This document shows, one piece after another, positions 1 to 31,583 of a stretch of 31,583 nucleotides of DNA. The stretch is from Candidatus Hermodarchaeota archaeon. GTDB lineage: Archaea; Asgardarchaeota; Lokiarchaeia; Sigyniarchaeales; SOKP01. The number at the start of each line of letters is the position of its first letter. The first letter of the stretch is position 1. A program made the translations under genes and the position numbers. A model generated the notes under the pieces. It worked only from the letters and a program-made list of their open reading frames with translations, searched no databases and had not been told where the DNA came from. The DNA lies in contig JBHLLO010000012.1 in the NCBI GenBank assembly GCA_048885535.1, positions 1 through 31,583 of the forward strand, written 5' to 3'.

Positions 1-87
1 TTTTTGACTTAAAAATTTATTAGAATATTATTATTATAAAAATTTTTAGCAATAAATCTTTCATAGTCCAGAATTTGTCGGTGTCAT

Positions 88-1197
88 ATGAAAAAGATAA
101 TTTTAAATTTTGAAAATAAAACAAATAACCTTAAAGAATTAGTTCAAGAAGCTTTTAATAATAATTTTCTAAATTTCTTAGTATCTAGAGAGACTTTGAG
201 TGTTTTTAAAGATATTAAACGTATTAATCGATATTCTAAATTCCCTGAAGATATTTCTGAATATATTATTTTTGATTCTTTAAATAACCTAGAAAAATTC
301 AAAGAAAAGTATTCTGATAAGAAGGGAATAGGTTTTTATAAGGTGCTAAAATCAAAAGAAGATGAAATTGAAATTCAAAACTTAATTAATGAAAAGATTG
401 TCCACTTTATTATAATCTTCACCTCAAACTGGAAAATCATTCCATTTGAAAATTTAATTTCTATCAGCCAGTCTAGTGATGTGGAACTACTAGCTCATGT
501 TAACAATATTCAAGATGCAGAACTTTTGTTGAAGACTCTTGAAATTGGTGTTGATGGAATCTTATTCACCCCAAAAGAAATTAATGAATTGAAAAAGTTA
601 AAGGGTTTATTAAATAATACTTTTAAAATAGAATTAATAAGTGCGAAAGTTGTAAATATTCAGCAATTTCCAGAAAGTGATAGGGTATGCGTTGATACAA
701 CTTCTCTCTTAAAAAAAGGTGAAGGGATGCTCATTGGGAGCACAGCTCAAGGATTTGTATTAGTTCATTCAGAAACAGTTGATACAAAATTTGTAAACTC
801 TAGACCTTTTAGAGTCAATGCTGGTGATGTGTCTGCTTACATTTTAGTGCCTGGGGATAATTCAAAGACATTCCAGACTAAATACCTAAGTGAATTAAAA
901 GGAGGTCATAAAGTTCTAGTGGTTAGCAGTGAAGGTATTGGAAGAATAGTGTCAGTCGGTAGGGTTAAGATTGAAACGCGTCCAATGCTGAGATTCGAAC
1001 TTGAAACTAGATTGAAGGATAAGAAAATCCATGTAAGTTGTGTATGCCAAAATGCCGAAACTATAAGGTTAGTAGACTCAAATGGTATAGCAATATCCGT
1101 AGTAGAGATTAAGGTAGGAGACGAGGTTTTAATCCACCCTGGACCAGGAGCAACTCATTTTGGGAGAAAAATCAAAGAGACAATTATTGAGAAATAA
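88..1197 (+). CDS. aroB': 3-dehydroquinate synthase II (archaeal AroB', MJ1249 family)
   Basis: Family motifs WKIIPFENLI, LEIGVDG, DRVCVDT, GEGMLIGS, RPFRVNAG, VGRVKIETRP, QNAETIRL and HFG...IETIIEK; GGTG RBS just upstream. Confidence 0.93.
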   Translation: MKKIILNFENKTNNLKELVQEAFNNNFLNFLVSRETLSVFKDIKRINRYSKFPEDISEYIIFDSLNNLEKFKEKYSDKKGIGFYKVLKSKEDEIEIQNLINEKIVHFIIIFTSNWKIIPFENLISISQSSDVELLAHVNNIQDAELLLKTLEIGVDGILFTPKEINELKKLKGLLNNTFKIELISAKVVNIQQFPESDRVCVDTTSLLKKGEGMLIGSTAQGFVLVHSETVDTKFVNSRPFRVNAGDVSAYILVPGDNSKTFQTKYLSELKGGHKVLVVSSEGIGRIVSVGRVKIETRPMLRFELETRLKDKKIHVSCVCQNAETIRLVDSNGIAISVVEIKVGDEVLIHPGPGATHFGRKIKETIIEK

Positions 1198-1201
1198 TAT
1201 A

Positions 1202-1657
1202 TTAATCTTCATATACTGCTATTGAATCCTTACTTTCCTCTAATTTTACAGTAACTTTCTTATTTTGATAATATTCTTTTATTTTATCATGGATATATTT
1301 AGCTAGCATTTCACTAGTAGTTGCTGAAATTGGTAGAAATACCACTTCAGAAAGTGGAAAAACGTATCGTTTATTCGAAGTTATAACTTCTAAAGAGTCT
1401 TGATTTCTTTTAAATTTAAAATCAGAAGATTTTTCTGGAATTAGAATGAAATGATCTAAGTTTTTAATAATTTCTTTTACCTTTTCCTTTAATTTGATAA
1501 AATCCTCAACAAAATGATTTTCGTCTAATTCTGCTTCTAATTCAACAGACACATAGTAATTATGCCCATGAAGCCTTGAACATTTCAAAGGTTCTTTTAA
1601 AAAGTGGCTAGCACTGAATTTTATTTCGTTTGAATTAATAATTACTTTATATCCCAT
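1202..1657 (-). CDS. queD: 6-carboxy-5,6,7,8-tetrahydropterin synthase / 6-pyruvoyl-tetrahydropterin synthase family
   Basis: FSASH and CxxxHGH (CSRLHGHNY) Zn/catalytic motif, plus TTSE motif; divergent from a QueC-domain gene. Confidence 0.88.
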   Translation of the reverse strand: MGYKVIINSNEIKFSASHFLKEPLKCSRLHGHNYYVSVELEAELDENHFVEDFIKLKEKVKEIIKNLDHFILIPEKSSDFKFKRNQDSLEVITSNKRYVFPLSEVVFLPISATTSEMLAKYIHDKIKEYYQNKKVTVKLEESKDSIAVYED

Positions 1658-1839
1658 AAGAGCTATTTTTAACGATTATATTTAGAATTTTAAAGATTAG
1701 TATTGAATTTCTTTTGAATCTTTTTATACTTTTTCTTTAAAGATTGTAAATAGAAAAGCATTATTTTCTATAATTTAATTTTTAAAATATGTAAATTAAA
1801 TATAAATTTATCTAACAAATATAGCGATTAGAGGTTATT

Positions 1840-3396
1840 ATGAATAAATCGAAAAAAATAGCCATAACTGGTGCAAATGGATATCTTGGAAAAAATGCTA
1901 TAACAAAAGCAGTAACATCTGGATGGGAAATTAATGCTATAGTAAGAAGAAATGCAGTCGTGGAAGTAGTTAGAAAATTAGGAGCAAAAGTTTTTCTTAT
2001 AAAAAATTTTGAATTAGAACAACTTAAAGAAGCTTTTACTGGATGTAAAGCAGTCCTCCATTTTGCTAATATTGTGTGTGGAAGTACAGAACTTTTTGAA
2101 AGAGTAAATGTTGAAGGTATTAAAAATATAATTAAAGCTGCAAAAGAAGTAAAAGTTTCCCGCATAATCTATCCTTCTGGATTAGGAGTAGATAAGCACA
2201 GCGAAGTAGAGTGGGCAAACAATGAATACTTTCATTCAAAACATAGGGCTGAAATTGAATTATTCAATGGGGAGATACCATATGTCATTTTTCGCCCTTC
2301 CTATATTTTAGGTCCTAACGATGAACTAATTCCCGAATTGATTCAACAAATTGGAGATGGTATTGTTAAAATAGCTGGAGATGGGAAAGTACCTATACAA
2401 CCTATATTTGTAGAAGATGCTATTAAAGCTTTTTTAGCTGCTGCTGATGGTAAAGGAAAGGATAACTCAATTTATTCTCTTGTGGGTTTGGAAACGGTTA
2501 ATATGATTAAGATTGTAGAGATGGTAATTGAAAACATAAATAAAATTGGATTGAATATACCTTCGCCAAGAATCAAATTTATTTCCTATGAAGAGGCTTC
2601 AGAAGAACTAGGAATATGTAAAGAAATGGTTGATGTGATGAAATGTAACATATTGAAGGATGGAAATGTCACTGCTCAAGCATTAGATTTTCAAATTTCC
2701 CCACTCAACGATGCAATAAAAGCAGCTGTTATTGCTGAATTATCTTCAAAATCCGATAATAACAAAAAAAAAGCCATTGTATTGTTATCAGGCGGAATTG
2801 ATTCAACAACAAGTTTGTACTGGGCTTTAAAGCAAGGATATAAAATTATTGCTCTTTCTTTTAACTATAAATGGAGACCTCAACAAGAAATAATTGCCAG
2901 CCAGAAAATTGCAGAGTTTTCAAAAGTAAAAATGATTGAAGTTCCTGTTCCTTATATTCAACAAGCAACAGATCTACGTCTAGAAGGCTATCCTATACCT
3001 TCAGCTACTAATGCTCCTGAAGGATTTATACCATTACGGAACCTTTTGTTTTATTCAATAGCCGCTTATTATGCAGAAATCTATGGTTATAATTTCATCA
3101 TCGGTGGCCATATTAAAGAAGATACACAAACATTTCCAGACACAAATCTTCCCTTTTTTGAAAAACTCTTAAAATTAATAAAAGAATCAAAACATAAGTA
3201 TGATAATCGCCCAATTGATTTTGTTTTTCCTTTAGTTGATATGAATAAAATTGAAATAATTGAATTAGCATTAAAATTGAAGGTTCCAATAGATCTGACT
3301 TGGAGCTGTTATGGTGATTTTGCTAAGCCATGTGGATTATGTAAATCTTGTCAAAAAAGAGCTAAAGCTTTGCGAGAATTAAATATTAAAAGCTGA
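1840..3396 (+). CDS. queC: Fusion of an N-terminal NAD(P)-dependent SDR/epimerase-dehydratase domain and a C-terminal QueC (7-cyano-7-deazaguanine synthase) domain
   Basis: aa 1-~300: ITGANGYLG Rossmann motif, NVEG, YxxxK (YFHSK), FRPSYILGP, QPIFVED. aa ~308-518: PP-loop LLSGGIDS, IPLRN, FPD, and Zn site TWSCY...PCGLCKSC. Single uninterrupted ORF. Confidence 0.85.
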   Translation: MNKSKKIAITGANGYLGKNAITKAVTSGWEINAIVRRNAVVEVVRKLGAKVFLIKNFELEQLKEAFTGCKAVLHFANIVCGSTELFERVNVEGIKNIIKAAKEVKVSRIIYPSGLGVDKHSEVEWANNEYFHSKHRAEIELFNGEIPYVIFRPSYILGPNDELIPELIQQIGDGIVKIAGDGKVPIQPIFVEDAIKAFLAAADGKGKDNSIYSLVGLETVNMIKIVEMVIENINKIGLNIPSPRIKFISYEEASEELGICKEMVDVMKCNILKDGNVTAQALDFQISPLNDAIKAAVIAELSSKSDNNKKKAIVLLSGGIDSTTSLYWALKQGYKIIALSFNYKWRPQQEIIASQKIAEFSKVKMIEVPVPYIQQATDLRLEGYPIPSATNAPEGFIPLRNLLFYSIAAYYAEIYGYNFIIGGHIKEDTQTFPDTNLPFFEKLLKLIKESKHKYDNRPIDFVFPLVDMNKIEIIELALKLKVPIDLTWSCYGDFAKPCGLCKSCQKRAKALRELNIKS

Positions 3397-3434
3397 ATTT
3401 ATAACTTAATTTAAATTATAGATATAAATAAATC

Positions 3435-4685
3435 ATGACAACATATTGGACTCCTTGTTTTCATTTATACCAGCCTCCTACCCAGGATGTTCAAATTTTA
3501 AAAGAGATTGATAAAGAATGTTATAGACCCACTTTCTCTATTTTAGAAAAACATGATAACGTAAAATTTAGTGTCAACATTAATACGATACTAATAGAGA
3601 TGCTCTATGAATATGATTTAACAGATTCAATCGAATTGTTAAAAAATTTAGTTTCAGAAAAAAAAGTTGAAGTGCTCGGAACCGCAAAATATCATCCAAT
3701 TCTTCCTTTAATTCCTGAAAAAGAAGCTTTACATCAGATTAGGATGAATGAAGAAATAAACGGAAGGGAATTTAATAAATGGGAAGGAAAAGGATTTTTT
3801 CCTCCTGAATTATCTATTAATTCAAAAGTTGCTAAGATTGTTAGAGATTTAGGGTACAAGTGGGTTATTTTGAGTGGTATTGCATGTCCAAAAGAATGGC
3901 CCTATGATCAAATTTATTCTTCTCCCAATGGATTGCAATTATTTTTTAGAGATGACATTTTGAGCAACAAAATTGCCTTTAATAATATAACAGCGAAAGG
4001 ATTTGTAAAAGAATTAAACCTGATATATAAAGATAAAAAAGTGGATAATTTGAACAATACATATGTTATCACAGCTATGGACATGGAAACTTTCGGTCAT
4101 CATATCAAAAATTATGAGATAATATTCCTAAAAAATGTGCTTGAGTTAATCAATGATAAAAAAAATATAGTTATAGAATTCATTTCGAACTTAGATCAAC
4201 ATTTTCCTATTGCAAATAAAAAGATAATTCCTAGAGATTCAAGTTGGAGCACTACATCTGAAGATATGGAAATGAATATCCCTTATCCTTTATGGAATCA
4301 CCCCGAAAATAATATTCATAAATTTTATTGGAAGATTATGCAAGCTATGAATAATCTTATCAATTTAATAGATAATTTAGATACAAATAACAATTGGAAA
4401 ATTGAAAATTATCAAAAAACAGCTAGGTGGTTTTATGATCGAAGCCTACATTCTTGCCCTACCTGGTGGGCTAATCCTCAAAGGGGGATCTGGAGTCCAA
4501 ACTTGATTTTTAAGGGCGTAGAACTCATAATGAAATCCGCCCTTAATGCACAGCTAGCTTTAGTCTATGCTGATAAATCAAATTTAGGTGAAGGATATTT
4601 TGATTCTATTACATATTATCAAGGCTTATTATTAATGGAATTATATACAACAAGTAAGAAATGTCGAAAACTGCATCAAATTTAA
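3435..4685 (+). CDS. Glycoside hydrolase family 57 protein
   Basis: GH57 conserved regions HLYQP, YHPILPL, PPE (nucleophile Glu), DMETFGHH (acid/base Asp), SSW, SCxxWW. Confidence 0.88.
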   Translation: MTTYWTPCFHLYQPPTQDVQILKEIDKECYRPTFSILEKHDNVKFSVNINTILIEMLYEYDLTDSIELLKNLVSEKKVEVLGTAKYHPILPLIPEKEALHQIRMNEEINGREFNKWEGKGFFPPELSINSKVAKIVRDLGYKWVILSGIACPKEWPYDQIYSSPNGLQLFFRDDILSNKIAFNNITAKGFVKELNLIYKDKKVDNLNNTYVITAMDMETFGHHIKNYEIIFLKNVLELINDKKNIVIEFISNLDQHFPIANKKIIPRDSSWSTTSEDMEMNIPYPLWNHPENNIHKFYWKIMQAMNNLINLIDNLDTNNNWKIENYQKTARWFYDRSLHSCPTWWANPQRGIWSPNLIFKGVELIMKSALNAQLALVYADKSNLGEGYFDSITYYQGLLLMELYTTSKKCRKLHQI

Positions 4686-5833
4686 TCTAACCAGTTAATT
4701 ATTCCATCTTCGTTGTATTTTCCCCATTTTTGAGTAGCTCTTCGTTGAGCAATTACATTTTCTTTTGGAGTATCTAGAGTTTTATATGCGTCATATTCAT
4801 GAATAGCTAAGCCACCTTCTTGTTTTCCAATATGCTCAATATAACATTTAATTTCATTCTCTACCTCAATAGGTGTTCCTAAGACATAAGTACTTTGTAT
4901 ATTTGAAGAAAGCCAAAATGCCGCCCTTTTAGATTCAGCAAACATCTTGAAATTTTCGACGCCAGTCATTAGAGGACTATCAAATTGAAAAATATTAATC
5001 CCAGTTTCCATTATATCAGGCATTAACTCAAATATTTGACCACATGAATGGAGTATAAAATCCATCCCTAAATCAATGGTCAATTTTACAATTTTTTTAT
5101 AAGGCTCTTTAAAAAAAGTATTAAATACATCTGGACTAATAAAAGGGCTCTTCTGCGTCCCTAAATCATCAGCGATAAATATTGAATCCAATTTTGGGTA
5201 TTGTTTTTTAAATTCATTTATCTGAGTTAGGTAATATGATTCAATCTTCTCAATTAACTGCGTTAAATTCTTAGGACTTCTTCTAAAATCTATAAGAACA
5301 TTATTAAAACCTCTAATTTGAGAACATAAGTTAAAGAAACCGTTTGCTCCAATCTCTCCAACTGTATATTTATCTTTAGCTAAAAATTTCCATAACCTAT
5401 TACGAATTAAGCGAAATCTATCTGGGTTTGAGCCATTGGGCAATTCAAAACTGTCTAAATTATCCCAATTCTTTTGAAGGGGTCCTAGAAACGGGTGTCC
5501 TTTTGTAATATCCTTGCTCTCAGTTCCAGCTGATTTCCATAAAATACCCCACTCATCTATACTAATGTGTGGGTCTTTCCACCATTTTTTTTTGTACTTT
5601 GCTCTTTTCCTTATCTCATTTTTCCAATTATATACTAAAAGGCGATAATACAATTTAGAAATTGAATTTATACCTCCCGGAACATGAGGAGGGTAATTAT
5701 TTGGTTGCCATAGTTTTGGATTAAATAATATTCCATATAAAAAGTCTGATTTTAATAAATTCATGCAAAAAATTGGAATCCGATCGGGTTTTTCATAATG
5801 GAAAGCTCTTTTGACTCTTTCTCTACTGTTCAT
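4682..5833 (-). CDS. Uroporphyrinogen decarboxylase / MtaA-CmuA methyltransferase family protein
   Basis: N-terminal SRERV...PDRIP, DEWG, ADDLGTQ..PFISP and HSCG motifs; stop overlaps the GH57 stop (TTAA). Confidence 0.85.
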   Translation of the reverse strand: MNSRERVKRAFHYEKPDRIPIFCMNLLKSDFLYGILFNPKLWQPNNYPPHVPGGINSISKLYYRLLVYNWKNEIRKRAKYKKKWWKDPHISIDEWGILWKSAGTESKDITKGHPFLGPLQKNWDNLDSFELPNGSNPDRFRLIRNRLWKFLAKDKYTVGEIGANGFFNLCSQIRGFNNVLIDFRRSPKNLTQLIEKIESYYLTQINEFKKQYPKLDSIFIADDLGTQKSPFISPDVFNTFFKEPYKKIVKLTIDLGMDFILHSCGQIFELMPDIMETGINIFQFDSPLMTGVENFKMFAESKRAAFWLSSNIQSTYVLGTPIEVENEIKCYIEHIGKQEGGLAIHEYDAYKTLDTPKENVIAQRRATQKWGKYNEDGIINWLD

Positions 5834-5957
5834 AATTAGTTATAATTAGAATTCTTTGATAATAAGTAAAAATAAGCATAAACTATATAATTTTTAATTT
5901 ACATTTTTAACTAAGTAAATACATAATCTAATGCTCGTTTAATATTTTTTTATAATA

Positions 5958-7064
5958 ATGTCAGATAATAATAAAAGCCCTGAAGTAAAATATTGTGTAC
6001 ACTGTGGAGCAGATATTGATATAAATCAAATTTATTGCCCAGAATGTGGAAAATTAGTTTTTAAAGTGAAACCTGATAAAATTCCTACTGAAGATACATT
6101 AACAGGGGAGCAATCTGAATTAAAAACTAAAAAAGGAATATCTAGAAAATGTCCCGGGTGTGGATCAATTATTAGTTCTCCCGTCTTGGAACAGTGTCCA
6201 ATATGCAACACCAAATTAGAAAAATTACATAAATCTCAGCAATTAATCGTATCTCGCGGCTCACAAAAAGATTCTGGGTTCGTCTTTACTGATAAGAAGT
6301 TAATTCCAGAACGAAAACTTCTATTAAGTAAAGATATTTGGAATTTAAGAGAAGGTATTGGAGTTTTCGGAAATTCTTTAATGGCATATATAACAATCAG
6401 TATTATTATAGTATTGTTGACCGGATTTGAATCATCTGGAGATGTTAATATATTGTTGATCTTACTAAGTCAAGTTCCTCAGATGATTCTCGGTATCTAT
6501 CCTCTATGGTATATATATTCTAAAAAACATAGTTTCAAAAAATTAGGATTTTATTCAAGAAAGAAGATGTTAGTCGTTGCAATAATTCTGGGATTAATTT
6601 CCACTGTAATTTTATATGAAATAAATTACTTCTCAAGCATGTTTGTTGAATTTATTTACAATTCTGGAATTACTTTTGGGATTGACCTGCCAGGGTATCT
6701 TGCGGCTGAAAACCAAGCTATTGTAGAAGCGGGATTATTATGGATTATCATTTTATTCGTTTTTCTCAGTATTGTTACCATTTCAACTGAAATCGTTTTC
6801 AGAGGAGTTTTACACAGTACATTAAGAAGTCATTTTGAGAACAATTTTATAGGAAGAACAACAGTTGTTATTCTTGTTGCTTTAGTTTACTCTGGATTAT
6901 ACTTAATATTCGGTCTTCCGTTAAGCATCTACTTTTTCCTTCTCAACTTTCTAAAATCAATTTTATTAGGAATAATTTACGATTTGAGCAATAATATCTA
7001 TTCAACGATTCTATCGGGGATATTCTATAATATTTTACTAATTACTCTTATTGTGCTTTTTTAG
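5958..7064 (+). CDS. Double zinc-ribbon plus CPBP (CAAX/Abi) intramembrane protease-like protein, catalytic motifs degenerate
   Basis: CVHCG..CPECG and CPGCG..CPICN ribbons; multiple TM helices; FKKLG and TEIVFRG (EExxxR-like). Confidence 0.78.
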   Translation: MSDNNKSPEVKYCVHCGADIDINQIYCPECGKLVFKVKPDKIPTEDTLTGEQSELKTKKGISRKCPGCGSIISSPVLEQCPICNTKLEKLHKSQQLIVSRGSQKDSGFVFTDKKLIPERKLLLSKDIWNLREGIGVFGNSLMAYITISIIIVLLTGFESSGDVNILLILLSQVPQMILGIYPLWYIYSKKHSFKKLGFYSRKKMLVVAIILGLISTVILYEINYFSSMFVEFIYNSGITFGIDLPGYLAAENQAIVEAGLLWIIILFVFLSIVTISTEIVFRGVLHSTLRSHFENNFIGRTTVVILVALVYSGLYLIFGLPLSIYFFLLNFLKSILLGIIYDLSNNIYSTILSGIFYNILLITLIVLF

Positions 7065-7187
7065 AAAGCGATTTCTTCCTTAATATATAAATTTAATAAT
7101 AAGAAAAATCAAATAACTCTAGTGGCATTATTAGCACTTTTAATTCATTCTTATACGGTAAATTGAAATTTCACGGAGAAAGAAAAA

Positions 7188-7907
7188 TTGGGTAAAACCA
7201 TTTATAGAAATAAAGGGACGAAGGAAAATATTGTTATTTCAATAGCTGGTGCCCATGGTGTTGGAAAAACAACAATCTACAATCTATTAAAGAAAAATTT
7301 AGAGGATAATAATAAATTTAAATTTTTCCCTGAAAGATATAAAAAGATTCCTCCATTCCCATTTGGATCTTCAGATAAACAAATTGCTTTTCGAAGTGAA
7401 ATGCATTTTCTCCAACAATTTATCAGGAGAAATCAAAATATAATAAATTTTGATAAGAAATACAATGGCAGAATTATTATTTTAGATCGAACCCCTATTT
7501 GTGTTTTAATCTATTCAAAAACTCTAAATCTTAAGGAAAAAGACTATACCCTTATATATGACATGTTTAAATCTGTAAAATGGAGAGAAGATTATATAAT
7601 TTACTTAACAGCTCATCCTGAAACAATTCTCAAAAGAATTATTCAAAGAGGTTCTCTTGAAAAAATCAGAAGACAGTGGAATGAATATGAAAAGGAATAT
7701 TTAATTAAAGTTCTGTCTGCTTATGATAGAATGTTATTATCAAAAAATCATTCGAATAAGCTTTTCATCATTGACACAAATAATCTAATAGAAGAAGATG
7801 TAGTTAAGGAAGTTAAAGATATAATTACTCAGATATCTGGTTATACCTTCAAAAAATTAGATAAAATTCCCATTACTCAAAAAACCTTGAGTGATTTTTT
7901 AGTTTAA
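7188..7907 (+). CDS. Deoxynucleoside kinase / thymidylate kinase-like P-loop kinase with C-terminal PIP-box-like motif
   Basis: Walker A GAHGVGKTT, ILDR motif, IYLTA..E...RI..RG lid; TTG start after GGAG; ends QKTLSDFLV. Confidence 0.8.
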   Translation: MGKTIYRNKGTKENIVISIAGAHGVGKTTIYNLLKKNLEDNNKFKFFPERYKKIPPFPFGSSDKQIAFRSEMHFLQQFIRRNQNIINFDKKYNGRIIILDRTPICVLIYSKTLNLKEKDYTLIYDMFKSVKWREDYIIYLTAHPETILKRIIQRGSLEKIRRQWNEYEKEYLIKVLSAYDRMLLSKNHSNKLFIIDTNNLIEEDVVKEVKDIITQISGYTFKKLDKIPITQKTLSDFLV

Positions 7908-8011
7908 CCCATAATAAAATATATTAAGTTAAATTTTAATTGTATATTTAAGTACAAATAATCATTATTGAGCTTAATTAAAATTAAATTTTTATGAGTT
8001 TTTGGTGAAAA

Positions 8012-8983
8012 ATGTCTACTCTTCTTCCAGATATTAGGGAAAAAATGATGAATATTCTTAAGGTTGAAGAGGATAGAACAGATTTAGAAAACTTAGCAGT
8101 ATTGTCACGAGTTGGAATGAAAGTTGCTTCTGCAGTATCGTCAGAGTTAGACGCAGATGCTACTTCTGCTTCTAGTACAGCATTAATTGATTTAGGTCTA
8201 AGATTAAGTGAAGCTACAGCCCATGGAGCTTTAACTGAAATTATTCTTCATAATACTTCAGGTTATAGTATACTCCTAGCAATTAATGATGAGTTTATTG
8301 TATTTGGGGGTCTAAAAAATGTTTTTCGAATAGGATATTATCTAGGATATTTACGTGAATTAGCAAAGAAGTTAAATCAATTAATTTCTGGGGATGAAAT
8401 AACTGAAATGACGCTTTCATTAGAGGAATCCGAACGTAAAAAATTATTGAAAGAACAACCAGAAGAATTCTCAGAAATAAAAGTCCCCTCAGTAGAAGAA
8501 GATAAAGCTGCTTTGGATGATCTTCTAGGATTTTTAGATAACTGGGAGAAGGAAGGTGTAAAAGCTGAAGAATTTGAAGAAGCATCACAAGAAAATATTG
8601 TTTCAATACCAAAATCCGTAGGTTTAGAATATGAAAAGATGCTTGAACACCCGAGAAGCGAGGTAACTACTGAAGAAGCGAAAGTTGTTGAAGAACCTGG
8701 AATAAAATTTAAAGTATATGATGATGAGATACCCCCAGTTCCACTTGAGGACTATACCCCCATGGAAATTGAGGAGGATACGACAGTAGAAGAACCAAAA
8801 ATTGTTCAAGAACAACCAATCCCAGAAGAATTACCTTCTCTTGATGATATATCACCTCCATCCTTGGAATCCCAAATTATTGAATCTGCTTCCGAATATG
8901 ATACTGAATTTGTTTTAGATAAGGAATCAGAGACTTTTGAATCTGTACTTAAGGATTTAGGATGGGATGAAGAGGAAGATTAA
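8012..8983 (+). CDS. Roadblock/LC7 domain protein with long acidic low-complexity tail
   Basis: aa ~1-125 show the roadblock pattern (LAVLSRVGMKVAS; helix; GALTEIILHNTSGYSILLAI; IGYYLGYLR helix); Glu/Pro-rich tail; GGTGA RBS at 8004-8008. Confidence 0.78.
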   Translation: MSTLLPDIREKMMNILKVEEDRTDLENLAVLSRVGMKVASAVSSELDADATSASSTALIDLGLRLSEATAHGALTEIILHNTSGYSILLAINDEFIVFGGLKNVFRIGYYLGYLRELAKKLNQLISGDEITEMTLSLEESERKKLLKEQPEEFSEIKVPSVEEDKAALDDLLGFLDNWEKEGVKAEEFEEASQENIVSIPKSVGLEYEKMLEHPRSEVTTEEAKVVEEPGIKFKVYDDEIPPVPLEDYTPMEIEEDTTVEEPKIVQEQPIPEELPSLDDISPPSLESQIIESASEYDTEFVLDKESETFESVLKDLGWDEEED

Positions 8984-9107
8984 ATCCTAAACTAAGTTTG
9001 GGTTTAATTTCTTATTTAATTAAATGTAAAAGAATTCTAATAAGTTTTAAATAGAGAAATCCCCAAAATATTAATTAATCTTTAACATTAAAAAAAGTGA
9101 AAAAAAT

Positions 9108-10466
9108 TTGAATGAATCAGCAGAATTATTGAGAGAAGAAAAGAGTACGGGTAATAAATTATTATATGCATCACCTCGATTGAGTACTTCTATTGTCCTC
9201 GGGATCGAAGGTTTTGCTTTATTAACCTTATATACTTCTGGCTTTGGATTAGATTCAATATTAGTGGGATTTGCTTTAGCAATGGGTTATTTAACAATTG
9301 CTGCAGCTCAATTCTTATTTGGATGGTTAAGTGATATAAAATATACTAAATTAGGAAGGAGAAAACCTTATATATTAATATTCGCCCCATTATTAGGGCT
9401 GTCAATAATTTGTCTTCTCTTACCGGGATTAATTTTACCAGATTTAGGAGATCAGCAACTTTTATTTGTATGGTTGCTAGTTTGGGATATCGTCTTTAGA
9501 GCTAGCTATGCCATGACTACACCTTACCAAGCTTGGATGGCTGAGTTATTTAAAGTAGGTGATAGACCCAAAGTTTCACAGTTTCAAAATACTTTTAACT
9601 TCATAGGAAATGGAATCATGTCAATTTTCACACTACTAATTCTAACTAGTTATAAAGACCTTGTGGCAGTGAATATATACGCAGAAACACCTATTATTTA
9701 CACCATTCCTGTATTTATTTTTGGAATACTTGTAGTTGTCCTTTTTTATTTATTGAGTTTCTTAATGCCAACTGAACCATATTATGAATTAAAAACAAAT
9801 TTGATTGGAAGTCTAAAAACCACAGTAAAAAACAGAAATTTTATGTTAATTGTTTTGATGGTTGGGATTTCTGGATTTGGATGGACAATGATTTCCACTG
9901 GCATGCTGAAATACACTGAGGATGCATTAGATTTAGGTGGTACTGATTATTACATTATTGCCGCGACCTTACTATTGAGCATTTTCATCTTTTTATATAT
10001 GTGGAGAAAGTTAATAGAAAAAAGAGGTAAAAAGAAAGTACTTATCTATGTATTGCTAATAGCTGCATTCTTTCTGCCCATAACAACACTTGTACTAATC
10101 CCTATGGGGGACTATTTAATTTTAGGAATAATTTTTATATTAGGCATTGGATTAATACTTGGAGGATGGTATCTATTCCCATATATCGTATACGCTGATG
10201 TCGCAGAAGACGACGAGAAATCTACCGGTGATTTGAAAGCTGGTATTTATGCAGGTTTTCCTTCTATAATTCTAAATATTTTCCAGGCCTTTGGAGTCTT
10301 TCTAAATGGAATTATCTTTGGATTACCTTTAATTTCAGTTGGAGGAGGTCCATCTTTCACAAGTGGTTTAGTCATTTTTGGACCTATATGTGCTCTAATT
10401 TTATTAATCTCATTCCTCTATACAGATAAATACGTGACTCTCGATTTCGAGTGGGAAAAGAAATAA
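9108..10466 (+). CDS. MFS transporter, GPH (MelB-like sugar:cation symporter) family
   Basis: About 12 TM segments; GWLSD...TKLGRRKPY, PYQAWMAEL, ADVAEDDE..TG...AGIY.G. Confidence 0.88.
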   Translation: MNESAELLREEKSTGNKLLYASPRLSTSIVLGIEGFALLTLYTSGFGLDSILVGFALAMGYLTIAAAQFLFGWLSDIKYTKLGRRKPYILIFAPLLGLSIICLLLPGLILPDLGDQQLLFVWLLVWDIVFRASYAMTTPYQAWMAELFKVGDRPKVSQFQNTFNFIGNGIMSIFTLLILTSYKDLVAVNIYAETPIIYTIPVFIFGILVVVLFYLLSFLMPTEPYYELKTNLIGSLKTTVKNRNFMLIVLMVGISGFGWTMISTGMLKYTEDALDLGGTDYYIIAATLLLSIFIFLYMWRKLIEKRGKKKVLIYVLLIAAFFLPITTLVLIPMGDYLILGIIFILGIGLILGGWYLFPYIVYADVAEDDEKSTGDLKAGIYAGFPSIILNIFQAFGVFLNGIIFGLPLISVGGGPSFTSGLVIFGPICALILLISFLYTDKYVTLDFEWEKK

Positions 10467-10513
10467 ACTAAATTTATTTTTTTTATTTTATTTTCATTAA
10501 AATAAAGTATAAT

Positions 10514-10750
10514 TCAAAAATATCTTTTATCCTTGAGTACTACTTTCACATTCAAAGCTTCAGGTCCTTTTCCATTTTTAGATTCTTCTAAATCAAATTC
10601 AACTTGATCTCCCATATCAAGTTTTTTGAATCCTTCCATTTCAATATTAGAAAAATGAACAAAGACATCCTCTTGATCCTCAGTTGTTATAAAACCATAA
10701 CCTTTTCTATTGTCAAACCATTTTACAAATCCTGTCTTTCTTTTTGTCAT
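10514..10750 (-). CDS. cspA: Cold-shock domain protein
   Basis: GFVKWF, RNP1 KGYGFI, RNP2 [14 protein letters not shown]. Confidence 0.95.
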
Positions 10751-10918
10751 AAAGTCTTCACCAATAGTTCCAAACTATTAAATAGTCATTTTTATAATTG
10801 AATAAATACCACTAAAAACTAATTAGAAAAGGGAATTTTGATTTTAAAATTTTTTTAATAAGATTTTCATTCAATTACTAAAATCAATAAAAACAAAAAT
10901 TAGTTTCAATTATACATA

Positions 10919-12277
10919 TTGAATATGAGCATTTTCAACAAAGTTTTAGAAATATACGAAGAATATTTTATTTGTACTCATTGTTTAGGTAGAATGTTTT
11001 CTTTATTGGGGAGTAATACTACAAATCAAAAAAGGGGTTCTTCTCTATTATTATCATTAACAATGGAAAACCACAGAAATTACATCAATGAAAGGGAAGA
11101 TCGCGAAAAACATATTAAAAATTTATATATATTAGCTGAAAATGCTCGTTTTCCTGCAGCTCAACGTGTATTAAATAATGAGGGTTTAGAATATGACTCC
11201 ATTGACGATTCAACCTGTTATTTATGTAATAACATATTTTCTAATTTGCAACCTTATGTGGACGAAGCTGTAAGGAAGCTCAAGGATTATGAATTCAATT
11301 ATTTCTTGGTTGGAACGGATTTAAATTCAAAAATAATAAATAGAGAAGACATTTTCAAAGGGAAATTCAAACTTCTCGAGGCTGAATCTTTTAAAAGTCA
11401 TTTCAACAGAGAAATTGGAAAAATGTTAATGGAAGTCTTAAATAAACCTCCTGAATTTGCAAATCCTGATATTACTATTATTTTTTCTGTGAGATTCAAC
11501 TCTTTTAGTGTGGAATTTCTTGTTAAATCCCTTTTTATCTTTGGAAAATATAATAAATTTCTTAGAGATATCCCACAAACTCATTGGAATTGCAGGGCAT
11601 GTAGGGGCAAAGGATGTGAATTATGTGATTATTCTGGAAAGCAGTATAAAACGAGCGTTGAAGAATTGATAAGCCCAGAATTTATTAAACAGGCTCAGGC
11701 AACAAATTCTAAATTTCATGGAGCTGGAAGGGAGGATATTGATGCAAAAATGTTAGGTGAAGGAAGACCATTTATCCTTGAATTAAAAAATCCTAAAAAA
11801 AGGACACTCAATTTAGAAAAAATAATGACTCATGTTAATAGAAAGAATAAAAAGAAAGTTAAAATCTCAAATTTAAGATATAGTAGTAAAGGTGAAGTTA
11901 AGGAAGTAAAAAAGGACTCAGAGAAAGCAAAAAAATTATATAGAGCATTAATTGAAAGCGAAACAAAACTCTCAATAGAGGAATTTAAAGTTTTATTAAA
12001 AAAATTAAAAATTGAATTAGAAAACCAAGTAATCGAGCAAAAAACACCTTTAAGGGTTTCCCATCGGCGTGCAGATAAAATTAGAAAGAAAAAAATCTAT
12101 AAAATCACAGGAAAGTATCTTAAACCTCATATCTTCGAATTTTTAATTGAGACTCAGGGAGGTACTTATATTAAGGAATTAATTAGTGGAGATGACGGTC
12201 GTACTTACCCCTCATTCACCCAAATCTTTGAGTTCCCTCTTAAATGCAAGGAATTAGATGTTCTAAAAATATTTTAA
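10919..12277 (+). CDS. pus10: tRNA pseudouridine(54/55) synthase Pus10
   Basis: CxxCLGRMF, KSHFNREIGK, GKYNK..RDIPQT, catalytic HGAGREDID, QKTP.RV.HRR, GGTYIKELISGD.GRT; start may be ATG 10925. Confidence 0.95.
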   Translation: MNMSIFNKVLEIYEEYFICTHCLGRMFSLLGSNTTNQKRGSSLLLSLTMENHRNYINEREDREKHIKNLYILAENARFPAAQRVLNNEGLEYDSIDDSTCYLCNNIFSNLQPYVDEAVRKLKDYEFNYFLVGTDLNSKIINREDIFKGKFKLLEAESFKSHFNREIGKMLMEVLNKPPEFANPDITIIFSVRFNSFSVEFLVKSLFIFGKYNKFLRDIPQTHWNCRACRGKGCELCDYSGKQYKTSVEELISPEFIKQAQATNSKFHGAGREDIDAKMLGEGRPFILELKNPKKRTLNLEKIMTHVNRKNKKKVKISNLRYSSKGEVKEVKKDSEKAKKLYRALIESETKLSIEEFKVLLKKLKIELENQVIEQKTPLRVSHRRADKIRKKKIYKITGKYLKPHIFEFLIETQGGTYIKELISGDDGRTYPSFTQIFEFPLKCKELDVLKIF

Positions 12278-12404
12278 TTCAAAAGTTATAAAAACTGGAA
12301 AAGAAATTTTTAGAATTACGTCTAGATATTAGAAAAATAAATAAATTATGAATAATAAATCAACTTATCTTTATCTTGAAGTTAATTACATCTAAAAAAA
12401 GAAA

Positions 12405-12716
12405 ATGACTATTCATAAAGGATACAGGAATAAATCGCGTAAAAAGCATAGGAAAAAAGCTAGAGAGAAAGGGCTAGGATCTATTGAAAAATATTTAGTT
12501 GAGTATGAGATTGGTAATAAAGTTGATATTATTACAGATTCTTCTAAACATAAACGTGGTATGCCTCATAGAAGATTTCATGGGTTAACTGGGACTATTT
12601 TGGGTCAAAGAGGGCGTTGTTATGAGGTTGAAGTAAGACTGGGGAAATCAAAAAAGTTATTAATTATTGGTAGAGAGCACTTACGTTTAAGCAAGTCATC
12701 TATAAAACAAAATTAA
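12405..12716 (+). CDS. rpl21e: 50S ribosomal protein L21e
   Basis: KGYR..SR, GMPHRRFHG.TG, EHLR; conserved position after pus10. Confidence 0.95.
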   Translation: MTIHKGYRNKSRKKHRKKAREKGLGSIEKYLVEYEIGNKVDIITDSSKHKRGMPHRRFHGLTGTILGQRGRCYEVEVRLGKSKKLLIIGREHLRLSKSSIKQN

Positions 12717-12733
12717 AATTAAGGGTGTATATC

Positions 12734-13099
12734 ATGTCTGGTAGGAAGATTGACGAAAAAACCTTATCAATTCCAGAAGTTAAGAAAATTATGGAAGAAG
12801 TTAAAAAAAAAATAGAAGAAATTGATCCTGAAGAAGGCTTATCCCATTTCCAAGAAATTACATACAATTACGTTAATAGATTTGCTAAGATGAAGAATAA
12901 GGACGCTAAAAAAATTCAGAAATTTTTAATGGAAAAATTTGATATAGAAGAAGTATATGCCATAAATATTGTGAATGTAGATCCTAAAACTGTTCCTGAA
13001 TTAAGAAGTATATTAGAAAAGAGCTTTACAGGTAAATCATTCAGCGATAAACAGTTAGAGGATTTAATATATCAAATTGGGGAGTTAAAAACATCCTAG
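12734..13099 (+). CDS. rpo4: DNA-directed RNA polymerase subunit Rpo4 (RpoF/Rpb4)
   Basis: SIPEVK, YVNRFAK, IVNVDPKTVPELRSIL; synteny rpl21e-rpo4-DUF655; ATG at 12734 follows GGGTG and is preferred to GTG 12725. Confidence 0.9.
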   Translation: MSGRKIDEKTLSIPEVKKIMEEVKKKIEEIDPEEGLSHFQEITYNYVNRFAKMKNKDAKKIQKFLMEKFDIEEVYAINIVNVDPKTVPELRSILEKSFTGKSFSDKQLEDLIYQIGELKTS

Positions 13100-13265
13100 T
13101 CTAAATGTTATAATGGGAAATTTAAATGTACATTTATAAATAGCGAAGAATTTATAAATTCTAATTGTTTTAAATTTTAATGAGTACTACTTCTCAAAAA
13201 AGAGAAATTCAAAAAAAAAATCAGTATGTATATCGGAAAAGTAAAAAAGATAAAGGTTGGTGAAA

Positions 13266-13916
13266 ATGGAAAGGCGTTTAGATCGATACAGAAGGACTTC
13301 ACGCAAACCACCATATCAAAGAAAAGGCCCAAAACAAAAGAAGCAGTTTATAAAAAAATTCCGAGAAGTAGTAATTCTGGATATACTACTACATGGACAT
13401 CCAGAAGAAGATAAACCAAGTTGGTCTAAAATCCCACTTGCACAAGTACTTACATTTCCTGATTTTGTCCTTTATGAGGTTAAAGTCAATCGAGATTCTG
13501 ATATTAAAGTTCAAGAGAAGAATACGTATGAGGAGTTTATAAAACAAAATAAATTAAGAGATGTAATAAAGAAAATAGATTTTGATGATCTAACCAATAC
13601 TTCAAAAGCCTTAATTCAACCCATTCTTGAAAAAGAAATTCTAAATTATGAGGAAGAATTTATTACTTTTTTCAATAATTCTACATCAATTACCCCAAGA
13701 ATGCATGCTCTAAAATTACTCCCTGGTATTGGACAAAAACATATGTGGGAAATCCTAAATGAAAGAGCTCGCCAAAAATTTGGTACTTTCCAAGATATCG
13801 CAGATCGTACAAGTATTTCAAATCCTGCTAAACTAATCGCTCAAAGAATTATTAAAGAACTCCAGCGTGAAGGAGTAAAATATTACTTATTTTCGAAGAC
13901 TCAGAAATATGAATGA
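13266..13916 (+). CDS. DUF655 family putative RNA-binding protein (helix-hairpin-helix)
   Basis: VILD.L.HG, FFN....IT.RMH.L.LLPGIG.K.MW.IL.ER, KYYLF; GGTGA at 13259-13263 favours ATG 13266; basic N-terminal extension. Confidence 0.9.
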   Translation: MERRLDRYRRTSRKPPYQRKGPKQKKQFIKKFREVVILDILLHGHPEEDKPSWSKIPLAQVLTFPDFVLYEVKVNRDSDIKVQEKNTYEEFIKQNKLRDVIKKIDFDDLTNTSKALIQPILEKEILNYEEEFITFFNNSTSITPRMHALKLLPGIGQKHMWEILNERARQKFGTFQDIADRTSISNPAKLIAQRIIKELQREGVKYYLFSKTQKYE

Positions 13917-14779
13917 ATAAAATGAATAAAAAACAAGTTCAAGCAACTTTAGCACAACTTAACTTAAAACCAAAGAAATCACTAGGTCAAAATTTCCTAA
14001 TTAATCCTAGTATATTATCTAAGATTGTATCTGAAGCCAACCTTAGTAAGGAAGATATTATTGTTGAAGTGGGTACAGGCTTAGGAGCATTAACAATTGA
14101 ATTAAGTTCAAGGGTTAAAAAAATATATTCTTATGAGATCGATTTTAAACTCTTTCGATATGCATCCAAAAATCTATCATTCTTAAACAATATTAAATTG
14201 ATTCATGAAGATATTTTAAGGGCAGATCTTCCATACCATAACAAAATAGTCTCAAATATTCCTTATACTATAACCGGACCCTTATTTGAAAAAATTTTTT
14301 ACAATGATCGCCCTCCTGAAGGAGTATTAATAATAGAGAAAAGCATTGCTGACAGAATTTTTAACTTAGAAATCTACAAAAAATTTTCAAGAATATCCGT
14401 AACTTTTAACGCCTTCATGAAACCTCTTAAAAAGTTAAACATCTCACCTAAAAGTTTTTATCCACAGCCAAAAGTTGAACTTTCTCTTATTAAAGTTAAA
14501 GCAAGAGAAAAAGTAAATCCCTTTTTATTAGAAAAAGAAAAGCGAAGTTTTTTCTTAGATTTTATAGCAGGAATTATGCCTTATAAAAATAAAAATATTG
14601 TCAATGCTTTAGAATTATATTTAAAGAATAGAACTAGTATTCTTATTCCAAAAATAGAGTTATTAGTTTTTATGAAGGATAATAACATTAAAGATACTAA
14701 GCTTTTTGAATTAAATGTGGATGATTTAGTTGAATTAAGTGCTAAGACTTTTAATTTTTTGAAACAAAAGGTGAACTAG
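13913..14779 (+). CDS. rsmA: 16S rRNA adenine dimethyltransferase KsgA/Dim1
   Basis: KSLGQNFL, EVGTGLG.LT, YEID, VSNIPY, FYPQPKV; ATGA overlap with DUF655; ends in TAG. Confidence 0.95.
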   Translation: MNKMNKKQVQATLAQLNLKPKKSLGQNFLINPSILSKIVSEANLSKEDIIVEVGTGLGALTIELSSRVKKIYSYEIDFKLFRYASKNLSFLNNIKLIHEDILRADLPYHNKIVSNIPYTITGPLFEKIFYNDRPPEGVLIIEKSIADRIFNLEIYKKFSRISVTFNAFMKPLKKLNISPKSFYPQPKVELSLIKVKAREKVNPFLLEKEKRSFFLDFIAGIMPYKNKNIVNALELYLKNRTSILIPKIELLVFMKDNNIKDTKLFELNVDDLVELSAKTFNFLKQKVN

Positions 14780-15463
14780 ATTAAGAAAATACCTGATCCC
14801 AAAATATTAAATAATTCAAATAATGTTTATAGACCTTCTGACGATTCCTTTATGATTATTGATTACCTCAAAGAAAATATAACTCAATCTCATTTTGATG
14901 GTTTAGAATTTAATAGTATAAAGAATGTTTTAGACATGGGGACTGGTACAGGGATAATTGCTATATTTCTCTTATCAATTAAGAAGTATTATCCTAATTT
15001 TAAATCAACTATATATGCTTCCGATATATTGAAGGAAGCTATAGATTGTGCTAAGTTAAACGAAGGACTAAATGACTTTCAAGAAGAAATTATTTTTCTT
15101 CAATCAGATTTGTTCAAATCATTTCCTCAGAGTTTAAAACAAAAGTTTAACATTATCATATTCAATCCTCCATATCTCCCTTCTATTGAAGGTGATAAAA
15201 TACTTTGTGATTTAAATTGGGATGGTGGTATAAAAGGAACTGAGATTTTAGGAAAATTTCTTGATCAAGCCATCGAATTTATTGAACTGAGTAATAATAA
15301 GAGCTACATTTATTTTATAAGCTCTAGTTTGGCTGATATTAAGGAAATAGATGAAATATGTTATAATAAGGGCTTTATCAATAAAATCTTAACGAAAAAG
15401 CATGTTTTTTTTGAAGATCTAATATTAAATAGGCTTGAAATGAAAAAGGGTTCCTCTATTTAG
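14780..15463 (+). CDS. hemK: HemK2/Mtq2-type protein-glutamine (release factor aRF1) methyltransferase; real N-terminus lies upstream of the called ATG 14852
   Basis: LDMGTGTG, SDLF, FNPPYLP, WDGG..G, FFEDL; the family motif VYRPSDDS is encoded in frame at 14825-14848, upstream of ATG 14852; frame is open back to ATT 14780. Confidence 0.85.
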   Translation: MKKIPDPKILNNSNNVYRPSDDSFMIIDYLKENITQSHFDGLEFNSIKNVLDMGTGTGIIAIFLLSIKKYYPNFKSTIYASDILKEAIDCAKLNEGLNDFQEEIIFLQSDLFKSFPQSLKQKFNIIIFNPPYLPSIEGDKILCDLNWDGGIKGTEILGKFLDQAIEFIELSNNKSYIYFISSSLADIKEIDEICYNKGFINKILTKKHVFFEDLILNRLEMKKGSSI

Positions 15464-15478
15464 GAATAGAATATGCTT

Positions 15479-16738
15479 TCAGAAGGGTCTTCTCATTCTT
15501 CTTTTTTCCTGCAATAATATTCCACTCTTGCTCAATGTTCTCGATAGATTATTGAACAACAGATTAAGTTCTTGGGGCTTAAAAACAGCCCTTCTATGTG
15601 CTTCGACTTGAGGAATTGGAAGCCCATAAAACTCATTAAGACTTGAAATTGGTAGTAGAATTGAAGATATTAATTCTGCTTTCTCTGTAGCTTCTTTATT
15701 AGAGCTTTTATGATCCATAAAAAACTCAAATCTGCATGGTGTATCATGTAAAGCTGTTTTTAAATAAAATGCGAAAAAATTGAACGGGAAATAATATGGT
15801 ATTTCCTTTTTAATACCAGTGTCTCTTATTTTATCAACCTCTTTTTTACAATTAAAAATACAACTTCTTTCAGACTTATTTAATAAACGGTTAAACAAAT
15901 CCAAATCTGAAAAATAGTCCATTAATTGCCGATAATTTATTTTAAGAAAATCTGATAATCTTGACGCGTTTGGTTTTAACATTTGGATTGAACTTCTAAG
16001 TATATTCGTTAAAGCAGATGTTCTAGTATCTTTGATTGACCCTATCAATATAATCCCCCTTTCTCTGCAATTACAATATAACTTTTCATATTCTTTTAAC
16101 AAAACATCATATTTCTTTGAGAGTTCAATATCTTTTGAAAAAATATAGTTTATAGGCATTATTACAATTGAGCCATCTAATATAATTAAATCAATATCGG
16201 AATTTTTTGAGATGAGATGGTTTAATAGATTCAGCTCCATATAGGTCATATCCATTGATATGTTAGTCTCAACTTCACTTTCTTCGCGGTTTATATAATT
16301 CCCCTGAACATTGTAATTGTTATATCCAGTGATATCAGGGAAGTACTCTATTTTAGAAGAATCATTCTGGTAGAAATGATATTTAACTGCTATTGCCTTT
16401 AAAAAAGAGAGATCTACATTCATAAATTTTTTTAAAACAGAACTTCCATCCACACTTACAACATTCAATCCTCTAATATTAGCTGGAAGAACTTCTTTTT
16501 TAATCAAATTCTCTTTAATATCATAGTTAGGATACTTAATAAGTTCAGAGAAATCTAAATATTTAATATTCTTTAAAATAATTCCCACAAATTTTTTTTT
16601 TAAATCTTCGATTTCTAAATATTCATGGGCAATTTTTTTCAGATTATTTAATAAAATTTGTTCCTTTGTTAATCCTATTGAATCTTGAACTTTTAGAGTA
16701 GGGTTCTCTGTCTTATAAAAATTGCCTTTAACAGTCAT
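15479..16738 (-). CDS. nurA: NurA-family 5'-3' nuclease
   Basis: VVSVDGSS, ELxL, IILDGSI, IGSIKD, DLDLF, GLPIPQVEAHRRA, basic C-terminus KRRMRRPF. Confidence 0.85.
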   Translation of the reverse strand: MTVKGNFYKTENPTLKVQDSIGLTKEQILLNNLKKIAHEYLEIEDLKKKFVGIILKNIKYLDFSELIKYPNYDIKENLIKKEVLPANIRGLNVVSVDGSSVLKKFMNVDLSFLKAIAVKYHFYQNDSSKIEYFPDITGYNNYNVQGNYINREESEVETNISMDMTYMELNLLNHLISKNSDIDLIILDGSIVIMPINYIFSKDIELSKKYDVLLKEYEKLYCNCRERGIILIGSIKDTRTSALTNILRSSIQMLKPNASRLSDFLKINYRQLMDYFSDLDLFNRLLNKSERSCIFNCKKEVDKIRDTGIKKEIPYYFPFNFFAFYLKTALHDTPCRFEFFMDHKSSNKEATEKAELISSILLPISSLNEFYGLPIPQVEAHRRAVFKPQELNLLFNNLSRTLSKSGILLQEKRRMRRPF

Positions 16739-17033
16739 TAGAAAAATAAATAAAAAGCGTAAATATTATGCTAACGGGTTAACCAATTTTATAATTTTTT
16801 GAGTTGGATTTATTCTAATAGATCTTTAATCGTATGTATAATTGCTCATTCAGTATTTAATATTTTAATCTTTATTATATGAACGCTTTCATATCAAAAA
16901 ATTCCCTATTAAAAAGAATTATTAAATAATAATAGATATAATTCTTATTAAAAGAAAATAATAAAATCTTATACTTTGTTAATTATTCAGAGTTATTTAA
17001 AAATATCTAATAATAATTGCTAAAAAATTTCTA

Positions 17034-17591
17034 TTGTCAAGATCTATGACGGATTACGATTTTACTTTCAAATTAATGATGTTAGGAGACGCATCTGTAG
17101 GAAAAACATCACTTACAATTAGATATATCTCTGGGTTTTTTTTAGAAGACCTCAAGTTAACCATTGGTGTAGATTTTTATTCAAAGACTACATACTTTCA
17201 ACAAAAAAAAGTTAAATTACAAATCTGGGATTTTGGTGGTGAGGAGCGCTTTAGATTTTTACTTCACCAATATTGTAAAGGTGCCAATGCTGCGTTCTTC
17301 CTCTATGATATTACAAATCGTTTATCATTGGATCATTTACCTGATTGGACACAAATTATACGAGAACATTCAGGTGATATTCCCATTATGCTAATAGGAT
17401 CTAAATTAGATTTAGAAGAATATAGAGCCGTCCCGAGGGATGAAGGTATATTAGCTGCTAAAAAGTATAATTTATCATCATTTGTAGAATTATCATCAAA
17501 AACAGGACAAAATGTAGAGGAGGCCTTTAATGTAATAACAGAGACTCTCTTCGAACGTTATGGAACGTTAGAGAGACATGAAGATTTTTAA
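17034..17591 (+). CDS. Rab-like small GTPase (Asgard Ras superfamily)
   Basis: G1 GDASVGKTS, switch I/RabF1 TIGVDF, KLQIWDFGGEERFR, G4 GSKLD, G5 SSKTG; start TTG 17034 or ATG 17046. Confidence 0.92.
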   Translation: MSRSMTDYDFTFKLMMLGDASVGKTSLTIRYISGFFLEDLKLTIGVDFYSKTTYFQQKKVKLQIWDFGGEERFRFLLHQYCKGANAAFFLYDITNRLSLDHLPDWTQIIREHSGDIPIMLIGSKLDLEEYRAVPRDEGILAAKKYNLSSFVELSSKTGQNVEEAFNVITETLFERYGTLERHEDF

Positions 17592-17629
17592 CTTCAAAAT
17601 AATAAGTTAGCAAATGATTGTTATACATC

Positions 17630-18172
17630 TTATTCTTTTCGATCTTTTTTCAATAAACCTAACCATTTTACATCTGTCCATTTTCCATTAATAAGTTCTA
17701 CTTCTTTTAGATGTCCCTCTTCAATAAAACCTATTTTCTTAAACATTTTTAGTGATTTAGTATTATTCGCATTAGTGGACACAGCTATTTTATGAAAGCT
17801 TAACGTATCAAATGCATATTTGAGTATTAAATTTACAGCTTCAGTGCCTATTCCTTTTCCCCAGTATTCGGATTCTCCTATAAAAATGCCTAATTCAGCA
17901 TGACGATAGATGTAATTTATTTTAATTAAACCAACCATTCCAATTGGTATTTGGTCTTCTTTATGCCAAATTTCAAACCAAATATTCTCAGTATTTCTAT
18001 AGTCTGGAAACCAATCCTTTTTTATTACTTCTAGAGATTCTGGAACCTCCATAGACAGATATGTTCGAATATCCGGACTATTCACCCATTTATGATAAAT
18101 TTTAATATTATCTATATTTTTTACTAGTAAATCTATTCGTTCTCCTTGTAAGAATATTGTATTTTCTCCCAT
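17630..18172 (-). CDS. GNAT N-acetyltransferase, RimJ/RimL family
   Basis: AELGIFIGE..YWGKGIGTEA, N..S..MF.KIGF..EG. Confidence 0.9.
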   Translation of the reverse strand: MGENTIFLQGERIDLLVKNIDNIKIYHKWVNSPDIRTYLSMEVPESLEVIKKDWFPDYRNTENIWFEIWHKEDQIPIGMVGLIKINYIYRHAELGIFIGESEYWGKGIGTEAVNLILKYAFDTLSFHKIAVSTNANNTKSLKMFKKIGFIEEGHLKEVELINGKWTDVKWLGLLKKDRKE

Positions 18173-18275
18173 TCTCTTTTAACTCAGTGTTTTTTAAAAG
18201 CAAAATATTTTTTATAATTTAATAAATATCAATCATTCATTTCGTTATAAATAATATAGTTAGATTACAAATAAT

Positions 18276-19145
18276 ATGCTTCTAAAGGAATTAGGGAGGA
18301 CGGGCTTAAAGGTAAGTGAAATAGGAATAGGCACTGAACATTTATTTAGACAAACACAGAAAACAGTAGACGCTGTTATAGTTCATGCTATTGAACATAG
18401 AATCAATTATTTTGATGTTCTCTTTTCTGTTCAACATTATCTTGAGAAACTAGCACTCTCATTAAAAGGATATAGAGAAGATTTAGTAATTACCGGACAT
18501 CTGGGAACTATTGAGATAGAAGGGAGACCTAAAAAGAATAGGAATCTTCAAGAATGTAAAAAGGCATTTTTAAGAATGCTTTCTGTCTTAGAAACAGATT
18601 ATGTGGATATTCTTAATATTCAATTTGTTGGGAAAAATGAATTTGATAAAATTATGAAGCCTAAGGGGTTATATGATTTAGCAACTTCGTTTCGTGATGA
18701 GGGAAAAACAAATTATTTAGCACTAAGCACCCATGATATTTTAGTAGCTAAGCAAGCTATCAGAAGTGGAAGGTTTGATATGATAATGTTTCCAATTAGT
18801 CTAGCAAATCATGGATTACCGGGAAGAAATGAACTCTTGAAAGAATGTTCTAAAACGGGAATAGGTTTAGTGGCAATTAAACCATTTGCTGCGGGAAGAA
18901 TGTTAATGCTAAATAGAACGGTGAATATTGCAAAATATCAAACAGGTGGGTTAAGCTTTAAAAAGAAGATTCCTAAAGAGATTACTCCTTATAAATGTAT
19001 ACATTACGTTAAATCAATTCCAGAAGTATCTATAATTCTTATGGGAGTAAAGAATGTAGAAGAACTAACTGAAAATTTAAGTTATTTTAAAAAGAACAAA
19101 GATGATTTGGATTATAGTCCAATTATTAATGTTTTTAAAGTATAA
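18276..19145 (+). CDS. Aldo/keto reductase family protein
   Basis: LGRTGLKVSEIGIGT, INYFD, L.TDYVD, STH, AIKPFAAG, MGVKNVEEL.EN. Confidence 0.87.
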   Translation: MLLKELGRTGLKVSEIGIGTEHLFRQTQKTVDAVIVHAIEHRINYFDVLFSVQHYLEKLALSLKGYREDLVITGHLGTIEIEGRPKKNRNLQECKKAFLRMLSVLETDYVDILNIQFVGKNEFDKIMKPKGLYDLATSFRDEGKTNYLALSTHDILVAKQAIRSGRFDMIMFPISLANHGLPGRNELLKECSKTGIGLVAIKPFAAGRMLMLNRTVNIAKYQTGGLSFKKKIPKEITPYKCIHYVKSIPEVSIILMGVKNVEELTENLSYFKKNKDDLDYSPIINVFKV

Positions 19146-19154
19146 TAATAAAAA

Positions 19155-20588
19155 TTAAGACTCTGATTTTTTTTCTAATCTCTCTTTTAGTCTATGCAAT
19201 TTCTCTTCATGTAAAACCAAAATTTGCTTTTTCATTTCTTTGTACTCCTTTTTTAATGGGTCTAAAGGATAGTACCAAAGAGAAATCAGTCCTAAAGTAA
19301 TGAAAATCGCTGGAATTATACCTAACAACATTTGTATTCCAAATATAGCACTCTCTGGCTGGTTTTCTCCCACTCCTAGATTTTGCTGAAAATTTGTTAG
19401 GAAAAAAACTAAACCTGAAATTCCTGCAGCTAATGATTGAGCGGGTCTTGTGATCAATGCATCTGTTCCGAAATAAGCACCTTCTCTACGGACACCCGTT
19501 TCTAATTCATCTTTATCAATAATATCCCCTAATAAGGTAAAAACTAATAGACTTTGACCTGAAAAACCAAAACCTACAATAATAAATGAGATATTTACTA
19601 GATATATATCATTTGCGAAAGTAAGAAGGACAAATCCAGTTAAACCTAAAATTGATAAATAAAAAAGAGCTCTTTTGTTGCCTATTTTTTTTGTGAGTAT
19701 TAAGCCTACTGGAAGCCCTATTACTGTAAAAATAAGAAAAAATAATAAGGGAGTGGAGGAAATTATATTTTCTAATGAAATATCTAAAACATATTCTAAA
19801 TAAAATGGCAAGTTTGAATTAACTGAAAATAACACATATGCCATAGTAAAGTTAAAAATTACATAAGTTATGAAACTCTTATTTGAAAGGACATTTTTTA
19901 TAGCCCTCCACAAACCCAAAGTTTCTTCTTTTTCTGGAAGCAGTTCGCGACGCTCTTTAACACCAAAAGCAGTAAAAGCTAGAAAAAGTGCTCCAAATAT
20001 TGCCAAAAGTAATGCAATGATTTGAAATGAAAAAATCTCTTGATTAAGTGGTAGTGAGTCGAAAAATATAAATAAAATAGGAAGAGCATAGGTTAAAGCA
20101 ACAGCAATTCCTGCACCTAATCCAGAAAAAATGTTTATTATCGCTCTCTCCTCTGGATTTATTGACAACTCTGCCAATAATGAACTAAAACACAAAGAAA
20201 CCATGGTAAAAAAAGAATCATAAATTAATAAAGAAATTAACAACCAAAAGAATTTGACTAAATCAGAGCTATATGTTGGTACAAAGTATATGCAAATAAA
20301 ACTAATTGATAGCAATGGACCGCATAACATCAAGTATGGAATTCTGCGTCCATACTTTGTACGAGTTTTATCCGAAATATGACCAAAAATTGGATCATTC
20401 AATGCATTCCATATGAAATATATGATCCATGCTAACACCCACATCAAGGGGTTAATTTTAATCATTTCAATATAAAAGATTTGGGTCCATGTTAAGAATA
20501 GCCCCGTAGTTAAATTAATCCCAAAGGCTCCAAATCCTCCGTAAAATTTGATCTTGAGAGGAACTTTATCATAAGTGAAAGTTTTCAT
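19155..20588 (-). CDS. MFS transporter, GPH family
   Basis: WNALNDPIFGHISDKTRTKYGRRIPY, ELS..PEER, DIIDKDELETGVRREGAYFG, YPL. Confidence 0.92.
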   Translation of the reverse strand: MKTFTYDKVPLKIKFYGGFGAFGINLTTGLFLTWTQIFYIEMIKINPLMWVLAWIIYFIWNALNDPIFGHISDKTRTKYGRRIPYLMLCGPLLSISFICIYFVPTYSSDLVKFFWLLISLLIYDSFFTMVSLCFSSLLAELSINPEERAIINIFSGLGAGIAVALTYALPILFIFFDSLPLNQEIFSFQIIALLLAIFGALFLAFTAFGVKERRELLPEKEETLGLWRAIKNVLSNKSFITYVIFNFTMAYVLFSVNSNLPFYLEYVLDISLENIISSTPLLFFLIFTVIGLPVGLILTKKIGNKRALFYLSILGLTGFVLLTFANDIYLVNISFIIVGFGFSGQSLLVFTLLGDIIDKDELETGVRREGAYFGTDALITRPAQSLAAGISGLVFFLTNFQQNLGVGENQPESAIFGIQMLLGIIPAIFITLGLISLWYYPLDPLKKEYKEMKKQILVLHEEKLHRLKERLEKKSES

Positions 20589-20701
20589 TTTTACTAGTTA
20601 TTAGTCAAACTTTGTCATCTAAATAATGTTCTTTTGTCATAAAAAAGTATAAGATATTTATATAATATACAAACGTTTAAAAAAAGTTAAGGATTTAAAT
20701 C

Positions 20702-21001
20702 CTAATTAGTATCCCTTAATTTCCTAAGCTGAAAATATTCTTTACTCAATCTGTCTAAAGTTTCTTGAGATGCCCCCTTTCTCATCATAAATTTAATTAG
20801 TTTTAATTTTTCCTTTATAAGTTTTTTTCTAGTCTCTTTTGGATTATTTGAATTTAGAACATACGACTGCATCTTTTGTTCTAATGAAAGCTTATCTTTT
20901 AGAAAAGCTTTAAATTCTCTTACTATTTCTATATTCCAATTATCGTATAGAATCTTTTCATCCTTCTCATTAAATCTAATTGTCTTTGTAGGTATATACA
21001 A
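20702..21001 (-). CDS. Small basic helical hypothetical protein
   Basis: TTG start directly preceded by a very strong SD (AGGAGGAGGTG); no family recognised. Confidence 0.65.
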   Translation of the reverse strand: MYIPTKTIRFNEKDEKILYDNWNIEIVREFKAFLKDKLSLEQKMQSYVLNSNNPKETRKKLIKEKLKLIKFMMRKGASQETLDRLSKEYFQLRKLRDTN

Positions 21002-21128
21002 GCACCTCCTCCTATTTAAAATTAATATGTTTCGTGACTGGCATAAAAAAAACAGAAAAAACTCAATTTAAACAAAACGATATTAATAATTTAGTAATTT
21101 TTTTTATCATACTCTTTTCCTTAGGATT

Positions 21129-21309
21129 TGTTGTACAACATTTGTGAAATATTACAAATGAAGTCAGAATGAGTAAATAACTAAAAAAGGAGATTACAAG
21201 TCGATTTTGAGTGAAATTTGACATTTTGTACTAAATTGGGACAATGTGTGGCTATAATGGTAAACATTAATTTTCTAATAAAATGTTGTACAAAATTTAA
21301 GTGAAATTT
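21129..21309. promoter_or_regulatory. Array of palindromic TTGTACAA-core operator-like sites
   Basis: Perfect palindrome TGTTGTACAACA at 21129-21140; 13-bp inverted repeat 21131-21143 / 21281-21293; degenerate copy TTGTACTA at 21226-21233; GTGAAAT recurs three times. Confidence 0.5.
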
Positions 21310-21338
21310 CTAAAGGATACTGGTGTAATCAAATAGTT

Positions 21339-21356
21339 AAAAAAAATAAAAAAAAA
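21339..21356 (-). terminator. Oligo-U archaeal terminator downstream of the histone gene
   Basis: A-tracts on + (U-tracts on -) about 30-50 nt after the histone stop. Confidence 0.5.
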
Positions 21357-21388
21357 GTTAAAGATTTGACTCCTTTTGTTCTACCGGT

Positions 21389-21595
21389 CTACATCATTCC
21401 GATAGCAAGTTTCATATCAGCCTGAGTTACCTTCTTTCGGCCAGAGTGCTTTGCGATGTCTAAAGCGCAGGTTGTAAGTTCCTTTGCATATTCTTCTAAA
21501 TAATCCATTAATTTATCAACTGCGGCACGACTTACAATTTCAGCACCAGCTTTTTTCATTAAAGAACGCAATGGTGACCAGGCAAATGCAGCCAT
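21389..21595 (-). CDS. Archaeal histone (HMf-like single histone fold)
   Basis: P..LMKKAGAE.VS..A...L...LEE.A......A...A.HSGRK.V...D..LA; GGAGG RBS upstream. Confidence 0.95.
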   Translation of the reverse strand: MAAFAWSPLRSLMKKAGAEIVSRAAVDKLMDYLEEYAKELTTCALDIAKHSGRKKVTQADMKLAIGMM

Positions 21596-22108
21596 TTTTT
21601 ATTCCTCCACTTTTTATTTTATTTGTTTGTTTTTTCAGAGAAGAGTTAAATTTTTCATTAAATTTAACGTTCTTATTTCTAAATTGGTATTACTTCTATT
21701 TAAATATGTTGGTTGAAGATGTGAATTCGAACGCTAAGATAATCCAATTTCGATCGACAAAAAAATTTGGTCATACAAAAAATATTTTTTTTAACTTGTG
21801 ACATGGTTGATTTAAATTAGATCAATTTTTGGACTCAAATAGTAATGTTTTATTGCAATGCATGTTTAATATTAGATAGTTTGATGGAACTAATTAACTA
21901 AAGAATAGTAAGAGTAGCTTCTATTAAAAACTTTAACTAGGCTTTGTTAATTACATTTATGATAATCAACTTATTGCTGGAAAGTTAGACAAAAAGTTAA
22001 TCTTGAAAATAAATTAAATTCATCTAGCTTGTATCTTACTAAATTCAAATTTTACGAAAATAATAAAAAATAGAATTTTTTTTTGTTTATGATTTAAAAA
22101 AAGATTAA

Positions 22109-22915
22109 TTAATCATCAATAATCCTTTTATGTCCTTGAGGACATGTTCCATAAGTACAATCATAAAAACCTTCCTCCCATTCTTCTGTGGCATTATAAT
22201 GTTCCCAGCAGTAAATCTTATCGCAATCAGGACAATAAGCATCTAAGCCTTCATACCCATGGTACTGTTTCATAAATTCATGAACTCCAGGAAGATTTTT
22301 CGCTTTTAGAATTTCAAATAAAATTCCACTAAGATCTTTACTTAAAGACCTACTATGAGTAATTCCAGTAAATACTAAAGATTCAACCTTATCAAACCTT
22401 CCATATCCTAACTTAAATTCAACTGCAATCTTCCTACATACTGAACATGGTAATTGATACATGGTTTTTGATAATTCCAATATTTCTTGAAGTGGTTCTT
22501 TTATCTTCTTTTCGGGTTCAAGAATTTCGAATTCGTCAAAAAAGGCGTTCCAACAGTTTTGAAATACTTCTTCAACTTTTGAAATCATTTTTTGTATTTT
22601 TTTGTTATCTAATACTTTCAATTCGCTGATAGATTGAGTTAGGCGACTCTTAGCCAAATATAAATGGCTTTTTGAATCCTCAAATCTGAGATTTTTTGTT
22701 ATTAAAGCAACATTTAATTTTTCCCAAGCTTTGGTTGTATGATAATAATATTCTTTTACATTTGAGATTAAAATCCTCATAGATGACTGATTAGAATAGT
22801 TTTTTAAGCTCAAAAGCTTGAGTATCTCATTGGCAACATTGTCAAGCTCTTGTATATATTTTCGGATCTTCTGAATTCGATCCAAACTTTCTAGATCTAA
22901 TTTAGTTTCATTCAA
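22109..22915 (-). CDS. Hypothetical protein: N-terminal helical bundle plus C-terminal Cys/His zinc-binding domain
   Basis: CSVC, YCPDCDKIYCWEH and CPQGH motifs; TTG start after AAGGGGG. Confidence 0.7.
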   Translation of the reverse strand: MNETKLDLESLDRIQKIRKYIQELDNVANEILKLLSLKNYSNQSSMRILISNVKEYYYHTTKAWEKLNVALITKNLRFEDSKSHLYLAKSRLTQSISELKVLDNKKIQKMISKVEEVFQNCWNAFFDEFEILEPEKKIKEPLQEILELSKTMYQLPCSVCRKIAVEFKLGYGRFDKVESLVFTGITHSRSLSKDLSGILFEILKAKNLPGVHEFMKQYHGYEGLDAYCPDCDKIYCWEHYNATEEWEEGFYDCTYGTCPQGHKRIIDD

Positions 22916-22980
22916 TTTGATCTACCCCCTTACCAACAAAAACAAAATAATTTTCGTTTATAAATGAATCACAATAAAAT

Positions 22981-23445
22981 TTAAAAACTAAATTCTGTTT
23001 TTTTTGGCATTTTTTCAGCATAGAAATAACGTCCAGATCCCATTACATCAACATGTCTAAAAGTAATCTCGTAAAATACAATTTTTTGGGACTTAATTTT
23101 CATGCGTTTTTTATATTCATCTATTTCATCTTTAGTATGCTTTTTCACTATATTTAGAATCAGCTTTCCTAATTCAGAAACCAATAATTCTTCTTCTGAT
23201 GGAACATATTGCTTCAAATCAGCTCCCAAGTAAACTCTTCCGTCTTCAACCCTTCCAGGTTTTTTTTTAGCTTCTTCCTTATACTTGATAAACAAATCTA
23301 AAATAATTTTGAGTTTATCAATAGAGGGTACTCCAATTTCATCAAGGATATTAAAGATCTTTGTTTTAGGATATCTTAAATAATCTTTAACTGTATCTGG
23401 AGTTTTTTTCGGTTCATAATCAGGATATAAATCTTTTTCACTCAT
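22981..23445 (-). CDS. Hypothetical protein
   Basis: 154-aa ATG ORF with normal composition, co-oriented with the downstream zinc-binding gene. Confidence 0.7.
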   Translation of the reverse strand: MSEKDLYPDYEPKKTPDTVKDYLRYPKTKIFNILDEIGVPSIDKLKIILDLFIKYKEEAKKKPGRVEDGRVYLGADLKQYVPSEEELLVSELGKLILNIVKKHTKDEIDEYKKRMKIKSQKIVFYEITFRHVDVMGSGRYFYAEKMPKKTEFSF

Positions 23446-23628
23446 AATATTTGAATTTATTTCAATTAATTAATTTATTAAAAAGATATAAAGATTTAAA
23501 ATTAAATACATTGTTTAATCTATGAACTTGTAGATCAATATACAATTTTTTATAAAAAAATGTACATTATTCTACTTTATTAATAATAAAGTAAAAATTT
23601 TTATTATAGGCAGAAACGTGAGACTGGC

Positions 23629-24207
23629 ATGATATTTCAGCAAGAAGAAAAACCCGCTTATATATTCAAAATATGCCTCATTGGCAATGGAGGAGTAGGG
23701 AAAACTTGTATAGCAAGAAGGCTATGTTTCGACACATTTGATGCGAATACTAAACTTACAATTGGGATCGATTTCTATACTTATGATATGCCTATTATTA
23801 TAAATGGGGATGAGAGCTTTTTACGTTTTAGTATCTGGGATTTTGGGGGACAGGAGCAATTTAAAAAGATGTTTAGCTATTATATTCATGGAGCAAATGG
23901 AGTTTTTTATGTGTTCAGCCTTTATAATCTTAACAATACTTTACTTGGATTAGATTGGTGGAATGAACATCTACATAAGCTTGTTCCAGAGGATATTCCA
24001 AAAATCTTAGTCGGATGTAAACTTGATTTAATTAAAGATAAAAAAAGAGTAGATGATTTAGTTATTGAGAGTTTTCGAAAGAAACATAAAGACATTCCTT
24101 ACTATGCCACGTCATCAAAAGAAAATATAAATATTAGGAAGATTTTCGAAGAAATGGCAAAATCTATTTTAGATAAAAATGAGTTTCCCTATGAAAAGAT
24201 TCTTTAA
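23629..24207 (+). CDS. Rab-like small GTPase
   Basis: G1 GNGGVGKT, TIGIDF, WDFGGQEQF, G4 GCKLD, G5 TSSK. Confidence 0.92.
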   Translation: MIFQQEEKPAYIFKICLIGNGGVGKTCIARRLCFDTFDANTKLTIGIDFYTYDMPIIINGDESFLRFSIWDFGGQEQFKKMFSYYIHGANGVFYVFSLYNLNNTLLGLDWWNEHLHKLVPEDIPKILVGCKLDLIKDKKRVDDLVIESFRKKHKDIPYYATSSKENINIRKIFEEMAKSILDKNEFPYEKIL

Positions 24208-24223
24208 TGTGAATTTATCTCTT

Positions 24224-25216
24224 TCAAATTATTACTATTATAACTCCTATAACTGTTAATATCACTCCTAAAAACCCAATTTTCGTAATTCTCTCTTTAT
24301 TAACCCAATAAGTTAAAGGTAGTGAAAAGAGGGGACTTGCACTAGCTATTAATGACATCACAGTTGCTCCAGCTGTCCGAGCAGCTTCTGTGTATAAGTA
24401 GGCTCCTAAAGACGTACCAATTAAAGATGCTATAATTAAAATTAGCCAACTAATTAAATCTTTTTTTTGTTGGCGCTTAATCTTCCTTTTTTTATTATAG
24501 ATGGTTTCACTGAAAACCATAGATGATAAAATTAATAAAGCAAAAGGGAATCTGATTACATTGCCTATTACAGAGCTTAAACCCTCTAAATTAAGAATTT
24601 GATTAATTTCATTTGTGGCAAAATCAATCATTACTAACCCTGTTGCCCAAGCTAAGGCAGCAATTAATCCATAAATTATTGCCTTAAAGGACTCTTTTGA
24701 AAATAAACTCTTAATCTTTGCTTTATCAAAAACATTCTCACTTTGTTTTCTACTCAATTCATTTTCTTCTGTTGACATCTTTGTTTTGCTGATAATTATT
24801 ATACCAATACTTATTAAAATTAAAGATAAAATCAACTTAATCTCAAACGGACGTTTGAGGAAGATCAATGAGAAAATAAGGGTGAAAAAGGGAAACGTCA
24901 TTGATATTGCTAAAGCTATTGTAGTCCCTAATATCTTTTGAGCTTGAAAGTACGATGTATCGCCTATAACTTGACCAAATAGAAAACTAATACATAAGAG
25001 AAGCCATAATTCAACCGGTAATAAAAAAATTGAAAAAAATACATTATAGAAGAAAGATAAGATAAAGAATGTAATAGTACCAATAGCAGTGCGAATAAAA
25101 TTAATAAATATCGGACTAGCTTCTTTCTCAGTCCTCCGAAACAATACATTAGATACTAAAAAACTTAGGACAGCTAGAATTGCAATCCATTCACCTGTCA
25201 TATACTTTTTATTCAC
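24224..25216 (-). CDS. DMT/EamA family transporter
   Basis: Two EamA repeats (IGDTSYF.A...LG...PFFT; A.....ASPLF...L.....KERIT...G); GTG start overlaps the upstream TGA. Confidence 0.88.
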   Translation of the reverse strand: MNKKYMTGEWIAILAVLSFLVSNVLFRRTEKEASPIFINFIRTAIGTITFFILSFFYNVFFSIFLLPVELWLLLCISFLFGQVIGDTSYFQAQKILGTTIALAISMTFPFFTLIFSLIFLKRPFEIKLILSLILISIGIIIISKTKMSTEENELSRKQSENVFDKAKIKSLFSKESFKAIIYGLIAALAWATGLVMIDFATNEINQILNLEGLSSVIGNVIRFPFALLILSSMVFSETIYNKKRKIKRQQKKDLISWLILIIASLIGTSLGAYLYTEAARTAGATVMSLIASASPLFSLPLTYWVNKERITKIGFLGVILTVIGVIIVII

Positions 25217-25806
25217 TCGCTTCTATCATCATTTATTAATTTAGAATTACAGTTATAACAATATTTAGGAATTGACTTAAATTGGGTTCCACAAATCGGA
25301 CAAATTATAGTAGTTTCTTTTTGAATAACTTGAAAGGCTTCCTCTGTGAGGGGCTTATCTTTCTTAGATAATCTTGCTACGATCAAAGATAACCCAATCG
25401 ATACAGCAATGATGGTTATACATAAAATTATAGATTTTATCATAAGATTAAGAAATTCCGAGTTAAAGTAATTGGGAGAATATCTATTTAAAAATACATA
25501 AAAGAAAAAGTTAGGAAGAAAGAATGTTAATAAATTTGTTGAATAGGCTTTTCTAAAATTCTTATAAATGAAGATTGGGATTAAGGATACTAAAAGCCAT
25601 ATTAAATATATTACCATCAAATCATACCAAGAATCATACAAAATATAATTAGCTAAAAATTGAATAATTTGTTGATGTACTATAAAAGTTCCAGCGTCAA
25701 AATTAATAATGAATTGATACTGAAAAAGAACTAATAACAAGCTTAAACCTAAGAATTGAATACAAAAGATTATGAATTTATTCTGAAAGATTTTTATTAA
25801 TTTCAT
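25213..25806 (-). CDS. Membrane protein (about 4 TM) with C-terminal zinc ribbon
   Basis: Hydrophobic segments followed by CPICG...CYNC; ATG 25806 preferred because the longer call overlaps the divergent gene and promoter. Confidence 0.72.
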   Translation of the reverse strand: MKLIKIFQNKFIIFCIQFLGLSLLLVLFQYQFIINFDAGTFIVHQQIIQFLANYILYDSWYDLMVIYLIWLLVSLIPIFIYKNFRKAYSTNLLTFFLPNFFFYVFLNRYSPNYFNSEFLNLMIKSIILCITIIAVSIGLSLIVARLSKKDKPLTEEAFQVIQKETTIICPICGTQFKSIPKYCYNCNSKLINDDRSE

Positions 25807-25893
25807 GATCAATGTAATTAATCTTAATATTCTACCAATAATCCTTAAAAATTTTCTTTTAAATATAAAACATATTATAAAAAACCAATATTT

Positions 25894-26889
25894 ATGAGTA
25901 GAATGAACGAAACTGACTTTCAAGAATTTTTAAGCAAGAAAAAGCTTGATAAAAACATTATACAAAATTATATCTCAAGCATAAAGGATTATGAAAAATA
26001 TCTCAATAAATTAAGTCTAAAGCTCGAAGAAGCTGAACCCAATAAGATAGTTGAATATACTGAATATTTAGTTTCCGTTAATAAAGATTCTGTTATAAAC
26101 TTTCTTAGTGTAATTATGAATTATGCTAATTATACTAAAAACTACGATTACATTACTGAAGTGATAGATATTGTGGAATCTTACAATGCAATGGATACCC
26201 TTTTTTCAAGGATAGCTGAATTTTATGGTGAGCAAGTAAGAAATGAGATTTTTAAAGATTTAGTTATTCCTCCTGTAGGGATTCATCCTGAGAAGAAACC
26301 TAGCTTTACGAAAAAAATTCTAAAAAGAATAGAAGATAAACTTGGAGAGAAAAATTTAATTAAACTTTTATCACCTTGCCTTCATGGTCGTCCCCCTGAT
26401 GATATTGACGGTGATAAAAAAGCTCTTAAAGAGTTAGGTATTGATGGCTTTTTATTAAAGAAACATAAAGACCTAATTAAGAGACTAGAACAACATAGAG
26501 ATGATGGTACACTGGAGTTTGCTCAATACATTGATGATAAGGTAATAGATTTGGTACGAAAAAATCAAAAATTTGCTGGAGGTGTAAGAGAAGGGAGTTA
26601 TATATATGTAAGTAAACTTCCTTATCAAACAAGCAAATTTTTAAATACAAGAGATGAAAAGATGAAAAAATTCTTTTTATGTTACTGCCCTTGGATACGA
26701 GGAGCATTGAAGAATGGAACTGAGCATGAGATTTCCAATCATTTCTGTCACTGTAGCGCTGGTTGGTATAAACTTTACTGGGATCAAATTTTTGAACAAC
26801 CAATAAAAGTTGAACCTGAAAAAACGGCTCTTAATGGTGATTTGGAATGTACTTTCTCTATAGAGATACCTAAAAGCTTTTTAGAATAA
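25894..26889 (+). CDS. DUF6144-like / V4R-like Cys-rich protein with integrase-N-like helical N-terminus
   Basis: CYCPWIR, FCHCSAGW, W..IF..P.KVE, GD..C.F.I; N-terminus F.EFL....L...IQNY...I..Y..YL. Confidence 0.65.
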   Translation: MSRMNETDFQEFLSKKKLDKNIIQNYISSIKDYEKYLNKLSLKLEEAEPNKIVEYTEYLVSVNKDSVINFLSVIMNYANYTKNYDYITEVIDIVESYNAMDTLFSRIAEFYGEQVRNEIFKDLVIPPVGIHPEKKPSFTKKILKRIEDKLGEKNLIKLLSPCLHGRPPDDIDGDKKALKELGIDGFLLKKHKDLIKRLEQHRDDGTLEFAQYIDDKVIDLVRKNQKFAGGVREGSYIYVSKLPYQTSKFLNTRDEKMKKFFLCYCPWIRGALKNGTEHEISNHFCHCSAGWYKLYWDQIFEQPIKVEPEKTALNGDLECTFSIEIPKSFLE

Positions 26890-26928
26890 AGATTATTATA
26901 AATCAATTTCATCGGTTTAGACTCAATT

Positions 26929-27090
26929 TATGAAGCTATGGCAAGAGCTTCAGCGTTATTGCAGAATAAAGAGGATTTTGAAAAATTTAATGAACTAGCT
27001 ATGAAGGGAGGAGAAGGAATTAAGAACAAGGAGGATAAGAAATACTTCTTTGAGGATTTGAGTGGTGGTCCATGGTTTGGTATGAAATAA
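26929..27090 (+). pseudogene. Probable 5'-truncated gene remnant (C-terminal ~50 aa of a helical-repeat hypothetical family), not in the ORF track
   Basis: Frame reads YEAMARASALLQNKEDFEKFNELAMKGGEGIKNKEDKKYFFEDLSGGPWFGMK-stop; coding-like purine-rich composition; in-frame TAA at 26899-26901. Confidence 0.55.
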
Positions 27091-27317
27091 TTCTTTTTTA
27101 TTTTTTTAAAGAATACATTAATACTATGCCTAAAACGTAAAATTTTTAATATTTGCATGCTTTTTTATCTTACAGTGCTGGGTTCATTAAACTATTTCTT
27201 TAGAACCAAATTTAATACCATAATAAGAGGATGTTATCTTCTATGATAATTTCTTATATCTTACAATTAATGATTCGAGTTTGCATTTAAAATTAAACTT
27301 TAAGAGGATTTTATGGC

Positions 27318-30245
27318 ATGAGCTATAGTTTTTCAAGGACAAAAATGATTGAAAAAATAAAGTTTGGACTCCTTTCTCCTGATGAAATCCGTAAAATGTC
27401 AGCAGCAAGGATTATAACTGCTGATACTTATGATGAAGATGGACTCCCTATCCCCAGTGGGTTAATGGATCAGAGATTAGGGACAATAGAGCCTGGACAA
27501 CGATGCCAAACCTGCGGAAATCTAGTAAGCAACTGTATGGGCCATTTTGGGCATATTGAATTGGCTAGACCAGTTATCCATGTAGGGTATTCAAAGAAAG
27601 TCTTAAAAGTTTTGAGGTCTATTTGTCCAGAATGTTCACGATTGATGCTAACAGAAGAAGAAAAAGAACGATTTAGAAAAGATCAAGTAAAGCACCGCAA
27701 AATGTTTTTTGAGGGGGATGAAGAGCTATCAAGATTAGTATTTAAGCGAGCAAGAAAGGCTAAAGTTTGTCCTTACTGTGGAGCGAAGAAAAAGAAAATA
27801 ATTATTGAAAAACCCACTACTTTTTATGAAGAAGAAGAGACTAAGGGATCACGTAGATTAACTCCAATTGAGATACTTGAGCGTTTAAAAAAGATGAATG
27901 ACAATGATCTCCGAATTTTAGGCATTTCTCCTGAAAATGCTCGTTTAGAATGGGTTGTTTTTACTGTATTGCCAATACCACCTGTGTGTGCAAGACCATC
28001 AATTACTTTAGATAGTGGTATCCGATCCGAAGATGATTTAACTCACAAATTAGTTGATGTTATTAGAATTAATCAAAGGTTGAGAGAAAATATTGATGCT
28101 GGGGCACCACACCTTATTGTTGAAGATTTATGGGAACTACTACAGTATCATATAACTACATATTTCGATAATCAAGTTTCTGGAATTCCGCCTGCAAGAC
28201 ATAGATCTGGAAGAGCGTTGAGAACTCTTACCCAAAGACTTAAAGGAAAAGAAGGTAGATTCAGAAGTAATTTAAGTGGAAAAAGGGTAGATTTTTCAGC
28301 TCGAAGTGTTATATCTCCAAATCCTTATATTAGTATAAATGAAGTGGGAGTTCCTAAGGATGTAGCAAAAATTTTAACTATCCCTACAAATGTGAATGAT
28401 TGGAACATCGAACATATGAAACAACTGGTACTAAATGGTCCACATATACATCCTGGAGCAAATTATATCATTAGAAACGATCGCAGAAGGATAGATTTAC
28501 GTTATGTTAAAAATAGACAGATGATCGCAGATATGTTAGCTCCTGGTTACACAGTAGAACGGCATTTAAATAATGGCGATTTGGTATTATTTAATCGACA
28601 ACCTTCTCTTCACAGGATGTCAATTATGGCTCATGAAGTTAAAATAATGGATGGTAAAACTTTCAGACTTAACTTAACTGTATGCCCACCTTATAATGCT
28701 GACTTTGATGGAGATGAGATGAATTTACATGTTCCTCAGAGTGAAGAAGCCCGTACTGAAGCCGAACTGTTATTAAAAGTCCAAGAACATATCCTCTCTC
28801 CTCGCTTTGGAGGACCTATATTAGGAGGTATTCAAGATTTTATTTCTTCAGTTTTTCAATTTACAAGTATAGATTCTCTATACAATAAAAAAGATACTCT
28901 AAAATTATTATTTTTAGGCGGTGTTTTTGATTCTAATCCAGATTTTACATTAGATCACCTCATACCTGTAGAAGTGGAACCTGAACCCATGTATTCAGGT
29001 AAACAAATTTTTAGTACTTTACTTCCTGATGATTTAAATATTAGAATAAAATCTAAGTTTTGCAAGAAGTGTGAAGTATGTGAGGAAGAAAATTGCTCTT
29101 ATGACGCATATGTGGTTATTAAAAATGGTGAATTAGTAACTGGTACAATTGACGAAAATTCCTTTGGAGCAATGCAATCAAATAGTATATTACAAAGAAT
29201 AATTAAAGATCACGGTAATGCGAGAGGTCGAATATTTCTAGACAACGCTACTAAGATGCTTCTGTATGTTATACGAAAAAATGGAATGACGATGGGCTTA
29301 GATGAAGTATATGTAAAAGGAAGTGATTATAAAGCAATTCAGAAAATCTTGGAAGAAGCTAATAAAGAATGTGAAAAATTAATTAATGCTTTTTATGAAA
29401 ACGATACTAAAATCTTAAAACGAGCTCCAGGACGCTCCATGAGAGAAACGTTAGAATTAAGAATACGACAAGTATTAGCAGAAGCTCGTAAAAAGGCAGA
29501 AGAAACAGCAGCTCATTATATTGGAGATGAAGCTCATTCTGTTATTATGACGAAATCGGGAGCAAGAGGAAATATCCTAAATCTTGGTCAAATGTCTGCT
29601 GTAGTGGGACAACAAGCAATTAGGGGTGAAAGAATAAATCGAGGATATAGTAGTAGAACCCTACCCCATTTCAAAATAAATGATTTAAGTCCAAGATCAC
29701 GTGGTTTTGTTGAATCATCATATCGAAATGGATTAAATCCTGAAGAATTTTTCTTTCATGCCATGGGTGGAAGAGAAGGATTAGTAGATACAGCAGTTCG
29801 AACAAGCACTTCAGGTTATATGCAACGAAGATTAGTTAATGCTCTACAAGATATGATTATTGAAAATGATGGGACGGTTCGTAATTCAGACAAGAATATT
29901 ATTCAATTTAGTTTTGGTGATGATTCCGTAAACCCTCAAATGACTGATCATGGGGCGGCAGTTAATTTAGACGTTCTTTTACTTAAAGCCAAATCTCTTG
30001 ATGTAGATGAAATTCGGGAAGAGTTAGAAAAAGCACCAAAAGAAGTGAAAAAAGAAGTAAAAAAGCCAAAGAAAGCTGTAAGTAAAGCAGCTAAAAAGAA
30101 ACCTGAAACAGAAAAAAAGGAATTAGATGAAAAAGCTAAAATACAATTATATGAAAAAGAAACAGGAAAAAACGCCATTTGGAGAGGAAAGATCACTAAA
30201 GGGTACCGTGAATGGGTAAAAGAAAAATTTGGAGAGAAAGAATGA
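27318..30245 (+). CDS. rpo1N: DNA-directed RNA polymerase subunit Rpo1N (A')
   Basis: CQTC..CMGHFGHIELA, SEDDLTHKL, GKEGRFR.NLSGKRVDFSARSVI, NRQPSLH, catalytic YNADFDGDEMN, GGREGLVDTAV.T..SGYMQRRL. Confidence 0.98.
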   Translation: MSYSFSRTKMIEKIKFGLLSPDEIRKMSAARIITADTYDEDGLPIPSGLMDQRLGTIEPGQRCQTCGNLVSNCMGHFGHIELARPVIHVGYSKKVLKVLRSICPECSRLMLTEEEKERFRKDQVKHRKMFFEGDEELSRLVFKRARKAKVCPYCGAKKKKIIIEKPTTFYEEEETKGSRRLTPIEILERLKKMNDNDLRILGISPENARLEWVVFTVLPIPPVCARPSITLDSGIRSEDDLTHKLVDVIRINQRLRENIDAGAPHLIVEDLWELLQYHITTYFDNQVSGIPPARHRSGRALRTLTQRLKGKEGRFRSNLSGKRVDFSARSVISPNPYISINEVGVPKDVAKILTIPTNVNDWNIEHMKQLVLNGPHIHPGANYIIRNDRRRIDLRYVKNRQMIADMLAPGYTVERHLNNGDLVLFNRQPSLHRMSIMAHEVKIMDGKTFRLNLTVCPPYNADFDGDEMNLHVPQSEEARTEAELLLKVQEHILSPRFGGPILGGIQDFISSVFQFTSIDSLYNKKDTLKLLFLGGVFDSNPDFTLDHLIPVEVEPEPMYSGKQIFSTLLPDDLNIRIKSKFCKKCEVCEEENCSYDAYVVIKNGELVTGTIDENSFGAMQSNSILQRIIKDHGNARGRIFLDNATKMLLYVIRKNGMTMGLDEVYVKGSDYKAIQKILEEANKECEKLINAFYENDTKILKRAPGRSMRETLELRIRQVLAEARKKAEETAAHYIGDEAHSVIMTKSGARGNILNLGQMSAVVGQQAIRGERINRGYSSRTLPHFKINDLSPRSRGFVESSYRNGLNPEEFFFHAMGGREGLVDTAVRTSTSGYMQRRLVNALQDMIIENDGTVRNSDKNIIQFSFGDDSVNPQMTDHGAAVNLDVLLLKAKSLDVDEIREELEKAPKEVKKEVKKPKKAVSKAAKKKPETEKKELDEKAKIQLYEKETGKNAIWRGKITKGYREWVKEKFGEKE

Positions 30246-30256
30246 GGTTATGAACA

Positions 30257-31465
30257 ATGACAAAGGTAACAAAAGAATTATTAGAAGAAAAATTAAAAGA
30301 ATTGCATGAAGATGGAATCCCCTTAGATTTAATAGAAAAAATCAGAGATCGTATTAAGGATGAAGATTTAGAAGAAGAACAACTTGAATATTTATTAAAT
30401 AAAATATATATTAATTTTAATAATGCTATTGTAGAATCAAGTGAACCTGTAGGAACTGTTGCAGCCCAATCAATAGGAGAACCAGGAACTCAGATGACTT
30501 TAAGGACTTTTCATTATGCAGGAGTAGAAGAGTTCTCAGTTACTCAAGGACTACCTAGATTGATTGAAATTGTAGATGCAAGAAGATTTCCTGCAACTCC
30601 TGCCATGGATATCTATCTTGAAAAGGATTATCGTGAATCAGAAGACAAGGCAATCCGAGTCCATAATCGTATTGAGCAAATTCGTATAGAGCAAATTGCC
30701 TCAGATGTTGATCTTGATTTTATAGATTGGAAAATAGTTATTCATCTTATTCCTGAAATCTGCGAAAGTAAAGGGATTGAAATTGATAAAATTCCAGAAG
30801 TATTAAAAAGATATAAGAAAAAAGGGACGATAAAACGCGAAGGAAATTCAATAATAATTGATCCTGGTATTGAGGATTTGCAAAACCTTCAGAAATTAAG
30901 AGAAAAAATATTAAAAAAAGTCGTTAAAGGGATAAGAGGGATTAAAAGGGGTTTACTTACTCCAACTGATCAAGCTCACGAATGGGTTATAAAAACAGAA
31001 GGAACAAATTTACAAAGTGTTGTCCAAATTGAAGGTGTTGATACTACTAGAACTGTTTCGAATCATATACATGAAATTGAGAAATTATATGGCATTGAAG
31101 CAGCTCGAAATATGATAATAAAAGAATCTCAAAAGGTTTTGGAACAACAAGGTTTAGATGTAGATTTAAGGCATCTGCTTATCTTAGCCGATTTAATGTG
31201 TGTGACTGGATCTATTCAATCAATAGGTCGACATGGTATTTCAGGTTCAAAATCAAGTGTATTTGCAAGGGCTGCTTTTGAAGTCACAGTTAATCAATTA
31301 TTAGATGCGGGACTTTATGGAGAGGAAGAACGCTTGCTTGGAATTCCTGAGAATGTAATAATAGGGCAAGTTATACCAATGGGAAGCGGACGTGTCAATG
31401 TAAGATTTGATCTTGATGAAAATTTAAGAATCTTAAAAGAAATGGAAACATCGCAAAAAAAGTAA
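30257..31465 (+). CDS. rpo1C: DNA-directed RNA polymerase subunit Rpo1C (A'')
   Basis: [18 protein letters not shown] trigger loop, [17 protein letters not shown]...AD.M, IGRHG, RAAFE, ENVIIGQ...GSG. Confidence 0.98.
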
Positions 31466-31583
31466 TATTCTTAATAAACAAATTGATTTTTCAAAATGTA
31501 CTCAAATTCAAACAGAAGAAAAGGTTTTAATGGTTATAATGTTTTTTTATGTAATAATACATTCTAATTGTAAAGAAAGAAAA

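Follow-up and report, generated by a model that had tools for sequence, protein, structure and literature searches.

The window, a 31,583-nucleotide stretch of contig JBHLLO010000012.1 from a Candidatus Hermodarchaeota archaeon (assembly GCA_048885535.1), carries the adjacent genes rsmA and hemK2 on the forward strand. The junction between them comprises the following features.

13913-14779, forward strand: rsmA/ksgA, 16S rRNA adenine dimethyltransferase, 288 residues, stop TAG at 14777-14779; PF00398, E 9.9e-43; TIGR00755, 174.9 bits
14770-14774, forward strand: GGTGA within the last rsmA codons, the proposed Shine-Dalgarno (SD) sequence of hemK2, based on SD enrichment upstream of ATG starts and on conservation in the genus
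14780-14782, forward strand: ATT, the proposed hemK2 start codon, 5 nt past GGTGA and directly behind the rsmA stop; codon compared with relatives
14780-15463, forward strand: hemK2/mtq2, aRF1 GGQ glutamine methyltransferase family, 227 codons from the ATT, with VYRPSDDS, LDMGTGTG and NPPY; TIGR00537
14804-14806, forward strand: ATA, a rival start, used in public record P0001 (100% identical, 219 residues, MLNNSNNVY...), with no SD ahead
14825-14848, forward strand: VYRPSDDS, encoded by GTT TAT AGA CCT TCT GAC GAT TCC, the family's conserved N-terminal motif, upstream of the first canonical start
14852-14854, forward strand: ATG (codon 25), the first canonical in-frame start, used by gene finders that accept ATG, GTG and TTG only, giving 203 residues

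The RsmA product exceeds the cut-off of 171 bits of the equivalog model TIGR00755, and the rsmA ATG overlaps the stop of an upstream DUF655 gene (ATGA at 13913-13916). The 3′ end of rsmA reads AAG GTG AAC TAG. The same frame continues past the stop as ATT AAG AAA ATA CCT GAT CCC AAA ATA, then TTA AAT AAT TCA AAT AAT, then the motif codons and TTT ATG, and remains open until the stop at 15461-15463. A sequence-only reading had described hemK2 as lying in frame behind the rsmA amber stop with no canonical start before ATG 14852, and this description holds, since none of the 24 in-frame codons across 14780-14851 is ATG, GTG or TTG. Within GGTGA, the GTG at 14771-14773 matches the codon from which most relatives could start; here the TAG two codons on blocks it. 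Logan contigs from two samples of one study (X1, which may be the source sample, and X4; contigs, not raw reads) span 14500-15100 with no differences and no gaps. Runs X5 and X6 contain short parts that do not reach 14777. Because the contigs of the two samples agree base for base, an assembly slip is unlikely. The junction has no Rfam match to a known RNA family, its predicted fold (-11.2 kcal/mol, z 0.35) is no better than that of shuffled sequences, and a promoter and terminator scan finds nothing above shuffles.

The protein encoded behind the ATT is placed in the HemK2/MTQ2 family by TIGR00537, with 96.1 bits against a cut-off of 87. Residues 16-216, numbered from the ATT, match model positions 1-175 of 179, and model position 1 is the V of VYRPSDDS. 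The alignment to PRK14968.1-3 starts at residue 10, and that to human HemK2/N6AMT1 chains at residue 14 (NNVYRPSDDSFMIID vs SDVYEPAEDTFLLLD; E 3e-11 across residues 14-199), where VYRPSDDS (residues 16-23) matches the VYxPxxD[ST] pattern and is aligned with VYEPAEDT. The VYxP motif is detected in all 38 genus loci and in 19 of 21 scanned metagenome loci. The 227 residues form a single class I methyltransferase domain with the catalytic signature FNPPYLP and the glycine-rich SAM motif LDMGTGTG, and do not include the N-terminal helical domain of PrmC. The role of NPPY as a catalytic signature is described in PMC3152332 and PMC6144793; according to the latter, Mtq2 of Haloferax volcanii, partnered by Trm112, acts on the release factor aRF1 and methylates its GGQ glutamine. 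The gene studied here is probably functional and encodes a methyltransferase assigned to this family by similarity. The earlier claim that a start at ATG 14852 would truncate the enzyme agrees with these alignments, in which the matches to family models and to human HemK2 begin at VYRPSDDS, upstream of the ATG.

Two sister species, G010 and G018, form one clade with this genome (SH-aLRT 99 in a quick tree; terminal branches of 0.22 each). Across the three species, the 24 codons from the ATY codon to codon 24 contain no indels and no stops, and differ at 10, 12 and 8 third positions vs 3-5 at positions 1 and 2. The pairwise dN/dS values are 0.22, 0.22 and 0.44 with dS of 0.49-0.94. The 24 codons ahead of ATG 14852 are under purifying selection, and the arrangement exceeds chance because they are open and conserved in three species despite synonymous divergence of about 0.5-0.9. 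In the remainder of hemK2, dN/dS among the three species is 0.12-0.14 at dS above 1.

This selection bears on the reading in which the product starts at ATG 14852, as 203 residues without the N-terminal motif, and the 24 codons are either a decaying remnant or part of a long form made beside the short one. The ATG is the first canonical start, and relatives at 87-89% identity are recorded as 203-residue proteins beginning MIIDY. Codon 25 is ATG, ATG and TTG in the three start-less species; in the other 35 loci it is TTA 24, TTG 3, CTA 3, CTG 3 and CTT 2 times, the three TTG codons being the only ones capable of starting. Codon 25 is start-capable in precisely those species that are start-less, so a second, shorter product may exist; the three species form one clade, and the coincidence therefore amounts to one or two events. 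A remnant is at odds with purifying selection on an indel-free and stop-free stretch, TIGR00537 begins with the motif encoded upstream of the ATG, a motif that also aligns with human HemK2, and no SD lies ahead of 14852. This reading is quite improbable and ATG 14852 is probably an internal Met. The 203-residue calls in close relatives miss a motif that is conserved from archaea to humans.

Comparison of the junction across relatives reveals the likely origin of the arrangement. The codons here, GTG AAC TAG ATT AAG AAA ATA CCT GAT, match GTG AAT AAC ATT AAA AGA ATC CCC GAT in locus L006 and GTG AAT AAA ATA AAA AAT ATC CCC GAT in L004. As relatives read GTG AAT AAx ATT, the TAG here occupies the third codon of an older frame led by GTG. 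GGTGA is followed after 5-6 nt by an in-frame ATH codon (ATT, ATA or ATC) exactly 15 codons ahead of VYxP in 24 of 38 genus loci. The codon at the 14780 position is ATT in G010 and ATC in G018; a further 21 genus loci have ATT or ATA there, and one metagenome locus has ATG (L061, GAGGTGA ATAAC ATG). Of the 24 relatives with this GGTGA-N5-ATH geometry, 20 have the GTG in frame, and in those the ATH codon may be just Ile codon 4, its conservation possibly reflecting the residue and not start function. No canonical start lies between the upstream stop and VYxP in four of 38 genus genomes: this one, G010, G018 and G011. The GTG frame is broken differently in the three-species clade, by the TAG at codon 3 here and by one additional nucleotide in each of G010 and G018, the two insertions lying at separate sites, and both sister species retain GGTGA, a spacer of 5-6 nt and then ATT or ATC. 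In two further loci, L020 and L060, the first canonical ATG comes after the conserved DPxI segment; these may be additional non-canonical starts. A search of metagenome contigs for closer relatives gave a best match of 57% identity and did not enlarge the three-species subclade.

The broken GTG frame also admits a start at GTG 14771 followed by a frameshift or hop, a fresh pseudogene, or an assembly error. Most relatives have this GTG available as their start, and the additional base of G010 and G011 falls in a run of A (A6 vs A5), a typical context for slippage or sequencing error. A stop in one genome and an inserted nucleotide at two different sites in the others are served by no single mechanism, the lesion is carried by three independent species-level genomes, and here two assemblies from two samples are identical base for base. 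The pseudogene is excluded by the dN/dS of 0.12-0.14 over dS above 1. Together these possibilities are very improbable.

The SD of this genome is defined from enrichment before 565 unambiguous ATG starts, which have 20 occurrences of GGTGA upstream, 17 of them at 3-9 nt; the GTGA motif peaks 6-7 nt ahead. The 5 nt between GGTGA and ATT 14780 fall inside this window of 3-9 nt. The assembly contains no SSU rRNA and hence no 16S rRNA 3′ end, so the anti-SD is a deduced one. Spacing is one point that separates ATT 14780 from a start at a non-canonical codon further in, ATA 14804 or ATA 14789, which would give an enzyme of 219 or 224 residues retaining VYxPxxDS. Public record P0001 begins at ATA 14804, and NCBI record P0004 (215 residues, MSNKSENVY; 75% identical to the query and linked to G018 by sequence only) begins at the ATT of that codon. 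The codon is ATA, ATT and ATT in the three species and encodes the conserved Ile of the PDPxI segment. The start chosen by an annotation pipeline, however, is a rule and not a measurement. No SD lies 3-10 nt ahead of 14804 (CCT GAT CCC AAA), from which GGTGA is 29 nt away; ATA 14789 is 14 nt from it. In addition, the CCT GAT CCY codons (PDP) before 14804 are retained in the three species with synonymous change only, at dS of about 0.5-0.9, and most of the genus has kept P[DE]P, as expected if translated. A start at either ATA is unlikely.

The sequence-only reading had offered ATT initiation and, as a second possibility, a feedback loop in which weak termination lets ribosomes pass UAG 14777 and make an RsmA-HemK2 fusion. 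Pyrrolysine or a suppressor tRNA would be other routes to such a fusion, the level of which would report termination efficiency. The idea draws on the single stop between two genes in frame (TAG here, TGA in G010) and on the action of HemK2 on the release factor, as reported for H. volcanii Mtq2 (PMC6144793). By the refuting condition proposed along with it, the idea does not withstand comparison of 57 loci, in which rsmA and hemK2 are always adjacent and never fused, share a frame in 26 and differ in 31 (G018 and G011 among the latter), and are separated by rsmA stops that are TAA in 28, TAG in 16 and TGA in 13. The stop is followed by no stimulatory fold (z 0.35). TAG is an ordinary stop that ends 264 of 1852 long ORFs, in line with the earlier judgement that global amber recoding is unlikely. 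The search for pyl genes proposed with that judgement returned a best PylS (TIGR02367) score of 29 bits against a cut-off of 178 in a genome that is 92% complete, and no tRNA-CUA among 12 tRNAs, or 34 with introns allowed, in an incomplete tRNA set. Read-through is close to refuted and is given next to no probability. Among known systems, prfB is autoregulated by a +1 frameshift. The locus resembles prfB, the analogue named in the sequence-only reading, in that a gene related to termination has a stop in frame near its beginning, and differs from it in that stop, frame and slippery site are not conserved across relatives and the stop belongs to an upstream gene and a dead leader.

The pattern at hemK2 recurs elsewhere in the genome. 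In a strict test, 244 of 2649 long ORFs carry a start-less extension 20 or more codons long, and in 32 of these 244 one of the first nine codons is an in-frame ATH with GGTGA, AGGTG, GAGGT or GGAGG 3-10 nt ahead of it, vs 3-8 for four control motif sets. In a loose test, the ratio of ORFs with ATH only to those with neither is 65:67 behind SDs vs 105:289 behind controls (OR 2.67, p 3e-6). A sister-family genome of equal GC yields three candidates (controls 1-5). Genus member G008, a small sample of 0.4 Mb, yields one in 350 long ORFs (controls 0-2) and does not reproduce the genome-wide rate; sister species G018, a small sample of 0.2 Mb, yields two in 189 (controls 0-1). A Pfam domain begins within the start-less stretch in eight of the 20 such candidates examined. 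Examples are a GPN GTPase (domain 7-251, first canonical codon at +46), folE2 (6-302, +48) and a Phosphodiest protein (4-284, +112).

Candidate start codons of individual genes vary across species in the same manner. That of the GPN GTPase is ATT in 52, ATA in 12 and ATG in 6 of 70 close species (two of 72 loci, at contig edges, being left out), and the same codon is ATG in 8 and GTG in 2 of 10 genomes of other families. The candidate folE2 start is ATT in 15 and ATC in 13 of 28 cases, 21 of which have no in-frame canonical codon upstream. For Vps4 the codon is ATC in the nine-genome clade to which this genome belongs, and ATG (6), TTG (14) or GTG (1) in 21 other genus genomes. The aIF1 gene here also has no canonical start and would begin at ATT. 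GPN GTPase, folE2, Vps4 and aIF1 repeat the pattern of hemK2, with ATG, GTG or TTG at the equivalent codon in relatives. The lineage most likely uses AUU, AUA and AUC behind strong SDs on dozens of genes, of which hemK2 would be one case. A literature search found such a lineage-wide habit in no paper, only a single-gene note (PMC13394414), although supplementary files could hold more. Coupling to an upstream gene was considered as a requirement for ATH starts and rejected; eight of the 32 candidates lie within -20 to +30 nt of an upstream ORF end.

Given the directly observed anatomy, conservation, selection and genome-wide and cross-species pattern, hemK2 is likely translated from AUU 14780 with GGUGA 14770-14774 as its SD. 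GGUGA, 5 nt upstream of the AUU, would pair with the 16S rRNA 3′ end and so place the 30S subunit, and the ordinary CAU initiator tRNA would read the AUU as a near-cognate codon. Initiation at the AUU would insert Met, with expression presumably below AUG level, and the enzyme would keep its N-terminal VYxPxxDS motif. The ancestral state would be that of most of the genus, with an in-frame GTG inside GGTGA two codons ahead of the Ile codon. In the three-species subclade the GTG frame would have died in three ways while GGTGA, the 5-6 nt spacer and ATT or ATC were retained, and rsmA here would have gained three codons (K V N), running across the SD to end right at the hemK2 start. Among the earlier proposals, ATT 14780 with GGTGA is the best supported, by the codons of relatives, the conserved geometry, selection and SD spacing. 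Its rider of termination-reinitiation is possible because the rsmA stop abuts the ATT, and ribosomes that end rsmA may also feed hemK2, but it is not needed when only eight of 32 candidates lie near an ORF end. The genome-wide ATH habit leaves no need for a regulatory story specific to hemK2. That habit, and the GTG inside GGTGA that serves as the start in most relatives, had both been overlooked.

Starts of this kind have precedents. NCBI table 11 includes ATT, ATC and ATA among possible starts, and pcnB is an example of an SD-led AUU start in bacteria. Another is E. coli infC (IF3), an AUU-started gene controlled by IF3, as a review describes (PMC4705826). The proposed hemK2 start shares with these a near-cognate AUU, a normal initiator tRNA, placement by an SD and omission by ATG/GTG/TTG-only gene finders. 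Unlike infC, it occurs in an archaeon with aIF1, aIF1A and aIF2 and on dozens of genes instead of one or two; autoregulation is part of the infC case and is not attributed to hemK2. For the Asgard tubulin AtubA, a 'rare ATT start codon' has been proposed (Sci Adv 2026, PMC13394414), and there too an upstream ATT restores the fold with a ribosome-binding site at a plausible distance. AtubA is presented there as a single gene of another Asgard lineage and its start is termed rare; the geometry described here recurs across genome and species. Ribosome profiling of H. volcanii with harringtonine reports that ~30% of putative alternative start sites are near-cognate to AUG (PMC7261190), from which it follows that archaeal ribosomes can start at such codons. 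Unlike the starts discussed here, those sites are extra ones, which the authors put aside because they could be false positives, and not the sole starts of conserved genes (PMC7261190). The contact of stop and start (TAG ATT) and the SD inside the upstream gene resemble termination-reinitiation coupling in archaea and bacteria (PMC6728339, PMC10666635); the coupled pairs described there overlap at canonical starts (ATGA, TGATG).

Loss of aIF1 as a cause of relaxed stringency was rejected, since SUI1 (aIF1) is found in G000 as well as in 34 of the 42 genus genomes. The initiator tRNA retains its CAU anticodon in G000 (C22, two introns) and in G002. The sequence GGGCTGATAACCC, considered as an initiator-like tRNA with another anticodon, is found in four genomes and was rejected, as it is no tRNA and canonical CAU initiators, mostly intron-bearing, are present. 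In Sulfolobus solfataricus, according to the review cited above (PMC4705826), aIF1 makes the 30S complex reject AUU mRNA; this observation counts against an AUU start here, where aIF1 occurs.

The preferred product of hemK2 would be 227 residues, not 203 or 219, and this is probably the protein made. Gene finders restricted to ATG, GTG and TTG would cut short dozens of proteins in each genome of this lineage, such as the GPN GTPase at its P-loop, Vps4 at its MIT domain, and aIF1. Asgard proteomes are heavily mined for eukaryote-like proteins. If near-cognate initiation is routine, start-codon stringency under aIF1/aIF2-type factors becomes the subject of a natural experiment in the closest prokaryotic relatives of eukaryotes. 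A broader reading, tentative and somewhat short of an even chance as a whole, is that start stringency is relaxed in this Loki-type Asgard (Promethearchaeota) clade, with SD-led AUU, AUA and AUC regular on at least 1% of genes, aIF1 acting as a homeostat and hemK2 under joint control. Were it true, aIF1, the rejecter of non-AUG codons, would itself be started at AUU, an infC-like homeostat with eukaryote-type factors; with the aIF1 gene started at AUU, feedback becomes a question that can be tested directly. In this broader reading, hemK2, with its ATT touching the rsmA stop, would be jointly controlled by initiation stringency and upstream termination. ATH use would also grow toward the subclade of this genome, from GPN GTPase and folE2 across the genus, through Vps4 in the nine-genome clade, to hemK2 in the three-genome clade.

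The window, C12:1-31583, comes from an assembly of 3.09 Mb in 112 contigs (GC 30.1%, 91.6% complete), and the record titles of its close relatives carry the lineage name Promethearchaeota/Promethearchaeia, that is, Loki-type Asgard archaea. NCBI titles of genomes within this one GTDB genus are spread over several phyla of Asgard archaea (Thor-, Odin-, Heimdall-, Hod- and Hermodarchaeota), and a single title gives the name of a bacterial family. The gene order in the window is L21e, Rpo4/RpoF, DUF655, rsmA and hemK2, with nurA on the opposite strand, and the tightly packed row from L21e to hemK2 is probably one transcript. An ATGA overlap (13913-13916) joins the DUF655 gene to rsmA.

13913-14779, plus strand: rsmA, a regular RsmA/KsgA member, with the 3' end AAG GTG AAC TAG

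The frame past the TAG reads ATT AAG AAA ATA CCT GAT CCC AAA ATA TTA AAT AAT TCA AAT AAT GTT TAT AGA CCT TCT GAC GAT TCC TTT ATG and remains open up to 15463, and no in-frame ATG, GTG or TTG is present in 14780-14851. Its product is an ordinary member of the HemK2/Mtq2 release-factor methyltransferase family. It matches TIGR00537 (HemK2/MTQ2) at 96.1 bits (cut-off 87), with model position 1 at the V of the N-terminal motif VYRPSDDS; the PRK14968.1-3 match begins at residue 10 and the alignment to human HemK2/N6AMT1 chains at residue 14. The stretch 14500-15100 is identical, without a difference, in contigs from two samples of one study. Together, these observations confirm the claim of the sequence-only reading that hemK2 lies in frame behind the rsmA amber stop with no canonical start. 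Within the same stretch, 14548-14625 attracts many short pieces of 41-65 bases (4-9 mismatches) from other contigs of runs X1 and X4; with an 85% threshold and AT-rich sequence, these probably match by chance.

The junction was read at 57 loci: 38 in genus genomes, 13 on metagenome contigs and six in genomes of the same order but other families. The two genes are adjacent on the same strand at all 57 loci and fused at none. They share a frame at 26 loci and differ in frame at 31, and rsmA ends in TAA (28), TAG (16) or TGA (13). A variable frame and stop codon without any fusion leave no basis for conserved read-through, and the proposal that UAG read-through yields an RsmA-HemK2 fusion in a feedback loop is therefore rejected.

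Start regions in the sister clade read TAG GTG AAT AAC ATT AAA AGA ATC CCC GAT (locus L006) and GTG AAT AAA ATA AAA AAT ATC CCC GAT (locus L004). The window sequence GTG AAC TAG ATT AAG AAA ATA CCT GAT aligns with both codon by codon, so the amber is codon 3 of a frame that can start at GTG in most relatives. Between the upstream stop and the VYxP motif, a canonical start is present in 34 of the 38 genus genomes and absent in four.

Own genome (G000): GTG frame broken by TAG
G010, sister species: GTG AAA AAA G ATT, one extra base
G018, sister species: TAG GTG AAT C AAC ATC, one extra base at a different place from G010; rsmA stops before the GTG, in a different frame
G011: A6 vs A5 in its sisters, on a very short branch

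The extra A of G011 could be an error or a recent change. The other three form one clade (SH-aLRT 99, terminal branches of 0.22) in a quick maximum-likelihood tree of RsmA and HemK2. All four start-less genomes keep GGTGA followed after 5-6 nt by ATT or ATC. An in-frame ATT, ATA or ATC (ATH) stands exactly 15 codons before VYxP in 24 of the 38 genus loci, and metagenome locus L061 has ATG at the same codon, behind GAGGTGA ATAAC. In L020 (from G003) and L060 (a metagenome contig), the first canonical ATG comes only after the conserved (I/V)xDP segment, and L020 has GGAGGA further upstream; these may be further non-canonical hemK2 starts.

Among the three species without an upstream canonical start (own locus, L002 and L003), the 24 codons from the ATY to codon 24 show dN/dS of 0.22, 0.22 and 0.44 (dS 0.49-0.94), with 10, 12 and 8 differences at third positions vs 3-5 at the other two positions and no indels or stops. 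For the remaining 199 aligned codons dN/dS is 0.12-0.14 with dS > 1. These rates point to a living gene with a coding N-terminus, and translation would therefore start at a non-canonical codon, 14780 or later. At codon 25 (14852-14854), exactly these three species have ATG, ATG and TTG, and the other 35 genus genomes have TTA (24), TTG (3), CTA (3), CTG (3) or CTT (2); the pattern may be a single-clade coincidence or a back-up start.

The main rival to ATT 14780 is ATA 14804, at which the public hemK2 record (219 aa, MLNNSNNVY) starts; records of relatives at 87-89% identity (203 aa, MIIDY) start at the ATG of codon 25. In the own genome, GGTGA occurs 20 times before 565 unambiguous ATG starts, 17 of them at 3-9 nt from the start, and GTGA peaks at 6-7 nt before the same starts. 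The GGTGA at 14770-14774 precedes ATT 14780 by 5 nt; its distance to ATA is 14 nt for 14789 and 29 nt for 14804. Moreover, the PDP segment upstream of 14804 shows only a synonymous change among the three species and is kept across most of the genus. Shine-Dalgarno (SD) spacing and the conserved PDP therefore favor ATT 14780 over 14804 and, with the GGTGA-ATT/ATC arrangement of the start-less relatives, support the earlier suggestion of an ATT start behind this SD. On sequence evidence, hemK2 very likely starts at some ATT or ATA upstream of the VYxP motif, and ATT 14780 is the probable codon.

The non-canonical start appears to be no peculiarity of hemK2. In the own genome, 244 of 2649 long ORFs carry an extension of 20 or more open codons, none of them ATG, GTG or TTG. 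A strict test, requiring GGTGA, AGGTG, GAGGT or GGAGG 3-10 nt before an in-frame ATH within the first 9 codons, is passed by 32 of the 244 (24 after dropping motifs that overlap the upstream stop) vs 3-8 for control motif sets of like composition, TGA-containing ones included. SD and ATH pairs are concentrated at codons 0-8 past the stop (36/49). A loose SD-anchored count gives an ATH-only to neither ratio of 65:67 behind SDs vs 105:289 behind controls (OR 2.67, p 3e-6), which suggests roughly 40 ATH starts in this genome. A Pfam domain starts inside the start-less stretch in eight of 20 tested candidates; the other 12 comprise five without a Pfam match and seven with matches that begin at the first canonical codon or later, or are silent on the N-terminus.

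Candidates with a Pfam domain start inside the start-less stretch
C42:5255: Vps4, MIT 11-75, first canonical codon +32
C15:6907: GPN-loop GTPase, domain 7-251, first canonical codon +46, a start that would lose the P-loop
C20:26854: phosphodiesterase, domain 4-284, first canonical codon +112
C23:16590, minus strand: folE2, domain 6-302, first canonical codon +48
C48:9344, minus strand: ABC ATPase, domain 20-167, first canonical codon +25
Also: V-ATPase E, an alanine-racemase-fold protein and a zinc ribbon

For the GPN GTPase, 72 close species-level genomes were compared; in 70 of them the homologous codon is ATT (52), ATA (12) or ATG (6), the other two loci lying at contig edges, and in several close species a stop directly precedes the codon (TAG ATT, TAA ATT). 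In ten genomes from other families, of which three are just as AT-rich, it is ATG (8) or GTG (2). For folE2, 28 genus loci have cGGTGAtttt(t)a and then ATT (15) or ATC (13), and 21 of the 28 lack a canonical codon in frame upstream; deep branches carry an in-frame GTG three codons ahead, a geometry shared with hemK2. Vps4 has ATC in a nine-genome clade including the own genome (one member has ACT ATC), and ATG (6), TTG (14) or GTG (1) in the remaining 21 genus genomes. In 1.6 Mb of G038, a complete genome of a sister family (GC 30.7%, similar SD use of 7.0% vs 7.7%), the strict test is passed by 3/1413 long ORFs (controls 1-5) vs 32/2649 in the own genome (Fisher p 5e-4), and the excess in the loose test is weak and non-significant (18:30 vs 61:185, p 0.08). 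Small samples give 1/350 long ORFs for G008 (0.4 Mb, controls 0-2) and 2/189 for G018 (0.2 Mb, controls 0-1).

The simplest mechanism would be SD-positioned near-cognate initiation at AUU, as in bacterial infC (an excerpt of PMC4705826). As an SD-led AUU start, the probable start of hemK2 would be of a kind already known. Near-cognate initiation in Haloferax is seen as minor sites (part of PMC7261190). In Sulfolobus, aIF1 counteracts binding to AUU mRNA (the same excerpt of PMC4705826), and AUU starts would therefore be expected to be weak unless stringency is lower in this lineage; aIF1 is present in the own genome. Coupling of hemK2 to rsmA termination via TAG ATT is possible; for ATH starts, coupling to upstream termination is no general requirement. 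Neither a tRNA nor an Rfam family lies at the rsmA-hemK2 junction, and no fold there is unusual. The initiator tRNA is ordinary: G002, another genus genome, has a textbook archaeal form with anticodon CAU (Rfam, 59 bits), and five other genus genomes and G000 have intron-bearing copies of this type.

C22, about 10194, reverse (minus) strand: G000 initiator tRNA gene with two introns, one behind the anticodon and the other in the T arm

Outside G000 the introns at unusual places (loci L352-L356) lie in the T arm, and because of such introns ARAGORN and the Rfam tRNA model miss most initiator tRNAs of the genus. ARAGORN also reports a tRNA-Sec with anticodon TCA in G000 (c[9476,9568]). For one gene of an Asgard archaeon an ATT start has been noted (PMC13394414), and the literature searched yielded only this note and no account of a lineage-wide ATH habit.

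The aIF1 gene of the own genome also has no ATG, GTG or TTG upstream of its zinc knuckle.

C22:8724-9074 (locus L417:125-475), outside the window: aIF1 (SUI1), candidate ATT start at C22:8733

Its 5' sequence is TGA AAA AAA AGT ATT AAA GAC GAC GAT ATT TGT CCT ATA TGT, and G016 and G022 read the same way. NCBI records of 85-90% identical aIF1 begin MKDDEICPIC or MKDDDICAIC at this ATT, and homologues at 60-69% identity have an ATG or GTG start a few codons upstream. ATT C22:8733 is the most likely start. Thus aIF1, the rejector of non-AUG starts, may itself be AUU-started, like bacterial infC; this is a lead rather than a result, and it may bear on the cause of the ATH starts.
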